In this document: in pieces, positions 1-64,000 of the stretch | Position numbering within the stretch: the stretch's first letter is position 1 | Layout of the letters: each line of letters begins with the position of its first letter | DNA from: an uncultured Nitrososphaerota archaeon | Lineage (GTDB): Archaea; Thermoproteota; Nitrososphaeria; Nitrososphaerales; Gagatemarchaeaceae | DNA: 64,000 nucleotides | Direction: 5' to 3' | NCBI GenBank assembly: GCA_963703285.1 | Contig: OY969807.1 | Location: forward strand, 352,001 to 416,000 | The notes under the pieces: model-generated | What the model was told of the DNA's origin: nothing | Seen by the model: the letters and a program-made list of their open reading frames with translations, nothing else | Database searches by the model: none | Translations under genes and position numbers: made by a program

Positions 1-632
1 CAGAGTTCTGGATGATAGAGGCGGAGCAGGCGTTCGTCGACCAGGCGGAGAACATGTCCCTGCAGGAGGGCCTGCTCTCCTCCATGGTCAAGAGGGTAGT
101 CGAGAGTCGCGCGGAGGAGCTCGCGATCCTGGGAAGGTCGCCAACGCCTCCTTCGCTGCCTCTCGAGAGGGTCTCCTACGACGAGGTCCGCGACTTCGCA
201 GAGGCCAAGGGCCTGCCCTTCGTCTGGGGCGAGGACGTCCCGACCGAGGTGGAGAGGCTCATATCGCTGACGCGCCAGAGCCCCTTCTTCATCACGGACT
301 ACCCGCTCTCGGCGAGGAGCTTCTATCACATGACCTACCCGGACCGGCCCAAGGTGACCAAGTCCGCCGACCTCATCGCCCCCGAGGGATTCGGGGAGCT
401 GGCGACGGGTGGGCAGCGCATAGCCAGCTATGATGTCCTGATGGAGAGGATCAGGAGCCAGGACCTCCCCACGGAGGCCTTCGGCTGGTACCTCGACCTG
501 AGGAAGTACGGGATGCCCGAGCACGCGGGCTTCGGAATGGGCGTGGAGAGGGTGACGCGCTGGCTGGCGGGCCTGAAGCACATCAGGGGGGCGAGCCTCT
601 TCCCGAGAACCATGACCCGCGTCTCTCCCTAG
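1..632 (+). CDS. asnS: Asparaginyl-tRNA synthetase-like class IIb synthetase (5' truncated by window edge)
   Basis: Frame is open from the window start: EFWMIEAE (motif 2 region), GELATGGQR, YGMPEHAGFGMGVER (motif 3), FPR. An AspRS or archaeal asparagine synthetase paralogue is not excluded. Confidence 0.75.
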   Translation, partial: EFWMIEAEQAFVDQAENMSLQEGLLSSMVKRVVESRAEELAILGRSPTPPSLPLERVSYDEVRDFAEAKGLPFVWGEDVPTEVERLISLTRQSPFFITDYPLSARSFYHMTYPDRPKVTKSADLIAPEGFGELATGGQRIASYDVLMERIRSQDLPTEAFGWYLDLRKYGMPEHAGFGMGVERVTRWLAGLKHIRGASLFPRTMTRVSP

Positions 633-683
633 GGCTCCGAGCACCGCCACGCTTATTTACACAGACCCGGGTTGAAAATCGAA

Positions 684-1694
684 ATGGCAGAGGAGGAGAA
701 GGCTGAGGACGAGGTGGACGAAGAGCTCGACGTCACGACCATAGCGGGCGTCGGAGCGGTCACCAAGCAGAAGCTCAACGAAGCCGGGATATTCTCGATA
801 CTGGACCTCGCGACGTCGGGGCCCGCAGAGATAGCTGAAGCCACCGACTGGGACATCACGAAGTCGGTAGACGTCAACAACAAGGCCAGGAAGAGGCTCG
901 TGGAGCTGGGGAAGCTCGAGCCTGACTTCGTCAGCGCCTCGGCGCTGCTGACGCGGAGGAAGAACATAGCGCGCATAAGCACGGGATCGAAGAACATCGA
1001 CGACCTGCTTGGCGGCGGGATCGAGACGTGGGCGATCACAGAGTTCTACGGGGAGTTCGGCTCTGGCAAGTCCCAGATCTGCCACACGCTCAGCGTCATG
1101 GTGCAGCAGCCGGAGTCGCAAGGGGGCGTCGGCGGAGGCGCGGTCTACATCGACACCGAGGGGACGTTCAGGCCCGAGAGGGTCTCCGAGATAGCCGTGG
1201 CTCGGGGCTACAACCCCGACGAGGTGCTCTCCCGGATCATGGTGGCGAGGGCCTACAACAGCGCGCACCAGGAACTCATCGTCAAGGACCTCGGGAGGCT
1301 GATAGCGAAGCACGACATCAAGCTTATCATCGTGGACAGCGCCGTAGCCCACTACCGCGCCGAGTTCCTCGGCAGGGGCACCCTGGCTGAGAGGCAACAG
1401 AGGCTCAACCGCTTCATGCACAACCTCCTCCGCACCGCCGAGATCTACAACGTCGCAGTCGTGATGACCAACCAGGTGCAGTCCGCGCCGGACAGCTTCT
1501 TCGGTGACCCCACGAGGGCGACCGGCGGGCACGTCGTGGCGCACACCAGCACCTACAGGATCTACCTCAGGAAGGCGGGTAAGAACCGCATAGCGAGGAT
1601 GGTCGACAGCCCCTACCACCCCGAGAGGGACGCGGTCTTCATGCTCGACGAACGGGGGATCGACGACCCGTCTGAGGATACAAAGAGGAAGTAG
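684..1694 (+). CDS. radA: DNA repair and recombination protein RadA
   Basis: N-terminal HhH, GEFGSGKSQ Walker A, YIDTEGTFRPER, LAERQQRL, RIARMVDSP. ATG at 684 preferred over TTG at 672. Confidence 0.97.
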   Translation: MAEEEKAEDEVDEELDVTTIAGVGAVTKQKLNEAGIFSILDLATSGPAEIAEATDWDITKSVDVNNKARKRLVELGKLEPDFVSASALLTRRKNIARISTGSKNIDDLLGGGIETWAITEFYGEFGSGKSQICHTLSVMVQQPESQGGVGGGAVYIDTEGTFRPERVSEIAVARGYNPDEVLSRIMVARAYNSAHQELIVKDLGRLIAKHDIKLIIVDSAVAHYRAEFLGRGTLAERQQRLNRFMHNLLRTAEIYNVAVVMTNQVQSAPDSFFGDPTRATGGHVVAHTSTYRIYLRKAGKNRIARMVDSPYHPERDAVFMLDERGIDDPSEDTKRK

Positions 1695-1745
1695 CTTCCG
1701 CTCTGGCAACGGTTTAATATCGTCCTTTGGGCGGCGAGAACCTTC

Positions 1746-4445
1746 ATGAAAGCAAGGGGGATACTCGTCCTGCTGCTGGTGGTCTCTCTCGCCCTGGTAC
1801 CCGTGCTGGTCTCCGTCCCGGTCCGCGCCTCGGGCCAGTACACGGAGAGCCTGGTCGTCTACACGGCTGGGACGAGCGCCTACTGGCAGATGTCGTTCAA
1901 CCAGCTGAACGCATCGATCCCGGCCCTGGCGTCCGCCGAGTCGACTGCGGGCCTCACCTCATACCGGCTAGTCGCGATGTCCACGCAGGAGGCGACCTCC
2001 GATCTCCAGGTCTTCGGGGTTGACGGGTTCAACGTCCTGGGCGTGCCTTCGCTCCCCTCCGAGGCTCTCTTCCTGGACGTCAACGCGTCGAGCAGCTCAG
2101 CGGCCTCGGCGATCGTATCGTATTTCGCCGGCAGGTTCGACACCACCTTCACGCTCGTATCGTCCGGCTCCGGGACGTTCGTCTACTCGGCCCCGGTCAA
2201 CTTCGTGGGCGTCGCGGCGCCGGTCCTCTACCGGCTCGTGCCGAGCGCCATGAAGGGCTTCGCCGCCTACATGACCGAGCCGGTCTTCGTCGGTCTCGCG
2301 ATGCCCTCGATTGAGCTCTACGGTGTCAACGACGGATCGGGCTTCAGTCACTCCATAACGATAGGTGCAGCCGCGACGAGCGCAGTGACCTCGGGGAGCC
2401 CCATCAGCATCGTCGGGATACTCGGCGATTCCAGCTCAACCCTGACCGCCTCGTCATCCTCCTCTTCGAGCGAGGTCACGGTCCACGCCCTGGACGGCGT
2501 GATACAGTCGACCGACAAGACCGCCACCATGTCCAACGACGCCTCCAGCTTCTCGGGCACGTACTCCCTCCCGGTCACCGCCGGGGCCAACGTCGACGCC
2601 AACGTCACGATCTCCACCACGCCTGTGACGGCCATCGCCTACAGGCTGTTCGACCGAGGCTCGCTGACCGCCGGCCAGAACCTCACGGTGTCCGTCTTCG
2701 TCGAGAATACGGCAAAGAGCGGCGTGATCGCCAACGTCACCGGTGACGACGACTGGTGGAAGGCCGACTCGTCCGTCTTCAAGCTCGTGAGCGGGAACTA
2801 CAGCTTCGACATACCGTCCATCGCGGCGGGACAGAACTACACCGAATCCTACGTCCTCCAGGTGCTCACCTCCTCGGGCCAGCAGGTCGCGGTGCCCTCG
2901 GCGTCCGTGGGCTTCCAGTACGCTCTCTCCACGGAGAGCTACAGGGGTGAGGCCGAGCTCGGCGAGGCGACCCTCCAGGTGAACAACTTGGGACCTGCGG
3001 TCTCGGTCACCGCCCGGCCGACCATCTCGTCCGGCTCTGCGCTCGGCACGGACGGGAACTACACCCTCACCGTTACCAACAACGGCAACTCGCCCGCCCT
3101 CAACCTCAAGGTGGGGAAGGCCTCGATACAGAGCCTGTTACAGGGAGCGACGCAGACCGTGAACGTCCCGATCACGCTCTCGAACCTGCTCCAGAGCAAC
3201 CTCACAAGGACGTTCCCGCTGGAGTTCTCCAACTCAAACGGACAGACCCAGAACGTGACGTCGAACTCTGTGACGCTCGACCTCTCGCACGCTGGCATGG
3301 TGATACCCCTGCTGCAGGTCTCCACGAACGACTCGCTGACGGCCAGCTCGCTCGCGTCCCGTGTCCTGAACGTCACCTACACCTTCACCAACGGCGGCTC
3401 CGGAACCTCCGGGACGGTCGTGGGGACCCAGGTCCTTCCGCCCGGTGTCACCTGCAAGATTCTGAAGGCTGGGAACGCCACGGTCGCGTGCTCTGGGGGG
3501 TTGTACACGATGACGATCCCGATACTCACCGTCTCGGACACGGTCGTCAACGAAATTCAGCTCAGCTTCGCCCGGGACAACTACATTATCCCTCCCGCAA
3601 TCATGACGACGTCCTACGAGGGGGCGACGCTGCACACGTTCGGCTCACCCTACCTGGTGCCCGCCGGCGTAGTCCTCACGAAATCTTTCGGGCTCTCCGG
3701 AGGGTTCCCCGGGATGACCTCCTCCGTCACGCTCGGCATAACCAACGCCGGCTCGACGCCCGTCTACAACGCGACCCTCAGCTCGTCCCAGGACCCCTTC
3801 GACTCGGCCAGCGGGACACTTAGCCACACGTACGCTTCGCTCACCTCCCAGCAGTCCGAGAGCTTCAACTACACGGTGGAGCTGACGACGGGTGCCTACG
3901 GGATTGAGAATTCATCCGCGGCTACCGTCGACCTGGTGCTCGGCGGCCTCACCACGACCTTCTCCTCGGGTCCGGCCCAGATACAAGTCTACAAGCCGGT
4001 CTCCGCGGTGGTGACGTCCAACCCCTCTACACCGGAGGAAAACCATGACTTCACAATCTCGATAACCTTCGTGAACTCCGCCAACGTAACAGTCTCCGAC
4101 GCGACCTACAAGGTGACGATCCCGACCGGTCTCAAGGTACTCTCCGGCGGGCAGGTATCGGGCAAGACGCTGACGGTCTCCGTGGCGACGCTCGGTCCAG
4201 ACTCGAACCAGACCCAGACCGTGACGCTCTCCTCGTCGATGGGCCTCACGTTCGACCTCTCCTCGTCTCACGTCACCTTCCAGTACCAGGGGTCCTCGCT
4301 CTCGGGCCTTGCCCCCGCGAAGTCAATCAGGGTAGCCGTAGACGTCACGCTGAGGTACACCTTGCCGATAGCCGTGGCGATATTGATAGCCATAGCGGGA
4401 TTGGTTTACATGCGGCGCAGAATCACCCCCGCCGTCGAGAAATGA
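1746..4445 (+). CDS. Large Ser/Thr-rich cell-surface (S-layer-like) protein with Ig-like repeats
   Basis: N-terminal signal peptide, repeated 'V.V.N.G' CARDB/DUF11-like strands, many N-x-S/T sequons, C-terminal TM helix followed by RRR. Confidence 0.75.
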   Translation: MKARGILVLLLVVSLALVPVLVSVPVRASGQYTESLVVYTAGTSAYWQMSFNQLNASIPALASAESTAGLTSYRLVAMSTQEATSDLQVFGVDGFNVLGVPSLPSEALFLDVNASSSSAASAIVSYFAGRFDTTFTLVSSGSGTFVYSAPVNFVGVAAPVLYRLVPSAMKGFAAYMTEPVFVGLAMPSIELYGVNDGSGFSHSITIGAAATSAVTSGSPISIVGILGDSSSTLTASSSSSSSEVTVHALDGVIQSTDKTATMSNDASSFSGTYSLPVTAGANVDANVTISTTPVTAIAYRLFDRGSLTAGQNLTVSVFVENTAKSGVIANVTGDDDWWKADSSVFKLVSGNYSFDIPSIAAGQNYTESYVLQVLTSSGQQVAVPSASVGFQYALSTESYRGEAELGEATLQVNNLGPAVSVTARPTISSGSALGTDGNYTLTVTNNGNSPALNLKVGKASIQSLLQGATQTVNVPITLSNLLQSNLTRTFPLEFSNSNGQTQNVTSNSVTLDLSHAGMVIPLLQVSTNDSLTASSLASRVLNVTYTFTNGGSGTSGTVVGTQVLPPGVTCKILKAGNATVACSGGLYTMTIPILTVSDTVVNEIQLSFARDNYIIPPAIMTTSYEGATLHTFGSPYLVPAGVVLTKSFGLSGGFPGMTSSVTLGITNAGSTPVYNATLSSSQDPFDSASGTLSHTYASLTSQQSESFNYTVELTTGAYGIENSSAATVDLVLGGLTTTFSSGPAQIQVYKPVSAVVTSNPSTPEENHDFTISITFVNSANVTVSDATYKVTIPTGLKVLSGGQVSGKTLTVSVATLGPDSNQTQTVTLSSSMGLTFDLSSSHVTFQYQGSSLSGLAPAKSIRVAVDVTLRYTLPIAVAILIAIAGLVYMRRRITPAVEK

Positions 4446-4921
4446 CTCCCGCAGGCTCCCGACACGTCGCGGGACCGAGTCCAACCTCTGGCCGCGCCGA
4501 GGAGCGGTCGGCCGGCGCCCTCGTCTTCAACGAGTCCTCCACCGGGAGGAGGTATCTCCTCCTGGAGTATCCCGCGGGGCACTGGGACTTCCCGAAGGGG
4601 AACATCGAGAAGGGCGAGGCCCCCCAGCAGACGATGGTCCGCGAGGTTCGGGAGGAGACGGGGCTCGTCGACGTAGTTCCCGTGCCCGGCTTCAGGAAGG
4701 TCATAGAGTACTACTACAAGAGGGGCGGAAAGACCGTCCACAAGCAGGTCACCTTCTTCCTGGCCGAGTCGAAGGTCGACAAGGTGGTCCTCTCCTTCGA
4801 ACACAGGGACTACGCCTGGCTTACGTTCGATGAGGCGATGAAGCTGGTGAACCACTCCAACTCCACGATGCTGCTCCGTGCGGCCGAAGATTCCTTCAGG
4901 CCGCGGTCAGAGCAAGGTTGA
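4442..4921 (+). CDS. Nudix hydrolase, Ap4A hydrolase-like
   Basis: HWDFPKG followed by the Nudix box GNIEKGE...REVREETG; LSFEH..YAWL. Confidence 0.9.
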   Translation: MTPAGSRHVAGPSPTSGRAEERSAGALVFNESSTGRRYLLLEYPAGHWDFPKGNIEKGEAPQQTMVREVREETGLVDVVPVPGFRKVIEYYYKRGGKTVHKQVTFFLAESKVDKVVLSFEHRDYAWLTFDEAMKLVNHSNSTMLLRAAEDSFRPRSEQG

Positions 4922-5633
4922 TCTCTCTCAGGGCTAGGATTGGGGAGTCGGCGTCCACGACGGACCTCCCCACGATGGCGAAGTCAGCGCCTGCATCCAG
5001 CAGGGCCCTGTCGGCGCTCCCTCCCTGAGCCCCCACTCCCGGACTCAGGATGAGCTGGTCGCTCCTCAGGATGGCCCTCACCTCGCGGATTATCGACGGC
5101 GACTTGGCGGAGACCACCGCACCGTCGGCGTCCCAGTCCCTGACGCGCCTCGCGAACTCCAGGTAGAGCGGCTTTCCGTCCACGACCAACCCGTAACCCT
5201 CCCTCGCACCAGCGTGGCTCATGTAGACGAGGAGGATCACCCCCTTCCCCTGCGCCCTGGACCTCGAGATCACCCTTGAGAGCCCCTCCTCGGCCCCCAC
5301 GAAGGGGTTCGCGATGACCGCGTCTATCCCGCTCGAGTAGAGCAGGTCCACGGTCTCGAGGTTCGTCGACTCTATGTCGTTCAGCTTGATGTCGGCTATC
5401 ACGGGGAGTCCCTTGCTGAAGGTAACCCCGAAGACCTCCCGGAGGCCCTCGAGCCCCCCGGGGAGGAGGATGTGGAATTGGACCTTCACGGCTGCGATCT
5501 CGTCCCCGACCTGTCGGAGGAGTTCTGCCGCCCTCGCAGCCCTCGTCTCCGGAGGCCCCTTCAGGTCGAGGCCGAGGACGATGCGGCTGGAGTGCCTTTT
5601 CGATGATGAGAGTAGGCTCTCCCGAAATCCCAC
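4896..5633 (-). CDS. pyrF: Orotidine 5'-phosphate decarboxylase
   Basis: IADIKLNDIEST (DxKxxDI), SPGVGAQGG, IVGRS. Confidence 0.95.
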   Translation of the reverse strand: MGFRESLLSSSKRHSSRIVLGLDLKGPPETRAARAAELLRQVGDEIAAVKVQFHILLPGGLEGLREVFGVTFSKGLPVIADIKLNDIESTNLETVDLLYSSGIDAVIANPFVGAEEGLSRVISRSRAQGKGVILLVYMSHAGAREGYGLVVDGKPLYLEFARRVRDWDADGAVVSAKSPSIIREVRAILRSDQLILSPGVGAQGGSADRALLDAGADFAIVGRSVVDADSPILALREINLALTAA

Positions 5634-6316
5634 TAGAACTCCACCAGCGGGTGTTTCTCCGCCAGCTTGATCACCTTGACGTAGTAGAACCCGTGCTCGT
5701 CGGTCCGCTTGCTGAAGCCCGTCTCGGCGACGTTGGTGGGGGAGTACTTTACGAACCCCGTGGTGGGCTCGTCCTTCATCTTGGTGTAGAAGAACAGCGA
5801 GGCCTCCTCGTAGTCATCGAGCCTTGCGAAGGACCCCACAATCCAGCTCGTCCCGACCTTGAAGGAGTAGAGGGGAAGTGGCGGCTCCTCATAGAGCATC
5901 TTGTATGTGGCTAGCTTCACCAGGGACGCCAGGTCCCCGACCTCGGCCGCAAGAAACTTCTGGTGGAACTCCCTCTTGTGCTCCAGAATGCTGGGCATCT
6001 TGAGGACGTGGATCACGGGGGAGTAGATGTAGGAAGGGGTCGAGGCGGAATCGACCAGCTGCACTTCCTCGGTCTCACCTGCGTTCCTGTAGGCGAGAAA
6101 CTCGCCGCCCTTCTCGGCCTCCGCGTAGTAGAAGATGGGCACGCCCATGAAGAGGTCATTCTGCACCGAGAGCCTCGTCGCCCCCCCGTGCTTGGACATG
6201 AAGATGGGCAGCTGAGCCCTCTCAAGCGCGCACGCAAGCCTTCCAAGCTCCAGGAGCCCGCCAAGCCTCACAAAGCATCCCCCGATTATCCTCCGGGTAA
6301 CCTTCTTGGCTGGCAA
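5633..6316 (-). CDS. Conserved archaeal hypothetical protein
   Basis: Host-like codon usage; abuts the pyrF start; upstream TATA-like TATTAAA. Confidence 0.65.
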   Translation of the reverse strand: MPAKKVTRRIIGGCFVRLGGLLELGRLACALERAQLPIFMSKHGGATRLSVQNDLFMGVPIFYYAEAEKGGEFLAYRNAGETEEVQLVDSASTPSYIYSPVIHVLKMPSILEHKREFHQKFLAAEVGDLASLVKLATYKMLYEEPPLPLYSFKVGTSWIVGSFARLDDYEEASLFFYTKMKDEPTTGFVKYSPTNVAETGFSKRTDEHGFYYVKVIKLAEKHPLVEF

Positions 6317-6397
6317 CCTGTCCGCCCGTCTGTTGTGGGATTTAATAATGTTCTGACCCGAAAACGAAAAAGCAGGCCGCGCACGGACCCGGAGACC

Positions 6398-6823
6398 ATG
6401 ACCCGGCCGACCCCTCCCCGATTCGAGGACGTCTCCCTCGAGGTCGAGGCCCTCGTCCAGGCGCTGTCGAACGCCACCTCCATCGCAGGTCCTGCCCCGC
6501 CCGTCGAAGCCGACCTATGGAGAATCTACGCGCGGAGCGAGGTGGCGGTCGCCAGGCTGAAGTACCGCCTCGGAGTTGAGCGGCCAGGCGCCTTCTCCAC
6601 GCTTCCTCGGCCCGAACTTCCAGCAGAACTCCTTCCCGAGGCGCTGGCCGACATGAGGAAGGCCGCCTCGCTGATGCGCTCGGGTGAACCCGACGCCGCC
6701 CTCGGGTCGCTCAGGAGCGCCAGGACCTCTCTTCGGGCGTACCTTGCAGAAATCGAGCGTGTCAGGAGGAGGGAGAAGCGGAAGGCTGCTGCTTCGCGGA
6801 GGCCTTCTTCGTCCTCTTCTTAG
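6398..6823 (+). CDS. Hypothetical helical protein
   Basis: C-terminal part of ORF 5963..6823 from ATG 6398; divergent from the previous gene across an AT-rich promoter. Confidence 0.5.
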   Translation: MTRPTPPRFEDVSLEVEALVQALSNATSIAGPAPPVEADLWRIYARSEVAVARLKYRLGVERPGAFSTLPRPELPAELLPEALADMRKAASLMRSGEPDAALGSLRSARTSLRAYLAEIERVRRREKRKAAASRRPSSSSS

Positions 6824-7295
6824 TCTCCTTGGGCGCGGGTTTCTCCTCCTCTGCGGGAGGTTCGGGGGCGGGCTCAGGGGCAGGCGCCTCCGCAGGCGCG
6901 GGCAGAGCTGGCTCTACCACGGGCGGGACTAGCTCCTTCGCAGGTGCCGCTTCCTCCTCGGCCGGGGCCTCTTCTTCGGGCTCCTCCTTCTTCGCGGCCT
7001 CCTCTCTCTCCTCCTTCTTCTTCCTCTCCTCCTTTTCGGCCTCCGAAGGCTCGAGTTCGAGGAGCCTCAGTTCCTTACCTTCGACCAGCACCCTGTAGTT
7101 CTTCCTTTCGCCCTTCTTCCAGAGGAACCTCTTCACGTACGTCTTCACGTGCCGCGTCCTCACGGTCTTCTTCATCGAATCGTCATCCACCGTGAGCTCC
7201 CCACCGCTCACCTGCAACTTGGCACCGACCCTCGGCTCAAGGAACTCGGCCAACTCGTCGCCGTTGTCCTTGAAGGTGCCCAGAATTATCTTCAT
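6762..7295 (-). CDS. eL22 (60S ribosomal protein L22e)-like protein with long Glu/Pro/Lys-rich tail
   Basis: ELAEFLEPRVG...VKTYVKRFLWKKGERKNYRVLV resembles the eL22 pattern (K/R.Y.KK/RFL.K..L.DY.RV). ATG at 7295 with a TATA-like element ~25 nt upstream. Confidence 0.55.
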   Translation of the reverse strand: MKIILGTFKDNGDELAEFLEPRVGAKLQVSGGELTVDDDSMKKTVRTRHVKTYVKRFLWKKGERKNYRVLVEGKELRLLELEPSEAEKEERKKKEEREEAAKKEEPEEEAPAEEEAAPAKELVPPVVEPALPAPAEAPAPEPAPEPPAEEEKPAPKETKKRTKKASAKQQPSASPSS

Positions 7296-7330
7296 TTCCC
7301 CGACCTCTTCGGGTGTGGCATTATAACGGT

Positions 7331-8092
7331 TTAGGACGGGGCGCCCGCCGAAGGCTCCTTCTCTGTGCGGGGCGACCCGAGTCGGGGGGTCTGCGGCGGA
7401 CCCCCCTCCCTGAGCGGCCCTCCTCCGGAGTCCTGCTTTCTCAGCCTGACGTAGAGCGTCGAGAGCGCGAAACAGCAGGCCCCCAGCAACATGAGGTTCT
7501 CGTTGGTCAGCCACGTCACTCCCATCCTGTTCAGCTCGTCCGAGAACCCGACGTAGAACCAGTGATTGTCATCGAAAAATAGGATCGCCCCGAGGGCGAT
7601 GGGAGCGACCGAGACCGCCCTTAGGGAAAGAATGAAGGAGCGGGACGAGGCGAGGAACGAGGCGAAGACGAAGGCGAACATGGCGAACCAGATGTCGTCG
7701 AAGGTGTTCACGTTCTGCGTGACGCGGGGACCTGGCCAGGTTTGGGGCCAGGCGCACGGCGATGTGAACGTCCCGCAGACGTGGATGCTCCCGTAGGTGA
7801 TGAACTGGGCGAGGTAGAACATGGAGGCCGCCGGGGCTATCAGGAGCTGTATGGGGAGGGGCGTCCCTGGCTGGATGCCGTAGGAGTTTATCGACGTAGA
7901 CTGTGTTATGCCGTAGGATACGGCGCACACGATCAGCCATGAATAAGCGGCGATCGAGACGTAACGGAGGACCCGGTGATGAGCCTGAAGGAACCCCGAC
8001 AGGCGTGGTCTGAGCTTCGCCTTTGGGCTTGCGGCCCGAGCGTCGGGACCGGGAGCGCTCCCAACTATCTGGGGTGTCAACCTCAGGTGCAA
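7331..8092 (-). CDS. Hypothetical multi-pass membrane protein (start uncertain)
   Basis: Several hydrophobic segments. Confidence 0.55.
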   Translation of the reverse strand: MHLRLTPQIVGSAPGPDARAASPKAKLRPRLSGFLQAHHRVLRYVSIAAYSWLIVCAVSYGITQSTSINSYGIQPGTPLPIQLLIAPAASMFYLAQFITYGSIHVCGTFTSPCAWPQTWPGPRVTQNVNTFDDIWFAMFAFVFASFLASSRSFILSLRAVSVAPIALGAILFFDDNHWFYVGFSDELNRMGVTWLTNENLMLLGACCFALSTLYVRLRKQDSGGGPLREGGPPQTPRLGSPRTEKEPSAGAPS

Positions 8093-8188
8093 TCTCGGGC
8101 GTCCGGGTTATACCCGCTCTGGAATAATCTTAGGGTTCGCCGCTTCGCAGGACGGGAACGGAGTTCTCCCGCCGGCGGCGCCGGAGCT

Positions 8189-8944
8189 TCATTCCTTGGT
8201 TCCGACGGTGCGCCGCTTTCCCATGGCCATCATCCTCGTCACCATCTTCCCGTGCTTCGCCTCGTCCATGTCAATCCATTCCAGGAGAAGCCGAGCCACG
8301 GGATGGTCTACCGTGACGCTCTCCCTTAGGTTCGCCTCCCTCGCCGAATCCTCGAGCGCGAGCATGCTCTTGAGGAGGTCTTCTCCGGGTATCTCGAATC
8401 CCCTCCCCTTCTCCGTCTCGAGCCAGGAGAGCACCTGGGAAACTATGTCGGAGTGCCTTATGCTGTCAGACGCTATCAGGCGTAACAGGAGCTTCGTGTG
8501 GTCGTCGGTGGTCTTGTTCGCCAGCTCGAGGTAGTTCTCCGCAGCACCCAGCTCGAGCTGTAGCCTCTCCCTCAGCAGCTCCAGCGACTTGTGCCTCCCC
8601 GGGTCCTCAGACTCGCTCGAGACGATCCTCCTGCCCTCGTTCATGACCATCACCTGGCGGGCCGTCTCCAGGAGCTCCACGGCTCTTATTCCTCCGGCCC
8701 CCGAGCGGACGAGCCTCGCCGCTTTGTCGGAGAGTGGGCCTATGAGGTGGTCGATGCTCTCGACCGAGAGGAGGTTCGCGCCCCTCTTGTGCTTGAGGTA
8801 CTGGGTCACCGCCGCGGGGGTCACGTTGAGCGCGAGCGCAATCTCCCGGACCTGGAACCCCTGGCTTGCGAGCCTCGCGGCGACGGCCGCACGGATTATT
8901 GGTATCAACCTCTCCTCGCTCTTGAATCGGGAAGGGGTGGTCAT
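8189..8944 (-). CDS. Transcriptional regulator: HTH plus C-terminal ferritin/rubrerythrin-like domain
   Basis: IALALNVTPAAVTQYLKHKRG HTH; ELGAAENY...DSIRH and LEDSA...DEAKH di-metal helix pairs. Confidence 0.8.
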   Translation of the reverse strand: MTTPSRFKSEERLIPIIRAAVAARLASQGFQVREIALALNVTPAAVTQYLKHKRGANLLSVESIDHLIGPLSDKAARLVRSGAGGIRAVELLETARQVMVMNEGRRIVSSESEDPGRHKSLELLRERLQLELGAAENYLELANKTTDDHTKLLLRLIASDSIRHSDIVSQVLSWLETEKGRGFEIPGEDLLKSMLALEDSAREANLRESVTVDHPVARLLLEWIDMDEAKHGKMVTRMMAMGKRRTVGTKE

Positions 8945-8973
8945 CGGGTTCGCCGGATGTCCCCAGGTCGAGC

Positions 8974-9036
8974 CTGTTAATAACAGTGTTAATGGAAAAG
9001 GTTAACATCGTTGCCATTAAATATTACATATGTTAT
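8974..9036. promoter_or_regulatory. Divergent promoter with palindromic operator candidates
   Basis: CTGTTA-A-TAACAG (8974-8986), TAACA-G-TGTTA (8981-8991), GTTAACA (9001-9007), TTAAATAT TATA-like, ACATATGT palindrome just before the ZIP start. Confidence 0.6.
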
Positions 9037-9046
9037 GGCCGGCCCG

Positions 9047-9796
9047 ATGGTCGACTTCGTGGAGGCCGTGGCCCTCTCCGCCGTCATGGGCTTCTCGATA
9101 TTCATCTCTCTCCCCATCGTCCTCCGGATGCGTACAAGCAGCATATTGAACAAGCTCCTCCTCGCCGCCGCCATAGGGATACTGATCTTCCTGATGGGAG
9201 ACGTCTGGGGAGACTCCGCCGCGATAATGTTCAACGGCTCTCTGTACGGCTACGGGACCTCTCCCTACTTCGACTTGATCTTCACGGGCGCCCTCTGCTT
9301 CGGTTTCCTGGCGCTCTACTACGGCGAGAACAGGAGGAGGTCGGGGCTCTCACCCTCGCAGACGGGGCTCATCATCGCCCTTGGAATCGGATTCCAGAAC
9401 CTGACCGAGGGGCTGATATTCGGAGCCCTCGCGGCCTCGTTCGGGCTCTCTGGGGTCGCCCTCGTCGTCCTGTTCGGTTTCGTCCTGCAGAACATCACGG
9501 AGGGTTTCCCGATAGCGTCCCCCTTCCTCGGCCTTTCGGACAAGAAGCCCTGGGCGATGGCCTCTCTCTTCTTCGTGGGCGGAGTACCGACCGTCCTGGG
9601 AGGCGCCTTCGGCTTCTTCTATAGCTCCGGCGCCTTCGAGGTCTTCTTCGGGGGTCTCGCCATAGGTGCCATACTCTACGCAGTCCTGCCCATGCTGAAG
9701 TCGATGTTCAGGGACTCCGAGCACGCCGCCCAGAGGGTGACATACCTGGGCATATTCCTCGGCTTCCTCGTCGGCTTCCTGGTGAACCTGATCTGA
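9047..9796 (+). CDS. ZIP-family divalent metal transporter
   Basis: ~8 TM; IALGIGFQNLTEG and LQNITEG equivalents of the HNxPEG motifs. Confidence 0.88.
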   Translation: MVDFVEAVALSAVMGFSIFISLPIVLRMRTSSILNKLLLAAAIGILIFLMGDVWGDSAAIMFNGSLYGYGTSPYFDLIFTGALCFGFLALYYGENRRRSGLSPSQTGLIIALGIGFQNLTEGLIFGALAASFGLSGVALVVLFGFVLQNITEGFPIASPFLGLSDKKPWAMASLFFVGGVPTVLGGAFGFFYSSGAFEVFFGGLAIGAILYAVLPMLKSMFRDSEHAAQRVTYLGIFLGFLVGFLVNLI

Positions 9797-9799
9797 CTG

Positions 9800-9874
9800 C
9801 TAACTTCCCGTCCTCCGCTTTCTCTTCTGGTAGGTCCTTATTGCGCGCAAGAGGTCTATCTTGCGGAAAGAGGG
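9800..9874 (-). repeat. Orphan duplicate of the uppS 3' end (PSFRKIDLLRAIRTYQKRKRRTGS*)
   Basis: Encodes 19 consecutive residues identical to the uppS C-terminus at 10023-10091, with different synonymous codons. Confidence 0.9.
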
Positions 9875-9889
9875 TCGAGTAGAGATTCA

Positions 9890-10022
9890 ATGAACATGAG
9901 TGTTCATAAGACCTAGGAAAGGAAATCCCTTGAGATAGAGGCCTTGGCCAAGCGAGGAGTAAAGGACTTTTCTCAGTGGGAACGCGCTTGGATTGGCGAA
10001 CTTGTCGCTGTTCAGGCGTTGA
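9890..10022 (+). pseudogene. Decayed ORF remnant between the two uppS tails
   Basis: ATG 9890, in-frame TAG 9914-9916, then ERKSLEIEALAKRGVKDFSQWERAWIGELVAVQAL; lower GC than host genes. Confidence 0.4.
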
Positions 10023-10814
10023 TCATCTACCTAGTCTTCGTTTCCGCTTTTGGTAGGTACGTATTGCGCGTAACAAATCAATTTTTCTAAACGCCGGCCA
10101 GTAGACGTCCATGAAGATTAGCTCGCTGTAGGCTCCCTGCCAGAGGAGGAACCCGCTCATCCTCTCCTCCCCCGAGGTGCGTATTATCAGGTCGGGCTCG
10201 GGGTTGGGCAGGTGGGATGTGTAGAGCCTACCGGCTATGGTGTCCTCTCCGATCCTCGAGGGGTCGAGCGTCCCATTCTTCACGTCCTCTGCTATCGACC
10301 TGACGACGTCCGTAATCTCGGCCCTCCCGCCGTAGGCTATGGCTATGTTCAGGAAGTGCCCGTCGTAGGCTGCGGTCCTCTCCTCCACCTCTCTCAGGAT
10401 GTCGAGGAGCGACTTGGGCAGGACGTCGAACTTGCCGATCCCCTTGACCCTCACCCTGTACTTGTAGATTCGTTCGTCCGTAAGCAGCTTCTGGAGCCTC
10501 TCCTCGATCAGCCTGAAGAGCTCCTGCACCTCCTCCGAGGTCCTCTGCAGGTTCTCGGTCGAGAGCACGTAGAGCGTTATCGATTTGATGCCGATCTCGT
10601 GGCACCAGTCGAGGAGCTTCTCGACGACGTCGGCCCCGTAGGCGTGCCCCGCGTCCACGGAGTACCTGCGGTCCTGCGCCCACCTCCTGTTGCCGTCGAG
10701 GATTATCCCGACGTGCCCCGGAATCGGGCCGTCCTCGACCTGCCAGCTCAGCCTGTTCTCGTAGAACCTGTACGCCCCGGTCGCCCTAAGCAGCCCGTCA
10801 AGCACTCGTGTCAC
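10023..10814 (-). CDS. uppS: Polyprenyl diphosphate synthase (cis-prenyltransferase)
   Basis: HVGIILDGNRRWA, LSTENLQR, IAYGGRAEI, IIRTSGEERMSGFLLWQ.AYSE. Confidence 0.96.
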   Translation of the reverse strand: MTRVLDGLLRATGAYRFYENRLSWQVEDGPIPGHVGIILDGNRRWAQDRRYSVDAGHAYGADVVEKLLDWCHEIGIKSITLYVLSTENLQRTSEEVQELFRLIEERLQKLLTDERIYKYRVRVKGIGKFDVLPKSLLDILREVEERTAAYDGHFLNIAIAYGGRAEITDVVRSIAEDVKNGTLDPSRIGEDTIAGRLYTSHLPNPEPDLIIRTSGEERMSGFLLWQGAYSELIFMDVYWPAFRKIDLLRAIRTYQKRKRRLGR

Positions 10815-11931
10815 TCCTGAGCATCGGGTTCCTGCTCCTTATGCGGCCGTAGAGCGCGGTCAGGACGGCGAAGGCGACCGCGAGCGTCAGGAGGACGTAC
10901 GAGATGAGCAGGACCGAGCTGTTGGCCCCGCCGGTCAGGACTACCGCGAACTGGTCGACGGGCAGGTAGAGCAGGCCGAGCAGGACTATGAGGACGCCGT
11001 CCCGCCAGACCCTCCTCGACCCCCTCGCCAGGTGGGCGAGCAGCGCCCCGATGAGGTAGACCGCGTAGGCGGCCCAGACGAGGGGGATTGCCCCCTCCAT
11101 GTACCATCCCACGAGCGTCGGTCCGACGATGAGGAACTTCGCCGGGTCGGCCACCACCTGGGCGATGCCGCCCGCGTCGTTCGAGCTCATGTAGGAGTAC
11201 CCAGCCGAGAGCCCCACCAGGAAGATCAGCGTGCCAGCCACGGCCGAGAAGATCCTGAGGTAGCCGTACGGTCTCTGGCTGAGCATCGCGGCGACCGAGC
11301 GGTCCACGCCGAACCCCCTGACGAAGAACGTCGAGCCGAGTATCAGAAGGATCGCTATTCCCGCCTCGTAGGCGCGCCCGAACAGGACCAGGACGCCCGC
11401 AAAGAGGAAGATGACCCCCGGGACTCCGATTACCCACTTGGAGTATCGCTCGTCGAAGACTAGCATCCTGAGGTACCTACCCAGGACCATGTAGGTCTCC
11501 TCAACCGTCCTGCTGTGCTTGACCGCGATCCTGACCACCGAGGCGACGGGCTTCATCGACTGTATTATCGGAAGTACCTGCTCGTCCTCGGCGCCGTCGG
11601 TGACCAGGACTATCCCCGAGAACTGCCCCTTGCTTAGGATGTTCTCTATCTCCCTCTTGATCTTCCTGTCGGCGTCGACGCCGTTGTCCGGGACGCCGCA
11701 CACGATCCCTATCTCGCAGCCCTCGCCCATCGACTGGAGCCTGTCGTACTCCCTCACCGCTGCGAAGAAGGAGTTGGCGTCGGCCTCCTCCGGGTCGGAG
11801 ATGGCGAGCTGCGTGGCGGCGGCGAGGACCTGCTCCCTCCCGAAGACGGGGGTGCGGACCCTCGTCTTGCTTTCTAGGTCTCCATCCCGGTCGACCGCGA
11901 GTATGAGCAGCCTGTCCCCCTGCGCGGACAT
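10798..11931 (-). CDS. DUF373-family membrane protein
   Basis: LILAVDRDGDL, DPEEADANS, VTDGAEDE, then multiple TM helices; DUF373 genes commonly neighbour uppS in archaea. Confidence 0.85.
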   Translation of the reverse strand: MSAQGDRLLILAVDRDGDLESKTRVRTPVFGREQVLAAATQLAISDPEEADANSFFAAVREYDRLQSMGEGCEIGIVCGVPDNGVDADRKIKREIENILSKGQFSGIVLVTDGAEDEQVLPIIQSMKPVASVVRIAVKHSRTVEETYMVLGRYLRMLVFDERYSKWVIGVPGVIFLFAGVLVLFGRAYEAGIAILLILGSTFFVRGFGVDRSVAAMLSQRPYGYLRIFSAVAGTLIFLVGLSAGYSYMSSNDAGGIAQVVADPAKFLIVGPTLVGWYMEGAIPLVWAAYAVYLIGALLAHLARGSRRVWRDGVLIVLLGLLYLPVDQFAVVLTGGANSSVLLISYVLLTLAVAFAVLTALYGRIRSRNPMLRSDTSA

Positions 11932-12054
11932 CTCTGTTCCAAGTTTGGGGCGCCTAGATACTTAAGCGCTCCCTCAATGACCGACGACGAAGGGCGAGCG
12001 CGCGTCGCGCAACGTACATAAGAGGGAGCGGCGTAATCGCCCGCCCAGACGGGA

Positions 12055-13758
12055 TTGCAAGTTTCACGACCCTGGTTCGGATCCTGGCCGAAGCATCTCC
12101 CCCGCGACGTGGGCGTCGACCCGCAGCCTCTCTACAAGCTCCTCGAAGACCCTGCGCGCCGTTCGCCGGGCAGGACGTGCTTGGTGTTCCAGGGCCGGTC
12201 CCTGACCTACGGCGAGGTCGACGGGATCGCCTCGCGCCTGGCTTCGGGACTGGTCTCGCTCGGCCTCAAGAGGGGTGACCGCGTCGCCCTATTCATGCCC
12301 AACATGCCGCAGTTCGTAATGTCCTACTTCGGCGCGCTGAAGGCTGGCGGGATTGTCGTCCCGTGCAGCCCGATGTACAAGGAGAAGGAGCTCGAGTATC
12401 AGCTCCGCGACTCGGGCGCCTCTATCCTCGTCGCCGCGAACGACATCGTCGGCGGGAACGACCTCTTCGCCAGCGTCGAGAAGTGCAGGTCCAGGCTCGA
12501 GCTCAGGTCCCTGGTGACGGCCAGCGTCACCGACTACATCCCCTCCTTCAAGAGGCCGTTCGCAGGGCTGAAGGGGGTCAAGAACGTCGAGAGGTCGGGG
12601 ACCATCGCGTTCACGGACCTCGTGGGGAAGAGCGAACCCATTGAACGATCGACCGAGGTCGACCCCGTCAGGGACGTCGCCGTGCTCCAGTACACGGGGG
12701 GCACGACCGGAGTCTCGAAGGGGGCGATGCTGTCGCACGCCAATCTCTACATAAACGCCTTCCAGACAGCGGTCGTCCTCCCCCTGAGGGAGAGCGACGT
12801 AGCCCTCGCGGTCCTGCCGTTCTTCCACATCTACGGCATGACCACGGCGATGAACGCCCCGCTCAGCGTGGGGTGCTCGATAGTCGCGCTCCCCCGCTTC
12901 GACGTGGAGGACGTGATGAAGACCATCGAGAAGTACAAGGTCACCAGCTTCTGCGGTGTCCCGACTATGTACATCGCGGTGATCAACCACGCCAAGGTCT
13001 CGCGGTTCAACCTGAGGACCGTCCGTTCCTGCATATCCGGAGGCGCGGCCCTGCCCGTCGCCGTGAGGAAGCGCTTCATAGAGCTGACGGGGAGCGCGCT
13101 GGTGGAGGGATACGGTCTGACGGAGGCGAGCCCCGTCACACACGTCAACCCCACAGGCGAGGGGGCGACGGTGAAGGACGGCTCGATAGGGATACCCGTC
13201 TCGGGGACCGACGCCGGGGTGGTCTCGTTGGAGGACCCCTCCAAGTTCGTCGGCGTCGGGGAGGAGGGGGAGCTGGTCGTGAAGGGCCCGCAGGTGATGC
13301 TGGGCTACTGGAACAGGAAGGACGAGACGGACACCGTGATAAGGGGAGGCTGGCTACTCACCGGGGACATCGCCAGGATGGACGAGCAGGGTTTCTTCTT
13401 CATCGTGGACAGGAAGAAGGACATGATCGACGTGGGCGGTTTCAAGGTCTGGCCCCGCGAGGTCGAAGAGGTGCTCTTCACCCACCCGGGGGTAAGGGAG
13501 GCCGCCGCCGTGGGAGTCCCGGACGACTACAGGGGCGAGGCCGTCAGGGCTTACGTCGTGCTGAGGCCCGAGAGCAAGGGGAAGGTCTCCGAGAGGGAGA
13601 TAATCGACTTCTGCCGGGAGCGCATAGCGACCTTCAAGGCCCCCCGTTCCGTGGTCTTCGTCGACGAGCTTCCCAAGACGCTGGTGGGCAAGGTGCTGCG
13701 GAGGAAGCTCCGGGACAGGTCCGACTGGCTGAAGGATACCGCTAGCCCACCTGTATGA
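12055..13758 (+). CDS. Long-chain fatty acid-CoA ligase
   Basis: LQYTGGTTGVSKG AMP-binding motif, EGYGLTE, TGDI, PKTLVGK. Confidence 0.93.
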   Translation: MQVSRPWFGSWPKHLPRDVGVDPQPLYKLLEDPARRSPGRTCLVFQGRSLTYGEVDGIASRLASGLVSLGLKRGDRVALFMPNMPQFVMSYFGALKAGGIVVPCSPMYKEKELEYQLRDSGASILVAANDIVGGNDLFASVEKCRSRLELRSLVTASVTDYIPSFKRPFAGLKGVKNVERSGTIAFTDLVGKSEPIERSTEVDPVRDVAVLQYTGGTTGVSKGAMLSHANLYINAFQTAVVLPLRESDVALAVLPFFHIYGMTTAMNAPLSVGCSIVALPRFDVEDVMKTIEKYKVTSFCGVPTMYIAVINHAKVSRFNLRTVRSCISGGAALPVAVRKRFIELTGSALVEGYGLTEASPVTHVNPTGEGATVKDGSIGIPVSGTDAGVVSLEDPSKFVGVGEEGELVVKGPQVMLGYWNRKDETDTVIRGGWLLTGDIARMDEQGFFFIVDRKKDMIDVGGFKVWPREVEEVLFTHPGVREAAAVGVPDDYRGEAVRAYVVLRPESKGKVSEREIIDFCRERIATFKAPRSVVFVDELPKTLVGKVLRRKLRDRSDWLKDTASPPV

Positions 13759-14922
13759 CCATGGCCACGGCGTTCCCCCCTCCGAGGCAGAGCGTGGCCA
13801 AGCCGAGCTTACCTCCCCTCCTCCTGAGCTCGTAGATCAGCGTCGTCAGAACCCTCGCGCCGCTCGCTCCGATGGGGTGGCCCAGGGCGACCGCGCCTCC
13901 GTTCACGTTGAACTTCTCCTCCGGTATCCCCAGCTCGTCCCTCACGACGATGGAGGCCGTCGAGTAGGCCTCGTTGTGCTCGAAGAGGTCGATCTCCTCT
14001 ACGGTGAGCCCGGTCTTGTTCAGAAGAGCCCTGACGGTCGGTATGGGAGCTTCCATGATGTCGGCCGGCTCGGTCCCGCCGGTGTGGTAGCCGATCACCT
14101 TCGCAATCGGCCTCAGCCCCATCTTCTCCGCCCTCTCCTCCGACGCGAGCACCAGAGCGGACGCGCCATCGGAGAGCTGCGATGAGTTCCCGGCCGTGAG
14201 CACGCCTCCCGGCTTGAACGCCGGCGGCAGCTTGGAGAGTCCCTCGACCGTTGTCTCCGGGCGTATGCACTCGTCGCGGGTGAGGATCTCTGACGCCGCG
14301 GGTCCTCCCTCCGAACTCACCTTGACGATCTCGTCGTCGAACCTCCCGGCCTTCTGCGCGGCGGCGGCCTTCATGTTGCTGGAGTATGCGAACCTGTCCG
14401 CCGCTTCCCTGGAGACGTGGTACTTCTCGGCGATCCGCTCGCCGGTCATGCCCATGTGATAGTTGTTGAAGGTCTCCCAGAGGCCGTCGTTCAGCATCGA
14501 ATCGACCAGGCGGGAGTCCCCGTACTTGCTGCCCCACCTCAGGTCCTTGACGAGGTACGGCGCGTTGCTCATGCTCTCCATCCCCGCGGCGACGACGAGC
14601 TGCGCGTCCCCCGCCTTGATGGCCTGGGCCGCAAGCATCGCCGCCTTGAGCCCGGAGCCGCAGACCTTGTTGACCGTGTACGAGCCGACCGTCACGGGGA
14701 CGCCCGCCCGTATCGCCGCCTGCCGCGCAGGGTTCAGCCCGGCCCCGGCCGGGAGCACCATCCCGGCAACGACCTCTTCGACGTCCGCCGGCTGCACGCC
14801 CCGCGCGATATCGCCTCCCTGACCACGATTTCGCCCAGCCGCGTCGCTGGGACCCGCACGAGGCTCTTACCGAACTTCCCTATCGGGGTTCTGCACGCAG
14901 ACAGGATGACCGGTTGGATCAT
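13742..14922 (-). pseudogene. Acetyl-CoA C-acetyltransferase (thiolase) with a frameshift near 14800
   Basis: N-terminus (RTPIGKFG) in ORF 14734..14922; remainder (NKVCGSGLKA, NEAY, GHPIGASG, LCLGGG) in ORF 13742..14797; one base is missing in a GC run. Could be a sequencing error. Confidence 0.85.
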
Positions 14923-15017
14923 GATGACCGGTGCACCCTCCAGCTGGACCCGATAATAACGGGCGCGGTCGCACCACGGTCACGCTTATAAGGATGGCTG
15001 GATGAGCCATCCAGCTA

Positions 15018-15614
15018 ATGCAGGGCCCTGGCCTCGCGGGAAGCAGGAAGGTCGCCATCGTCTCCATGTTCACCGCGCTCGCCGTCGCGACCGACTACGC
15101 CATGCTGCCGCTGGCCAACGTCAAGCTGATGGACTCGGTAGTCTTCGTCTCCTCGCTGGCCTTCGGCCTCGAGGTCGGCGTCTCGGTCGGCGCGCTGACC
15201 TGGCTCGTCTACGGCGAGGTGAACCCCCTTGGCCCCGACGGCGGCGTCCTCCTCCTGGTCCTCATCGCGTCGGAGACCGTCTACGCGCTGCTCGGATACG
15301 GCGTGCGGCGGTTCTTCAATCCGGAGGCGTCGTCCATCCCCTCGAGGAGCCTGCTCTGGGGCTCGCTCGGTCTGATCGGAGCCTTCGTCTACGACCTTGT
15401 CACGAACGTCGTCCCGCCCCTCCTCTCCGGGACTTCGCTCGGCCACGCCGTCCTCTTCCTCGTCCCCGGCGCCCCCTTCATGCTCGCCCACGAGATAAGC
15501 GACTTTGTGTTCTTCTCCACCGTCGCGCCGGTGCTCTACGTGGCCATTCGCAAGGTAGCCAGGCGGCGTGGCTTCGTCGAGGTGAGGAGTCAGGTCCTCG
15601 ACGCGAAGCCCTGA
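15018..15614 (+). CDS. ECF transporter S-component-like membrane protein
   Basis: KVAIVSMFTALAVA N-terminal AxxxA-type helix; ~6 TM. Confidence 0.65.
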   Translation: MQGPGLAGSRKVAIVSMFTALAVATDYAMLPLANVKLMDSVVFVSSLAFGLEVGVSVGALTWLVYGEVNPLGPDGGVLLLVLIASETVYALLGYGVRRFFNPEASSIPSRSLLWGSLGLIGAFVYDLVTNVVPPLLSGTSLGHAVLFLVPGAPFMLAHEISDFVFFSTVAPVLYVAIRKVARRRGFVEVRSQVLDAKP

Positions 15615-16024
15615 ATGTCGTCTATCGAGCCGGTCCTCTGCCTCTTCGGTCTGAACTTCGCGGCCACCTCGCTCCCGACCCTGGCCCTTCCGATCAGCCT
15701 GTGGACGAGCCCGCCGCGCACGCCCTTGAACGTCACGAAGACGAAGGCGCCGTCTCCGCCTCCGGACGTGACCGCCTTCGCCCTCCCCACGCGCCCCACG
15801 CTCACGGCCCTGCTGATCTCGCCGTAGCAGAGCAGGCAGTACATCCTCAGCGGGATCCAGGTCTCCCCGCATCCGGGGCAGTAGCCCGCCAGTATCTTCC
15901 CGTCCGCCAGACCGCGAAGGAACTTCTCGCCCGCCACCCCGGCGGTGTACTCGTAATGGAAGGGGATGCTGTCAGCCCACTGCCTCACGCCCTTGACCGA
16001 GTCGAGCCTCTCCTCGATCGGCGT
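15590..16024 (-). CDS. DUF35 Zn-ribbon/OB-fold thiolase partner protein
   Basis: YTAGVAGEKFLRGL, CPGC...PLRMYCLLC; probable ACG start at 16024 (GTG at 15988 is the alternative). Confidence 0.8.
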   Translation of the reverse strand, partial: TPIEERLDSVKGVRQWADSIPFHYEYTAGVAGEKFLRGLADGKILAGYCPGCGETWIPLRMYCLLCYGEISRAVSVGRVGRAKAVTSGGGDGAFVFVTFKGVRGGLVHRLIGRARVGSEVAAKFRPKRQRTGSIDDIQGFASRT

Positions 16025-16027
16025 CCC

Positions 16028-16546
16028 CTACCGCCTCCCCCTCTTCGGCCTGAAGTACAGGATGTCGGTGATCGCACCTGCCCTCTCGCCGTCGGGCTTC
16101 CACACGGCCTCGACTTCCATCCCTACCTTCACCTTCTCCGGCCTCACCTCGCCCAGGAGGTGGAGGATCCCCATCATCGGCGACGCGCCTGCGATCTCAA
16201 CCACAGCGACCACTATCGGCTCCTCCCTCCTGCTGGCGTCCGAGTTCACGTAGGCTACCGAGTAGGTTACCACCCTCCCCGAGTCCTTCAGCCTGACCCA
16301 GCGGTCCGTCGGCCTGAAGCACCTCTCGCAGTACATCCTCGGGGGGACGAGCGTCCTCCCGCATCCGTCGCATTCCCTCCCCCAGACCTCCTTCTTCGCG
16401 AGCCCTGCGAGGAAGCGTGAGGTGGCTACCCCCGAGCTCCAGGCGTACCTGAGGTCGGTCTCGTACCTCGTGATGAGGTACCTGTGCCCTCTGGCCTCCT
16501 CCGGGGTGATCTCAACGCCCGGGTACCTCGAGATCTTCGAGCTCAA
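16028..16546 (-). CDS. DUF35 Zn-ribbon/OB-fold thiolase partner protein
   Basis: CDGC...PPRMYCERC, VGMEVEAVWKP, GAITDILYFRP. Confidence 0.9.
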   Translation of the reverse strand: MSSKISRYPGVEITPEEARGHRYLITRYETDLRYAWSSGVATSRFLAGLAKKEVWGRECDGCGRTLVPPRMYCERCFRPTDRWVRLKDSGRVVTYSVAYVNSDASRREEPIVVAVVEIAGASPMMGILHLLGEVRPEKVKVGMEVEAVWKPDGERAGAITDILYFRPKRGRR

Positions 16547-16585
16547 CCCGGTCGTCAGCCGCTACCTGCGCTCATATAAGCTGAG

Positions 16586-18538
16586 TCACTTCTTCATCTC
16601 CCGTGCGAAGCTGACGAAGTACTCCATCGACGAGGGGTTCTCGAGGGAGTCCGGGTTGTAGACCTTGGCGGGGTCGGCCCCGAGGAGGATTCTCCGCACG
16701 GGAACCTCGACCTTCTTCCCGTTGAGCGTCCTCGGGACCTCCTTCACGGCGAAGATGTCGTCGGGGACCATCCTAGGCGAGAGCTCCGCCCTTATCCTCT
16801 GCCTTATCTCCGCCCTGAGGGGCTCGTCGAGCGCGGCGTCCTCTCGCGGGACCACGAAGAGGGGCATGTACGAGCGGCCGCCCAGGAACTCCATGTCGAC
16901 GACGAGGCTGTCGGCGACGGCCGGAATCGCTTCGACGACTCGGTAGAGCTCGCTCGTCCCCATCCGTATCCCCATCCTCTTTATCGTGGCGTCCGACCTC
17001 CCGAAGATGACGCAGGTGCCGTCCTCGTTGATCTGGATCCAGTCGCCGTGCCTCCACTTCCCCGGGAAGAAGGTGAAGTAGCTCTCGCGGTACCTCTCGC
17101 CGTCACTGTCCCCCCAGAGGTAGAGGGGCATGGAGGGCATCGGCTCCTCTATGACGAGCTCCCCCATCTGTCCGACGACCGTCCGCCCGATCTCGTCGTA
17201 GGCGGCTACGTCGGCACCCAGGCATCTGCACTGGATCTCCCCCGACCTGACGGGGAGCACGGGGCACCCCCCCAGGAAGGCCGTCACAAGGTCAGTCCCG
17301 CCGCTTATCGACGCCAGCCAGACGCTCTCTTTCACGTGGGAGTAGACCCACTCGAACCCGTCGGCGGTGAGCGCCGAGCCGGTCGAGCCGAAGCCCTTCA
17401 GCTGCCTCAGCGAGTGCGTGGAGATCGGGTCGACGCCGGTCTTCATCTGGGCTCCCACGAACGCGGCGCTCGCCCCAAGGAATGTCATCTCCGCCTCGTC
17501 GGCGAGGTCCCAGAGTGCGTCCGCTGTGGGAAAGAAGGGGTCTCCCTCGTAGAGTACTATCGTGGAGCCGAGCAGAAGGGACGAGACGAGGTAGTTCCAC
17601 ATCATCCACCCCGTGGAGGTGTACCAGAACATCTCGTCGTCCGGCCCCAGGTCGTTGTGAAGGGCGAGCGCCTTGAGGTGCTCCAACAGGATCCCTCCGT
17701 GACCGTGCACCATGGCCTTGGGGAGGCCGGTCGTCCCAGAGGAGTAGACTATCCACAGCGGGTGTTCGAAGGGGACCTGCTCGAAACGCATCTTCGATGC
17801 TGACCTGGTCAGGTCGTCCCAGTTGTGCACGCGGTCGATACCCCCGGTGTCCCGCCCGACCATCACCGTGTGCCCGATGGTCGGGATCGACTCCCTGACC
17901 TGCCCGACGACCTCGGCCTTCTGGATCCACTTCCCCCTGTAGCTGTAGCCGTAGGAACCGATGAGGACCTTCGGCTCTATCTGCTTGAATCGGTCCACCG
18001 CGCTGAGGACACCGAAGTCGGGCGCGCAGCTGGACCAGACCGCACCGATCGACGAGCAAGCCAGGAGGGCGATCACCGCCTCGGGGACGTTCGGGAGGTA
18101 CGCGGCCACCCTGTCACCCTTCTCCACCCCCATGTCCCTGAGCGACTCGGCGAAGGCCGCGGTCTTCCTCTCGACCTCCGACCAGGAGACGCTGCGTAGA
18201 CCCTCCGTCTCGGTCTTGGCGAGGATCGCGGTCTTCGCCGGATCCCTCGCAGCGAAGAAGTGCTCCGCATAGTTGAGCGCGCCGCCGGGGAACCACTTCG
18301 CCCCAGGCATCGTCCTGCTCTCGAGGGGGGTCGTGTACGGCGAGCTCCACTTCACACCGAAGAACTTCGAGAGCGACTCCCAGAAGCTCTCCAGGTTGTC
18401 GACGGACCACCTCCAAAGCTCTCCATAGCTACCCGTCCTGACTCCGCATTCGCGCTCCAGCCAGCGCGAGAACACCGTGATGTTGGCTTTGTCGATGGTC
18501 GCCTGCGAGGGCTTCCAGAGAGTCTTCGGCTCAGCCAT
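16586..18538 (-). CDS. Acetoacetate-CoA ligase
   Basis: WFPGGALNYAEH, YSSGTTGLPK, WMMWN, SGGTD, WRHGDW, GRSDATI; ATG at 18538. Confidence 0.92.
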   Translation of the reverse strand: MAEPKTLWKPSQATIDKANITVFSRWLERECGVRTGSYGELWRWSVDNLESFWESLSKFFGVKWSSPYTTPLESRTMPGAKWFPGGALNYAEHFFAARDPAKTAILAKTETEGLRSVSWSEVERKTAAFAESLRDMGVEKGDRVAAYLPNVPEAVIALLACSSIGAVWSSCAPDFGVLSAVDRFKQIEPKVLIGSYGYSYRGKWIQKAEVVGQVRESIPTIGHTVMVGRDTGGIDRVHNWDDLTRSASKMRFEQVPFEHPLWIVYSSGTTGLPKAMVHGHGGILLEHLKALALHNDLGPDDEMFWYTSTGWMMWNYLVSSLLLGSTIVLYEGDPFFPTADALWDLADEAEMTFLGASAAFVGAQMKTGVDPISTHSLRQLKGFGSTGSALTADGFEWVYSHVKESVWLASISGGTDLVTAFLGGCPVLPVRSGEIQCRCLGADVAAYDEIGRTVVGQMGELVIEEPMPSMPLYLWGDSDGERYRESYFTFFPGKWRHGDWIQINEDGTCVIFGRSDATIKRMGIRMGTSELYRVVEAIPAVADSLVVDMEFLGGRSYMPLFVVPREDAALDEPLRAEIRQRIRAELSPRMVPDDIFAVKEVPRTLNGKKVEVPVRRILLGADPAKVYNPDSLENPSSMEYFVSFAREMKK

Positions 18539-18630
18539 GTGATGAAGAGTAGTAGGAGGGGGGCGGTATAAGCTCGCTGGAGTGAGCCGCCCAGGGGTGG
18601 GGCTGATATGCTCGGACTGACTCTCGACGC

Positions 18631-19569
18631 GTGAAGAAGAATCCCGCGCCGACACTCGAGCGAATCAAATCCTACGAGATGCTCCGGAGGCTGGTCGACG
18701 AAGGGGTCGATGACGGGCCGGCGGCGATTGTTATCAGGCTTCGAGAGGCAGGATTGCAGGTTCCTTCCAGGGGTACAGTCCAACGCTGGGTCCACAAGAG
18801 GAGTTCTCCCTCGACGAGCATGAGAACGTTCGAGCCAGTGCCTTCCAATGAATTGTCGTTCTTCGTTGCAGCATGGATTGGTGACGGCTGGGCGGACGAG
18901 GCCGACGGAGGGAAGAGGATGCGGCTGAAGGTGAGGTCAAGATCGTTTGCGGAGGAGTTCGCTCGCTGCGCAAGCGTAATCCTCTCAAAGTCGAAGCCTT
19001 ATTGCGTCTGGACGACGGAGGACGAAGGTGGCAAGTGGTACAACGTCAAAGTAACGAGCCTCAGATTGTACGAATTCGTCACCCGGCCTCTCACAAGTTT
19101 GAAGAGTTTCATATCTGAAAATCCAGAGGGATTTCTACGGGGCTTCTTCACGGCCGAAGGTTGTCCCTCAATCAACATCTCCAAGCTCCCTTCGGAATCC
19201 GGCAAGAAACTGCGCCTTGACATAGCTGCCGTTGTCTCGAATTGCGACATTGAACTTCTCGAGTACTCTAGGGACTTGCTTAGCAAACTCGGATACCATC
19301 CAGGGAAAGTTCGCCTGAATCATCCTAAAGGGAAGAAGACCAATCTGTCAGTAGCCTCGAAGGACAATTACCTGGTTACTATGGGAAGATTTGACGAGCT
19401 CTCTGCCTTCGCCGATGAAGTGGGCTTTGCGGATTCGGAGAAGAACGCGAAACTGCACGAGGCATTGGAACTTGTGGGCGAGGCGGGGTCATTTCGTGCC
19501 GCCGAGCGCTGGCTGGAACTTTACGTGAAGGTCGGCGGCAAGTGGACCCGAAAGGACTCACCTACGTAA
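18631..19569 (+). CDS. Free-standing two-motif LAGLIDADG homing endonuclease
   Basis: ELSFFVAAWIGDG and EGFLRGFFTAEG motifs, N-terminal HTH-like segment, lower GC; antisense within a minus-strand cluster. Confidence 0.85.
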   Translation: MKKNPAPTLERIKSYEMLRRLVDEGVDDGPAAIVIRLREAGLQVPSRGTVQRWVHKRSSPSTSMRTFEPVPSNELSFFVAAWIGDGWADEADGGKRMRLKVRSRSFAEEFARCASVILSKSKPYCVWTTEDEGGKWYNVKVTSLRLYEFVTRPLTSLKSFISENPEGFLRGFFTAEGCPSINISKLPSESGKKLRLDIAAVVSNCDIELLEYSRDLLSKLGYHPGKVRLNHPKGKKTNLSVASKDNYLVTMGRFDELSAFADEVGFADSEKNAKLHEALELVGEAGSFRAAERWLELYVKVGGKWTRKDSPT

Positions 19570-20721
19570 GGTTATGACTGTGCCACATTGGAGTAAGTCC
19601 CCCCAGGCCTGCGCGAGGCCCCTCTCCGCCTTCTTCTTGATCTGCCTCTTCCCCGCCTCGCCCTTCAGCTGCCAGTAGACCTCGCAGACCTTCATCATCC
19701 CGGCCGCGGCGATGGGATTCCCCACGCCCAGCAGCCCGCCGGACGGGTTGATCGGGAACTCGCCTCCTCTCTGGGTCACGCCCTCCTTGGTCAGCCTGGG
19801 CGCCTCCCCCTTCTTCGCCAGCAGCAGGCCCTCCATGTGGTGAAGCTCCTTGTAGTCGAAGGGGTCGTAGACCTCGGCGAAGTCCAGGCTCTTCATCGGG
19901 TCCTCTATCTTCGCCATCTTGTAGGCCATCCTCGCGGCGCTCTCGACGTACGACGGGTAGTACAGGTCCCTGTTGGTCCAGTACTGCGTGTCGACGTTCC
20001 AGCCCACGCCGTCGATCCAGACCGGGTCCTTGGTGTACCTGCGGGCCACCTCCTCCGAGGCTAGGATGACCGCTGCCGCGCCGTCCGAGGGGGGCGAGAC
20101 GTCGTACCGCTTCACGGGCGAGACTATCCTCTCGCTGTTCATCACGTCCTCGACCGTTATCTTCGCGGCGAGCTGCGCGCACGGGTGGTCGAGCGCGTTC
20201 ATCTTGTTCTTGACTGCGACCAGTGCGATCTCCTCCTCCGTCACGTGGTGGACGTGCATGTAGCGCCTCATCTCGAGCGCGAAGATCCAGAGGAGTGTCA
20301 CCCCCAGGGGCCTCTCCGTGGTGTGGTCGAAGATGGACCAGAAGGCGGACTGGGGGTGCGGGTGCAGCGGCGACATCTTCTCCTCGGCGACGGCCAGGCA
20401 GGTGTCGAAGAGCCCCGAAGCGACGTGCCACCATGCGCCGATGGGGGTGAAGACGCCCGTTCCTCCCCCGACATAGACCCTGCTCGTCGGCCTCCCAATC
20501 CCCCCAGCGCCCTCGAGCAGGTACTCGCCCTTCATGTGGACGCCGTCGAATGCGTCTGGCGCGCTCCCCATCACCACGGATTCGACGTCCTTCATAGTCA
20601 TCCCGGCCGAGTCGAGCGCCATCCTCGACGCCTCGAACGAGAGCTCCCTACCCGTCTCCAGCAGCCGCCGCCTGAAGAGGGTCATCCCAGCCCCGATGAC
20701 CGCGACCCTTCTCTTGATCAT
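19558..20721 (-). CDS. SCP-x-type thiolase-domain protein
   Basis: AEEKMS, SDGAAAVILA, EVYDPF, INPSGGLLGVGNP; ATG at 20721. Confidence 0.9.
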   Translation of the reverse strand: MIKRRVAVIGAGMTLFRRRLLETGRELSFEASRMALDSAGMTMKDVESVVMGSAPDAFDGVHMKGEYLLEGAGGIGRPTSRVYVGGGTGVFTPIGAWWHVASGLFDTCLAVAEEKMSPLHPHPQSAFWSIFDHTTERPLGVTLLWIFALEMRRYMHVHHVTEEEIALVAVKNKMNALDHPCAQLAAKITVEDVMNSERIVSPVKRYDVSPPSDGAAAVILASEEVARRYTKDPVWIDGVGWNVDTQYWTNRDLYYPSYVESAARMAYKMAKIEDPMKSLDFAEVYDPFDYKELHHMEGLLLAKKGEAPRLTKEGVTQRGGEFPINPSGGLLGVGNPIAAAGMMKVCEVYWQLKGEAGKRQIKKKAERGLAQAWGDLLQCGTVITLRR

Positions 20722-21857
20722 ACCCTCGCCCCCGACAGTATCGCGACGCCCCCGGTGGCGGTCGGGACCCCCCGCCAGGACTGGACGAGGGCCCTCCGCG
20801 CCCCATCCACCTGCATCGGGCCGGCCTCCCCGCGCAGCTGGAGCACGCACTCCAGCAGCCGGTGCAGCGCCGACGCCTCTAGGAGGTTGCCCACCCCCAG
20901 GGAGCCACCGCACGGGTTGATGACGGGCCCGTCCCCCGAGAGGATCCTCTCCATCTCTGCGCGGCTCTTGGCGAGGGAGAGCAGGTGCTGGAGTAGCTTG
21001 AACGAGTAGGCGTCGTCGAGCTCGAGGACGTCGAAGGCTCCCAGGTCGCGCTTGAGCCCCGCTCGAGCGAGCGCCCTGCCGTAGGACTCGCTGGCGTAGC
21101 CGGCCACCGACGGGTCGCCCCCGTCGTACCACGGGAGGGACGAGCTCCAGGCGACCCCGTCTACGAAGACTGCATGCCTCCTGTTCTTCCTTATCCAGCG
21201 CTCCGAGGCGAGGACGAGCACGACCCCGGCGTCGGCGAACGGGGCCCTGTCGACCCTCCGAAGAGGAGGCGAGAGGTACCCCGACCCATCCAGGTCGGAC
21301 TTGCTCAGCCTGGCCCCGTAGCTCGCCCGCGGGTTGTCCAAGGCGCGGCCCTTCACGCCGATCAGCAGCCCGTCAAGAACGTCCCTCCGGCTGCCCGAGG
21401 ACCTCATGAAAGCCCCCATCTCCAGGGCGGCTAGCGAGTCCGTGCTGATGCCGAGAGGCCGGATGAGCGTCGGTTCCTGGGCGAGCCTCTCCACGGCCTC
21501 CTTGTCGATGACGTCCGCCGCCTTGCTGTGAGCTTCGAGCGCGACGACCTCGGCCACGCCCGAGAGTATCTGCATGACCGCGTTCCCGAGCCCGGTTATC
21601 GAGTCACCCGCGATGGTGCACAGGGGTCTGCCTGCCCCCCCTATCTGGTCGGGGACCATCTCGTCGGCGATGGACCAGCCCTCCCAGAGGTCCTCGGTGC
21701 AGCAGACGAATGAGTCGACGTCTCTCCTCGGCTCGACCGAGGCGTCGTCGTATGCCCTCGCGGCGGCCTCGTACATCATCTCCCTCGTGGAGAGGTCGGC
21801 TACGACGGGTCTGAAACCCTCCGACCCCACGCCCACGATACCGACTCGGTTCGGCAT
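20718..21857 (-). CDS. Thiolase-domain protein (paired paralogue)
   Basis: RVGIVGVG, ELDDAYS, INPCGGSLGVG, QLRGEAG; ATG at 21857. Confidence 0.85.
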   Translation of the reverse strand: MPNRVGIVGVGSEGFRPVVADLSTREMMYEAAARAYDDASVEPRRDVDSFVCCTEDLWEGWSIADEMVPDQIGGAGRPLCTIAGDSITGLGNAVMQILSGVAEVVALEAHSKAADVIDKEAVERLAQEPTLIRPLGISTDSLAALEMGAFMRSSGSRRDVLDGLLIGVKGRALDNPRASYGARLSKSDLDGSGYLSPPLRRVDRAPFADAGVVLVLASERWIRKNRRHAVFVDGVAWSSSLPWYDGGDPSVAGYASESYGRALARAGLKRDLGAFDVLELDDAYSFKLLQHLLSLAKSRAEMERILSGDGPVINPCGGSLGVGNLLEASALHRLLECVLQLRGEAGPMQVDGARRALVQSWRGVPTATGGVAILSGARV

Positions 21858-21949
21858 GTCCGTGGAGCGGCGTTTTCCCGTCTCGGGCCATAAGGCTTCC
21901 GAAAGGGTTCGTCGATGGCTTAAATTCCGGGGCGAACGGTAGGCCAACC

Positions 21950-22939
21950 ATGACCGGAAGGCTCGCACTCGGTTTCAATCCGGTACTGCCCGTGAAGGAC
22001 GCGGTCGCGGTGGGGAAGAAGGCGGAATCTCTGAGCTACGAATCGGTCTGGTTCCACGAGAGCCTGTTCCAGAGGGACGTCTTCTCCTACCTCTCGGCCG
22101 TCCTCCTATCCACGTCCCGCATCCGTGTGGGTTCGGGGGCGATCAACACGTTCACGAGGCACCCGCTGACCACCGCCGCCACCTTTGCGTCGCTCAGCGA
22201 GCTCTCGGGGGGGCGCGCGGTGATGGGTGTCGGGTTGGGGAGCTTCCCGACGATACCGAACATCGGTTACAAGATATTCCCGGTGGCCGAGACGAGGCCC
22301 CTCCAGAGGATTCGGGAGTACGTTGCCATCTGCAGGTCCTTCTGGGCCGGCGAGAAGCTGGACTATCATGGCACCTTCTTCACGGCCGAGAAGCTCCAGT
22401 CGGACATCAAGCTCGCGTTCAAGGTCCCGGTGTACATAGCCTCGCTCTCGGAGAGGACGCAGAGGTACGCGGGGGCCGAGGCCGACGGTGCGATACTCTC
22501 GCCCTCCATCGCGACGACGGAGACCACGGCCACGATGGTGGCGCACGTCAGGGAGGGGGAGAAGACCTCCGGACGGACGGTCGACAAGGCCTCGTATCTT
22601 CTCACCTCGGTGGACGAGGACAGGGAGAGGGCCCGGGCCGCCGTCAGGGGGTTCTACTTCTTCAAGTATCAGCTGGGCGAGGTGATAAAGCCCGAGTCGT
22701 TGAGCAGGTACGGGGTTTCACTCGACGAGGTCGAGAGGTTCAGGGCTGCCTGGAGGTCCCGGGACCCCGGGGCGGAGAGCCTCGTGCCCGAGGGGGCCAT
22801 CGACGCGATGAGCGTCTGCGGAACCCCCCAGGACGCGCGGTCGAAGATTGAGGGCTTTCGGAGGGCCGGCGTGGACCTGCCAATCCTGATGCCCATTGGA
22901 AACGTTAATTATGCGATAGAATCACTCGCACCAAGCTAA
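21950..22939 (+). CDS. LLM-class flavin/F420-dependent oxidoreductase
   Basis: TSRIRVGSGAIN..TRHP...A.TFASLSELSGGR..MGVGLG. Confidence 0.88.
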   Translation: MTGRLALGFNPVLPVKDAVAVGKKAESLSYESVWFHESLFQRDVFSYLSAVLLSTSRIRVGSGAINTFTRHPLTTAATFASLSELSGGRAVMGVGLGSFPTIPNIGYKIFPVAETRPLQRIREYVAICRSFWAGEKLDYHGTFFTAEKLQSDIKLAFKVPVYIASLSERTQRYAGAEADGAILSPSIATTETTATMVAHVREGEKTSGRTVDKASYLLTSVDEDRERARAAVRGFYFFKYQLGEVIKPESLSRYGVSLDEVERFRAAWRSRDPGAESLVPEGAIDAMSVCGTPQDARSKIEGFRRAGVDLPILMPIGNVNYAIESLAPS

Positions 22940-22941
22940 GC

Positions 22942-23865
22942 ATGCCAAGCCGGCCGCTGGGTGAACGACTTGGACTGTTCGTCCGGTTCGCACGGGTCCA
23001 GTTTCTCCCCGTCGTCCTAGCCCCGATGCTCGTGGGTACGTCCGCCGCCTGGTACGCGTCGCACTCCCTCAACCCGCTCCTCATCGCGCTCCTTTTCGTC
23101 GGGAGCGCGTCCCTGCTGATCGCTGCCAACTCGATCGACGACGTCTACGACTACATCAACGGGGTCGACCAGATTTCGGAGAGGATGTTTCCAAAGGAGT
23201 TTCCAGGGTGGAAACCGATCCCCCGGGGCATGATGTCCGTGGGGGAGGGGTTCGCGATATCGATGGGGTTCTACCTCGTCAGTCTCGCCGTCGGGGTCTA
23301 CCTCGCGGTGACGGTCGGCTGGCTGGCGCTCGCCATCGCGGTGCCAGGCATCATCCTCAGCTACTTCTACGCCGCCCCCCCGCTCAAGCTCGATTACAGG
23401 GGGTTCGGCCTCGGCGAGATCGCGATATTCCTCAGCTTCGGCCCGATCCCCGCCCTGGGCGCCTTCTACGTCCTCACGGGGGGCGTCGGCAGCCTCCCCG
23501 TCCTTGCGGCCATACCCGCGGGGATGCTCACCGCGAACGTCGTGTTGACCCACGACATGATCTACTACGATTCCTACAAGGAAGGAGGCAAGCGCTCCCT
23601 GACCGTGGTCCTGGGGAGGGTCCGCACGGAGCGGCTGACCTTCGGGCTCTCGCTGCTCGCGTACGCATTCGTCTTCGCGCTCATGGCGGCTAGGATCGTC
23701 CCCCTCTCCGCCGCGCTGGTGCTTCTGTCCGTGCCCCTCCTTCTCTGGCGGGGGCTGCCCTCCGGGAGGGAGAGACCACCCTCGGAGTACGGGAGGATGA
23801 CGGCGCGCGTCTTCGTCCACTCCATCGCCTTTTCCGCGCTGCTCGCAGTGGGGTTGTTCCTTTAG
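22942..23865 (+). CDS. UbiA/MenA-family prenyltransferase
   Basis: ANSIDDVYDY..GVD, YAAPPLKL.YRG.GE, D.EGGKRSL.V.LG. Confidence 0.88.
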   Translation: MPSRPLGERLGLFVRFARVQFLPVVLAPMLVGTSAAWYASHSLNPLLIALLFVGSASLLIAANSIDDVYDYINGVDQISERMFPKEFPGWKPIPRGMMSVGEGFAISMGFYLVSLAVGVYLAVTVGWLALAIAVPGIILSYFYAAPPLKLDYRGFGLGEIAIFLSFGPIPALGAFYVLTGGVGSLPVLAAIPAGMLTANVVLTHDMIYYDSYKEGGKRSLTVVLGRVRTERLTFGLSLLAYAFVFALMAARIVPLSAALVLLSVPLLLWRGLPSGRERPPSEYGRMTARVFVHSIAFSALLAVGLFL

Positions 23866-23884
23866 CGCCGCCGGAGGCCGAGCG

Positions 23885-24517
23885 ATGAAGAGCGCCCGCG
23901 GGGCCTCCTGGCGCCTGGTCTTCCTCGGGTTCCTCGTCGTCGCCGCCTCGATGGCCGTCCTGTTCACCGCCCCTTCGCGCTACTTCATCGCCGCCACCTT
24001 CGCTTCGATGACGGTCATGATGGCCGCGACCCTCGCCCTGACCGGCTACCGCTGGCTCTTCAGGCCCAGAGCCAAGACCATCGCCTTCGGCCTCGCGAGC
24101 GCCGCCCTGCTCTACCTCGTGTTCTACATCGGCAACCTGGGGGTGACGTCGCTGCATCCCTTCGGCATGAGCGCCGCGAGCGAGACTTCGATCTACTCGC
24201 TCATCGCCTCGCCCTCCAACCCCATCCCGCTCCAGGTCGGCGTTCTCGTCTTCGACGCCGCCGGGTACGAGTCGTTCTTCAGGGGCGTGCTTCAGACCCG
24301 ACTGGAGCCGCGGCTGGGCGCCGGTTCCCCCTTCGCCGTCGCGCTCATCGACGCCCTCCTCCACGTGGTCACCCTGAACCCGCTCTGGGTCGTCACCACC
24401 TTCGTCGCGGACTCGGTCTGGGGTCTCACGTACCACTACACGAAAGACCTGGCCTCGAGCATGACCAGCCACCTGGCCTGGGACCTCGTGATCTTCATCC
24501 TCCTGCCGATTCGGTGA
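23885..24517 (+). CDS. CPBP (CAAX protease-like) intramembrane protein
   Basis: YESFFRG (EExxFRG variant), ALLH, SH..WD. Confidence 0.75.
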   Translation: MKSARGASWRLVFLGFLVVAASMAVLFTAPSRYFIAATFASMTVMMAATLALTGYRWLFRPRAKTIAFGLASAALLYLVFYIGNLGVTSLHPFGMSAASETSIYSLIASPSNPIPLQVGVLVFDAAGYESFFRGVLQTRLEPRLGAGSPFAVALIDALLHVVTLNPLWVVTTFVADSVWGLTYHYTKDLASSMTSHLAWDLVIFILLPIR

Positions 24518-24587
24518 CCTCTTTGGCAACTGTCGAAATGCACTGAATCCTTTAATCCGCCACGAAGTGCACGGGGGTGGTTCTTGG

Positions 24588-25754
24588 ATGGGCCTCTTTC
24601 GACCCGAACACGGGGACGCGCTCAAGGCGTTCTACGGACCTGAGGCCGAAGGCTACGGCACGGTCCTCGGTTCGCTCGCCACGTACCTCGAGTCGGAGGT
24701 GGCCCCCCGGTCCCTCGAAGTCGACGCCGGCACCGCCCGCATCTCCGACCTCAGAAAGAAGCTCTTCGACCACGGTCTCTCCCTCATGCCGTTCGAGGAG
24801 CCCGTCGGCATGTCGCTCCCTTTCGGTGTCTACACGCTCGCGATGGAGCTGGTGGGCGCCGCCGATGCGCCCACAGCCATGAGCATGGGCATACACAACA
24901 CGGTCGCGGAGAGCGTCCTCCGCTACGGCACCGCGTCCCAGAAGCAGGCCCTCCTCGCCGACCTGATATCCGGGAGGAGGCTCGCTGCCTTCTCCCTCAC
25001 CGAGCCCTCCTCCGGGTCGGACGCCAGGTCGATGTCGACCCGCGCAGTCCGCACAGGGTCGGGGTTCACGATCAACGGGTCCAAGACCTTCATAACAAAC
25101 GCCGGCGAGGCGGATCTCTACCTCGTCTTCGCGCGGACCGGGGACGGGCACTCGGCCTTCTTGGTCGACGCCTCGACGCAAGGCCTCTCGGCGGGCGACG
25201 ACATCGCCAAGCTCGGGATGAGGGGCTCTAGGACGGCGGAGCTGAGGTTCGAAGACTGTCCGGTCCCTGCTGACCGCCTCCTGGGCGAGGAGGGGAGGGG
25301 CTTCGACTACGCCAAGGCCCTGCTCAACGGGAGCAGGATAGTAATGGGAGCGATCTGCGTGGGGATCGCCCTAACCGCCTACGGGAAGGCCCTCGAATAC
25401 GGCACCCAGCGGGAGTTGTTCAAGACGAAGCTCGCCGACCTGCAGATGACGCGCGAGAAGATCGCAAACATGAGGACGGAGATCAGCTCGGCGCGCCTCC
25501 TCTGCCTCTACGCATCGCGCCTGAAGGAGCTGGGGCTCGGCTACGCATCGGAGGCTGCGCAGGCCAAGGTGCTGGCCACCGAGATGGCGGCCCGCGTCTG
25601 CGACCAGGCGATACAGATGTTCGCGGGATACGGCTACACCAATCCGGACGTGCACAGGCACTGGAGGGACGCCCGCCTCCTCACCATCGGGGAGGGTACC
25701 TCGGAGGTCCTCAGGATGCTGATCGCCGCCAAGGAGGTCGCTGGCGCGAGATGA
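24588..25754 (+). CDS. Acyl-CoA dehydrogenase
   Basis: FSLTEPSSGSD, INGSKTFITN, KLGMRGS.T.EL, QMFAGYGY, IGEGTSE. Confidence 0.95.
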   Translation: MGLFRPEHGDALKAFYGPEAEGYGTVLGSLATYLESEVAPRSLEVDAGTARISDLRKKLFDHGLSLMPFEEPVGMSLPFGVYTLAMELVGAADAPTAMSMGIHNTVAESVLRYGTASQKQALLADLISGRRLAAFSLTEPSSGSDARSMSTRAVRTGSGFTINGSKTFITNAGEADLYLVFARTGDGHSAFLVDASTQGLSAGDDIAKLGMRGSRTAELRFEDCPVPADRLLGEEGRGFDYAKALLNGSRIVMGAICVGIALTAYGKALEYGTQRELFKTKLADLQMTREKIANMRTEISSARLLCLYASRLKELGLGYASEAAQAKVLATEMAARVCDQAIQMFAGYGYTNPDVHRHWRDARLLTIGEGTSEVLRMLIAAKEVAGAR

Positions 25755-26512
25755 ACGTCGTCGTCTGCGTCAAGCACGCCATCGACGAGTCGGAGTTGAG
25801 GGCAGACTCGAGCGGCTCCCCCCAGCTTCAGGGTGCACAGGCCAGGATGAGTACCTTCGACAGGAACGCCGTCGAGGAGGCCGTAAGAATCAAGGAGGCG
25901 CGAGGAGGGGCCGTGACCGTGGTGAGCCTCGGCAGCGGGGACTGGAAGAAGTCCATCAAAGAGGCGCTGGCCATGGGGGCGGACAGGGCCGTTGCCGTGA
26001 ACTCTTCCGGGCAGCTCGACGCCCTCGCCACGTCCTACTTCCTCTCCCGCGCCATAACGCGCTCTGGGCCGTTCGACGTCGTCATCCTCTCGGAGGGCTC
26101 CTCCGACACCTACACCGGCCTCGTGGGCCCGATGACCGCCGAATGGTTGCGCCTGCCCTTCATGGGCTACGTCCGCAAGCTCGAGGTCCGCGAGGGCACT
26201 CTGCGGTGCGAGCTCTCCCTCGAGGAGCACGACGAGATCGCCGAGTCCGACCTTCCAGCCGTCGTCACCGTCGTGAGCGAGATCAATTCGCCGAGGTATC
26301 CTACGCTGCTGCAGATAATGCAGGCGTCGAAGAAGCCGATGGAAGAAGTCTCCCTCGATTCGCTGAAGGAGAACGATTCGCCCGCGTCGAGGGTGCAGGT
26401 CGGCGAGGTCAAGGTTCAGGCCGTGAGCAGGAAGAGGGTCTTCCTCGAGGGGACACCGGAGGAGAGCTCCAGGAGCCTCGTCGAGGCGCTGAGGAAGGAG
26501 GGAGTGATTTAA
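25751..26512 (+). CDS. etfB: Electron transfer flavoprotein beta subunit
   Basis: VVCVKH, FDRNAVEEA, ALAMGADRA, INSPRY. Confidence 0.93.
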   Translation: MNVVVCVKHAIDESELRADSSGSPQLQGAQARMSTFDRNAVEEAVRIKEARGGAVTVVSLGSGDWKKSIKEALAMGADRAVAVNSSGQLDALATSYFLSRAITRSGPFDVVILSEGSSDTYTGLVGPMTAEWLRLPFMGYVRKLEVREGTLRCELSLEEHDEIAESDLPAVVTVVSEINSPRYPTLLQIMQASKKPMEEVSLDSLKENDSPASRVQVGEVKVQAVSRKRVFLEGTPEESSRSLVEALRKEGVI

Positions 26513-27429
26513 CCGACATACTGTCATTCTCGGAGGACGAGGGCCTCGCGCGCGAGCTGTCGAACGGGTGCGCCGCGCTGGGGGCCGCTTCCGGGAAGAG
26601 GTCCTCTTCGGTGGTCCTGGATGCCATCGGAGGAGCTTCGCCGGCGGGCTCGGTCCTTCTGGCTAGGTCCGAGGGGCCGCTCGCCGGCGACTACGAGCGG
26701 ATATCGGAAGCCCTCTCCGCCATCGGGAGGGCGAAGGGCGCGACCATCTTCGTGATAGGCGCGACCCGGCTTGGGCGACAGGTGGCGGCGAAGCTCGCCG
26801 TCTCCCTCGGCGCCGGAGTCCTCAGCGACGTCAGGGGGCTCGCCGTCTCCGATGGCAGGATGAAGGGTACCCGGGGCGTCTACGCCGGGAGGTTCCTCGC
26901 GACGGTCGAGTCGGGCCTGCCCTGCATCGCCCTCGTCCCTCCGGGCTGCTATCCGGGAGACGCCAATGGCGCCCGCACCGTCGAGGAGGTCGACCTCGGG
27001 GCGCTGCCTTCGAAGGTCCGATACCTGGAGTCGCGTCCAAAGACGAGGGGGACTGTCGACCTCAGGAGCGCCAAGATAATCGTCTCCGCAGGGAGGGGGT
27101 TCAAGAAGAAGGAGGACCTCTCGCTGGCTGAGGAGCTGGCGCGCGCCCTGGGAGGGGAGCTCGGCGCGTCGCGCCCTCTCTCCTCTGACCTCGGATGGCT
27201 AGGGGAGGAGCGCCACGTGGGGCTGACCGGGATTTACGTGAGGCCCGACCTCTACGTAGCCGTGGGCATCTCGGGGCAGCTGCAGCACGTGGCGGGGATC
27301 AAGGACTCCAAGGTCATAGTCGCCATAAACAGGGACAGACAGGCGCCGATATTCCAGGTCGCAGACTATGGGATCGTCGGAGACCTCTACCAGGTGGTCC
27401 CAGCGCTCGTCAGGGCGCTGGGCGCCTAG
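26509..27429 (+). CDS. etfA: Electron transfer flavoprotein alpha subunit (start non-canonical/uncertain)
   Basis: [41 protein letters not shown]. Confidence 0.92.
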
Positions 27430-29432
27430 CTCTTGGGAAGGCTCTCCGCCACTATCTCGGCGACGTCCTTGACGGCGATGGTCTCGTTCCCGAGCCCTTT
27501 CGCCGCGTCCTCGAACATGGCGACACAGAACGGGCACCCCACAGCGAGGGTCCCCGCCCCCGTCTCGACGGCCTCCTCCAGCCTTATCTCGCTGATCTTC
27601 TTCTTCTCGGGGACCTGGTACCAGGAGTTGGCGCCGCCGCCCCCGCAGCAGAACCCCTTGGACCTGTTCCTCTTCATCTCGACCAGCTCGATCCCGGTCT
27701 GGGAACCGAGGACGGAGCGGGGCTCCTCGAAGACGCCATTGATCCTTCCGAGGTTGCACGGGTCGTGGAATGTAACCCTCCCCTGGGTAGACCCCGGCTT
27801 CAGCCTCCCCGACGTCGTCAGCTCCCAGATGAGCTGCGTGTGATGGATTACCTGGAAGTCCGCGCCGAACTCCGGGTAGTCGTTCAGGAAGGTGTTGAAA
27901 CAGTGCGCGCAGTGCACGACCACCTTCTTCTTCCCTGCCGACTTCAGCGTCGCTATGTTGCGCATCGCGAGCTCCTGGAACCTCGCCTCCTCGCCCATCC
28001 TCCTCACCGGCTCGCCCGTGCAGACCTCCTCGTTGCCCAGGATGGCGAAGTCCACCTTCGCCGCCCTGAGGATTTGGACCACGGAGGCGGTTACCTTCCG
28101 TGCCCTCGGATCGTAGCTGCCCTGGCAACCCACCCAGTAGACGTACTCCGCTCCAGGGTTCTCCTTCAGAGTGGGCACGCCGAGGTCGGTGAGCCAGGTC
28201 TGCCGCTCGCCCTGCGGGAGGCCGAAAGGATTGTTGCTCCTCGCTATGTTCTCAAGGAACGCCCGCTTCAAGGGGTCTAGCTTGTTCTCTGCGACGAGGG
28301 TTCGCCTGAACTCGACGATGTAGTCCACCTGGTCTATGAGAACAGGACAGGCGTTCACGCAGGCGTTGCAGGTCGTGCACGACCAGACCTCCTGCTCCCT
28401 GATCACGCCGGTCGCGAGGGAGTCGCGCCCTCCCGACTTCAACTCTGCCCCGAGGTCCCGGACCACCGACCTCGGCGAGAGGTCCCTCCCCGCCGCGTAG
28501 GCCGGGCAGACGTCCTGGCACCTGCCGCAGTTGGTGCAGGCGTCGAGGGCCAGGAGCTGCATCGGCCCGAAGTCGGTGCTCGAGGTCACGTTCGGGGGAG
28601 CCTCGACGTCCCCGGACTCTAGCATTGCGGCCAGGCTGAACGGCGTCGCGAGCCGGCCCATGGGCTTCGCTTCCGCGACCGCGACGTTCAGGCCCGAGGT
28701 GAAGACGTGGACGAGCTTCGTGTAGGGGACCAGAGCCACGAGCGCGAACACCGAGAACATGTGAGCCCACCAGAAGTCCTGGTAGGCGACGGGCGCACCC
28801 GCCCTCGAGACGAGACCTCCCACTAGCCAGGAGAGGAAGCTTCCCACCGGGGAGTAGAGCGAGGCCTGAGCGGGATGAGCGACGAACTTGAGCGTCTCGA
28901 GGAGGAAGCCGGAGATCCCTATCCAGACAAGGAACCCGAGCACGACGTAGTCGTCCCACGCCGTCCTGAGCTTCTCGGGTCTCTGGACGAACCTCCTGTA
29001 GAGCGCTATGCCGAGGCCGACGACGAACGCGAGGCCGAAGGTGTCACCTAGGAACTCGAGCGTCTGGTAGAACTGGCCCTGTATGAAGAACGCGCTGTAG
29101 AAGAGGGGGACTATGTCGCTCTGGATGAAGATGATGGTCGTGTAAGCGAGCAGCATGAGGAAACCGTAGAAGATCGCTCCGTGCATCACACCACCCTCGC
29201 CATCGGAGAGGACGCGCTCCTGTTCCATCCCAAACCTGGCGAACCTCCGGAGCTTTGTCCCTGCGTCCCTCGAGGAGAGCTTGAGGAACTGCCAGGGGGA
29301 GAGGCCGTATCGCGCAAGGTGCCTGTAGAGCCCGTAGATCATGATCGCGCCGCTGATGAAGAACGTGACGAAGAGGACGTCCGGGGCGTACCAGGGTAGG
29401 AAGAGGTAGCTGGGTCTTATCGGACCGGACAT
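27426..29432 (-). CDS. Membrane-anchored Fe-S oxidoreductase (ETF:quinone oxidoreductase/FadF-like, HdrD-type CCG domains)
   Basis: N-terminal cytochrome-b-like TM region, CTNCGRC...CP, CTTCNAC...CP, HDPC, CCGGGG, CPFC. Confidence 0.9.
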   Translation of the reverse strand: MSGPIRPSYLFLPWYAPDVLFVTFFISGAIMIYGLYRHLARYGLSPWQFLKLSSRDAGTKLRRFARFGMEQERVLSDGEGGVMHGAIFYGFLMLLAYTTIIFIQSDIVPLFYSAFFIQGQFYQTLEFLGDTFGLAFVVGLGIALYRRFVQRPEKLRTAWDDYVVLGFLVWIGISGFLLETLKFVAHPAQASLYSPVGSFLSWLVGGLVSRAGAPVAYQDFWWAHMFSVFALVALVPYTKLVHVFTSGLNVAVAEAKPMGRLATPFSLAAMLESGDVEAPPNVTSSTDFGPMQLLALDACTNCGRCQDVCPAYAAGRDLSPRSVVRDLGAELKSGGRDSLATGVIREQEVWSCTTCNACVNACPVLIDQVDYIVEFRRTLVAENKLDPLKRAFLENIARSNNPFGLPQGERQTWLTDLGVPTLKENPGAEYVYWVGCQGSYDPRARKVTASVVQILRAAKVDFAILGNEEVCTGEPVRRMGEEARFQELAMRNIATLKSAGKKKVVVHCAHCFNTFLNDYPEFGADFQVIHHTQLIWELTTSGRLKPGSTQGRVTFHDPCNLGRINGVFEEPRSVLGSQTGIELVEMKRNRSKGFCCGGGGANSWYQVPEKKKISEIRLEEAVETGAGTLAVGCPFCVAMFEDAAKGLGNETIAVKDVAEIVAESLPKS

Positions 29433-29485
29433 CGCTCGGCGGTCGAAAGTCCGGTGCTTTTAATCGGTTCGACTCGCGGCCATGG

Positions 29486-31369
29486 TCATGCCGCCGAAGG
29501 CGCGGGACCGTTCTCCGGGGGATCCTCTTGCTTTCGATTCACCCTTCTGCGAACGACCTTCCCCCCGCCGGCTGGCAGTGCCCTGGCGACCTCGTCCAGG
29601 CTCAGCCTCCCCGCGTCGTCGCCGTAGAGCTTCTTCAGCTCGAAGAGGACCTTCTTGGCTGTGTCCGAGGTCTTCTCCCTCGCCGGTACGAGCGTAACGT
29701 GGGCGCGGCAGGCCTTGATGAGCGACTCCTCAGGACCCGCCATGACCCTCCCCCTGGAGTCGAGCCCCACGGCGACCTCGACGGGGTTCTTCGTGGCGAA
29801 GTTCTTCTTGCCCCTGATGACGAACGAGCCCTTGGCCAGGAACTCTCCGCTCGGTGCGGTCGTGCTGACCTGCTCCGGCCTCACCCAAAAGGCGTCGGCA
29901 GCGGCCAACCCCGTCTTCCAGGCGCTGCTGAAGGACGCGGTCGCCTGCGCCACCTGGCGTATCTCGTCGGCGGTCTGGTGCTCGCCTCCCTTCAGGACGA
30001 AGAACGGCGATCCGAAGAGGTCCGCGTGATATGCGACATCACCCTCCTCGAGGTGCTTCTTCACCAGGATTGTGTTGGATTGGGCGTCCCTTCCTCCGAC
30101 GGCCAGCCTGCCCTCGGTGGTGAAGAACCACCTGAACTTCTCGTACCATTCCTTGCTCGCCCGCGTCACGACCTGCACCCTGGCCTTGGGGATCTCCTTC
30201 TGGGCCCTGCGCAGCCTCGGCCTGAGCGAGAGCTCGACCTCGTGTATCCTCCTGATCTCCGCCTCCGCGCCCTTGGCGCTATCGAAAAGACTCGACGAGA
30301 TGGCCGCGGTCGACATCCCCAGTAGCGAGGTGCGTAGAGACGGCTCCAACTTCATCTCTGCCAGGGCTCGGTCTGCCTCGTCCGGAGAGGGAGCCGCCCG
30401 GACGGCGATGGCCGCTGCTCGGAGTGCCGATGCCCTCAGCGCCAGATCGCCAGCCTGCTCCTCGAGCCTCCTCAGGGTCACCTCCAGCTCCTTCGTCCGC
30501 TGGTTCTCGCTTCCCTCGGGCGCGCTCTCCTCCTCTAGGAGGAGCGGCGAGAGCGCGCTGTCGGCGAGGAGGCTCATCGTCGGGGCGGACTCGACCACCT
30601 CCGCGCTCTCGGGCCGGACGGCCATCAGCTCCAGACCGTCGCCCGTCCTGACCAGGCTCGGGCTGGGTGACTCGAGGCTCGCCACAAGCTCCGCCACGAC
30701 GGAGGATACCCTCCGTATCCTCTCGGGCGGGACGTCCGTCGAGTCGCCCTGGGAGAGAGATGCCCTCTTCAGTATCTCGTCGACGTATCTCCTCGGCAGC
30801 GACAGGCCGCGCCCGAGCGCCCTCCCCACCGTCTTTTCTGCAGAAAAGGCCTCCGCCAGGGACTCCGGGTCGGCTCTCTCGGGAGACGACCTGCTCTGGG
30901 GAGGCGGCTCATACAGCCTCCCCCTGATGATGCTCCTCTGGGGGCCGCTCGCCTCCCTTAGCGAGAGCACTATCCTGCCCGCCGCGTCGGTGAGTATGAT
31001 GTTCCCGGGAGGCATGACCTCGAGGACGAGCTGGAAATCCTCCCTGGCTCCGGAGAAGCGGAAGAACACGACCCTGTCTAGGTCGAACTGGGATACGCCG
31101 TCGAGCTTCATCCTGAGGAGCTCGCGCCTGAGCGAGGTCGTGAACTCGTCGGTGACGGTCTGAGCCGGCCTGGTCGTGATCCACGCGCCGTACTTTGGAG
31201 AGACGACGACGTCGACGTCCTCGCCAGTCTGCCGCCTGATCCGGAAGACCTGGGACTGTCCCAGCGAGTGGATGTTGGAGACGTACCCCCCGCTCAGGCT
31301 CCCGAGCTCCCTGACGAGAACCCTGACCTCGAAACCCGAGAGCGACGGCCTCCTCTGTCTCTTCTCCAC
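29486..31369 (-). CDS. rqcH: Ribosome quality control protein Rqc2/NEMF (NFACT)
   Basis: WYEKFRWF, GGRDAQSN, HADLFGSPF, PEQVS..APSGEFL.KGSF. Confidence 0.9.
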   Translation of the reverse strand: MEKRQRRPSLSGFEVRVLVRELGSLSGGYVSNIHSLGQSQVFRIRRQTGEDVDVVVSPKYGAWITTRPAQTVTDEFTTSLRRELLRMKLDGVSQFDLDRVVFFRFSGAREDFQLVLEVMPPGNIILTDAAGRIVLSLREASGPQRSIIRGRLYEPPPQSRSSPERADPESLAEAFSAEKTVGRALGRGLSLPRRYVDEILKRASLSQGDSTDVPPERIRRVSSVVAELVASLESPSPSLVRTGDGLELMAVRPESAEVVESAPTMSLLADSALSPLLLEEESAPEGSENQRTKELEVTLRRLEEQAGDLALRASALRAAAIAVRAAPSPDEADRALAEMKLEPSLRTSLLGMSTAAISSSLFDSAKGAEAEIRRIHEVELSLRPRLRRAQKEIPKARVQVVTRASKEWYEKFRWFFTTEGRLAVGGRDAQSNTILVKKHLEEGDVAYHADLFGSPFFVLKGGEHQTADEIRQVAQATASFSSAWKTGLAAADAFWVRPEQVSTTAPSGEFLAKGSFVIRGKKNFATKNPVEVAVGLDSRGRVMAGPEESLIKACRAHVTLVPAREKTSDTAKKVLFELKKLYGDDAGRLSLDEVARALPAGGGKVVRRRVNRKQEDPPENGPAPSAA

Positions 31370-31497
31370 CCTGTCTCCCCTTTTTCCGCCGGACCACTCG
31401 AGAATTATAACCTATCCTCTTCGGCGGTGGAACCTTTTTTTAGCCCACTCTGGCTGGTGCCATTCCCGTTGACGCGGAAGGATGCTCTGAGGGCCAG

Positions 31498-31788
31498 ATG
31501 ATGGTCCTCACCAAGACCGACAAGATATTCTGGCTGAGGGTCGGGTTCGGCGCCTTGGCGGGGGTCGCGTCCGAGCTGCTCTTCGGGACCGACTACGTCA
31601 GCGGGGTGCTGCTGGCAATGATCACGTACTTCGCGTCCTATTACCTGGTGAGGTGGGTCTGGGGCTCCCAGTTCAAGGTCGAGGAGGCGACCAAGATGTA
31701 CACCGCGGGGCTGGGCAGCTTCGTCCTCCTCTTCCTCTTCCTTTACATTCTGCTCTTTACGCTTGGGGTGCACTCTCTAAATCTCTAG
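31498..31788 (+). CDS. Small 3-TM protein, EMC6/Rab5ip-like
   Basis: KIFWLRVGFGALAG...GLGSFVLLFLFLYILLFT pattern and size. Confidence 0.55.
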   Translation: MMVLTKTDKIFWLRVGFGALAGVASELLFGTDYVSGVLLAMITYFASYYLVRWVWGSQFKVEEATKMYTAGLGSFVLLFLFLYILLFTLGVHSLNL

Positions 31789-32107
31789 CCGGGCTGCGGC
31801 TCTTCTTCGCCCACTTCGATATGGTCTGGATGTACCCCCTGTCCATGTCGTCTGTGGTGTGCAGCCTCGGTATGCGCTCCGCGGCACGGAGGATCTTGTC
31901 GTAGTCGGACATCCTCTCCGTGTTCTTGTTGTCCAGCACGCTCATGATTCCGTTGAGTGCGAGGATCGCTCCCCTCCCGTACTCTGAGGAGACCTCGGGG
32001 ACGAGGTGGTTCAGCCTCAGTCTCGCGTCGTCCGTCTTCTTCTGGGTAAGCAGATCGACGATTACGTCAACTTCCTCTCTGAGCATGCTGATAGAAAGCA
32101 TTACCAC
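31757..32107 (-). CDS. Hypothetical protein
   Basis: Host-like codon usage; TTTAAA ~25 nt upstream. Confidence 0.6.
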   Translation of the reverse strand: MVMLSISMLREEVDVIVDLLTQKKTDDARLRLNHLVPEVSSEYGRGAILALNGIMSVLDNKNTERMSDYDKILRAAERIPRLHTTDDMDRGYIQTISKWAKKSRSPARDLESAPQA

Positions 32108-32323
32108 AGTGGGTAGTGCAAACGAAGTTTAAATGCTTAAGGTAATCGGAACTGAGTAGTTTAACTAAATGTCAAGACTCCGCTGCGCCCATGGCCGAGG
32201 TCGTGGTCTGCTGGTGCGGTCATAGACTGTCAGAGCACGTCGCAAATCCTGCTCCTGAAGCGCAGGTTCGAGACGATACCCGAGACGATACGGGTAATCC
32301 TGAGCGAGTGGTATCAATCGAAG

Positions 32324-33129
32324 TCATGACACGACCAGCGTTATCTCATTCCACCTCTCGAATAGGACTGTTGCCTTTTTTGCGAGGGTCGTAGTACTGG
32401 TATTCTTCCCTTTTGCCTGCAATTCTACTGTCGTGATGTGACCCAGCCCGAGGGGAAAACTTATGCTCCCAAACGCCTCCTCCGTAGCAAAGTAAAAGTC
32501 GGAACCGTCCTTGAAGGAATACCCAACTATGAACCTGACTCCCGAACCCTTCCCTGTTAGAACAGGGACATCCTCGAATCCGTCCTTAAGCAAGACTCCC
32601 GCGAATTCCTTTTCCTTGGGCAATTCGGAGTATGTTTTCAGTATCTTGTAGTCAAGCAATCTAGCGCTCTTCCGCAAAGGAAAGATGGATGAGCGCGTGG
32701 TGCGAGTCCAAAAGTGGGAACCCGTGGTTCCTTTCTCAATTACCAATCGAACCTCGGGGTCGAAGGCATCATCATTACCTTGGTTGTGTAAGAACACCGT
32801 TAGAAGCTGAACCTCCTTAGTTGCTTCAGCCCCTCTTGGCGTGCGAAATACGACGTCTTGCGAATTAGAAAGAACTTCTCCTAATTGGAAATCAGGTTCG
32901 TTCCACCATCTGGTAAAAAAGTTAGTCCTCCCGTTGCTGAAAGTGCGGCTATGACTAACAAGATTGCGTTGCCAAGACCGACCGAATTCAGGAATGATTG
33001 GATGTCGCCGCGAAGAGCGGCCATTTCGGGCGCGGACAACTGCGAAATCTGGACCGTCAATCCCACCAGAATTCCGAGGACCGCCCCCATTGTGAAGAGT
33101 AGCAGCAGTCGCTTGTGTAGGATTCTCAA
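32324..33129 (-). pseudogene. Membrane-anchored protein split by a frameshift at a T6 run
   Basis: ORF 32881..33129 (2 TM) can join the frame of 32324..32797 (FFTRWWNEPDFQLGEV...) at the homopolymer 32915-32920. Confidence 0.55.
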
Positions 33130-33196
33130 GGCCTAACCATCTGAATCGGAACGGTTCGCAATATAAGGATAGAGTAGCCCACGCGGAGCGGAACAG

Positions 33197-33244
33197 TTTA
33201 CGGAAGGCGCGGAACGCCGAGGATTTTTACGGAACCTGCGGAAC
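33197..33244 (+). repeat. Two 19-nt direct repeats TTTACGGAA-nnn-GCGGAAC in a CGGAA-rich patch
   Basis: Copies at 33197-33215 and 33226-33244; further CGGAAC copies just upstream. Confidence 0.7.
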
Positions 33245-33432
33245 AGAGTCTGTTGTCGAATTCGCATCCTTATAGAGATTGATTGGAGCAATCAGGGCAC
33301 GGTGTTCTCCCAGAAGTCGTCTTCTGCACCCATCTGCTTTCTGTAGTGTGCGACGAAGTCGGCTGACAGGAAGAAAGCTCAAGAAGAGGCTAAGCTTAAC
33401 AATCTGATACGGCAAGCGGTCAGCGTTGCGTC

Positions 33433-34218
33433 TCAGATTGACCCGTGACTCGGAGCTAAGATACTGTTCAGAATTTCTCTGGCCTCCGCTGCTTCCGTAG
33501 GATTGCCACTCAGAACCGTAGTCACGATGCGTCTCCCTTCGGTCTCAATTCTGCCAGCCTGCTCCTCTGTGACAGACCCCGCAATGCTTGCGAGCGCACG
33601 GAGATCTGAGACTATCTTCTGCGCTTGACTGCCACCATAGGCATACATCATGGCTATTTTCTCGTCAATCTCTCCCGTCCGAATCTCCTGTAGGTACGTT
33701 GTCGTTCGGCGCGACGTCACCCAGTTTTCCGCCAATGCGAGCACCCCGATTCCGACAGCAAGAGAACTCAATCCAGGCTCCAAAAGGGAGTAGTCCTTTA
33801 ACGGAAGGGCGAGGAACGCAACTATCCCTCCCTCTATTGCGAGGATTGTGCCAAGAAAAGTGAATAGCCACTCCAGAGCAGTTCGACTCTCATGCATTGC
33901 CGTATACAGTTTGGGCCGAGCAGGGGCGACTGTCTTCGGGACTTGGACCGGGGTGCCAGACGCTGCTAGGCCAACTTTGTCCGGTTTGTCGGGCAGTTTC
34001 TTCTCTAACGATTCCAGCTTGAGCATGACCTGCCGGTGCCTATTCTGAGCCAATTGCTCGACAAGGCCGGCAATGACGACGACCAGAGCGGCATAGATGA
34101 CGGTAAGGTAGACTTCCAATCCGTAGGTCGGCAGGGCGATGATAGCGGCGAACGCCACAAGCGCCCCCATGACGATGATGATGACTGCTGTCGTGCTCAC
34201 CTTCGGGATGGCGCTCAT
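33433..34218 (-). CDS. Hypothetical 4-TM membrane protein
   Basis: Two TM hairpins separated by a soluble linker. Confidence 0.6.
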   Translation of the reverse strand: MSAIPKVSTTAVIIIVMGALVAFAAIIALPTYGLEVYLTVIYAALVVVIAGLVEQLAQNRHRQVMLKLESLEKKLPDKPDKVGLAASGTPVQVPKTVAPARPKLYTAMHESRTALEWLFTFLGTILAIEGGIVAFLALPLKDYSLLEPGLSSLAVGIGVLALAENWVTSRRTTTYLQEIRTGEIDEKIAMMYAYGGSQAQKIVSDLRALASIAGSVTEEQAGRIETEGRRIVTTVLSGNPTEAAEAREILNSILAPSHGSI

Positions 34219-34325
34219 CTGGAGCGCCTCGATGCCTGTCGTACTGCTGTAATCTGTTCTGCTTCATAGGCAAAGTGTTCGTTCAGGAACTTGGTCTTCC
34301 CTTCATCATTCCGTATCACTGTGCT

Positions 34326-34856
34326 TTACCACCAGGACGACTCTCTACGCTTTCGACGCTTCACGGGCGCACGGGCCGGCATCTCTTTCAATTCTGTCGC
34401 AATGTCCTCTTCTTTCATCATCTTCGAAAGTGCGTTGACGAATTTTATCTTTGAAGGCGGGTGCTTTGTGTCCGAGAAGATTCCTTCTTCGACCCATCCC
34501 TTCACCTTCACGCCGTGCTTCCTCGCCAAGAATCTGAGTTGAGATGGCTTCAGAGCTTTCAGAGCATTGCGGGTCTTGTTGTTAGGCTCCTCAAGTCCGA
34601 TGCTTCTCCGGGCCTGTTTTAGGGTCTGGGTTCTCATCGAGCGATTGCAGGCAGGGTGAAGCAGGAGTGCGTTCTTGAGAGTGAGCTTCCCTCCTTTGGA
34701 ATGCGCCAAGTCGTGACCTATCTCCGCCTCATAGGGGTTGACCGGATACCCACAGAAGCGGCAGATTCCCTTGTCCCTGTCATAGACCAGTTTTCTAAGC
34801 ACTGCTTTCGGAACAGATCGCTTCTGTTCATCCTCGTCGCCCCAGAAGAAGGACAC
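34326..34856 (-). CDS. HNH endonuclease
   Basis: LRKLVYDRDKGICRFCG...HDLAHSKGG..TLKNALLLH..CN. Confidence 0.85.
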   Translation of the reverse strand: MSFFWGDEDEQKRSVPKAVLRKLVYDRDKGICRFCGYPVNPYEAEIGHDLAHSKGGKLTLKNALLLHPACNRSMRTQTLKQARRSIGLEEPNNKTRNALKALKPSQLRFLARKHGVKVKGWVEEGIFSDTKHPPSKIKFVNALSKMMKEEDIATELKEMPARAPVKRRKRRESSWW

Positions 34857-35177
34857 TCTCTGCGCCCCATCAGATGCACAACAAGGATTATGTAAGGTTG
34901 TGGGAAGGATAAGGAGGAGGGAGATGCGGCTCCAAAATCATGAGTGAAGACAAGCCAGCAAAACCTCCTACCATGGGAGTGTCATTCGAGCAGGCTCAGA
35001 GCCTTCTTTCAGAAGCCATCATGAAGCGGGATGAGTTGCCGAGGGAGCTTGCGACCTTCGGACAGATTCGCATGGAGGATGGGATTCAATGACAGTCGTT
35101 GAGATACAAAATGAACTGCGAGCTAATGAGGAGCGCATTGTCTCGGTCAGAGAATTGCATTCTCTAGTGCCTCTATC

Positions 35178-36065
35178 ATGGTAGACCTATCGAACTCGGT
35201 CTACCTCGTATACATCACAGCGGCAGCAATCTTGTCGGTGCTAGGACTAATAAACAACATTCGCAATATTCAAGTCACTACTCTCACCTCTTCGAGAAAA
35301 AAAACCCTCTACCCAATTGCCACTTGTAGTAATGAATTTCGAAGCTTCTACAGGTTTCTCAACTCACCAGACGGCCAGCTCGTTCTTACAAATCGAAGGA
35401 TGAAAATAAAGTACGGCACATACATACTGGCCGTAATCGCGGCTCCAGGTCTCGTCTTTGTCTATGCCGCTGCTTCACCACCATTGAACTATCTAACCAT
35501 ATTTTTGGCTTCCTCGATTACACTAGTAGCATTTCCCATTGTTGGCATCCTTCTCCGCTATCTAACGCAGAAGACCTTGGATGAAGAGATTACAAACCTC
35601 AGGCCATCAAACAAGCTAATCGTGCTCTTCTCAAATTTCAAATTCCTGAACCCGGCAGCTCTGATACTCTTCGCCGCATATCTGATTGGGCCTATCAGAG
35701 AGTTTGATAGTTTCATGGCGACATCCACAGCTGCTGATATAGAAGCCACTCTTGTATTGGTCTCGATAATTCTCATCACGTATGGATTCTTCTTCTTGCT
35801 TATCCGCAACATCATAAGCGGCAGTGTTTGCGACTTGGATGATAGGTTCTTCAGAGCATACTTCAGTCAGCAGGCTCCAAACCTAGAAGTCGTTGTCAGA
35901 GACGAAGGCGGGCAAGACTTGCAAACAGTTCAAGGAAGTCTCGTGGGCGTGGGCAGAGCTCTCCTTGTCCGCCGGATTGATGGGTTCATCATGCGGCTTG
36001 AATGGAGGAGCATCAGACGGGTTGGGGCCTCGCCACCCGCAAGACCGATAAACGCTATCCAATGA
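35178..36065 (+). CDS. Hypothetical membrane protein
   Basis: ~5 TM, AT-rich codons, C-terminal small beta-rich domain. Confidence 0.6.
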   Translation: MVDLSNSVYLVYITAAAILSVLGLINNIRNIQVTTLTSSRKKTLYPIATCSNEFRSFYRFLNSPDGQLVLTNRRMKIKYGTYILAVIAAPGLVFVYAAASPPLNYLTIFLASSITLVAFPIVGILLRYLTQKTLDEEITNLRPSNKLIVLFSNFKFLNPAALILFAAYLIGPIREFDSFMATSTAADIEATLVLVSIILITYGFFFLLIRNIISGSVCDLDDRFFRAYFSQQAPNLEVVVRDEGGQDLQTVQGSLVGVGRALLVRRIDGFIMRLEWRSIRRVGASPPARPINAIQ

Positions 36066-37067
36066 AGACCTTCAAGAGGCCTTCCTCCTGCGCTGCGTGA
36101 TGGATCTGGCCTTCCTCATCCCCAATGGGGCGAGCTGAATCGAGACTGTGGACGCGGGTTGTCTCTCCTTGCAATAATGTTGCCAGGCTCCTTTTGATAA
36201 GCGCCACGGGAACATGACCGCTCTCGCGGGTTGCGACCCACCCTTGGCCGCCACGCAGGAACATTTGACTGAGAAGTTCGGTTTCATTCAAATGCCGGGT
36301 CACCAGTCAGGGGTCCGGTCGTGGTAGATTGTCCACTGATAGGCACCTGTTGATTTAACATCAATCTTGGGCTTGAACTTTGGCTTTCGGTTCTGAGCCA
36401 TTGCTCTACGCCTCTTCTGATTCTGTCTGACCGGCGAGCGAATCCAAGTAACCGGCGTTCCCGAACATGGAGTCGCCAGCGTCTTCGACGTTGACCTTCG
36501 GTTCTCGTGACCTCTTCTTCGCCATAGCCGACGAGACTGCGGACAGAGCAGAAAAACGGCACGAAGAACAACTGAATTGTTGTGGTTCTCTATGAGAATT
36601 AGTGAGAGGAGGGCTCTCGTCGCTAACTTTCGAAGACAGCTTATATAGTCCGGCCGGTCCAAAATGACCAAGGTGGCCTCGCTAACAATAGAGGCACACC
36701 TCACCATCCAATACAAAAGGAAGAAAGATCGGCGGAAATCTAAGAAGGCGGCTAACAGGCGGAAACACTTTTGGGAGGACGGAAGGCTGTATTACACAAT
36801 ATTACTGATACACGGAATTTTTACAGAGGTTCACGCACTGATATTCGGATGGTAAGTGAGATGTGCCTGAAGAAAAAGGGAAAGTTGAGGGTAGTAGTGA
36901 ACTACCCCCTCCTCCAATTTTTCTTAGAGAACTTAGCCCCAATGCACTGGGCTTATCTTATGGTCAGGGCTCAAATAGGTGCCCTTAAGGTAAGGTCAGG
37001 GGCGTTTCGAACGTTTTAGCCGAAAATACGGCTGAAACGCCCTCTTTTAATAGCTCTGTCCTGTCCT

Positions 37068-37223
37068 CTATCTGTATGAGTCAGATTGTAGTAAAGCCGA
37101 AGGTTCTACGGAAGGACTGCCCAGAGTGTAGAGCTTCTTCGTGTTAGCCTCCCCATAGGAGGCAATCCATTCGTCGAAAGTGTAGGCTCTCGACCCTTCG
37201 TCGTCCTGTTGCAGTTTTTGCAT
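37068..37223 (-). CDS. Small hypothetical protein (51 aa)
   Basis: MQKLQQDDEGSRAYTFDEWIASYGEAN...; AT-rich TATA-like element upstream at ~37256-37264. Confidence 0.35.
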   Translation of the reverse strand: MQKLQQDDEGSRAYTFDEWIASYGEANTKKLYTLGSPSVEPSALLQSDSYR

Positions 37224-37345
37224 ACCGAGGCGTCGTTACAGCAACATTTGTGGGTTTTAATTAACCAATTAGTGCAGATTTAGTAAAATGCTTAATCCGC
37301 GAAAAGGCCTCAATCGCGCCCCAGACGCGCGTTTGGCGGCATGCC

Positions 37346-38083
37346 TTACTCAAGACCACGGTCTGTGATCTTCAGCGTCACACCCGCTCGTCCCGACCCC
37401 TCGTCCGCCTCCGCCCAGATGCTCGTCCCGCGACGGCTCAGGTGGATGGCCCTCTGTACGAAGTGCCTGAGTGTCTCTCCTCCGATGTCGACCTCCCTGG
37501 ACGCTTCCCCGGTACCAGTCGAGGCCACCCGGTTGAGGAGAAGGACTGCCCTGTCGTTGGAGTAGGCGTCCCGGGCCAATCTGTTCAGGTAGGCTCCGAG
37601 AGCGGCCTGCCTCGTGGGAACGAGCCTCGCTCCGGGGAACTCGAGGGTGAAGTTCTTCGTGACCGTGTCCACGACGACCATCCTGCAGCCCTCCAGCTCT
37701 TCACCGAACCTCGGGATGGCTTCGAGCTGCTTCCGGGTGTCCTCTGCCCTGAAGCAGTACACCAACGGCAGAATCTTCTCGGGGTCGAGACCTCTGTTCA
37801 GGCACATCGACTGGATCCTCTCCGGTCTGAACTGTCCTTCCGTGTCGACGTAGGCGCTCGTGAAACCCTCTGCCGCCGCCAAGAGCGCCGACTGCAGGCC
37901 GAGCTGCGTCTTGGCCGTCGCGCTCTCCCCGTAGACCTCCACCATCTGGCCAGTCCTGAAGCCGGATTCCAGCAGCTCGTCCAGGGTGACGGAGCCCGAC
38001 GAAAGGCCGAGGCGTGAACTATCCCTGTCGAGAGCAGCCCTGAGGGTACGCGTCAATGACCGGTCACCCGAGAGGCTCGCCAA
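37346..38083 (-). CDS. RadA paralogue (RadB/aRadC-like ATPase; start uncertain)
   Basis: EVYGESATAKTQ degenerate Walker A, YVDTEGQFRPERI, VVVD Walker B; lacks the N-terminal HhH. Confidence 0.85.
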   Translation of the reverse strand: MASLSGDRSLTRTLRAALDRDSSRLGLSSGSVTLDELLESGFRTGQMVEVYGESATAKTQLGLQSALLAAAEGFTSAYVDTEGQFRPERIQSMCLNRGLDPEKILPLVYCFRAEDTRKQLEAIPRFGEELEGCRMVVVDTVTKNFTLEFPGARLVPTRQAALGAYLNRLARDAYSNDRAVLLLNRVASTGTGEASREVDIGGETLRHFVQRAIHLSRRGTSIWAEADEGSGRAGVTLKITDRGLE

Positions 38084-38249
38084 CCCGCTCTTCGGCGCTC
38101 TGGTGACGTCGATGTTTGAATAAGGCTTCTGAATCCCGTCCCGCTGCCTTCTTACCTCACTCACCAGATTCCCCTTGCTACTATTATCCTGCGGTTCGTC
38201 ATAATCGGCGAGGATACGTTTTTATTCGAATCAAAACGAGCACGAAAAA

Positions 38250-38501
38250 GTGAACTCCTCAACACCCCAGCCCTCCAAGAAACCGTTGAGTGTTCTTCAG
38301 AAGTCCATCAGCAAGTCCGCCTCGGTGCGGCTCAAGAACGAGATAGAATACCGGGGCAAGGTCTCCAACGTCGACCCCTACATGAACGTGATACTCACCG
38401 ACGCGGAAGAGTACGAGAACGGAAAGCTGTCCGCAAACTATGGCAAGGTCGTGATACGGGGCAACAACGTCCTGTACATCAAGCTAGAAGCTTCGCTCTG
38501 A
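38250..38501 (+). CDS. Sm-like (LSm/SmAP) RNA-binding protein
   Basis: VRLKN..EYRG....VDPYMNVIL.DAEE, VVIRGNNV. Confidence 0.93.
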   Translation: MNSSTPQPSKKPLSVLQKSISKSASVRLKNEIEYRGKVSNVDPYMNVILTDAEEYENGKLSANYGKVVIRGNNVLYIKLEASL

Positions 38502-38513
38502 GGGAAGATACCC

Positions 38514-39722
38514 TTGCAAAGAAACCTACACGTGGAACCAATTCCAGCCTGCGTCTCGGACGCGGAGGTCGAGATAGTCGAGCGCAAGGGGATAGGGCAC
38601 CCCGACAGCATAATCGACGGGTCGTGCGAAGCCGTCTCCATAGCGCTCTCAAAGTACTACCTCGAGAACTTCGGTGTCATCTTCCACCACAACGTGGACA
38701 AAGGACTGCTGGTGGGCGGCAAGTCGGACGCTCACTTCGGAGGGGGACGGGTCATCGACCCCATCTACATCCTCGTTGCGGGGCGCGCCACCGACGTGGT
38801 GCCGTTCAAGGGGAGGGATCAGAAGATTCCGGTCGAAGAGATCTCGCGGGAGGCGATAGCCGACTACATCAGGGCGACGATGCGTTACCTCGACCCCGTG
38901 AAGCACGTCCGTCTCGAGACGATGATCAGACAGGGGTCCCCCGACCTCATCTCGGTCTTCCTGCGGAAGAAGGAGATGCCCGTGGCGAACGACACCTCGG
39001 TCGGCGTTGGTTTCGCCCCGCTCTCTCCCACGGAGAGGGCCGTCTTCGACATCGAGCAGCTCCTCAACTCCCACAAGTTCAAGAGGAAGTTTCCCGAGGT
39101 CGGCGAAGACGTCAAGGTCATGGGGCTGAGGGTGAAGGACAAGCTGACGGTCACGGTGGCGGCGGCCATGGTGAGCGGGAAGATCCCGGACGCGAGCCAC
39201 TACGAGAGCGTCATCGGAGATGTGAAGAGCCACGTCGAGGACCTCCTCGCAAAGGGGCCGCTCGATTCGAACCTCAGGCTCAACAGCGGGGACGACCCGA
39301 AGAGGGGAAGTTACTATCTCACGGTCACGGGGACGTCGGCCGAGCAGGGTGACGACGGGAACACCGGGCGGGGCAACAGGGTCAACGGCCTGATATCACC
39401 CATGCGCCAGTACTCGATGGAGGCGACCGCCGGGAAGAACCCGGTCAATCACACGGGAAAGCTCTTCAACGCCGTAGCGCTACTCGCGGCTGAGAGGATA
39501 ACCAGAGAGGTCAAGGGCGTGAGGGAGGCGTACGTGAGGATTCTCAGCAGGATCGGAAACCCGATAGACCAGCCCCTCATCGCAAGCGCTGCAGTGGTCC
39601 TCTCCGCCGGCACTTCCTTCGCCCGGGTGAAGCCCGAGGTCGAGTCGGTGCTCGACGAGTCCCTCGCAGGGATACGGAGCGTCACGGACCTGATTCTCGA
39701 GTCGAAGATCGTGCTGTTCTGA
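38514..39722 (+). CDS. mat: Archaeal S-adenosylmethionine synthetase
   Basis: EIVERKGIGHPD, HHNVDK, ANDTS, GEDVKVMG, GRGNR, AGKNPV.H.GK. Confidence 0.96.
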   Translation: MQRNLHVEPIPACVSDAEVEIVERKGIGHPDSIIDGSCEAVSIALSKYYLENFGVIFHHNVDKGLLVGGKSDAHFGGGRVIDPIYILVAGRATDVVPFKGRDQKIPVEEISREAIADYIRATMRYLDPVKHVRLETMIRQGSPDLISVFLRKKEMPVANDTSVGVGFAPLSPTERAVFDIEQLLNSHKFKRKFPEVGEDVKVMGLRVKDKLTVTVAAAMVSGKIPDASHYESVIGDVKSHVEDLLAKGPLDSNLRLNSGDDPKRGSYYLTVTGTSAEQGDDGNTGRGNRVNGLISPMRQYSMEATAGKNPVNHTGKLFNAVALLAAERITREVKGVREAYVRILSRIGNPIDQPLIASAAVVLSAGTSFARVKPEVESVLDESLAGIRSVTDLILESKIVLF

Positions 39723-40608
39723 TCTCTGGGAGCTCCCCCCGCCCTTCGACGTACTCGAGGGCGCTCTGCCTATCGGCCTGGAGGCCGTACGCCCTCGCGA
39801 AGAACCTCAGCACGGTGAAGACGTCCCTCCTGAGGAGCTCGGTCGCGTTCGGGTGCTCGGGCCCGACCCACTGCGGCCAGTCGATGAGCCAGGCCCTCCT
39901 GCCGTCGGTGAGTATGTTGTACTCGCTCAGGTCGCCGTTTATCATCTTCGCCGAGACGTAGGCCTCCCTCGCGGTCCCGAGGATGGATGAGAGGACGGCC
40001 ACGGAGTCCTCGAGGTCGGGCCTCTGAGAGAGCCTGACCCCCGGGAGCTCCTGCAGCAGTATCGTGTGCCTGTTCTGGTCGATGGGCATGGGGACGTTCT
40101 CTGTGAGCTTCCTCATCCTCGACAGCGCCGCGAACTCGTGTCTCGCTGCGTTGTAGTTGCTCGTCACCCAGGTGTTGGACTCGAGCTTGCTCCTCGACCT
40201 CTTCCTCTTGACGTCGCGGAAACTAGTCCTCCCGAGCCTGAAGAGCTTGAGGGCGTAGAGATCGCTCCTCGGGGAGAGCACCTCGTAGACGTCCGACTCC
40301 TTCCCCTTGGCGATCAGCTTGCCCAGCGCCAGAGCGTAATCCTCGTCGGCGTAGTGCTTTAGCGCGAGGAGGTCCAGCGCGGAGGTGTAGACGACGAAGT
40401 TCTCGCCTGCGAACCCGATCAGCTTCCTCCTGTTGAGCTCATCCAGGGCGAACCTAACCCTCTCGGCGGGCTGGCCGCTCATCCTGACGACCGCGTCGAA
40501 GTTTGTGCTCCTGCCCCCTATCATGCACTTCTCGAGCCCCCTGAGGGCGTGCCACTCCTCGTCCTTCAGTTGCTTGATTAGTCCGGCGGCGACGTCAACT
40601 GTCGACAG
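39682..40608 (-). CDS. rio2: RIO2-type serine/threonine kinase (probable CTG start at 40608)
   Basis: N-terminal wHTH, GKESDVY, RLGRTSFR, NGDLSEYNI, IDWPQ. Confidence 0.9.
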   Translation of the reverse strand: MSTVDVAAGLIKQLKDEEWHALRGLEKCMIGGRSTNFDAVVRMSGQPAERVRFALDELNRRKLIGFAGENFVVYTSALDLLALKHYADEDYALALGKLIAKGKESDVYEVLSPRSDLYALKLFRLGRTSFRDVKRKRSRSKLESNTWVTSNYNAARHEFAALSRMRKLTENVPMPIDQNRHTILLQELPGVRLSQRPDLEDSVAVLSSILGTAREAYVSAKMINGDLSEYNILTDGRRAWLIDWPQWVGPEHPNATELLRRDVFTVLRFFARAYGLQADRQSALEYVEGRGELPEIRTARSSTRESGP

Positions 40609-41209
40609 GCGAGATCAACGCTCCCGCCTTGGACTCCTTGGGTTCTTGAAGGTTTGACTTGAACCCGAGCCTTCTGAAAGCCGGCGCAGCCGCGTAGACG
40701 ATGCCGAACGCCACGGGTATCCAAACCAGGTCGATGAGTGTGCCAAAATCGAAGGCCGCGAGCCCGAGCGCGGACGAGCCGCTCGCCACCGAATACTGGA
40801 ATAGGCCGTAGGCGTAGAAGAGCCAGTCTGGGAAGAAGAACGCCAGCGTCTCGAAGGCAGTAGCAATCACCATCGAAACGGCCAGCCACTTCCTGCCCTT
40901 CCTGGCTCCCCAAATCACGATGAAGACCTCAGGTCCCCGCGCCCATACCATCCCGAACGGGTAGATGGGCGACCCCCCTGCCTTGTACGCGACATTGATT
41001 GCCTCGCCTATGAATCCGCCGATGGCCGTCGCCGAGAAGGCAGTATAGCCATCGGTGAGCACCGCCAGAGCAAGGTAGATGGCCGGCGACCAGGTTATCT
41101 CGTAGAGCGGGGGCGGGGCTGGGAAAGAGAGGAGGGTTCCGAGGGCGATGATCGACGCGAAGACACTCGTGACCGCAATCCTAACGTTGAGGGGCGGTTT
41201 CCTGTCCAT
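40595..41209 (-). CDS. ECF transporter S-component (possibly thiamine/precursor)
   Basis: Hydrophobic ~6 TM with an S-component-like N-terminus; divergent from the ThiN-domain regulator. Confidence 0.6.
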   Translation of the reverse strand: MDRKPPLNVRIAVTSVFASIIALGTLLSFPAPPPLYEITWSPAIYLALAVLTDGYTAFSATAIGGFIGEAINVAYKAGGSPIYPFGMVWARGPEVFIVIWGARKGRKWLAVSMVIATAFETLAFFFPDWLFYAYGLFQYSVASGSSALGLAAFDFGTLIDLVWIPVAFGIVYAAAPAFRRLGFKSNLQEPKESKAGALISPVDS

Positions 41210-41250
41210 CGTTTGGGCAGCGCCAGCGAGGCTTATAAACGGCTTCACAA

Positions 41251-42195
41251 GTGACTTGTGGCATGCACCCGCCCTGTGAGATGATGGTTGATTCCTTTCT
41301 GCCAGCGATGAGGGAGGCCGTAGCCGCGCGCCTCGCGGAAGAGGGGCTGTCTCAGGGTAAGATAGCGGGCCTGCTGGGCGTCACCCAGGCGTCGGTGAGC
41401 CTCTACCTCAAATCGAGGGGGAGGTCGGCGGAGCTGCTGCGCGGTTTGGGGGTCCCTGAAGAGGAGGGTCGGATGTATTCTTCTCTCCTCGCGGAGGACT
41501 TGAAGAAGAACCCGGTCTACGCTGTCAGCACTCTCTACTCTCTTTGGTCAGACATCCTAGGGAGGGGCTCCATGTGCGCTCCGCACCGCTCCCTCTACCC
41601 GGGGCTCGCGGAGTGCGACGTTTGCATCAAGGCCTTCGGTGGCAGAGAGAGTCCCTCAGGTGAGGCGGTTGAACATGTGGCACAGGCTGTCAAGATGGTT
41701 GAGAGTTCGCCGGAGTTTGTGGGGATCATGCCTGAGGTCTCGGTCAACATCGCCTACGCCCCGGAGGGAGCCTTATCGGTTCAGGACGTCGTGGCCGTCC
41801 CGGGGAGAATTGTCAAGGTCAGGGGGAGGGCCCGGTCGTTCATGCGACCCGAGTACGGCGCATCCACCCACGTCGCCAACGTGCTTCTCGCGGCGATGTC
41901 TCACGATGCATCCATCAGAGCCTCGATGAACGTCCGGTACGATGAGAAGATGCGTCGGGCCTTGACTAGGCTGAAGGTACATCCGTTGCTGCTGGAGGCG
42001 AGCGCAGCGAAGACGGACTCGGAGATGATTCGCTCTCTCAGACTTGCCCTCAGGCGCGCTGCGAAGCCGGTCGAAGCGGTCATCGATCCTGGAGGTCCAG
42101 GCCTAGAACCGGCTCTCTACCTCTTTGCGGAGGACGCGGTCGAAGTGGTCAGGCTGGGCCTCAAGGTCGCACGCGCCTGCTTCGCAGAACACTAG
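41251..42195 (+). CDS. HTH-ThiN fusion, ThiR-like thiamine regulator
   Basis: HPPCE...SQGKIAGLLGVTQASVSLY HTH; MPEVSVNIAY, VPGRIV, PEYGASTHVA ThiN domain. Confidence 0.85.
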   Translation: MTCGMHPPCEMMVDSFLPAMREAVAARLAEEGLSQGKIAGLLGVTQASVSLYLKSRGRSAELLRGLGVPEEEGRMYSSLLAEDLKKNPVYAVSTLYSLWSDILGRGSMCAPHRSLYPGLAECDVCIKAFGGRESPSGEAVEHVAQAVKMVESSPEFVGIMPEVSVNIAYAPEGALSVQDVVAVPGRIVKVRGRARSFMRPEYGASTHVANVLLAAMSHDASIRASMNVRYDEKMRRALTRLKVHPLLLEASAAKTDSEMIRSLRLALRRAAKPVEAVIDPGGPGLEPALYLFAEDAVEVVRLGLKVARACFAEH

Positions 42196-42297
42196 GATTT
42201 CGCCTCGTGCGAACGCGTGTTCTTGTTTCTGGCTTCCTCGCGAGCCGCGCATAGCTCCTGCAAGAGGAGTGACAAGATAGAACGATTTGTTTCTCGC

Positions 42298-42921
42298 TCA
42301 ATCAGCCGTTTTCTGTCTAGCGACTCTAGCCCTGCTCTTCTTATCTCTCATGATCCTGGCCTCGATGATGCCTTCGGTGATTCTGCTGTAGGTTATTCTG
42401 TATGGATACTGTGACAACAGACCTTTGAGGAATTGCTCTGCGCATTCTGTCGCCTCAAGAGAGGGACCCGCCCCCAAGATGCGAATGGATATGACCATTT
42501 TATCGGTAGTCGCACTGACCGGCTCAAACTCAACCCTCTTGACCGGGAGATATCCCTGCAGGTCAAAAAGTCTCGGAATCAAGTCTTCGAAATCAGGAAA
42601 GCGCAGCTTCAGGTAGGAGCCAATCTTCGCACCTTCATCATACATCGCCTCCAGCAGCCACTTGCTGTCCACTGAATACATCCTCTTCACTATCTTCTCT
42701 ATCAGAACGCCTGGAACTGGCAAAGAGTCAGTGTCTTTCAGGATCCGGCCGAAGTCCCAAGATGAGTATATCTCCTTGGTGGACCCCCCATCGTCACATA
42801 TCTTCAGGACATCCGCGAGGGACTCGTTTGCGAGCCCGTACAGAGTCTTGTTCTGCTTCTCCGCTTCCCTCGCAAGGGAATCGGCGACTGCTTGATCGAC
42901 GGCGATGCTCGTCCTGGCCAT
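42298..42921 (-). CDS. Ribbon-helix-helix protein with a C-terminal ligand-binding-like domain
   Basis: RTSIAVD...LAREAEKQNKTLYGLANESL RHH pattern; lower GC. Confidence 0.6.
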   Translation of the reverse strand: MARTSIAVDQAVADSLAREAEKQNKTLYGLANESLADVLKICDDGGSTKEIYSSWDFGRILKDTDSLPVPGVLIEKIVKRMYSVDSKWLLEAMYDEGAKIGSYLKLRFPDFEDLIPRLFDLQGYLPVKRVEFEPVSATTDKMVISIRILGAGPSLEATECAEQFLKGLLSQYPYRITYSRITEGIIEARIMRDKKSRARVARQKTAD

Positions 42922-43250
42922 TGTTCAGTTGTCACCGCTCCCTTAGATAAGGCTAGGAGGGGCAACACCCTTTACGCCAGCTGGGAACTCACTTAGGTGG
43001 CGCGCGCCTACCTAGTGGAGCACTAGGGCAGAACGCGAGGATTCAGCTCCTGCTTCAGCCCCTCTCCAGAAGTCAGACGACCATCGGAATCTCCGCGTCC
43101 CTGCTCTGCATCATCCCGAGCGGATAGATTGGCGACTGGCGACCCCCGAGTGTCGAGCCTGTACGCATAACGAGGTGATCGGTATCTCACAACTGAACCT
43201 GTTCGGGAGAATGTGTATATATGTCTACGAGGACAAGGTTTTGGTTACGA

Positions 43251-45230
43251 ATGTCAACAGGGCAAAACGGCAGCGTGAGCGGTAAGATTACGAGGCGAGG
43301 CTTTGTCAAGGGGGCGACCGCGATAGGAGCGGGGGCCGCGGCCCTGTCCCTGATCAGACCGACCCTGGCCGAGACTCAGACGAACGAAAAAGTGGCGAAG
43401 AGGAGGTCCAGGACCCCGGCCAAGATGCTCCCGGCGAGGACCCAACCTACGGTAATTCCAGCCGATACGGGTGCACGGGCGCTCGTCGAGGCGACGACGG
43501 CGCTGGGACTGAACTATTGGCTGCTGAATCCAGGTACCGACTGGCCAGCCCTTATCGATGCTATGGCCGGGATGATCGGATCCGGGGAATCACCAGCCCC
43601 CAGAGTGATGCCTGTACCACACGAAAATGTCGCTACCGAGATGGCTGGAGGATACGCAATCGTGAGCGGCAAGCCAGCGATCATTGGGTACCACGTGATC
43701 GTCGGTCCGGCGAACGCTCTTGCGCACATCGAGAACCTCTTCACCGCACAGATACCCGCGATCATAATCGACGGAAAGAGGTCCTGGACGGAGACGGGCT
43801 ACCTGCTCTCCGACCAGGGGCCGCAGGGCCAGGACACCTACGACCAGGGGGGCCTACTCAGACCCTTCGTGAAGTACGACTACGAGTTCAAGACCATAGA
43901 TCAGATTCCTGAGGTCTTGGCCAGGGCCACGCAGATTGCGATGACCGATCCCAAGGGACCGGTCTACCTGATGCTCCCCTGCGAACTGGGCGCGATGCCT
44001 ACCACGAGCGTGACGATTCAGCCGCAGGAGCTCTTCACTCCGTCCGCCCCGGCCGCCCCGGACCCTGTCTGCATAGGCCAGGCAGCGGAGCTTCTCGCGA
44101 ACGCCCAGAACCCGGTCATATTCACCGGAGGTGGTACGACCGGTCCAGGCATCGGAAGGATCCCCGCCGCCGTTCCTCTTCTGGTCGAGCTCGCAGAGCA
44201 GCTTGCGATTCCCGTGAGCCCCGCTCTGGGAGCGTACCTCAACTTCCCCACCAACCATCCGATGGCAACGACGATACCGCTCTCTAAGGCTGACGTCATA
44301 ATGTACATCGACGCTCCCGCACCGTGGAGCACGGCGTCAGCGGGGATAGTCCCGAACGCAAGTGCAAAGTACATCTCCGTGGCGAGCGAGCCTCTCTTCG
44401 TCGACTCGTACCCCTTCGATGCCTTCTACCCCGCAGACGTGCGCATAACAGCGCGTCCTGACCTGGCCCTCAGTGCCATCCTTCAGCAGACCACCGACAT
44501 CCTGAGCACGAGCCCCAGCCTTCAGTCCTCGATACAGGAGAGGTACGCGACGTTAGCCGCCGCTTCCGCCAAGGCCGCGCAGACCGCCATCGCAACCGCC
44601 CAGGGTTACTCGAACACGACGCCGATCAACGACAGCTGGTTCGGATACTGCGTAAGCCAAATCATCGATTCCAACACCATCTATGTGAATGAGATAGGCC
44701 CCCCGACATCGACCTTCGCGTTGACGCAACCCGGCACCTACATGGGGAACATGCCTTCCGCAACGCTGGGTGCAGGACTTGGGCAGGCCCTGGGGGCGAA
44801 GCTCGCATCGCCTCAGAGCACAGTCATCGCAGCAGTGGGCGACGGCAGCTACATGTACGGCGTTCCGGGGGTTGCCTTCTTCGCCGCAGCGAAGCACAAC
44901 CTGCCGTTCCTAGCCCTGGTTGATGCCAACACCTGCTGGCGCGCCGTGAAGTCGGCCCTCCTGAGCGCGTACCCCAAGGGCCATGCGGTCACCTATGGAT
45001 TGAGTGACCTGGGGACCGACCTCTATCTGGGTCCGCTTGGGTCGGGTGCGGCCGGCACCACAGCATCGCCCCCGCCCCACTACGAGATGGAGTGCGAGGC
45101 CTCCGGAGGCTACGGCGAGATGGTGACGGACCCCACCGTGCTTCCCGCGGCGCTCCAGAGGGGACTCACCGCAGTCAAGAACGGCCAAGCAGCGTGCCTC
45201 AACGTAGTCACGTCTCATCCTGGTCCGTAG
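43251..45230 (+). CDS. Thiamine diphosphate-dependent enzyme (ALS/BFD-like) with twin-arginine signal peptide
   Basis: ITRRGFVK Tat motif plus h-region; PHENVA catalytic Glu; PKGPVYL; GDGSYMYG...N ThDP motif. Confidence 0.88.
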   Translation: MSTGQNGSVSGKITRRGFVKGATAIGAGAAALSLIRPTLAETQTNEKVAKRRSRTPAKMLPARTQPTVIPADTGARALVEATTALGLNYWLLNPGTDWPALIDAMAGMIGSGESPAPRVMPVPHENVATEMAGGYAIVSGKPAIIGYHVIVGPANALAHIENLFTAQIPAIIIDGKRSWTETGYLLSDQGPQGQDTYDQGGLLRPFVKYDYEFKTIDQIPEVLARATQIAMTDPKGPVYLMLPCELGAMPTTSVTIQPQELFTPSAPAAPDPVCIGQAAELLANAQNPVIFTGGGTTGPGIGRIPAAVPLLVELAEQLAIPVSPALGAYLNFPTNHPMATTIPLSKADVIMYIDAPAPWSTASAGIVPNASAKYISVASEPLFVDSYPFDAFYPADVRITARPDLALSAILQQTTDILSTSPSLQSSIQERYATLAAASAKAAQTAIATAQGYSNTTPINDSWFGYCVSQIIDSNTIYVNEIGPPTSTFALTQPGTYMGNMPSATLGAGLGQALGAKLASPQSTVIAAVGDGSYMYGVPGVAFFAAAKHNLPFLALVDANTCWRAVKSALLSAYPKGHAVTYGLSDLGTDLYLGPLGSGAAGTTASPPPHYEMECEASGGYGEMVTDPTVLPAALQRGLTAVKNGQAACLNVVTSHPGP

Positions 45231-45238
45231 AGGCGTTC

Positions 45239-45273
45239 AAAGGAGAGCGACCGCGATACGGTCGCCTTCCTTT
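45239..45273 (+). terminator. Stem-loop downstream of the ThDP enzyme gene
   Basis: GCGACCG-CGATA-CGGTCGC with extended AAAGG/CCTTT pairing, followed by a pyrimidine-rich tract. Confidence 0.5.
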
Positions 45274-45642
45274 CCCTCCCGTGTTTTGATTCTCCTCCTA
45301 GGCTGCCATAGCAGAAATGGAGGGCGATGGCACGCACGATGTCTTCCTGCCTGCCAAGATGAGCGGCCACGCTTGGCGCTTCAAGTCTAGAGAGGCTGCT
45401 GGAGTGGCTCGCTTTCTTTGCTAGTAGTGGTGGAGGATGAGGCGTCGCGGAAGACGGAACGTCCGGCGAGACCCAACCGATATCCTCGATACAGCGCTGG
45501 TCTTTGCGCTCCTGCTTCGTCTCCGGTACTTGTCGGGTCGCTCGGAACTCGCCAGTCCCCGACCTTCGGTTGTTTGCGGGGTCGCGGCAGCGTCGAAGGC
45601 CAAGGCGGTAAGAACACCTCGCGCTAGTGTTCAATGGGTTCC

Positions 45643-45918
45643 TTAAGGTTCGACTGGAACCCGAGCCTCCTGAAGGCTGGCCCGGCGGCGTAGATGATGG
45701 CGAACGCTACTGCTCTCGAGAGAGAATTCCTCAAGCGGGGTGTTTGCGAAGCCAATATTGTCGGTGGAAAGTCTGACAGCGGTGTAATTGACGCCGACGA
45801 CCAACGCCTTTGTGGTGATTCGTCTCGTATTCTTCCCCAGTCTCTTCAGCACGTCCGACAAGGTGTCCTTCAGTGACCGACGCCGTAGACAACTCCGCTT
45901 CAATCTGCCCTGGCGCAA
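45643..45918 (-). pseudogene. Truncated DUF4213/DUF364-like fragment
   Basis: LVVGVNYTAVRLS...IGFANT resembles the DUF364 N-terminal domain and stops early. Confidence 0.45.
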
Positions 45919-46039
45919 ACTTGGGCCGCTTCATCCCGTCGAAGAACTTGGTCCTGCTCTCTCAGGATTCCTGACTTGAGAACGCTTCGACGACTCGGGA
46001 CTTAATTCGTTCCGTTCCGAACCGCCGCCCACGGACGCT

Positions 46040-46459
46040 CTATTGAGTCTTGGTAAGTGTCTCGCGTGTGAACCTGCCGTCCGCCCTCACCCGCGGCAGC
46101 CGCTCCAGCCTCGTAGCGTACCATCCGACCTGCTCCGCCGGCCTCGAGTCGAACTCCGGGACGTAGGGCTTGATGTCCAAAAGGGGAGTCCCCTCGACGA
46201 CGTCCAGATCCTGCACATAGAGCCGCCCACCGCGGACGCTCCTGAGCGTCACCACCGAGATGCCGATTGGGTTGGGCCTCACCGGAGCCCTGGTCGAGAA
46301 TATCCCGTACTGCTTCACGTCCAAGAAAGGCCGGTTCCTGATGGTCACTTCGGTCACACCTGCCGCCTTGGCTATGTCCCGGGCGGGGAAGTATATGCGC
46401 TCCTTCATCCTCTTGTCTGGCGCTGGAGAACGCGGCTCTGGCATCCATGGCGACTTCAC
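46040..46459 (-). pseudogene. Chimeric relic: TFB C-terminal fragment fused to a TsaA/TrmO C-terminal half
   Basis: DIAKAAGVTEVTIRNR followed directly by GIFSTRAPVRPNPIG...LDVVEGTPLLDIKPY. Confidence 0.65.
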
Positions 46460-46530
46460 TTGTTTGCCTGCAACGACGCCAAGGTGGCGCAGTTCGGCCT
46501 GAGGGTCGCCGATGCCTGCTCTGGGGAGCC

Positions 46531-48168
46531 CTAGGCGGGCATCCTGACCTTCTCCGTCGTCTCCCGCCCTGACCGCGCTATGGCAGCCTTCATGAATGCG
46601 ACGAAGATGGGCTCGGGTGCCTCCGGCCTGCTCGTGTACTCCGGGTGGAACTGCGTCCCCATGAAGAACGGGTGGTCCTTCAACTCGAGTATCTCGGCCC
46701 TTCTTCCCCCATCGCTGAACGCTGAGAAGTGCATCCCGTTCTCCTCGAACCTCTGGGCGTAGCTCTGGTTGAGCTCGAATCTGTGCCGGTGCCTCCCCCT
46801 TATCGTCTTCTTGCCGTAGACGTCGAAGGCCATGCTCGGGCGGAGGATGGATATGTCGTGACCGCCCAGTCTCATCGTTCCGCCGAGGTCCGAGACCTGC
46901 CTCTGCTCTGGCAGGAGGTCAATCACCGGGTCGGGCGTCAGGGGGTCTATCTCCGTCGAGTTGGCCGCCCTGAGCCCCAGCACGTTCCGCGCGAACGAGA
47001 CTATCGAGAGCTGGAAACCGAAGCAGAGCCCCAGCAACGGTATATCGGCCTCCCTGGCGAAGTTCGCAGCCGCAATCTTGCCTTCTGTCCCCCGCTTTCC
47101 ATAGCCCTGCGGGAGCACCATCCCGTCCGCCGACTCGAGGACCTTCAGCCTCGAAGGTTCGTCCTCGAACTCCTCGGACTCTATCCACCGGATGTCCACT
47201 CCCACGTTCCTAGAAGCGGCGGCGTGGTGGAGCGCTTGGTTGACGCTGACGTAGCTGTCCATGAGCGTCACGTACTTGCCCACCATCGCAACCGTGACCG
47301 TATCCCGGAAGTCGACGAACCTCGACGCAGTCTGTTTCCAGCCGGCGAGGTCGGTCCTCCTGGGTCTCATTCCCAGGTGTGCGAAGACGGGCCTCAGGAC
47401 TCCCTCGTCGTACAGGATCTCGGGGACCCTGTATATCGAGTCGACGTCGGGGTCAGAGATGACGCTGTCCATGGGCACGCTCGTGAAGAGGGCTATCTTC
47501 TCCCGAGCCTCCTTGGGAAGCCTCTTCGTCCCCCTGACGAATATCAGGTCCGGCTGGATCCCGATGCGTCGCAGCTCCTGAACGCTGTGCTGGGTCGGCT
47601 TCGTCTTCATCTCGCCGACGACGTCGATTTGCGGGGCGAGCGTGACGTGGACGAAGAGCGTGTTCGCCTGGCCGTCCTCGAGCCTCATCTGCCTGAACGC
47701 CTCGATGAAGGGCTGGCTCTCTATGTCCCCTACCGTCCCCCCGCACTCGACCACGACAACCTGGGCCCCGCTCTTAGCGGCCACCTCCCGTATCCTCCGC
47801 TTGATCTCGTCCGTCACGTGGGGTATGATCTGGACGCACTTTCCAAGATACTTCCCCCTCCTCTCGTCCTCTATGACCTTCCTGTAGACCTGGCCTGTGG
47901 TAAGGTTGTTCTCCTTGCTCACGTCGACGTTGAGGAACCTCTCGTAGTTGCCGAGATCCATGTCTGCCTCGCCTCCGTCGTCTGTCACGAAGACCTCGCC
48001 GTGGGCGATGGGGTTCATCGTCCCTGCGTCGAAGTTGAGGTACGGGTCGATCTTCATGCAGGTGACCGTAAGGCCCGAGAGCTGCAGCAGCTTCGCGAGT
48101 GACGATGACGTGATACCCTTTCCGAGGCCCGACATCACCCCGCCGGTAACAAAAACGTACTTCGGCAT
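46531..48168 (-). CDS. pyrG: CTP synthase
   Basis: [46 protein letters not shown]. Confidence 0.97.
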
Positions 48169-48219
48169 ATAGTCACCCCAATCATCAAGTATATTGGCTT
48201 TGTTGTCGAGGAGGTTCGC

Positions 48220-49260
48220 TCTGTTATCCTGAAATTGGTTCACCCCCTTGCCATCAAGATTAGAGCGAGGTGGGTATGGAACAGGGGAAGACGCTTCTAC
48301 GTCTACATGAAGCTCGATCCCATCAAAGTAGCGTGGATCGTCAGGCAGAAGGAGGACGGGATGAGGAACTCCGCGATAGCGAGCTCGATGGGGGTCTCGG
48401 TGAGGAGGGTCCAGGAGCTCTACGCGTCCTATCGCACGACAGGTGCGATACCAGAGCTGAAGAGGCCGGGAAGGAAGCGCGTCGAGGCGACTGAACAAGA
48501 GTCGAAGGTCGTCGCAGAGGCCTACGCAAGGCACAGGGCGGGAGCGGTCGTCCTCGAGCGCGTCATCGAGGTTAACTACGCGACGCACATACCTCACAAC
48601 CGCATCCACAGGGTGATGAGGTCGATGGGACTCGCGAGGGACGAACCGAGGAAGCAGAGGAGGAGGAAGTGGGTACGATACGAGAGGAAGTACTCGAACT
48701 CGCTCTGGCACACGGACTGGACCCTCATCGAGGGTATGGGATGGCTCATCGCATACCTTGACGATGCCTCAAGGTTCATCGTCGGGTACGGGTTGTTCCC
48801 CGAGGCGACGTCGGAGCACGCCGTGGAGGTGCTGAAGGAAGCCATCAAGAAGCACGGGAAGCCCGCCTCGATCCTCACGGACAGGGGAATACAGTTCTAC
48901 GCCGTGGAGGCTGGCGACAGGCTGAGGGGGCTGACGGCGTTCGAGAAGTACCTCATCGAGAGCGAGATCAGGCAGGTCCTATCGAGGGTGTCACACCCGC
49001 AGACCAACGGGAAGGTGGAACGTTTCTTCAGGACGGTCAAGGACAAGCGCCGATTCTTCGGCAGCATCGACGAGCTGATGGAGTGGTACAACGTGACGAG
49101 ACCGCACATGTCGCTGAACCTGGACGTCATCGAGACCCCTTACCAGGCATACCTGAGGAAGATGCCCGACAAGGAAGGGATGGTGACGGACGAGGAATCG
49201 GGAGAGACATACCATGCCCAGAAGAGCTAGAAAGGGGCGAACTCATTTCGGGATAGCACA
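48220..49260 (+). mobile_element. IS481-family-like insertion sequence with ~27-bp imperfect TIRs and a 15-bp target duplication
   Basis: IRL TGTTATCCTGAAATTGGTTCACCCCTT vs IRR(rc) TGCTATCCCGAAATGAGTTCGCCCCTT; GTCGAGGAGGTTCGC at 48205-48219 and 49261-49275. Confidence 0.9.
48307..49230 (+). CDS. DDE (rve) transposase, IS481-like
   Basis: HTH, LWHTDW, LDDASR, LTDRGIQF, HPQTNGKVERFFRT, YN..RPH.SL. Confidence 0.93.
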   Translation: MKLDPIKVAWIVRQKEDGMRNSAIASSMGVSVRRVQELYASYRTTGAIPELKRPGRKRVEATEQESKVVAEAYARHRAGAVVLERVIEVNYATHIPHNRIHRVMRSMGLARDEPRKQRRRKWVRYERKYSNSLWHTDWTLIEGMGWLIAYLDDASRFIVGYGLFPEATSEHAVEVLKEAIKKHGKPASILTDRGIQFYAVEAGDRLRGLTAFEKYLIESEIRQVLSRVSHPQTNGKVERFFRTVKDKRRFFGSIDELMEWYNVTRPHMSLNLDVIETPYQAYLRKMPDKEGMVTDEESGETYHAQKS

Positions 49261-49464
49261 GTCGAGGAGGTTCGCGGGCCGAGCCCTCAGCTCCATTAAC
49301 CTCTCACACTTGGCTCCCTCAAGCCCTCTCCAAACACGAGCCGGCCAGGCGCAGCAATTGACCATGCGGTTCGAAGACGCATGCTGCATGCGCCGACACC
49401 GACATATCAACTGGTGCCCGGCGGTGCAGGAAAGGATAATATGATTGCGCTCATTCGCGTAGGC

Positions 49465-50517
49465 ATGTTAATACTAAATGCGCGAAGTTTATTAACACGA
49501 CCCTGCCCGTCTACCAACGCGCGTAGACAATCCATAGTCCTAGTCGCCGTCGCTCTGGCCGTGATAATCGTGGTGGGTACGGGCGCAGGCTTCTACCTCG
49601 CGGGTAAGCCGGGAGCCTCTCCGTCAACGAGTTCGAGTGCGCCCATCCAGGTGGTCGCCGCCGAGAACTTCTGGGGCAGTCTTGTTTCGCAGCTCGGCGG
49701 TGTCCATGTCAACGTGACGAGCATCGTCTCCGATCCCAACACGGACCCGCACACGTACGAGGCAAACCCGGCGAACGGCATAGCTATCACCAACGCCCAG
49801 TTCGTGATCGTCAACGGCGCTGGCTACGACACCTGGGCGCTCGACATCCTGGCGGCCGAGAACACACCGGGTCAGGTCGTGCTGAACGTCCAGGAACTCA
49901 TCAACCAGTCGGTGGACGCGAACCCGCACTTCTGGTACAGCCCGTACTACGTGAACGACACGGTGGCGGCCATGTACAAGGACCTCGTCAAGATCGCCCC
50001 GGCGGACAAGCCCTACTTCACCCAGCAGTACGCCAGTCTAAACGCGTCGCTCTGGCAGTCTTACATGGCTCAGGAAGCATACATCAGGCAGAACTTCGGA
50101 GGCGTCACGACCCTGGCGCCAGACGGATCGCAGGACTACTGCACCGGAAAGTGCACGCCGGTGGCATCCACGGAGAGTATCTTCCTCTACATGGCAAACG
50201 CCACGGGCCTCCTCGTCGTCTCTCCGAGCGCGTTCATGTCTTCGGTGGCCGAGGGGAACGACCCTCCAGCGCAGAGCGTTGCCCAGTTCGAGAACCTCCT
50301 CGCCGGCGGGAACACAACCGTCAGGGTGCTCGTGTACAACGAGCAGACGGTCACGCCACTCACCCAGACTATCAAGGCCATGGCCGCCGAGAATCAGATT
50401 CCATTCATCGGCGTCACCGAGACGATACAGCCCGTGAACTACACCTTCCAAGCCTGGATGCAGGGCGAGCTCGCAAGCCTGACGAACGCTCTCAACGCTG
50501 AGGCTCTGGGTCAGTAG
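49465..50517 (+). CDS. Zn/Mn ABC transporter substrate-binding protein (start uncertain)
   Basis: N-terminal TM anchor, VVAAENFWG, DPHTYE, NPHFWY. Confidence 0.88.
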   Translation: MLILNARSLLTRPCPSTNARRQSIVLVAVALAVIIVVGTGAGFYLAGKPGASPSTSSSAPIQVVAAENFWGSLVSQLGGVHVNVTSIVSDPNTDPHTYEANPANGIAITNAQFVIVNGAGYDTWALDILAAENTPGQVVLNVQELINQSVDANPHFWYSPYYVNDTVAAMYKDLVKIAPADKPYFTQQYASLNASLWQSYMAQEAYIRQNFGGVTTLAPDGSQDYCTGKCTPVASTESIFLYMANATGLLVVSPSAFMSSVAEGNDPPAQSVAQFENLLAGGNTTVRVLVYNEQTVTPLTQTIKAMAAENQIPFIGVTETIQPVNYTFQAWMQGELASLTNALNAEALGQ

Positions 50518-50560
50518 CGGTGGCATTCACATATAACCCCCAAGGGCCGTTGCGATTTCA

Positions 50561-51355
50561 GTGTCTTCTAGCCTCATAAGCGCCCAGAACCTTGCCGCGG
50601 GCTACAGGGACAAGACCGTCTGGCGCGGCGCGAACTTCGAGTTCGGTCGCGGAGAGTTCGTCGCCGTGATAGGTCCCAACGGCGCGGGAAAGACGACGCT
50701 CTTCCGTCTGCTGCTCGGTCTGCAGCCCCCCATGGGAGGATCGCTGAGAGTCTTCGAAGGACCACCCAGGCGGGGAAGCCCACGGATAGGCTACGTGCCG
50801 CAGCGACACGTGATAGACAGCGACACGAGAATAGAAAGTTTGGAGCTCGTGCGGCTGGGGCTCTCGGGCATGAGGTGGGGTTTCAACCCGAACCCCTTCT
50901 CAGGCAGCGAGCGCGATGCGGGCTTGGGGGTCCTCGAAAGGGTAGGCGCGACGGAGCTGGCCCATCGTCCCCTGGGCGCGCTGTCCGGGGGGGAGCTGCA
51001 GCGGATATTCCTCGCCGAGGCCCTGGTGAGCAAGCCGGACATACTCCTGCTCGACGAGCCCCTTTCAAACCTCGACATGAGGCGGGAGACCGACCTGCTG
51101 CACCAGGTCAACAGCGTCGTGCGCACCCAAGGGGTGACTGCTCTGCTGATAGCCCACAACATCAACCCGCTGCTGCCCCACCTCGACAAGGTCATGTACA
51201 TAGCGAACGGGAAGGTCGCCACTGGGAAGCCCAGCGAGGTCCTGACGTCCGAGAGCCTAACGAGGCTGTACGGTATCCAGGTCGAGGTGCTCCGCGACCC
51301 GCACGGCAACGTCGCGATCGTCGGGGTCGAAGAACACCACGGTGACATGCAATGA
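50561..51355 (+). CDS. Zn/Mn ABC transporter ATPase
   Basis: GPNGAGKTT, GYVPQ, LSGGELQR, LLLDEP. Confidence 0.93.
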   Translation: MSSSLISAQNLAAGYRDKTVWRGANFEFGRGEFVAVIGPNGAGKTTLFRLLLGLQPPMGGSLRVFEGPPRRGSPRIGYVPQRHVIDSDTRIESLELVRLGLSGMRWGFNPNPFSGSERDAGLGVLERVGATELAHRPLGALSGGELQRIFLAEALVSKPDILLLDEPLSNLDMRRETDLLHQVNSVVRTQGVTALLIAHNINPLLPHLDKVMYIANGKVATGKPSEVLTSESLTRLYGIQVEVLRDPHGNVAIVGVEEHHGDMQ

Positions 51356-52242
51356 GCGGATGCCCACTCGTTCCCTTCAGTCCAAACATCATCGCCGACC
51401 TGCTGCACATGACGTGCTTCCAGTTCATGCGAGACGAGTTCGCGGCGGGGATACTCACCTCGATCTTCGCGGGTGTCACCGGCTACTTCGTGGTCCTCCG
51501 CCGGTCGGCCTTCGTGGCGCACGCCTTCTCCGAGATAGGGTTCGCAGGAGCGGCCGGAGCGGTCCTCTACGGCATTCCACCCATCGGAGGTCTCCTCCTG
51601 GGGTCAACCCTCGGCGCGCTGGCGATAGCTGCGCTCGGCCGCCGGGCGACCAACCGCGACACCCAGATCGGGATAGTCCTCGCCTTCTCGCTCGGCTTGG
51701 GGCTCCTATTCATCAGCCTGTACACAGGCGGCTACGCCCAGGCAGCGTACTCAATCCTCTTTGGGGAGATCGAAGGGGTCAGCGCTGGCCAAGTCTACCT
51801 CACAGCCGGTGCGTGCGTGGGAATCCTCGCCGTAGTCGGCTTGCTCTACCGCCCGCTGCTCTTCGCGTCGCTGGACGAGGACGTAGCAGAGGCGAAGGGG
51901 ATGCCGATGTTCCTTCTGGGCACTGTGTTCATGCTCGTCGTTGCAGTGGCCGTTTCGTTCGCAGTCCAGGTCACCGGCGTGCTGCTCATATTCTCGCTCA
52001 TGGTCACGCCCGCGGCTACGGCGCAGTATCTCTCGCGGAAGGCGAGATGGGCAATCCTCATCTCGGTGGGAATCGCCCTCCTGGCGACGGTCGTGGGCGT
52101 CTTCGTCTCGTTCTACACCCAGCCTCCTGTGAGCTTCTACATAACGGGCATAGTGTTCGCCCTCTACATCCTTGTCAGGTTGACGAGCTGGGCAACGACA
52201 TCAAGAAAGCTCTCGGCAAGAGTGCTGCAGACTGGCTGCTGA
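51352..52242 (+). CDS. Zn/Mn ABC transporter permease
   Basis: GYFVVLRR..F.AHA.SE..F.G, ILFG, GVLLIFSLMVTPAA. Confidence 0.92.
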   Translation: MSGCPLVPFSPNIIADLLHMTCFQFMRDEFAAGILTSIFAGVTGYFVVLRRSAFVAHAFSEIGFAGAAGAVLYGIPPIGGLLLGSTLGALAIAALGRRATNRDTQIGIVLAFSLGLGLLFISLYTGGYAQAAYSILFGEIEGVSAGQVYLTAGACVGILAVVGLLYRPLLFASLDEDVAEAKGMPMFLLGTVFMLVVAVAVSFAVQVTGVLLIFSLMVTPAATAQYLSRKARWAILISVGIALLATVVGVFVSFYTQPPVSFYITGIVFALYILVRLTSWATTSRKLSARVLQTGC

Positions 52243-52320
52243 TTCGAAGAGAATGGAGCCGCGACTTTTCAGGGCCGTTCGTGCATGGCCACGGCACTAA
52301 AAAAATTGAAAACGAAAGGG

Positions 52321-52343
52321 TAGACGGAACGAAGTTCCGTCTA
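52321..52343 (-). terminator. Perfect 10-bp hairpin downstream of the TRAM gene
   Basis: TAGACGGAAC-GAA-GTTCCGTCTA with minus-strand T-tracts further downstream (~52299-52312). Confidence 0.55.
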
Positions 52344-52368
52344 ATGCTGGGAGACCGACCGTCTCGGT

Positions 52369-52635
52369 CTACATTGTTGTTGCTTCTACCTTAGTGGCGC
52401 TGGCGAACCGTGGGCCGACTTGCGTGATCTTGATCTTGGTCTTCTCACCCTGCTTGCCTCCCGCCACAAAGATGACAAAACCGTCGATCTTGGTCACTCC
52501 ATCGCCCCGTCTGCTCGTCTCGGTAATGGTGACTTCGTACTCCTTTCCGACTTCCACTGGCTTGGGTCCGTTGCTTGATGGGCCGCTGCCAAAGCGAGAT
52601 CGTCCGTAACCACCTCCGCCTTGTCCGTAACTCGT
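52369..52635 (-). CDS. Single-TRAM-domain RNA chaperone (probable ACG start)
   Basis: SYGQGGGGYGRSRFG...PKPVEVGKEYEVTI...RGDGV.KIDGFVIFV. Confidence 0.85.
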   Translation of the reverse strand, partial: TSYGQGGGGYGRSRFGSGPSSNGPKPVEVGKEYEVTITETSRRGDGVTKIDGFVIFVAGGKQGEKTKIKITQVGPRFASATKVEATTM

Positions 52636-52758
52636 TCTTCTTTCACTTCCTAGTGTACGACACTGCTACCCACCCTATTATGACCCGTATTAAATCTGCC
52701 GAGCCGCACTCTCGAGGCATGAGAAACACGTAATAGGGATGCTTTTTACCGACCTTTC

Positions 52759-52899
52759 ATGTCAACAAACGAGAGTTCGATTAAAACTTACACCCTATGC
52801 AACCGCCACGCGATTCGGATGGTAGAGGTGGCTCCGGGCCGTCTGGAGTGTCCCGTCTGCGCCCAGTCTGAGGGCACCCGACGCAGATACCGCAGATAG
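52759..52899 (+). CDS. Small zinc-ribbon protein (46 aa), absent from the ORF track
   Basis: MSTNESSIKTYTLCNRHAIRMVEVAPGRLECPVCAQSEGTRRRYRR: CxxH...CxxC; divergent from TRAM. Confidence 0.55.
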   Translation: MSTNESSIKTYTLCNRHAIRMVEVAPGRLECPVCAQSEGTRRRYRR

Positions 52900-53041
52900 T
52901 CGCGGGTACGATAGGATTCGGGTTTAAGGATCGGGGCGCGCCCGAGCCCTTCACAGGCCATTCTCCCACCCCAAAAGGTCGAAGAGTTCCGGACCGTGGA
53001 CTGCCGTCTGCCCACCGGGGGGTCGGTCGTTCCTCGCCGCT

Positions 53042-54034
53042 CTAGTCGTCGAACTTGTAGGTGGGCAGCGAGAGGTCCGAGACGTCAACGAAAGCCTTCG
53101 AGATCCTCTCGAGGAGGCCCAGAAGGTCCACCACGGCGCTCGTCGGGATCCTCCCCTCCTGTGCTATGCTCCGGAGCCGCGCCATGACGTCCTGGTGCAT
53201 CGAATCGATGAGGAGGTACCCCTTCCTGCTGCGCCCGCTCTTCCTGCCCAGGAAGCTGCCGAGGGACGTCTCCTCCATCTCCTCCAGGGTCATGAGCACT
53301 TGGGCGGTCTCTTCGACCGCCATGAATCCCGGCAACTCCCTCGCAGCCCTTGTCGAGAACTCTCCTATGGTGTCCCCAAGGCCCTCGATGAAACTGGCGA
53401 GCACCCTGTAGTCGAGGCACTCCACCGGCGTCAGGCCGTATCCTCGTGCGACCTCCGGGTCGACGGTGGCGCTCCTGATCGCCCTTACCAGCAGGAAATA
53501 GAGCCTGTCCACCTCGTCGTCCCTCTCAGAGATGAGGGTCATCATCTTGCCGTCCCCGCCTACGAGGGCCTCCCTCGCGTCCCTGAGCATCGCCTTCGTC
53601 AGGCTTGCCATCCTCCGTACCATCTTCTCGGGGTCGAGCGTGGAAGGCTCGGGTAGGAACTGGAGCGTGAGGCTCTTGGAATCTTCGTCCATAATCTCCA
53701 GCCCGACGAGGCGCCGGATGACCGCCTTGATCTTCTCCCAATCCTCCCTTGAGATGGCCTGGCTTCCCTCGATCTTTATGACGTCGTTTCCAATCAGGTA
53801 GGCTCCCGTGATGTCGTTGATGACGTACGAGAGGTTATCCCTTGGATAGGCTATCTTGGTGGTCTTGGGCGCCTGCTCTTCAGTCCCGACCGGGCTGACC
53901 ATGAGCCTGCTCGGGGACACCTCCTCGACGAGCACCGACGCGCCCCTCAGGACGTTGTTCCTCCGCGCCCACTTCTTGGGCAGGGAAATCAGTACAGTTC
54001 CTCCGCCCATCTCCAGGACCTTCCTCGTGTCCAT
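53042..54034 (-). CDS. AbrB-PhoU family regulator
   Basis: RKVLEMGGGTVLISLPKKWA AbrB domain; RDDEVDRLY PhoU domain. Confidence 0.9.
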   Translation of the reverse strand: MDTRKVLEMGGGTVLISLPKKWARRNNVLRGASVLVEEVSPSRLMVSPVGTEEQAPKTTKIAYPRDNLSYVINDITGAYLIGNDVIKIEGSQAISREDWEKIKAVIRRLVGLEIMDEDSKSLTLQFLPEPSTLDPEKMVRRMASLTKAMLRDAREALVGGDGKMMTLISERDDEVDRLYFLLVRAIRSATVDPEVARGYGLTPVECLDYRVLASFIEGLGDTIGEFSTRAARELPGFMAVEETAQVLMTLEEMEETSLGSFLGRKSGRSRKGYLLIDSMHQDVMARLRSIAQEGRIPTSAVVDLLGLLERISKAFVDVSDLSLPTYKFDD

Positions 54035-54210
54035 AGAACTATAGAGTTCTCTATATTATTTATAGGTTGTCTTGATATGCGCTCCGGTCCACGGCGCCTT
54101 GGTAGTCTAGGCCAATGGCACGCGCCGCGAGTGTCGTAAACTATGAACGCGAAGATGGCAGTGACCCTCGGGTCTCGCCCCGTGCAAAGCGACCACGGCT
54201 GACTGGAGAG

Positions 54211-55488
54211 ATGAACAAGCGGGACCCGCTCAAGGACATACAGTCGACGCGCGGCAGGGACCTGGAGGGCAAGAGGATAGTCCTCGGAGTGACCGGAAGC
54301 GTCGCCTCGGTCGAGGTACCGCAGCTGGCGCGCGAGCTAATCAGGCACGGGGCCGATGTCACCGCGGTCATGACGCCCGCGGCCGAGAGGCTGATACGCG
54401 CCGACCTCTTGGAGTGGGCGACGGGGAACCCAGTCATCCGGGAACTGACCGGGAGGGCTGAGCACGTGAGGCTGCTAAGCGAGTCTCCGGGACGGGCCGA
54501 CCTGCTGCTCGTGGCACCCTGCACGGCCAACACCATCTCGAAGATCGCCCTTGGCATAGACGATACGCCCGTCACGACGTTCGCGTCGATGGCCATAGGG
54601 AACGGAGTGCCTGTACTCGTCTGCCCGGCCGCTCACGAGCCCATGTATCGGAACATAGCCGTGTTGGAGAACACAAAGCGACTGAGGGCGATGGGGGTCG
54701 AGGTCGTCGAGCCGAGGATTGAAGAGGGAAAGGCGAAGATCGCGGACAGACAGTCGATAGTCCTGGCAGTGTTGAGGCGGCTAGCAAGGAAGGACCTGGA
54801 GGGAAGGAGGATCCTGGTCTCAGGAGGTCCCACCTTGGAGTTCATCGACCCTGTGAGGGTGATAACGAACCTCAGCTCGGGGAAGACGGGGCTGGACATC
54901 GCCATCGAGGCGTGGAGAAGGGGCGCATCGGTCTCGTACGTCTACGGCGGGAGCCTCGCCCCCCCGCCTTTCGTCACCTCGCGCAGGATAGTCACAACCG
55001 AAGAGATGTCCGAGGCGGTCCTGGGCGAGCTGAACTCCAAGCGATTCGACGTCTTCATCTCCGCCGCCGCTCCTGCGGACTTCACGCCGCTGAAGGGCGC
55101 GAGAACCAAGATACCTACCAAGCTCGGAAGCCTATCGCTCGAACTAAAGCCGACGCGCAAGATAATCCGGGAGGTGAGGACGGGGTTTCCGGAGCTCTTT
55201 GTGGTCGCCTTCAAGGCCGAGACGGTCGGTTCCCCCAAGGAACTCGAAGCTGTCGCGAAGGCATATCTCGCGGAATCGAAGGCAGACATGGTCGTCGCCA
55301 ACGACGTTTCCGGTGGAGCTGGGTTCGGCTCTGACTACAACGAGCTGGTCATCGTGACCAAGCGGAGAACGGTCCACCTCGCGAGGGACCTGAAGACCAA
55401 CCTCGTGGGGAGGCTGCTCGAAGAAGTCGCCTCGGAGATACGGAGGAAGAGAAAGGTCGCTGTGAAGGTCTCAGCGAAGGCTGGCTGA
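54211..55488 (+). CDS. coaBC: Bifunctional phosphopantothenoylcysteine decarboxylase/synthetase
   Basis: GVTGSVA, APCTANTISK, PAAHEPM, GGPT.E.IDPVR.ITN.SSGK.G, VVAND. Confidence 0.95.
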   Translation: MNKRDPLKDIQSTRGRDLEGKRIVLGVTGSVASVEVPQLARELIRHGADVTAVMTPAAERLIRADLLEWATGNPVIRELTGRAEHVRLLSESPGRADLLLVAPCTANTISKIALGIDDTPVTTFASMAIGNGVPVLVCPAAHEPMYRNIAVLENTKRLRAMGVEVVEPRIEEGKAKIADRQSIVLAVLRRLARKDLEGRRILVSGGPTLEFIDPVRVITNLSSGKTGLDIAIEAWRRGASVSYVYGGSLAPPPFVTSRRIVTTEEMSEAVLGELNSKRFDVFISAAAPADFTPLKGARTKIPTKLGSLSLELKPTRKIIREVRTGFPELFVVAFKAETVGSPKELEAVAKAYLAESKADMVVANDVSGGAGFGSDYNELVIVTKRRTVHLARDLKTNLVGRLLEEVASEIRRKRKVAVKVSAKAG

Positions 55489-55612
55489 TCAGCCGCCCCG
55501 GCGCCGGGGTTGAGTGGTAGAAATGCAGCGCGACGTGCTAGTTCGAGCTTCACGAGCCCGCTGCCTCGGACACTTGTGCAGCAGGGGCAGGCGACCACCG
55601 AGTCGGTCTTCG

Positions 55613-56482
55613 TCAGTTAACCGGTCTTCGTGCGCTCAATAGCCTCTGAGCCTCCCCAGGGTCCATGTGGAAGGTGTGCTCTTCCCCCGGGAAGGCCCCG
55701 GAGGTGACTTCCTTCGCGTACGATTCGATTGCCCCCTGTATCTCCGCGGAGAGGTCCAGGTACTTCTTCGCGAACCTGGGCGTGAACCTATCGAACAGCC
55801 CGAGCATGTCGTGGATGACGAGTATCTGGCCGTCGCAGGCCCCGCCTGCGCCTATACCTATCGTGGGGACTTCAACGGAGTCCGTTATCAGCTTCGCAGT
55901 CTCGGATGCCGTCATCTCGAGCACTATCGCGAACACGCCCGCCTCCTCGAGCGCCCTGGCGTCCTCAACCAGCGCGGTCGCGGCCGCTGCCGTTCTGCCC
56001 TGTACCCGGTAGCCTTCGGCTGTGGGCGTCGTCTGCGGGGTGAAACCTATGTGGCCCATAACGGGGATCCCCGCTCTGGTCAGGGCGCGAACGGTAGGGG
56101 CGAAGTCGACACCCCCCTCGATCTTGACAGCGTCCATCCCTCCCTCCTTCACCATGCGCGCCGCGTTGTGCACGGCCTCTTCGATGCTCTCCTGAAACGA
56201 CATGAAAGGCATGTCGGCCACGAGGAGGGGCCTCTTGGCTCCCCTCGAGACGGCGGAAGACATGAGGATCATCTCCTCCATCTTCACCGGCCTGGTGTCG
56301 CGATATCCGAGAGTGACCATCCCTCCCGAGTCGCCCACCAGGATGATATCGACTCCCGCCCTCTCCGCCAGGGTGGCCGTGGGGTAGTCGTAGGCCGTGA
56401 TAGAGACTATCCTCTTCGCCTCTCCGTTCTTCGACGGCTTACGACCACGGATGTCCGCTATCGTGACCTTGTGCTCGGTCAT
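55613..56482 (-). CDS. panB: 3-methyl-2-oxobutanoate hydroxymethyltransferase
   Basis: ITAYD, ILVGDS, ADMPF, VKIEGG, MGHIG.TPQ, IGIGAG..CDGQILV. Confidence 0.96.
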   Translation of the reverse strand: MTEHKVTIADIRGRKPSKNGEAKRIVSITAYDYPTATLAERAGVDIILVGDSGGMVTLGYRDTRPVKMEEMILMSSAVSRGAKRPLLVADMPFMSFQESIEEAVHNAARMVKEGGMDAVKIEGGVDFAPTVRALTRAGIPVMGHIGFTPQTTPTAEGYRVQGRTAAAATALVEDARALEEAGVFAIVLEMTASETAKLITDSVEVPTIGIGAGGACDGQILVIHDMLGLFDRFTPRFAKKYLDLSAEIQGAIESYAKEVTSGAFPGEEHTFHMDPGEAQRLLSARRPVN

Positions 56483-57300
56483 CTCCCCGCACCCCTGGCT
56501 ACGGGTATCCCTTCGGCCGTGCCTCCGGTCTTGGACAGGTATGCGAGCCGCTCCGCGATTGCGGCTATCGAGGAGCCTAGCACTCTCTTGTTGTCGTACT
56601 CCCCGACCAGGGCGTTGAGCTTCGAAGGGTGCGCGCCCTTCAGTTCCTCGGCCATCGAGGTGAGGTTCGGGATTGCCCTGACGACGTTGTCCACGATTGT
56701 GACGGTCGCTCTTTGTGACGTCCGGGACAGCGGGTTGAGGTCCACGGCTATGGTCAGCTTGCCCATGCGCTGAAGCGCCTCTACCCTGTCTCCATCTTCC
56801 AGCGGGACGAGCACGACATCCGCCGCGAATATTCCCTCCGGGTCGACGATCCGCCTCATGCTGCTCAGCTCCGGTATGACAGCGCCGCGTTTCCTCCGAG
56901 GCCTTACACCGAGGACCTCTTTCGCGCCCGCCCGCCTAAGCACCGAGGCTATCGCCTTCAGGCGTCTCGGCGACCTGTAGAAGAGGTTCACCTCCAGTGC
57001 AGCTCCGGTGGCCCTCGAGAGCTTGACGAGCTCACCCGGCACCAGCGCCGCGGCGTTGCCGTTGACGGATATCACGGGCCTCTTGGCTAGAAGCAGATAT
57101 GCGGCGGCAGCTCGGGTCGCCTCCAGCGCCTGAGCCGTCGTCTCCTCGCCCAGCAGGTAGTCGAAGGCTTCCCCCCTCCCTTGAGCGATCAGGCCGGCGT
57201 CAGCTACGACCCCGAGCTTCCAGTGGTGGATGAGCTGCTCTCGCTTGCGCAGGGACTCTGCCCTCGGGTGGTCTGGGGGTATCTCGAGGCGCATCGTCAT
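56479..57300 (-). CDS. Phosphopantothenate synthetase (archaeal)
   Basis: IPPDHPRAESL, GRGEAFDYLLGE, SVNGN, VPLEDGDR, DLNPLSRT. Confidence 0.93.
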   Translation of the reverse strand: MTMRLEIPPDHPRAESLRKREQLIHHWKLGVVADAGLIAQGRGEAFDYLLGEETTAQALEATRAAAAYLLLAKRPVISVNGNAAALVPGELVKLSRATGAALEVNLFYRSPRRLKAIASVLRRAGAKEVLGVRPRRKRGAVIPELSSMRRIVDPEGIFAADVVLVPLEDGDRVEALQRMGKLTIAVDLNPLSRTSQRATVTIVDNVVRAIPNLTSMAEELKGAHPSKLNALVGEYDNKRVLGSSIAAIAERLAYLSKTGGTAEGIPVARGAGR

Positions 57301-58190
57301 GCGGCCAGCCTTGCGCTCTCCGTCTCTACAGAAGACACGATGACCTGGCCGTCTTTCCATTCCTTGATCATCAGCCGAGCAAGCTCCGTGGTCTCGTTCT
57401 CCCTCACGATGGTGAAGAGGGTGTGACCGAACATCGCCATCCCGAGCAGGTAGCCGTGCGACCTCGCGTTGTCCATGACGCGGAGATACTGTTCACCGAG
57501 GCCCAGCCGCATGCTAAAGTCGTGGGCGAGGCTGAGGAACGTCTTGAGGTCCCTCTTCCTGCATATCTCGTCGGAATACGCGCCACCCATGTCGTTGATC
57601 CTCTTCCTGTAGTCAGGATTGGAAAGGAACTCGCTCGTGAGCATCGGGCCATTGTGGAGGGCCACGACCGTGTGCTTTCCGGACAGCGGTATCTGGAAGA
57701 CCGTGCCGACGCCGGGGGCTCCCTCCTTCTCCCTGACCTCGAGGCCACCGCAGAATTGTCCGAGGACTGTGCCCAGTCCCGTCTTGAGCTCCACCTCGGC
57801 GGAGTGCGCCAACTGATACACTTCGAGGCTCGTGAGCCCCAGACCGAGCGCCTCCAATCCTGCCATCGCCGCGCTTATCGCGCCGGCGCCGCTGGTGCCG
57901 AATCCGCTCCCGACAGGTACCGGAATTACGTGGCGGACCACCAGACCATGCCGGCCCCCGGCGAGCGCGAGCAACCTCTCCGCCACTCTCTTCGACACTC
58001 TGGCGTCGACTTCGTGGCCGTTGATCAGTGTTCGTATGCCTGGCTCGGAGACCGTCTCCACCTCCGTCTCGACCTCTTTCATGAGGTTCACACCAGCGCC
58101 CCTAGACCCCCTCCTGAGTGGGTCAGAGGCCGAGTCCCTGATCTCGAAGAACCCGGTGATGTGAGTGGGACATAGAGAGGCCGCTTTCAA
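57297..58190 (-). CDS. Pantoate kinase (GHMP family)
   Basis: PTHITGFF, GSRGAG, PVGSGFGTSGA, AH.AEV...TGLGTV; in an operon with PPS and panB. Confidence 0.92.
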   Translation of the reverse strand: MKAASLCPTHITGFFEIRDSASDPLRRGSRGAGVNLMKEVETEVETVSEPGIRTLINGHEVDARVSKRVAERLLALAGGRHGLVVRHVIPVPVGSGFGTSGAGAISAAMAGLEALGLGLTSLEVYQLAHSAEVELKTGLGTVLGQFCGGLEVREKEGAPGVGTVFQIPLSGKHTVVALHNGPMLTSEFLSNPDYRKRINDMGGAYSDEICRKRDLKTFLSLAHDFSMRLGLGEQYLRVMDNARSHGYLLGMAMFGHTLFTIVRENETTELARLMIKEWKDGQVIVSSVETESARLAA

Positions 58191-58375
58191 GAGAGATATG
58201 AGGGTCGCCGTCGACTAAATTAATATATCCTCTAGATACTCTATATATCTATAGACATTCTGAGCGTGAATCGGTCGGAGAACGGCGATTTTTCGGGGGA
58301 CACCTCTCGACCTCCTCTGCTCGTCCGCAAAGACGAGGTCCGACTTTCCCGCCGGAGGGGCCATCGCCTCGGCCC

Positions 58376-59413
58376 TTAGAGGACCAGGAGCTCTTTGGTG
58401 TAGGTGTAGAGGTCCTTAGCGCTCGCACCGATCGACAGCGTGTCCTCTATGCGCACTCCGAACTCTCCGGGGATATAGACGCCGGGCTCGATGGTCACAA
58501 CGTCCCCCTCCTTTAGCCGGTCCTTGCTCGTGCGGCCCAGTGAAGGCGACTCGTGGACGTCGATCCCCACGCCGTGACCGGTCCCATGCGTGAAGAACTT
58601 TCCGAGCTTCCTCTCGGTGAGGACCGCCGCGACGGCTTCGTGGACTGACCTTCCAGATGCCCCCCTCGCAGCGAGCGCGACCCCCTTGAGCTGGGCCTCG
58701 AGGACAGCCTGGTAGGAATCCCTTCGGTCCTGGGCGACCCTGCCTATGGCGTAGGTCCTCGTGCAGTCCGAGCAGTAGCCCTCGTAGCGGAAGAAGATGT
58801 CGGCGACCACCAGGTCGCCCCGCCTTAGCTTCCTGTCGGTGAGGACGGCGTGGGGGAAGGCCCCGTTCTCCCCTGAGGCGATGATCACCGGATCGAGCGA
58901 GCCCTCTGCCGGCAGGGGCGTGAGCTCCTCCTCGGTCGCCAGCTTCATCACGCCGGCCGCGACCTGCCACTCGGTCATCCCTGCCCTCATCGACTTCTCC
59001 AGCATCTCGTAGACCTTCTCAATCTTCCTGCTGGCGCGCCCGATCCTCGCCAGCTCCTCGTCGTCCTTCTTCCTCCTGACCCCCAGGAACAGCTCGGCGT
59101 CGACCGTCGACTTCCCCAGATTGGTCTCGAACTCGTCGGTCACAATCCTTCCCCTCGCCATCCTGCGCGCGGCGTCGAACTGTTGCGACCTGGCGCTGGT
59201 GGGTACGACCTCGACCTCCTTGCCGCTCTGGGTCGCCCGTCTCTCCTCCATGAAGGAGGTGAGCAGGACGGTCCTGTCCTCCCTGACCACCCCTATCCCG
59301 CCTCCCCAGAAGTCGGTGAGATAGAACAGATTCTTCGGGTTCGTCACCACCACACTGTCGAAACCCTTGGCCGCTGACAGCAGCCTCCTCCTCCTTCGAG
59401 CGAACGCGTTCAA
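58376..59413 (-). CDS. Xaa-Pro aminopeptidase (M24)
   Basis: GYCSDCTRT, FTHGTGHGVGIDVHE.P, VTIEPGVY, GVRIED; TTG 59413 after a TATA-like element. Confidence 0.92.
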   Translation of the reverse strand: MNAFARRRRRLLSAAKGFDSVVVTNPKNLFYLTDFWGGGIGVVREDRTVLLTSFMEERRATQSGKEVEVVPTSARSQQFDAARRMARGRIVTDEFETNLGKSTVDAELFLGVRRKKDDEELARIGRASRKIEKVYEMLEKSMRAGMTEWQVAAGVMKLATEEELTPLPAEGSLDPVIIASGENGAFPHAVLTDRKLRRGDLVVADIFFRYEGYCSDCTRTYAIGRVAQDRRDSYQAVLEAQLKGVALAARGASGRSVHEAVAAVLTERKLGKFFTHGTGHGVGIDVHESPSLGRTSKDRLKEGDVVTIEPGVYIPGEFGVRIEDTLSIGASAKDLYTYTKELLVL

Positions 59414-59480
59414 GGACGGCAGCTTGCCGACTGCGGCGTATAATGGTGTTTGGGGCCGGAGCTCCCTGCGCGCCCGCTTC

Positions 59481-61409
59481 TCAGCTTCCTGCGGCCGGGG
59501 ACTCGGGAACCTGCCTCGAGCCGCAGTTGGCGCAGAACGCCGCGTCGGGTTCGACGGGGGCACCGCAGTTCCCGCAGAACCCAGGGGCCGGCTGCTGCTC
59601 GCCCTTCTCCTGCGGGACCGCGGGCTCGGGCCTCCTCCTCGCCGCCACGAGGACGACCGCGACTATCACGACCACCAGCACGCCGGCACCCGCGTAGGCC
59701 AGGAGGGCGAGGATGGAGGAATGGTGCGGGGTCGCCGAGGCGACGAGCGAGGCCAGCGAGGCGTTGAAGTCGTTGGTCAGGATCCCATAGTTCGGCGTGC
59801 CTGACTGGGCTATGGCGCTGCCGTTCCCGTAGCTGACGATTATGTTGTAGGCGGCCTCCGCCGAGTCGTCTCCGAACGTGTACAGGGACGGGAAGGGCAC
59901 GAGGGTGTGGCCCTGATAGAACAGCGCCAGGTTCGCGTCGAGCTTGTACGTCGCGGCCTGTCCTCCAGCGGCCCCGCCGAAGACCAGCTCCGCGTCATAG
60001 AACATCCCGTTGATCGACGAGGCTCCGGCTGGCGTGTAGGACATGCCGTCGACGACGAGGGCCGCGGCAGCCACGTTGGGATCGTGAATCGTTATCCTGT
60101 CGTACCAGGTGATCTCTTTGGGAGCGGGCCCGTCGAGCGCGCGGACCCCCATCGAGATGAGGACGCCCACGCCCTGCTCGACCGTCTCGTTCGTGTAGAG
60201 CACCCAGGACTGCGGTAGCGCGTACACGGAGGTGTAGTCAGAGCCGTTGTTGCCGTAGTATGACTGGATGACGCCGACGTTGTCGTCAAGCGAGGTCGTC
60301 CCCGCACCAGTGATCGACTGGTTCGTGAGTTGCGCCCCATCCCCCGTGATGTTGAGGACGTTGTCCCTGTAGGTCACGGTCGCCGCTCCGGTGTCGAAAG
60401 CGAGGACATTCTGCGGCCAGTAGGTGAAGCTCGAGCCGTCGGTATCGTTTACCTCTAGGACGGTGTTCTCCTGCAGCGAACACTGGTGCGACCCGGACTC
60501 GTTGTCCGTCGCCTGCAGCTCGCTCACCTGTGCGAACCCCACTATGGCGGTCGATTCGACCTCGTAGGGGACGACCGTTCCCGAGTCGTTGTAGATGCCG
60601 TAGGCAGCTATCCCGGTCGGGCTCGGCGGCCCGAAGGCGAAGAGGTATGGATTCACGTTCGTCGGCGTGATGGTATAACTGAAGTAGACGTACGCGGGAT
60701 CCGAACTCTCGTCTGTGATCCCCATGACGTACAACCCTGGCTTGAGGGTCACGTTGTAACCGACGCTGACGGTCGGAGTGACGGTGAAGTTGGTTATGGT
60801 GACGTCGGGAGACCTGAAGACCATCTCTCCCGTCGACTTGTCGAGGAGCGCGTACTGGACCACTCGGGTCGAGGCTCCGACTATGTCGACCTGAGAGCTC
60901 GAACCCAGCGTCTCGACGTGGAGGGGCAGAGCAAACACTTCTCCCGGGTCTATCGTGACCAGCTCGCCCACGCTCGTGGTTGAGTTCCTGAGGTTCACGT
61001 TCGGGTTGACGACGTAGAGCGCCGTGACGTTGGCTGCGCCGGCGTAGGCGTACTCCACGAGGTAGTACGTCCCCGGTCCCTCCAGGACCGCGTCGTACAG
61101 CCCGTCGCCCGCTTGGTAGAAGATGGAGTTCGCGATGGCGCTCGGCTGGGTGAACCCGTCGAGCTCCTGCTGGTCCATGAACGCGGTGTAGATGCTGACG
61201 TTGCTCTTCGTGGCGTATCCGATTATGGAGGGCGATTGTATCGTTATCGCGGTGGAGTTGTAGTAGCCGGCCCGGAGGGAGTTCGTGTACTCCTGCTCGT
61301 ATTCGCCGGTCCCGGTCTGAGCTCGCGCCGGGGAGAACGGCTGCGAGACCATCAAGACGGGAAGCAAGAGCAGGACTACCATGAGTGCCGCGCTCAGGCC
61401 CTTCGCCAT
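59481..61409 (-). CDS. Thermopsin-like (A5) acid protease, membrane-anchored, with a C-terminal double zinc ribbon
   Basis: Signal peptide; PTGIAAYG, SLQENTVL, YWPQNV, YDAELVFGG; TM; CGNCG...FCANCG. Confidence 0.82.
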   Translation of the reverse strand: MAKGLSAALMVVLLLLPVLMVSQPFSPARAQTGTGEYEQEYTNSLRAGYYNSTAITIQSPSIIGYATKSNVSIYTAFMDQQELDGFTQPSAIANSIFYQAGDGLYDAVLEGPGTYYLVEYAYAGAANVTALYVVNPNVNLRNSTTSVGELVTIDPGEVFALPLHVETLGSSSQVDIVGASTRVVQYALLDKSTGEMVFRSPDVTITNFTVTPTVSVGYNVTLKPGLYVMGITDESSDPAYVYFSYTITPTNVNPYLFAFGPPSPTGIAAYGIYNDSGTVVPYEVESTAIVGFAQVSELQATDNESGSHQCSLQENTVLEVNDTDGSSFTYWPQNVLAFDTGAATVTYRDNVLNITGDGAQLTNQSITGAGTTSLDDNVGVIQSYYGNNGSDYTSVYALPQSWVLYTNETVEQGVGVLISMGVRALDGPAPKEITWYDRITIHDPNVAAAALVVDGMSYTPAGASSINGMFYDAELVFGGAAGGQAATYKLDANLALFYQGHTLVPFPSLYTFGDDSAEAAYNIIVSYGNGSAIAQSGTPNYGILTNDFNASLASLVASATPHHSSILALLAYAGAGVLVVVIVAVVLVAARRRPEPAVPQEKGEQQPAPGFCGNCGAPVEPDAAFCANCGSRQVPESPAAGS

Positions 61410-61568
61410 GCCGGCGACGTCGCACCTGATTTGTATTAAAGAGCGAGGCTGTCACCTCCCCCTCGCGTGGCACGTCGCGCGTCTTTTCGCAGGGCCTTGG
61501 TAGCCGGGCGGAGCGGGAGGTCCGCGTCTCAAAAACAATAAATAACGTCTGATTTGAAAATTCGCACG

Positions 61569-61979
61569 ATGTCGTCCCCGAAACACTTCAGGAAGGACGA
61601 AGTCGACGGAAAGGTCGTCATTGAGACGACGGGAAAGGCATTCGGAAAGGCCAAGGACATCGCCTTCGGTCTGGACGGGACCGTTGCTCTCATCGTGCTT
61701 ACAGACGACAACACGGAGGTCGAGGTGACCATGGACAAGGTCATGGGCGTCGCAGACTACATCGTGATAAGGAAGGACACCCCGCTGCCGAAGGCTTCGC
61801 CCCCGCCCCCGTCACCGTCCCCGGTGGCGGTCCCCGCACCGGCCCCCGTCTCCATCCCCCCGCCCGTCATGGTGGCGCCGCCAGCCCCAGTACCGATGGC
61901 CCCGAGCGTCTGCAGGAACTGCGGGGCAGCCCTCAAGCAGGGAGCGAAGTTCTGCACCAGATGCGGCAGTCCTGTGTGA
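61569..61979 (+). CDS. PRC-barrel protein with Pro-rich linker and zinc ribbon
   Basis: GKVVIETTGKAFGKAKDI, V.GVADYIVI; CRNCG...FCTRCG. Confidence 0.8.
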   Translation: MSSPKHFRKDEVDGKVVIETTGKAFGKAKDIAFGLDGTVALIVLTDDNTEVEVTMDKVMGVADYIVIRKDTPLPKASPPPPSPSPVAVPAPAPVSIPPPVMVAPPAPVPMAPSVCRNCGAALKQGAKFCTRCGSPV

Positions 61980-62132
61980 CGCAGGCGCGCAGGCCGGCGC
62001 GGTCTCTCCTCAATCCCACGACGACCGGGAATCCTCGATGACGGTCGCGTCTTGGCACCGCGTTTTCGCTGGCGCGATTTATACGCTTATATCGCATAAT
62101 CTTCCTGCAACGTGACACCGGAGCCTCTGGGA

Positions 62133-64000
62133 ATGGGTTATATTCGAAGGCTGGAAGTCAAGGGCTTCAAGTCATTTGGTCCGAAGACCCTTGTCATCAG
62201 CTTCGAGCAGGGCCTCAACGTCGTCACGGGGCCCAACGGGTCCGGCAAGTCCAACATCGCCGACGCGATACTCTTCGCGCTCGGCGAGAACTCTCCCCGG
62301 GTGCTCCGCGCCGCCCAGGGGCGGCTCTCGGGCCTGATATACGACCCCAAGAAGGAGAGCCAGGAGACCTCCTACTCCGAGGAGCGTCCGACGAGCTGCC
62401 GGGCCACCATCCAGTTTGACAACGTCGACCGCAGGATTCCCGTGGACACGGACCTCGTGACCGTATCCAGGGAGCTGCGGAACAACGGCGAGAACATCTA
62501 CTTCCTCAACGGCAAGAGGACCACCAAGGGCGAGATCTCGGACCTGCTGGAGGTCTCGGGGCTCTCGCCGAGCGGTCTGAACATCATTCCGCAGGGCGCG
62601 GCGACCAGGGTCGCCGACCAGACCCCCGACGAGAAGAGGAGGATGATCGAGGAGGTCGTCGGCATATCGCGATTCGACGAGAAGAAGGCAGAGGCGCAGA
62701 AGCAGCTGTACCAGGCAGACACGAAGCTCCAGATAGAGCTCGCGAGGACGGGCGAGATGAAATCGCAGCTGGAGAGGCTCGAGGAGCAGAGGAACGACCT
62801 GATCCGCTACTCCCAGCTCGAGACGCAGGTCGCGTGGCTGACGGCCGTCCAGACGTCCCGCAGGATCCTCGAGCTCAGGGAGAGGCTCGGATCGACGAAG
62901 AGGCAGGAGGACGAGATGCTGCTCAAGCTCGAGGAGGTGAGGAAGAGGAGGGAAGGCTTCGAGTCGAGGATTCTTTCGGTCGGCGCGGAGCGGGAGAAGT
63001 TCATAACCGAGGTGGTCCAGGGCGGCGGCGAAGGCCCCACCCTCCTCAGGGACGAGAGGGAGTCCACCAAGCTGAAGCTGGAGCAACTCACCGCGGAGAT
63101 GCAGAAGAGGGAGGAGAGCATCCGCCGCCTCGAGGCCGAATCCGTGCCCACGCTCAGGACGCTGCTCAACGAGAAGAAGAAGACCATCACGGCTTCGACG
63201 TCTGCGGTCGAGTCGCTGGCCTCCTCCGAGGAGAAGCTCGAGGCGAGGAGGAAGGAGGTCGCGGACCAGCTCGATGAGGTGAGGGATGCAGAGGAGGTCC
63301 TCAGGGCGACCATCGAGAAGAGGAGGAAGCAGGTCGAGAGGATAGCGGAGAAGACGGCCGAGCTGAACCTGGACCTCTCGCCCCTCGAGTCGGAGGCGAA
63401 CGTGGTGAACGCGAACCTCGGCGTGGAGAAGAAGAGGCTCGAGGAGCTGGACTCGAAGATGAAGAGCTTCGGCGAGCTACTCGAGAGGCTGGAGTTGGGC
63501 GCGAAGCAGCTCTTCGAAGTTCAGGGCAGGACCGCGCAGGAGCTCGGCGAGATCGACCAGGACCTGTCCGAGCTCGAGAAGCGGCGTGGCGAGATCAGCA
63601 GGCACATCGAAGCGGCCGGCAGGGTGCTCGAGAAAGCCGCGGGAGAGGTATCGCTCACCACCGTCAAGAAGGAGCTCACCGACGAAATATCCGGGGACAG
63701 GGTCGGACACTCCCGTCTCAGGAAGCTCTGCGAGGAAGGGGGCATCGCCGGGTACGTCGGAGTTCTCAGCCAGCTAGTCGCCTACCCATCGCAGTACTCC
63801 AGGGCGTGTTCAGCCGTGATGGACAGGTGGATGAACGCCTTCGTCGTCGAGGACGTCCGAGCGATGACGGCGGTCATCAGGGCGGGGAAGAGGCTGAACG
63901 TCAAGTCCTTCGCCGTGGTGCCGCTCTCGGTCGTCGCCTCGACGCCCGAGATAGACGTCGAACCTTCGGCCGGGGTTGTCGGCCCGCTCTCCGGGGTGCT
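62133..64000 (+). CDS. smc: Chromosome segregation protein SMC (3' truncated by window edge)
   Basis: MGYIRRLEVKGFKSFG, TGPNGSGKSNI.DA, NIIPQG, long coiled coil leading into the hinge; missing from the ORF track because there is no stop in the window. Confidence 0.95.
   Translation, partial: MGYIRRLEVKGFKSFGPKTLVISFEQGLNVVTGPNGSGKSNIADAILFALGENSPRVLRAAQGRLSGLIYDPKKESQETSYSEERPTSCRATIQFDNVDRRIPVDTDLVTVSRELRNNGENIYFLNGKRTTKGEISDLLEVSGLSPSGLNIIPQGAATRVADQTPDEKRRMIEEVVGISRFDEKKAEAQKQLYQADTKLQIELARTGEMKSQLERLEEQRNDLIRYSQLETQVAWLTAVQTSRRILELRERLGSTKRQEDEMLLKLEEVRKRREGFESRILSVGAEREKFITEVVQGGGEGPTLLRDERESTKLKLEQLTAEMQKREESIRRLEAESVPTLRTLLNEKKKTITASTSAVESLASSEEKLEARRKEVADQLDEVRDAEEVLRATIEKRRKQVERIAEKTAELNLDLSPLESEANVVNANLGVEKKRLEELDSKMKSFGELLERLELGAKQLFEVQGRTAQELGEIDQDLSELEKRRGEISRHIEAAGRVLEKAAGEVSLTTVKKELTDEISGDRVGHSRLRKLCEEGGIAGYVGVLSQLVAYPSQYSRACSAVMDRWMNAFVVEDVRAMTAVIRAGKRLNVKSFAVVPLSVVASTPEIDVEPSAGVVGPLSGV

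Follow-up and report, generated by a model that had tools for sequence, protein, structure and literature searches.

Archaeal homing endonucleases are known from introns in rRNA and tRNA genes and from inteins, and the homodimeric LAGLIDADG endonucleases I-CreI, I-MsoI and I-CvuI are encoded by group I introns of algal rRNA genes. Free-standing nucleases exist as well. The seg and mob nucleases of T-even phages, of the GIY-YIG or HNH type, are encoded between genes and act during mixed phage infection, and the Aeromonas phage gene nrdA, interrupted by mobE, reportedly persists in two pieces whose products reassemble as protein. For T-even phages the term ‘intronless homing’ has been used (PMC2988022 and PMC2330249 among the sources), and the mobE insertion is described as splitting nrdA into two genes (PMC3045599). 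Closer still in layout are the mORFs of fungal mitochondria, mobile endonuclease ORFs that bring with them a foreign C-terminal gene end (PMC3630166), and the cob and atp6 genes of Endoconidiophora resinifera, where C-terminal duplications lie beside degenerate LAGLIDADG or GIY-YIG ORFs (PMC6279837). No archaeal or uppS-linked precedent for such an arrangement was found in the titles and abstract openings searched, which covered few subscription journals.

The window analysed here, a stretch of 64,000 nucleotides from an uncultured Nitrososphaerota archaeon, contains a comparable arrangement at the cis-prenyltransferase gene uppS (10814-10023, minus strand; 263 codons plus stop). Residues 38-262 of its product match positions 1-219 of the 219 in the PF01255 profile (E = 1.2e-74), which places the tail of the gene inside the conserved domain. 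The first-pass annotation had described two versions of this tail, and its coordinates and counts were reproduced exactly. The active, AT-rich version, an element-borne replacement, occupies 10091-10023 on the minus strand (22 sense codons from F241 plus a TGA stop). A GC-rich version of 22 codons plus TAG, the orphaned native tail, lies at 9868-9800 on the same strand, 154 bp downstream and detached from any gene. Nineteen consecutive residues (FRKIDLLRAIRTYQKRKRR) are common to both tails, with codons that differ at 13 of the 19 and a longest exact run of about 9 nt. A/T-ending codons account for 16/22 of the active tail and 6/22 of the orphan. Given a genome background in which 23.9% of codons in long ORFs end in A/T, the excess in the active tail is far above chance (P = 1.9e-6 for at least 16/22), and the count in the orphan is ordinary (P = 0.44). 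GC3 is 0.35 over the last 26 codons of uppS as against 0.89 over the remainder of the gene, the GC content falls to 0.46-0.50 across 9800-10149 compared with about 0.6-0.7 in the flanks, and the active tail draws on codons seldom used in this genome (TTT 9%, AGA 7%, AAA 10% and TTA 1%). The tails closest to the orphan are native tails of the genus, with 52-53 of 66 nt identical (G001 and G010, at 53/66, are among the closest), versus 44/66 for the active tail. The active tail itself is identical to that of G009 at 71 of 72 nt and to that of G014 at 68 of 72, the uppS bodies being 83-84% identical. The gene joins a native body to a foreign tail, and in this genome it now permanently uses the latter. 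Features of an intron or intein are absent: the uppS frame continues unbroken to its own stop, its Pfam match is full-length, and the insert follows the stop. Among 9291 ORF ends, for which the last 30 residues were compared with the 3 kb downstream using 5-residue words, uppS is the sole tail-only copy that combines high protein identity with mostly changed codons (21/30 residues identical, with another codon at 15 of these 21).

The 223 bp that separate the uppS body from the orphan tail (9869-10091) are a decayed mobile element. When they are aligned with the complete inserts L010 and L011, positions 10011-10022, on the plus strand, correspond to the 3' stub of an endonuclease gene, consisting of the last three sense codons and a stop that directly abuts the uppS stop, tail-to-tail. 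The 5' part of the gene, a leader and about 33 N-terminal codons ending within the LAGLIDADG motif, lies at 9869-10010 on the plus strand. The two parts meet at a deletion junction at 10010/10011, where 328-333 bp are absent relative to G009 and G014, and the insert measures 151 nt here versus 479 and 484 nt in those two genomes. A 48-aa ORF (9944-10090) reads across the junction, positions 9917-10030 show 76% identity to residues 1-38 of the G014 frame, and contigs of a 90-95% relative (run X4) continue at 10009/10010 into full-length endonuclease sequence. With about 330 bp of the nuclease gene deleted, the window locus is a fossil. On the far side of the orphan tail, a convergent gene for a ZIP-like membrane protein (9011-9796, plus strand; PF02535, E = 2.6e-5, under the curated cut-off) is, by alignment, the direct neighbour of uppS in empty alleles.

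Relatives display both states of the locus. In three species of the genus (G009, G014 and G002) the same block is about 330 bp longer and 474-484 bp separate the tails. The order of body, new tail, insert and orphan recurs in these three, in G225 and in a separate metagenome contig. Among the uppS loci of the genus, 4/18 are filled and 14/18 are without a second tail (G011 and G022, with split or multiple uppS matches, were left aside), and the genomes of these 14 loci contain no uppS-linked match to the nuclease fragment. Alignment of the empty alleles of G001, G010, G004 and G015 places an orphan-type uppS tail directly against the ZIP gene, as the first-pass annotation had anticipated, and the GC3 of 0.62-0.92 in the tails of uninterrupted alleles removes its concern that the AT-rich tail might be ancestral in the genus. 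The odd-looking tail of L025 (G008) was also considered and turned out to be a 1-nt frameshift within an otherwise empty allele. As a separate observation, the uninterrupted alleles of G004, G015, G021 and G003 start their tails with TTT AGA/AGG, the rare codons of the element.

The first-pass annotation had further expected an intact nuclease between the tails. The window copy, with its deletion, departs from this expectation, and locus L041 of G225, which belongs to another genus, agrees with it. There, the uppS tail spans 645-713, with the gene end at 713, an intact ORF of 151 aa (1169-714, opposite strand) lies exactly between the new tail and the orphan, and the orphan begins at 1172, 2 nt past the ATG of the ORF. 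Tail and orphan are alike at 18/23 positions, and the codons differ at 13 of those 18. The G225 contig is only 3.2 kb long and its genus is represented by one genome, so that this genus offers no empty allele for comparison. The boundaries of the insert are identical to the codon in the two genera. Each copy in the genus of the window carries at least one lesion: a frameshift in G014, a stop and a frameshift in G009, a frameshift and a stop in both G002 and the metagenome contig L059, and the deletion in the window. The copies decayed independently. The only intact ORFs known are those of G225 and of protein P0002; the element may thus no longer be active anywhere near this genome. By eye, a C-terminal extension of P0002 resembles the antisense of a uppS tail. 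Scanning for the nuclease recovered G225, G014 and G009 again and nothing further in the genome collection, one additional, degraded locus in metagenomes and no relative in the viral contigs scanned, and a word-indexed protein search returned the G225 protein itself alone (1/14 candidates).

By predicted fold, the G225 ORF is a single-motif LAGLIDADG homing endonuclease of the I-CreI class. Its AlphaFold2 model (mean pLDDT 82.7) has the core order alpha-beta-beta-alpha-beta-beta-alpha, of which the window copy keeps about 33 N-terminal codons. In a Foldseek search of the PDB, 49/49 matches listed at E <= 1e-3 are LAGLIDADG enzymes, the best among those listed being I-MsoI (1.7e-5). With VIA-align, all 50 entries listed are LAGLIDADG proteins and I-CreI ranks first (Z 11.9, rmsd 2.9 A, 120 residues); I-CreI, I-MsoI and I-CvuI (PDB 2o7m, 1m5x and 5a72) align to the model with Z 11.5-11.9 over 117-121 residues. 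The motif, W-L-G-G-L-V-V-G-E-G, corresponds to residues 32-41, and its acidic residue E40, together with G39, is invariant in 7/7 aligned relatives; by analogy with the family, E40 probably binds metal. No member, whether a frame between tails or an intact ORF, matched Pfam or NCBIfam above threshold, and the family assignment is based on the predicted structure and the single motif. For PF00961, PF03161 and PF14528, no uppS-linked member exceeded the gathering threshold; scores for PF14528 were weak (E = 0.24 for a paralogue and 20.5 bits versus a 22.5 cut-off for the distant relative P0017), as was the match of I-MsoI in a PDB profile search (E = 0.31), which aligned at the motif. For the nuclease a homodimer is predicted, with the motif helix at its interface. 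The dimer model scored 0.73, compared with 0.00 for the best of three controls. The mark it attained was reached by 20/30 solved one-chain pairs versus 1/23 solved single chains; since complexes of this kind have already been solved, the model may have reproduced known structures. Contact agreement between runs was at least 97%, partner pLDDT was at least 78, and the predicted interface comprises residues 27-40 (the motif helix), 75-83 and 119-124.

Divergence differs between the element and the gene that carries it. Among G000, G009 and G014, dS is 0.74-0.87 for the uppS body and 0-0.20 for the tail. Among identical residues, the codons are identical at 23/24 positions in the tail versus 136/211 in the body (Fisher p = 0.00095). 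The nuclease frames of G014 and G009 differ with a dS of 0.34 and a dN/dS of 0.15, the latter indicating that the protein was under selection while these copies diverged. Judged by these distances (dS 0-0.34 versus 0.74-0.87 for the host gene), the element is younger than its host species. On the uppS tree, a single clade of 7 species (support 83/81) mixes filled with empty alleles, a distribution that indicates horizontal spread. The lower divergence of the element could also be explained by ordinary recombination between species or by gene conversion, with no nuclease involved.

The same family occurs at a second target. In 4/4 genomes with a paralogue linked to tRNA-Ala, that nuclease gene is convergent with tRNA-Ala(TGC) and the layout matches the uppS case: the 3' part of the tRNA gene is replaced, the nuclease gene comes next, and the old 3' part is left as an orphan. 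In G009 the paralogue occupies L061:1501-1890, and tRNA-Ala genes occur both with and without an insertion of 21-23 nt at position 45/46. The orphan part of the tRNA gene (15-30 nt) lies just past the nuclease start and is identical to its active counterpart at 14/15, 17/18, 27/30 and 28/28 positions. In G020 the active and orphan T-stems differ by a compensatory pair. The orphan part is identical to the active one in G001 (28/28), and recoding is thus not a fixed property of the family. G001 also contains a tandem, two-copy open frame.

Our results argue that 9869-10091 is, with high probability, what decay has left of a small free-standing homing-endonuclease element whose point of entry into uppS lay between A240 and F241, and the homing interpretation of the first-pass annotation gains support from the allele states, from the modelled LAGLIDADG fold of the intact ORF and from an element that appears younger than its hosts. 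The complete element spans about 550 bp and consists of a replacement uppS end (22 codons plus stop, encoding the same protein end in foreign, AT-rich codons) and, tail-to-tail on the opposite strand, a gene for a LAGLIDADG endonuclease of the I-CreI class, with one motif and about 130-150 aa. For the active steps of this reading (cleavage, target site and immunity) we infer the following course. The homodimeric enzyme would cut uppS alleles that lack the insert, at the insertion point or close to it, and the break would be repaired from a filled allele, with the uppS body as the left homology arm and the native tail plus downstream DNA, including the ZIP gene as the right-hand flank, as the other. 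Repair through both arms would copy in the replacement tail and the nuclease gene together; the essential gene would stay whole because the element supplies its own 3' end, and the old end would be displaced downstream as an orphan. Filled alleles would presumably no longer be cut, since their target is both split and recoded, which is how the first-pass annotation had thought recoding could destroy the target. In this genome the nuclease gene later lost about 330 bp.

It is improbable, but deserves weighing, that the element is real and its LAGLIDADG protein inactive or employed in another role, the block moving by homologous recombination after DNA uptake. Such passive movement would accord with the damage to all copies in the genus and with the lack of any above-threshold match to profiles of known active enzymes. 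It would also accord with the symmetry scan of the insertion point: a homodimeric enzyme would be expected to have palindromic half-sites at its target, and none convincing was found there in 13 uninterrupted alleles (best 5-7/11, at inconsistent positions, with scores within the gene-wide top percentile and not above the gene-wide background). However, the dN/dS of 0.15 between G014 and G009 shows past selection on the protein, the acidic residue of the motif is kept in all seven relatives, and the same family recurs in the same layout at an unrelated target, tRNA-Ala, which is the outcome expected of a site-specific nuclease lineage that changes targets.

A scar left by an integrase is less probable still. 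Integration into the 3' ends of genes with duplication of the end is common, as for phage 21 and e14 in icd of E. coli, and a virus or plasmid whose attachment site included a copy of the end of the gene could have integrated at the 3' end of uppS, nearly all of it being deleted later. The same genome in fact contains a likely case of an integrase-type insertion at EF-2: further copies of the tail of this gene follow 744 bp and 2258 bp downstream, and a PIN-domain ORF lies between the copies. Yet the EF-2 repeat differs in 3/29 codons, whereas the uppS tails share no exact run longer than about 9 nt. In four other assemblies the full-length insert holds a tail and one small LAGLIDADG nuclease ORF rather than a recombinase, and its boundaries agree to the codon in two genera. 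Neither a recombinase gene nor identical attachment-core repeats occur anywhere in the insert (223 bp here, about 550 bp in relatives). The probability that the 3' end of uppS was duplicated locally in tandem, the copies then drifting apart with a small ORF between them by accident, is marginally lower again. The short spacing and common strand of the two copies are what a duplication would leave, but an unused copy should gather amino-acid changes, and here 19 residues are identical with 13 codons differing. Moreover, it is the active copy that uses genome-rare codons and is nearly identical across species whose uppS bodies have diverged to dS 0.74-0.87, and the native tails of relatives resemble the orphan, not the active tail. 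Finally, chimeric joins of two strains' uppS ends are possible in metagenome-derived genomes, and contigs of run X2 break exactly at 10011/10012, but the double-tail structure is not a misassembly, a reading left with negligible probability by the recurrence of the layout in five other assemblies and by an 846-nt short-read contig of run X1, possibly from the source sample, that covers 9600-10141 with 0 differences.

Beyond the homing reading of this one locus, a broader joint interpretation can be offered tentatively, its probability falling just short of even. An undescribed lineage of I-CreI-sized LAGLIDADG nucleases may home, with no intron or intein, by bringing along a spare copy of the 3' end of its target, with soil and peat archaea as hosts, moving between genera and switching targets between uppS and tRNA-Ala. 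The full cycle of invasion, decay and loss might then be visible in cellular chromosomes. Under this interpretation, the TTT AGA/AGG tails of G004, G015, G021 and G003 would mark immune alleles, as footprints that remained once the nuclease gene was lost, and the tandem frame of G001 would represent a step from a homodimeric to a single-chain enzyme.

If homing is indeed the explanation, it offers homing endonucleases a route into an essential chromosomal gene that involves no splicing, and it ties archaeal chromosomes to a mechanism documented so far in fungal mitochondria. It would also account for an oddity of annotation, a patch of foreign codons at a gene end with an orphan end downstream, for which there is a simple genome-wide test. 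Small natural nucleases of the I-CreI class, with likely target sites readable from empty alleles, would provide raw material for enzymology, and the tRNA-Ala cases bear on the long-standing puzzle of odd insertions and duplicated halves in archaeal tRNA genes.

Comparison with known systems places the locus near several of them. As with the seg and mob nucleases of T-even phages, a nuclease gene outside any intron or intein would spread by cutting alleles that lack it, with co-conversion of flanking markers, but those phage nucleases are not known to bring a replacement gene end. Like mobE in nrdA, the homing endonuclease gene is free-standing and sits within a conserved essential gene, with no intron or intein involved; uppS, by contrast, is kept in one piece by the 3' end carried in. 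With I-CreI, I-MsoI and I-CvuI the nuclease shares the modelled fold, one motif per chain and a predicted motif-helix dimer, and it differs from them in sequence (12-15% identity), in its motif (G-E-G, not G-D-G) and in a gene that is not intron-encoded. Integrase insertions such as those at icd and EF-2 likewise keep an essential gene intact through a duplicated 3' end, with the old end downstream, but they need a recombinase and a shared core; here there is neither, and the cargo is one nuclease gene. The nearest likeness is to the fungal mORFs. The idea of the first-pass annotation, homing without an intron or intein by means of a replacement 3' end, fits the locus well but is not new as a mechanism, having already been described in fungal mitochondria (PMC3630166). 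Both systems have the same order of gene body, foreign C-terminal copy, endonuclease ORF (mostly LAGLIDADG) and native C-terminal copy; in both, the inserted copy keeps the protein sequence while its DNA has diverged, the native copy agrees with that of close relatives, and empty alleles exist among those relatives. The uppS locus exhibits an ORF between inserted and native ends, a recoded end conserved in protein, empty alleles and a patchy distribution. It differs from the mORFs in its archaeal chromosomal rather than organellar setting and in its target, uppS; in a nuclease gene that lies tail-to-tail on the opposite strand, neither in phase nor co-transcribed with the host gene; in a single-motif, I-CreI-sized nuclease that no Pfam model detects; and in a family whose replacements extend to the 3' part of a tRNA gene. 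For a mechanism known so far mainly from fungal mitochondria, the archaeal chromosome appears, on the literature searched, to be a new setting.

The uppS gene, which encodes a cis-prenyltransferase, occupies positions 10814-10023 on the minus strand (an ORF of 263 codons) and matches Pfam PF01255 over the full profile (residues 38-262; E = 1.2e-74), placing its last 22 codons inside the conserved domain. The gene upstream, coding for a DUF373 membrane protein (10798-11931, minus strand; PF04123, E = 4e-79), overlaps the start of uppS by 17 nt. Two uppS tails specifying the same protein in different codons had been reported in the first-pass annotation, and they are borne out: the last 22 sense codons (10091-10026, the active tail) share 19 consecutive residues with an orphan copy downstream (9868-9803), 13 of them differently encoded. 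Codons ending in A or T account for 16/22 in the active tail and 6/22 in the orphan, against 23.9% in the long ORFs of the genome (P = 1.9e-6 and 0.44, respectively), and the active tail opens with codons uncommon in this genome, namely TTT (9% of Phe), AGA (7% of Arg), AAA (10% of Lys) and TTA (1% of Leu). The 341-nt stretch 9780-10120, which contains the 223-bp element block (9869-10091), occurs once in the 2.25-Mb one-contig genome, the remaining nine of its ten matches at E <= 10 spanning just 14-23 nt. When the last 30 residues of 9,291 ORF ends were compared with downstream DNA, 31 matches had at least 14/30 identical residues (12 of them tail-confined), and uppS was the only case combining high protein identity with mostly changed codons (21/30 residues; 15/21 codons different).

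Among 41 related genomes, uppS was located in 37, and 18 loci were inspected within the genus. In three relatives (G009, L010; G014, L011; G002, L014), an AT-type tail is followed by 474-484 bp, an orphan tail and the convergent ZIP gene, in that order. The 151-bp spacer of the window aligns with both ends of this longer insert; the window thus carries the same insert minus 328-333 bp, with the junction at 10010/10011. Contigs of peat run X4, from an organism 90-95% related, depart from the window at 10009/10010 and continue as the full-length insert. One contig of run X1 crosses the deletion junction, and two contigs of run X2, identical to the window, respectively end and begin exactly at it (10011/10012), which hints that deleted and undeleted forms are present together in that sample. 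The predicted empty alleles, in which the uppS tail directly abuts the convergent ZIP gene, were seen in G001, G010, G004 and G015, and no second tail was found in the remaining loci of the 18 inspected; the odd tail of G008 is merely a 1-nt frameshift. Native tails of the genus are the best matches of the orphan (52-53/66 nt) and agree with the active tail at only 34-46/66 nt, with the exceptions of G004 and G015 at 51. Nor is the AT-rich tail ancestral in the genus, the alternative that the annotation had itself named, because uninterrupted alleles have a tail GC3 of 0.62-0.92. Such codons are native in low-GC families of the same order (for example, L038), which fits a foreign origin of the active tail. 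Uninterrupted tails in G004 (L016), G015 (L017), G021 (L024) and G003 (L026) open with the rare TTT AGA or TTT AGG, and those of G004 and G015 are mosaics of element-type and native-type codons (51/66 nt shared with the element tail and 48-49 with the orphan); these four tails may be footprints of an element lost later.

The longer inserts contain an open frame on the strand opposite uppS. When the G014 fragment was searched against 401 genomes of the order, nine had matches at E <= 0.01, five of them uppS-linked (the window's own genome G000, G002, G009, G014 and G225). The last of these, from a different genus, supplies the anticipated filled allele with an intact nuclease between the tails: an undamaged 151-aa ORF (L041:714-1169, minus strand) whose stop codon abuts that of uppS and whose ATG lies 2 nt from the orphan, with tail and orphan agreeing at 18/23 positions and codons differing at 13/18. 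No Pfam or NCBIfam model scored above threshold for the nuclease frames. For the AlphaFold2 model of the G225 ORF (pLDDT 82.7), all 49 PDB matches listed by Foldseek at E <= 1e-3 are LAGLIDADG enzymes (best I-MsoI, 1.7e-5), as are all 50 entries listed by VIA-align (top I-CreI, Z 11.9, rmsd 2.9 Å over 120 residues). By its predicted fold, the cargo of the element is a LAGLIDADG nuclease gene, and the motif glutamate E40 is unchanged in 7/7 relatives. A two-copy model scored 0.73 (best of three controls, 0.00), a mark reached by 20/30 proteins solved as one-chain pairs and 1/23 solved as single chains; at least 97% of contacts agreed between runs, with a partner pLDDT of at least 78. The predicted dimer forms through the motif helix, like that of I-CreI; similar complexes have been solved, so the model may have passed by reproducing known structures. 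The family is rare, with 17 representatives at E <= 1e-3 among 1.84 billion, including a second intact member (P0002, 172 aa, 52% identity).

Element and host differ in apparent age. Among G000, G009 and G014, the uppS body has a dS of 0.74-0.87 (four-fold sites 43-60% identical) and the active tail 0-0.20 (71/72 and 68/72 nt identical), identical residues sharing codons at 23/24 positions in the tail versus 136/211 in the body (p = 0.00095); the remnant of the nuclease gene shows 83-89% identity. Because the orphan (74-86%) and the ZIP gene (76-81%) behave as host DNA, the young segment is exactly the tail plus the nuclease gene. In the uppS-body tree, four filled and three empty alleles fall in one seven-species clade (support 83/81), within which filled G014 clusters with empty G001 and G010 (85/94). 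A dN/dS of 0.15 between the G014 and G009 copies indicates that the nuclease frame was under selection while they diverged. The copies are damaged differently: one frameshift in G014, a stop and a frameshift in both G009 and L059, a frameshift, a stop and an altered motif in G002, and a deletion in the window. The G002 copy is also GC-rich (67%) and far more diverged (tail dS 1.4-1.8); it is either an older copy or one that arrived separately. The results as a whole are at odds with a dead insert inherited vertically; divergence, tree, dN/dS and lesions fit the expected life cycle of a homing endonuclease gene, in which invasion and fixation are followed by decay and then loss.

Four genomes (G009, G022, G020 and G001) gave high-scoring matches that represent more distant paralogues (30-38% identity). 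In all four, the nuclease gene is convergent on tRNA-Ala(TGC), and just past its start lies a 15-30-nt copy of the tRNA 3' part, from about position 46, matching the active gene at 14/15, 17/18, 27/30 and 28/28 positions; a compensatory pair and one loop base distinguish the orphan T-stem of G020 from the active one. This shared layout marks the spare 3' end as a habit of the nuclease family, rather than an accident at uppS. The tRNA-Ala genes of G009 (L061 1891-1988, minus; 98 nt) and G022 (L062 1382-1477, plus; 96 nt) contain a hairpin-forming insertion of 21-23 nt at about 45/46, exactly where the duplicated part starts, which may represent a non-canonical intron, or alternatively a scar altering the nuclease target; G020 and G001 lack it. 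In G001, two tandem copies of this tRNA-Ala-linked nuclease form one 295-aa open frame (L064 1032-1916, minus), a form shared by P0007 (283 aa), which could reflect a natural homodimer-to-single-chain fusion or two successive invasions.

Beyond the anatomy, empty and filled alleles, fold and age gap established here, the proposed mechanism draws on known behaviour of LAGLIDADG enzymes and double-strand-break repair. The dimer would cut an uninterrupted uppS allele near the A240/F241 boundary, and repair would be templated by a filled allele, with the uppS body providing one homology arm and the native tail, together with the ZIP gene, the other. Replacement tail and nuclease gene would thereby be copied in jointly, and the filled allele, split and recoded, would lose the target. 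Every element tail, the GC-rich one of G002 among them, has AGA as the Arg codon at its start; native tails of the genus mostly have CGC, CGG or CGT (AGG in G021, AGA in G003). A scan of uninterrupted alleles for half-site symmetry around the insertion point found none that was consistent.

Elsewhere in the genome, the last 30 residues of an EF-2 gene (L060, C1:2033000-2039400, 3819-6008, minus) recur 744 bp downstream (29/30 identical, codons differing at only 3/29) and again at 2258 bp (16/30), with a PIN-domain (VapC-like) ORF (2993-3484, minus; PF01850, E = 5e-16) between the first two copies. The pattern resembles duplication of an attachment site by integrating elements, a mechanism unlike that at uppS. 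A LAGLIDADG-like motif is also clear in a free-standing ORF of 171 aa (L054 1123-1638, minus; C1:645203-645718), which has no Pfam match and overlaps an RNase H-like gene at that gene's start. Two further open frames, 585-586 aa long and each matched twice by the nuclease profile (C1:1702836-1703609 and C1:1720990-1721781) and with no tRNA nearby, look like double-motif LAGLIDADG proteins and may be inteins or intron-encoded enzymes.

Phage 'intronless homing' involves no intron or intein, and the mobE insertion reportedly splits nrdA; these resemble the uppS element in lacking intron and intein but, unlike it, are not known to bring a spare gene end. No archaeal or uppS precedent was found in the literature searched, mostly outside subscription journals. 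The annotation's reading of homing without intron or intein is supported, with the qualifications that the element in this window is a fossil and that gene-end replacement of this kind is known outside archaea, in fungi. The same arrangement is seen in the 'mORF' hybrids of fungal mitochondria, where the gene body is followed by an inserted foreign C-terminal copy (DNA diverged, protein conserved), an ORF of LAGLIDADG or GIY-YIG type and then the native C-terminal copy (PMC3630166, PMC6279837). The uppS case differs from these in residing on an archaeal chromosome, in an essential lipid-carrier gene, with the nuclease gene on the opposite strand, tail-to-tail; in its small, single-motif enzyme, missed by Pfam; and in belonging to a family that also has a tRNA variant.

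Follow-up and report, generated by a model that had tools for sequence, protein, structure and literature searches.

A probable homing cassette with a free-standing LAGLIDADG endonuclease gene at a thiolase 3′ end in Nitrososphaerales

The window analysed in this work is a stretch of 64,000 nucleotides from the genome of an uncultured archaeon of the Nitrososphaerales. Within it a LAGLIDADG nuclease gene (18631..19569, plus strand, 312 amino acids from a GTG start in the ORF list) lies antisense between two minus-strand genes of fatty-acid metabolism. On its 3′ side it adjoins the gene for a thiolase-domain protein of 387 amino acids (19558..20721; NCBIfam PRK06065, 674 bits against a cut-off of 455), for which 20721 is the likely start and 19558 the end of the ORF. 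On the other side is the gene for an acetoacetate-CoA ligase, 650 amino acids from an ATG at 18538 (16586..18538; NCBIfam PRK03584, 927 bits). The nuclease and thiolase genes share 12 nucleotides (19558-19569), and the nuclease and ligase genes, which start divergently, are 92 nucleotides apart (spacer 18539..18630). Two candidate promoter elements are found in this spacer, a TATA-like CTTATACC on the minus strand (18565-18572), 27-34 nucleotides upstream of the ligase ATG, and a TGATAT on the plus strand (18604-18609), 22-27 nucleotides upstream of the nuclease GTG.

Judged from its sequence, the nuclease gene is intact and its product is a free-standing, monomeric, two-motif LAGLIDADG homing endonuclease, with predicted activity. 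The protein matches the Pfam family LAGLIDADG_3 (E 2.9e-9; 37.5 bits, cut-off 22.5). About 70 N-terminal amino acids form a three-helix region ahead of the two motifs, LSFFVAAWIGDGW (ending in AAWIGDGW) and FLRGFFTAEG, and the acidic residues of these, D85 and E176, both catalytic, are unchanged across 29 homologues; the C-termini are not conserved among homologues. The N-terminal 77 amino acids gave only sub-threshold rows and no family match in Pfam, and no family for the nuclease was found in NCBIfam or PHROGs. The best Foldseek matches of an AlphaFold2 model (mean pLDDT 89.4) are I-DmoI (E 1.4e-8, TM on target 0.68-0.71), I-Tsp061I and I-OnuI, and I-DmoI is also the best sequence match among solved structures (E 1e-3). 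Identity among nuclease copies is 40-65%, a deep divergence, and dN/dS is 0.14-0.24 in 9 of 12 pairs, the other pairs being saturated. As these values are well below 1 across deep pairs, selection on the nuclease protein has persisted. The gene has a GC content of 0.54 and a GC3 of 0.645, in a window with a GC content of 0.618. Rfam holds no intron or ribozyme model that matches between 18000 and 20200, the sole row there being a chance-level snoRNA (E 0.63). With its own ORF, on the strand opposite to its neighbours, and with no intron model match, the nuclease lies outside any intron or intein. A sequence-only reading of this DNA had described an intact, free-standing, two-motif gene, antisense, overlapping the thiolase end by 12 nucleotides and lacking intron context; the Pfam match, both motifs, the ORF coordinates and the Rfam search all agree with that description.

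In alleles that lack the nuclease, hereafter empty alleles, the ligase directly follows the thiolase on the same strand, where here about 1 kb has been inserted. In most of these the ligase starts roughly 0-23 nucleotides past the thiolase stop, which leaves no room for a promoter of its own, and the insert breaks up this close coupling of the two genes. A similar motif, TTATAACC, occurs in 12 of the 25 spacers that bear the nuclease and in two nuclease-free alleles with long spacers, and the TATA-like motif of the insert is retained in the empty alleles L077 and L014. A search with the family HMM of the 150-nucleotide spacers of the empty alleles L010 and L014 found no nuclease remnant.

The nuclease is found at the same site and in the same orientation at 39 of 39 homologous loci on public contigs (25 metagenome, 14 genome) and, as far as each contig reaches, converges with the thiolase end and/or diverges from the ligase start; the metagenome loci were chosen by nuclease presence and are uninformative on frequency. 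At every locus examined the gene is antisense and convergent to the thiolase. Altogether 66 distinct alleles were compared, 28 of them intact, 7 broken or remnant and 31 empty. Within the window's family the profile of the nuclease family matches 39 of 96 genomes; in other families of the order it matches none of 304. Among 97 genomes of the window's family, 44 have a thiolase orthologue, with an intact copy of the nuclease adjoining it in 10, a broken copy or remnant in 6, and neither copy nor remnant beside it in 28. Decay can be far advanced: in genome G241 only the C-terminal third of the nuclease is left (E 1e-15).

Using a slightly earlier classification of the alleles (L070 intact, L055 broken), which also underlies the AU tests, the search for young nucleases, the GC3 correlation and, further below, the tail switch point and tract length, mean GC3 values, synonymous codon differences, Mantel tests and independent pairs, a thiolase tree of 50 rows needs at least 12 state changes of nuclease presence, 7 of which are forced by well-supported branches. 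The nuclease tree rejects clades supported by the host gene (AU test, p 9e-5 and 3e-4), for clade groups that were picked after the trees had been inspected. Furthermore, several pairs have a nuclease dS 2-4 times as high as that of the thiolase, e.g. 2.29 vs 0.60. This conflict and the excess of nuclease dS suggest either horizontal movement or old nuclease lineages. A search for nucleases much younger than their host gene yielded just one pair, the near-identical L040/L041, and caught no recent transfer; the correlation of nuclease GC3 with host GC3 (rho 0.67) indicates long residence. The fragmentary contigs of four soil DNA runs contain no nuclease-less joint, which at such depth proves nothing; one contig spans 19247-19737 with no difference from the window. 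The earlier view that the nuclease behaves as a spreading element is supported by the fixed site, by the intact, broken and empty alleles, and by the tree conflict among relatives.

The second unusual feature of the locus is the end of the thiolase gene. Its last 12 sense codons and stop (19558..19596, minus strand), of which the final 12 nucleotides are the antisense end of the nuclease ORF, are rich in A and T at third positions. The codons are TTA CTC CAA TGT GGC ACA GTC ATA ACC TTA CGT AGG, with 7 of the 12 ending in A or T, and all of the 18 codons that precede them end in G or C, a switch that had been noticed at the outset and that the codon counts bear out. Thiolase GC3 is 0.912 for the whole gene and 0.93 for the body minus the last 24 codons. 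The protein encoded by the tail, DLLQCGTVITLRR, is the normal conserved thiolase end in alleles with and without the nuclease, therefore only the synonymous sites are unusual. In comparisons with the thiolases of relatives (7 alleles) third-position identity is 9-45% in the 12-codon tail, five of the alleles being at 9-27%, and mostly 50-90% elsewhere in the gene. Between the carrier allele G000 and the nearest empty allele, 12 of the last 30 nucleotides differ and 7 of the preceding 30. That said, equally A/T-rich ends (at most 5 G/C-ending codons of the last 12) occur in 33 of 799 long ORFs of the same genome (4.1%), a set defined by a body GC3 of at least 0.85 that includes some non-coding shadow frames, and gene tails in this genome are generally lower in GC3 (0.80 vs 0.89). 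The A/T-richness of the thiolase tail is beyond chance, yet not unique in the genome.

Across alleles the composition of the tail follows the state of the nuclease. GC3 of the last 12 codons is 0.55 in intact alleles (n=27), 0.64 in broken ones and 0.75 in empty ones (n=26), with thiolase bodies at 0.84-0.86; the Mann-Whitney p of 1e-5 for this difference ignores relatedness. The sequence-only reading had named an A/T-rich tail in nuclease-free alleles as the finding that would overturn its proposal; nuclease-free alleles do not share the A/T-rich tail, and this check leaves the proposal standing. Carrier and nuclease-free groups separate some 3 codons ahead of the W of AQAWGD, near the position at which that reading had put the switch. 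The affected tract is about 17 codons long, which exceeds the gene overlap in most alleles. The nuclease stop ranges from 17 nucleotides outside to 39 nucleotides inside the thiolase, so some tail codons are dual-coding. The tail resembles the nuclease gene both in mean GC3 (nuclease 0.63, tail 0.57, thiolase body 0.86) and in synonymous codon difference among 23 carriers (0.57, 0.58 and 0.41, respectively). In a partial Mantel test of tail on nuclease distance given the body, r is 0.33, a value that 2 of 5000 permutations attained; the tail's distance is also correlated with that of the thiolase body (partial Mantel r 0.30), hence the history of the tail is mixed. Phylogenetically independent pairs are only 7 in number; on average 4.5 of them show the tail drop in the same direction and 2.5 are tied, while none shows the reverse (sign test about 0.06). 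Empty alleles also drop toward the gene end, from 0.84 to 0.75, and pairs of them also show more differences near the thiolase 3′ end. The proposal of a special GC3 drop thus holds in that the drop is stronger with the nuclease, but a part of it is general, seen mildly in empty alleles and in gene ends genome-wide. The first codons of the ligase have no excess divergence or GC3 drop in carriers (0.37 vs 0.38). The pattern around the insert is asymmetric, being confined to the thiolase side.

If a native tail has been displaced, a piece of it may persist downstream. None had been noticed originally, and for this genome that remains correct: the best score of the nuclease-ligase spacer against thiolase tails is 21, a score matched by 5 of 100 shuffles. 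One candidate at the ligase start, CTTCATCAC-ATG, resembles GTC ATC ACG ATG; the likeness is not significant and the candidate was rejected. The statement does not extend to all relatives, since three of the 37 spacers that were tested stood out. Next to the ligase start, L015 and L055 carry 11-12 nucleotides of native thiolase tail and a stop, a match that 0 of 100 shuffles equalled; L053 matches the native tail at 12 of 12 positions, which 2 of 100 shuffles equalled. A further example comes from the uppS gene of the same window, which has an A/T-rich tail (GC3 0.33 vs 0.89) and a GC-rich orphan copy of that tail 160 nucleotides downstream. In a genome-wide search of 1595 ORFs for a downstream second copy of the last 20 residues, the combination of an A/T-rich tail with an orphan was found only at uppS; six other second-copy matches were paralogues or shadow frames with GC-rich tails. 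The family HMM found no nuclease remnant downstream of uppS at 30 uppS loci.

We consider it likely that the locus is a live, site-specific homing cassette of Nitrososphaerales in three parts. The first would be a replacement 3′ end for the thiolase, about 12-17 codons long, that leaves the protein unchanged and is A/T-rich at wobble sites. The second would be the antisense gene for the free-standing, monomeric LAGLIDADG endonuclease, and the third a short spacer with putative promoters for the nuclease and for the ligase severed from the thiolase. The enzyme would cut nuclease-free alleles in or beside the thiolase 3′ end, where the sequence-only reading had put forward AQAWGD as a candidate site, and repair would then copy the cassette from a nuclease-bearing allele, always taking along the stretch of thiolase tail between the break and the nuclease gene. 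After fixation the nuclease may decay by stop, frameshift or deletion and then be lost, leaving scars. This model presupposes some route of DNA exchange between archaeal cells. Whether the synonymous recoding of the tail is what protects the carrier is a separate matter. Homing enzymes often tolerate wobble changes, and the insertion by itself could destroy the nuclease target; set against such simple disruption of the site, protection by recoding is in our judgement somewhat the less favoured option.

Could the A/T-rich tail instead have arisen in place? The homing element would still be real, but the tail would be a product of the antisense overlap or transcript end, or of relaxed codon selection at gene ends, and would be neither transferred nor protective, with protection coming from the insert that splits the target. 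Such an origin would account for the lower GC3 of gene ends in this genome and the 33 of 799 ORFs that are as extreme, for the mild drop and extra 3′ divergence in empty alleles, for the dual-coding codons, and for a tail distance that follows the thiolase body too. It does not account for an affected tract of about 17 codons, which is longer than the overlap in most alleles, next to nuclease C-termini that are not conserved, nor for a tail that equals the nuclease in composition and synonymous divergence. The ligase side is as near to the insert and shows nothing, and the orphan native tails (L015, L055 and L053, and that of uppS) indicate that sites of this kind do receive replacement tails. 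We regard an origin in place as unlikely.

The other alternatives question whether the nuclease is a selfish element, or still a working one. A domesticated LAGLIDADG protein that binds DNA, e.g. as a regulator of the adjacent acyl-CoA genes, could be passed on vertically with repeated losses, and LAGLIDADG proteins adopted by their hosts are known, WhiA being one (PMC3384342). Purifying selection (dN/dS 0.14-0.24), the extra N-terminal helical region, the fixed place beside the ligase promoter region, the correlation of nuclease and host GC3 and the absence of a recent transfer among the pairs compared would suit such a role. However, the two catalytic acids do not vary across 29 homologues, pseudogenes or remnants make up 7 of the 35 occupied alleles, 28 of the 44 thiolase genomes have no copy or remnant beside the thiolase, the nuclease tree conflicts with the host gene, and the insert breaks a tightly coupled pair, all of which make domestication highly improbable. 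The copy in the window might also be an inactive relic that merely looks intact, left from one old invasion followed by decay and loss only, with the tail as a fossil of that single event. The deep divergence among copies (40-65% identity), the saturated dS and the many broken copies are in keeping with this, but dN/dS is well below 1 across deep pairs, and a single invasion misfits the clades rejected by the AU test and a host-gene tree that calls for at least 12 state changes; we find it very hard to credit.

Returning to the homing cassette, a wider class can be imagined. Its members would be "polite" free-standing cassettes of archaea that home into essential or metabolic gene ends without an intron or intein, each bringing a synonymously recoded end as its own immunity and a promoter for the severed gene. 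The thiolase site would be the live form, uppS the burnt-out form, and the four additional paralogous nuclease genes in this genome would belong to the class as well. This generalisation is speculative and we are inclined to doubt it.

Homing endonucleases are usually thought to require an intron or intein in order to enter conserved genes harmlessly. The exceptions are found in phages, by intronless homing, and in fungal mitochondria, by ORFs that bring a replacement C-terminus. The thiolase locus would be an instance of the replacement-C-terminus route on an archaeal chromosome, at a pair of metabolic genes, with its whole life cycle laid out in public data as intact, nonsense, frameshift, deletion remnant, scar and empty alleles. 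Does synonymous recoding of a gene end confer immunity? The locus makes this question testable. Studies of how specificity evolves could profit from the locus too, as a natural source of an archaeal LAGLIDADG enzyme whose many diverged variants occupy a single known site. The locus further implies that uncultured Nitrososphaerales of soils exchange DNA recurrently.

The modelled fold places the nuclease with the archaeal monomeric enzymes I-DmoI and I-Tsp061I, as a single chain with two motifs. These are encoded in introns of rRNA genes, whereas the nuclease described here is only about 16% identical to them, has no intron and carries the extra N-terminal region of about 70 amino acids. In T4-like phages, free-standing endonucleases (SegB, SegF, SegG, MobE) and the cyanophage enzyme F-CphI carry out intronless homing. 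The nuclease-free genome is cut near the nuclease's own locus, markers between the cut and the gene are co-converted, and the carrier escapes cutting because its site differs in sequence. The thiolase-site nuclease is likewise free-standing and located between genes. Unlike the phage enzymes, which are of GIY-YIG, HNH or EndoVII types and act in phage co-infection, it is a LAGLIDADG protein in a cellular chromosome, and its spread would need DNA exchange between archaeal cells.

The layout is known from fungal mitochondria and phages and hardly described for archaeal chromosomes. The literature covered here (non-subscription journals, by titles and abstracts and by passages of PMC6125680 and PMC3384342) contained no account of free-standing homing endonucleases at archaeal chromosomal gene ends. 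The earlier suggestion that phage-type intronless homing is little described for archaeal chromosomal metabolic genes stands to that extent, but it had overlooked a close fungal-mitochondrial precedent (PMC3630166). The closest precedent is the mobile endonuclease ORFs (mORFs) that replace the C-terminus of a gene, such as atp6 of Allomyces macrogynus, atp6, atp9, cox2 and nad3 of Glomus, and cob and atp6 of Endoconidiophora. As described in PMC3630166 and PMC6279837, a LAGLIDADG or GIY-YIG ORF directly follows a conserved gene, the last part of which is a foreign copy with divergent nucleotides and a nearly identical protein; the native C-terminus may persist downstream as an orphan, and spread occurs via endonuclease-induced repair. 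With mORFs the thiolase site shares an in-frame tail with a conserved protein and with the GC3 and divergence of the nuclease. It differs in its setting, an archaeal chromosome and a metabolic gene pair, and in its nuclease, which is antisense, free-standing and not in phase, unlike the same-strand and often in-phase ORFs of the fungi. The replaced part of the thiolase is very short, 4-17 codons, and the orphan is mostly erased, with none significant in this genome. Finally, two coupled genes are split at the thiolase site by the insert, which seems to provide the downstream ligase with a promoter.

The window is drawn from a 2.25-Mb genome in a single contig, and homologues of its genes occur in MAGs that carry the label Nitrososphaerales or Thaumarchaeota, the majority of them soil-derived. 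A thiolase-like gene (20718-21857, minus strand; closest NCBIfam PRK06066, 356 bits, under the 516-bit cut-off), a thiolase (19558-20721, minus; PRK06065, 674 bits) and an acetoacetate-CoA ligase (16586-18538, minus; PRK03584, 927 bits) form a run of genes that continues beyond the ligase with two small minus-strand ORFs carrying cysteine-pair (CxxC) motifs. The space separating thiolase stop and ligase start holds a plus-strand ORF of 312 aa (18631-19569; Pfam LAGLIDADG_3), the nuclease, whose end overlaps that of the thiolase by 12 nt. Its GC content of 0.54 and GC3 of 0.645 are below those of its surroundings. Of the final 12 codons of the thiolase, whose overall GC3 is 0.91, 7 end in A or T. 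The sequence-only reading had noticed the antisense ORF, the overlap and the A/T-ending codons, and this observation is therefore correct in every detail.

The nuclease aligns over its full length with 29 homologues at 40-65% identity, and the acidic residues D85 and E176, one per LAGLIDADG motif, are invariant among them. The top Foldseek matches of an AlphaFold2 model (pLDDT 89.4) are the archaeal monomeric I-DmoI (E 1.4e-8, TM on target 0.68-0.71) and I-Tsp061I, together with the fungal I-OnuI; I-DmoI is also the best solved relative by sequence (E 1e-3). The first ~70 residues are modelled as three helices and gave no family match, and no intron model matched at the locus. All 9 non-saturated pairs have a dN/dS of 0.14-0.24, which shows lasting selection on the protein.

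The nuclease keeps to one site. A family alignment located it on 25 metagenome and 14 genome contigs, and at 39/39 loci a convergent thiolase end lies at its 3′ side and/or a divergent ligase start at its 5′ side, as far as the contigs reach, with the nuclease stop falling between 17 nt outside and 39 nt inside the thiolase. In a 401-genome sample of the order, the family profile matches 39 of 96 genomes in the window's family vs 0 of 304 elsewhere, counts that include paralogues at other sites. The thiolase orthologue is present in 44/97 family genomes, with an intact adjoining nuclease in 10, a broken one in 6 and no copy in the rest. The broken copies carry an in-frame stop (G186), two stops (G236) or frameshifts (G021 and G276), survive as fragments (G012), or are reduced to the C-terminal third in a 553-nt spacer (G241, locus L098).

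Removing duplicates leaves 66 distinct alleles, of which 28 have an intact nuclease gene, 7 have a broken one and 31 are empty. Most empty alleles have a gap of roughly 0-23 nt between thiolase stop and ligase start; the insert therefore separates two tightly coupled genes. Of 25 occupied alleles, 12 have a TATA-like motif, TTATAACC/ATATAACC, beside the start of the nuclease gene. The same motif is kept in the 68-150-nt spacers of two empty alleles (L077 of G180, L014 of G018), and in a third (L028 of G022) the final 9 nt of the thiolase gene are tandemly duplicated ahead of the ligase start; these features look like scars of nuclease loss. The empty allele L024 (G008) has ATGAG between thiolase stop and ligase start. 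In this allele and three further nuclease-free ones from few-contig assemblies (L028; L029 of G014; L016 of G009) the thiolase reads as frameshifted, which may reflect long-read indel errors and not real pseudogenes.

Taken alone, the tail of the window's thiolase is only moderately beyond chance. Equally A/T-rich ends occur in 33 of 799 long high-GC3 ORFs of the same genome (4.1%), where gene ends average a GC3 of 0.80 vs 0.89 for bodies. Two such ORFs in the window, at 21950-22939 (plus strand; end 22900-22939) and on the minus strand ending at 39682, have at most 5 G/C-ending codons in their last 12; a search for downstream second copies of their tails found none. The tail encodes the usual conserved end of a PRK06065-type thiolase (profile aligned to position 392/393), so there is no novelty at the protein level. 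The weight of the signal rests on comparison with other alleles.

This comparison, which omits 6 alleles that are too short or from low-GC genomes, shows that alleles without the nuclease gene do not share the A/T-rich tail: GC3 over the last 12 codons is 0.55 in intact alleles (n=27), 0.64 in broken (n=7) and 0.75 in empty ones (n=26), against bodies of 0.86, 0.84 and 0.84 and intermediate values of 0.69, 0.74 and 0.76 over codons -24 to -13. Codon by codon, the intact and empty groups separate ~3 codons ahead of the W in AQAWGD and remain distinct up to the stop. In carriers the nuclease has a mean GC3 of 0.63, the final 17 codons of the thiolase 0.57 and the thiolase body 0.86; among 23 carriers the synonymous-codon difference is 0.57, 0.58 and 0.41 for nuclease, tail and body, respectively. 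Tail distance follows nuclease distance once body distance is removed (r 0.33, reached by 2/5000 permutations), and also body distance once nuclease distance is removed (r 0.30, 0/5000). The ligase head shows no effect (0.37 vs 0.38; GC3 0.83 vs 0.82), and the tail effect is one-sided, on the thiolase side only. The alleles are related to one another, and phylogenetically independent pairs yield only 7 contrasts, 4.5 in the same direction, 0 opposite and 2.5 ties (p about 0.06); raised divergence near the thiolase 3′ end is also seen among empty alleles. The positional profile, carrier means, synonymous distances and independent pairs, as well as the state-change count and AU tests below, use a slightly earlier classification, in which L070 counted as intact and L055 as broken.

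The histories of nuclease and host gene differ. A tree built from 50 thiolase bodies, omitting the last 25 codons, requires at least 12 changes between nuclease presence and absence, 7 of them forced by well-supported branches. Branches in the nuclease tree are long. AU tests on groups picked after the trees had been inspected reject for the nuclease the host-supported grouping L020/L052/L039 (p 9e-5) and the host-supported split of the five carriers in the window's genus from 13 others (p 3e-4). Nuclease dS equals thiolase dS in close pairs and is two- to four-fold higher in several others (e.g. 2.29 vs 0.60 for G000, the window's genome, and G002), so closely related hosts are occupied by different, old nuclease lineages. 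No very recent transfer was caught among the compared pairs.

Orphaned native gene ends suggest what was brought in. L015 and L055, whose nucleases form the most divergent lineage, retain the native end ...TGAGGCGCTAG ahead of the ligase start while the thiolase itself ends in another spelling, e.g. CTG CGC CGA TAG, and L053 retains ACGATGAGGCGC as an orphan native tail; at least in these three alleles the insert thus appears to have imported its own gene end, displacing the native one. In the window's spacer, the best alignment to thiolase tails is not significant, being matched by 5/100 shuffles. The same tail phenomenon is found, without a nuclease, at uppS (10023-10814, minus strand; region 9800-10814), where GC3 falls from 0.89 in the body to 0.33 over the last 24 codons. 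A GC-rich duplicate of the final 20 residues, with 18/20 identities, is found 160 nt downstream (nucleotide alignment score 36 vs a shuffle maximum of 26), and the thiolase-site family HMM detected no nuclease remnant between them. Two relatives (G009, L102; G014, L103) share this layout, their orphan lying at about +490 nt, G002 (L106) has a decayed tail copy, and alleles without an orphan have tail GC3 of 0.50-0.96. Thus A/T-rich replacement tails beside GC-rich native orphans seem to occur twice in the lineage.

Most likely, then, the mobile unit is a cassette of replacement tail, antisense nuclease gene and promoter-bearing spacer. The predicted enzyme would cut empty alleles within or beside the thiolase 3′ end, and repair off the carrier allele would copy the whole stretch between the break and the far end of the nuclease gene; the one-sided, plateau-like tail tract fits a break on the thiolase side better than one in the spacer. 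The GC3 drop is expected both if the tail hitch-hikes with a lower-GC element and if it is recoded away from a GC3-rich target, and so does not separate the two. That recoding protects the carrier is a possibility to which we give somewhat less than an even chance; alternatively, the insert could protect it merely by splitting the target site.

The spacer boxes would allow ligase expression once the pair is split. In the window, TATA-like boxes at 18565-18572 and 18604-18609 lie 27-34 nt upstream of the ligase ATG and 22-27 nt upstream of the nuclease GTG. In 12/25 carriers a near-palindromic box, GCTTATAACCACC, occurs ~20-30 nt away from the start of the nuclease; spacers with TATA-like boxes include those of the window, L020, L040, L043-L045, L047, L052, L053, L066 and L070. 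In short (~63-nt) spacers the box also stands ~30-35 nt away from the start of the ligase, so that a single one might serve both directions. The window's genome has four further full-length paralogues of the nuclease outside the window (277-319 aa, 24-31% identical, GC3 0.61-0.77; L002-L005, at G000:C1:220708-221457 (+), 344480-345217 (-), 1311483-1311920 (+) and 1869436-1869855 (+)), each free-standing with its start facing that of the upstream neighbour, as at the ligase. Relatives hold many more, several with in-frame stops.

The idea that a mobile nuclease goes together with a recoded tail is largely right in kind, while a cut site at AQAWGD and immunity of the carrier stay predicted. We found no description of such gene-end homing elements in archaea in the open-access literature. 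Intronless homing by free-standing phage endonucleases is one relative of this system. The nearest precedent comes from fungal mitochondria, where mobile endonuclease ORFs insert after atp6, atp9, cox2, nad3 or cob. They import a foreign C-terminus, diverged at the nucleotide level but almost unchanged as protein, and the native one is left behind downstream (PMC3630166; PMC6279837). What is new at the thiolase site is the host, a metabolic gene pair on an archaeal chromosome, the antisense orientation of the nuclease gene, the very short replaced part and the apparent donation of a promoter by the insert.
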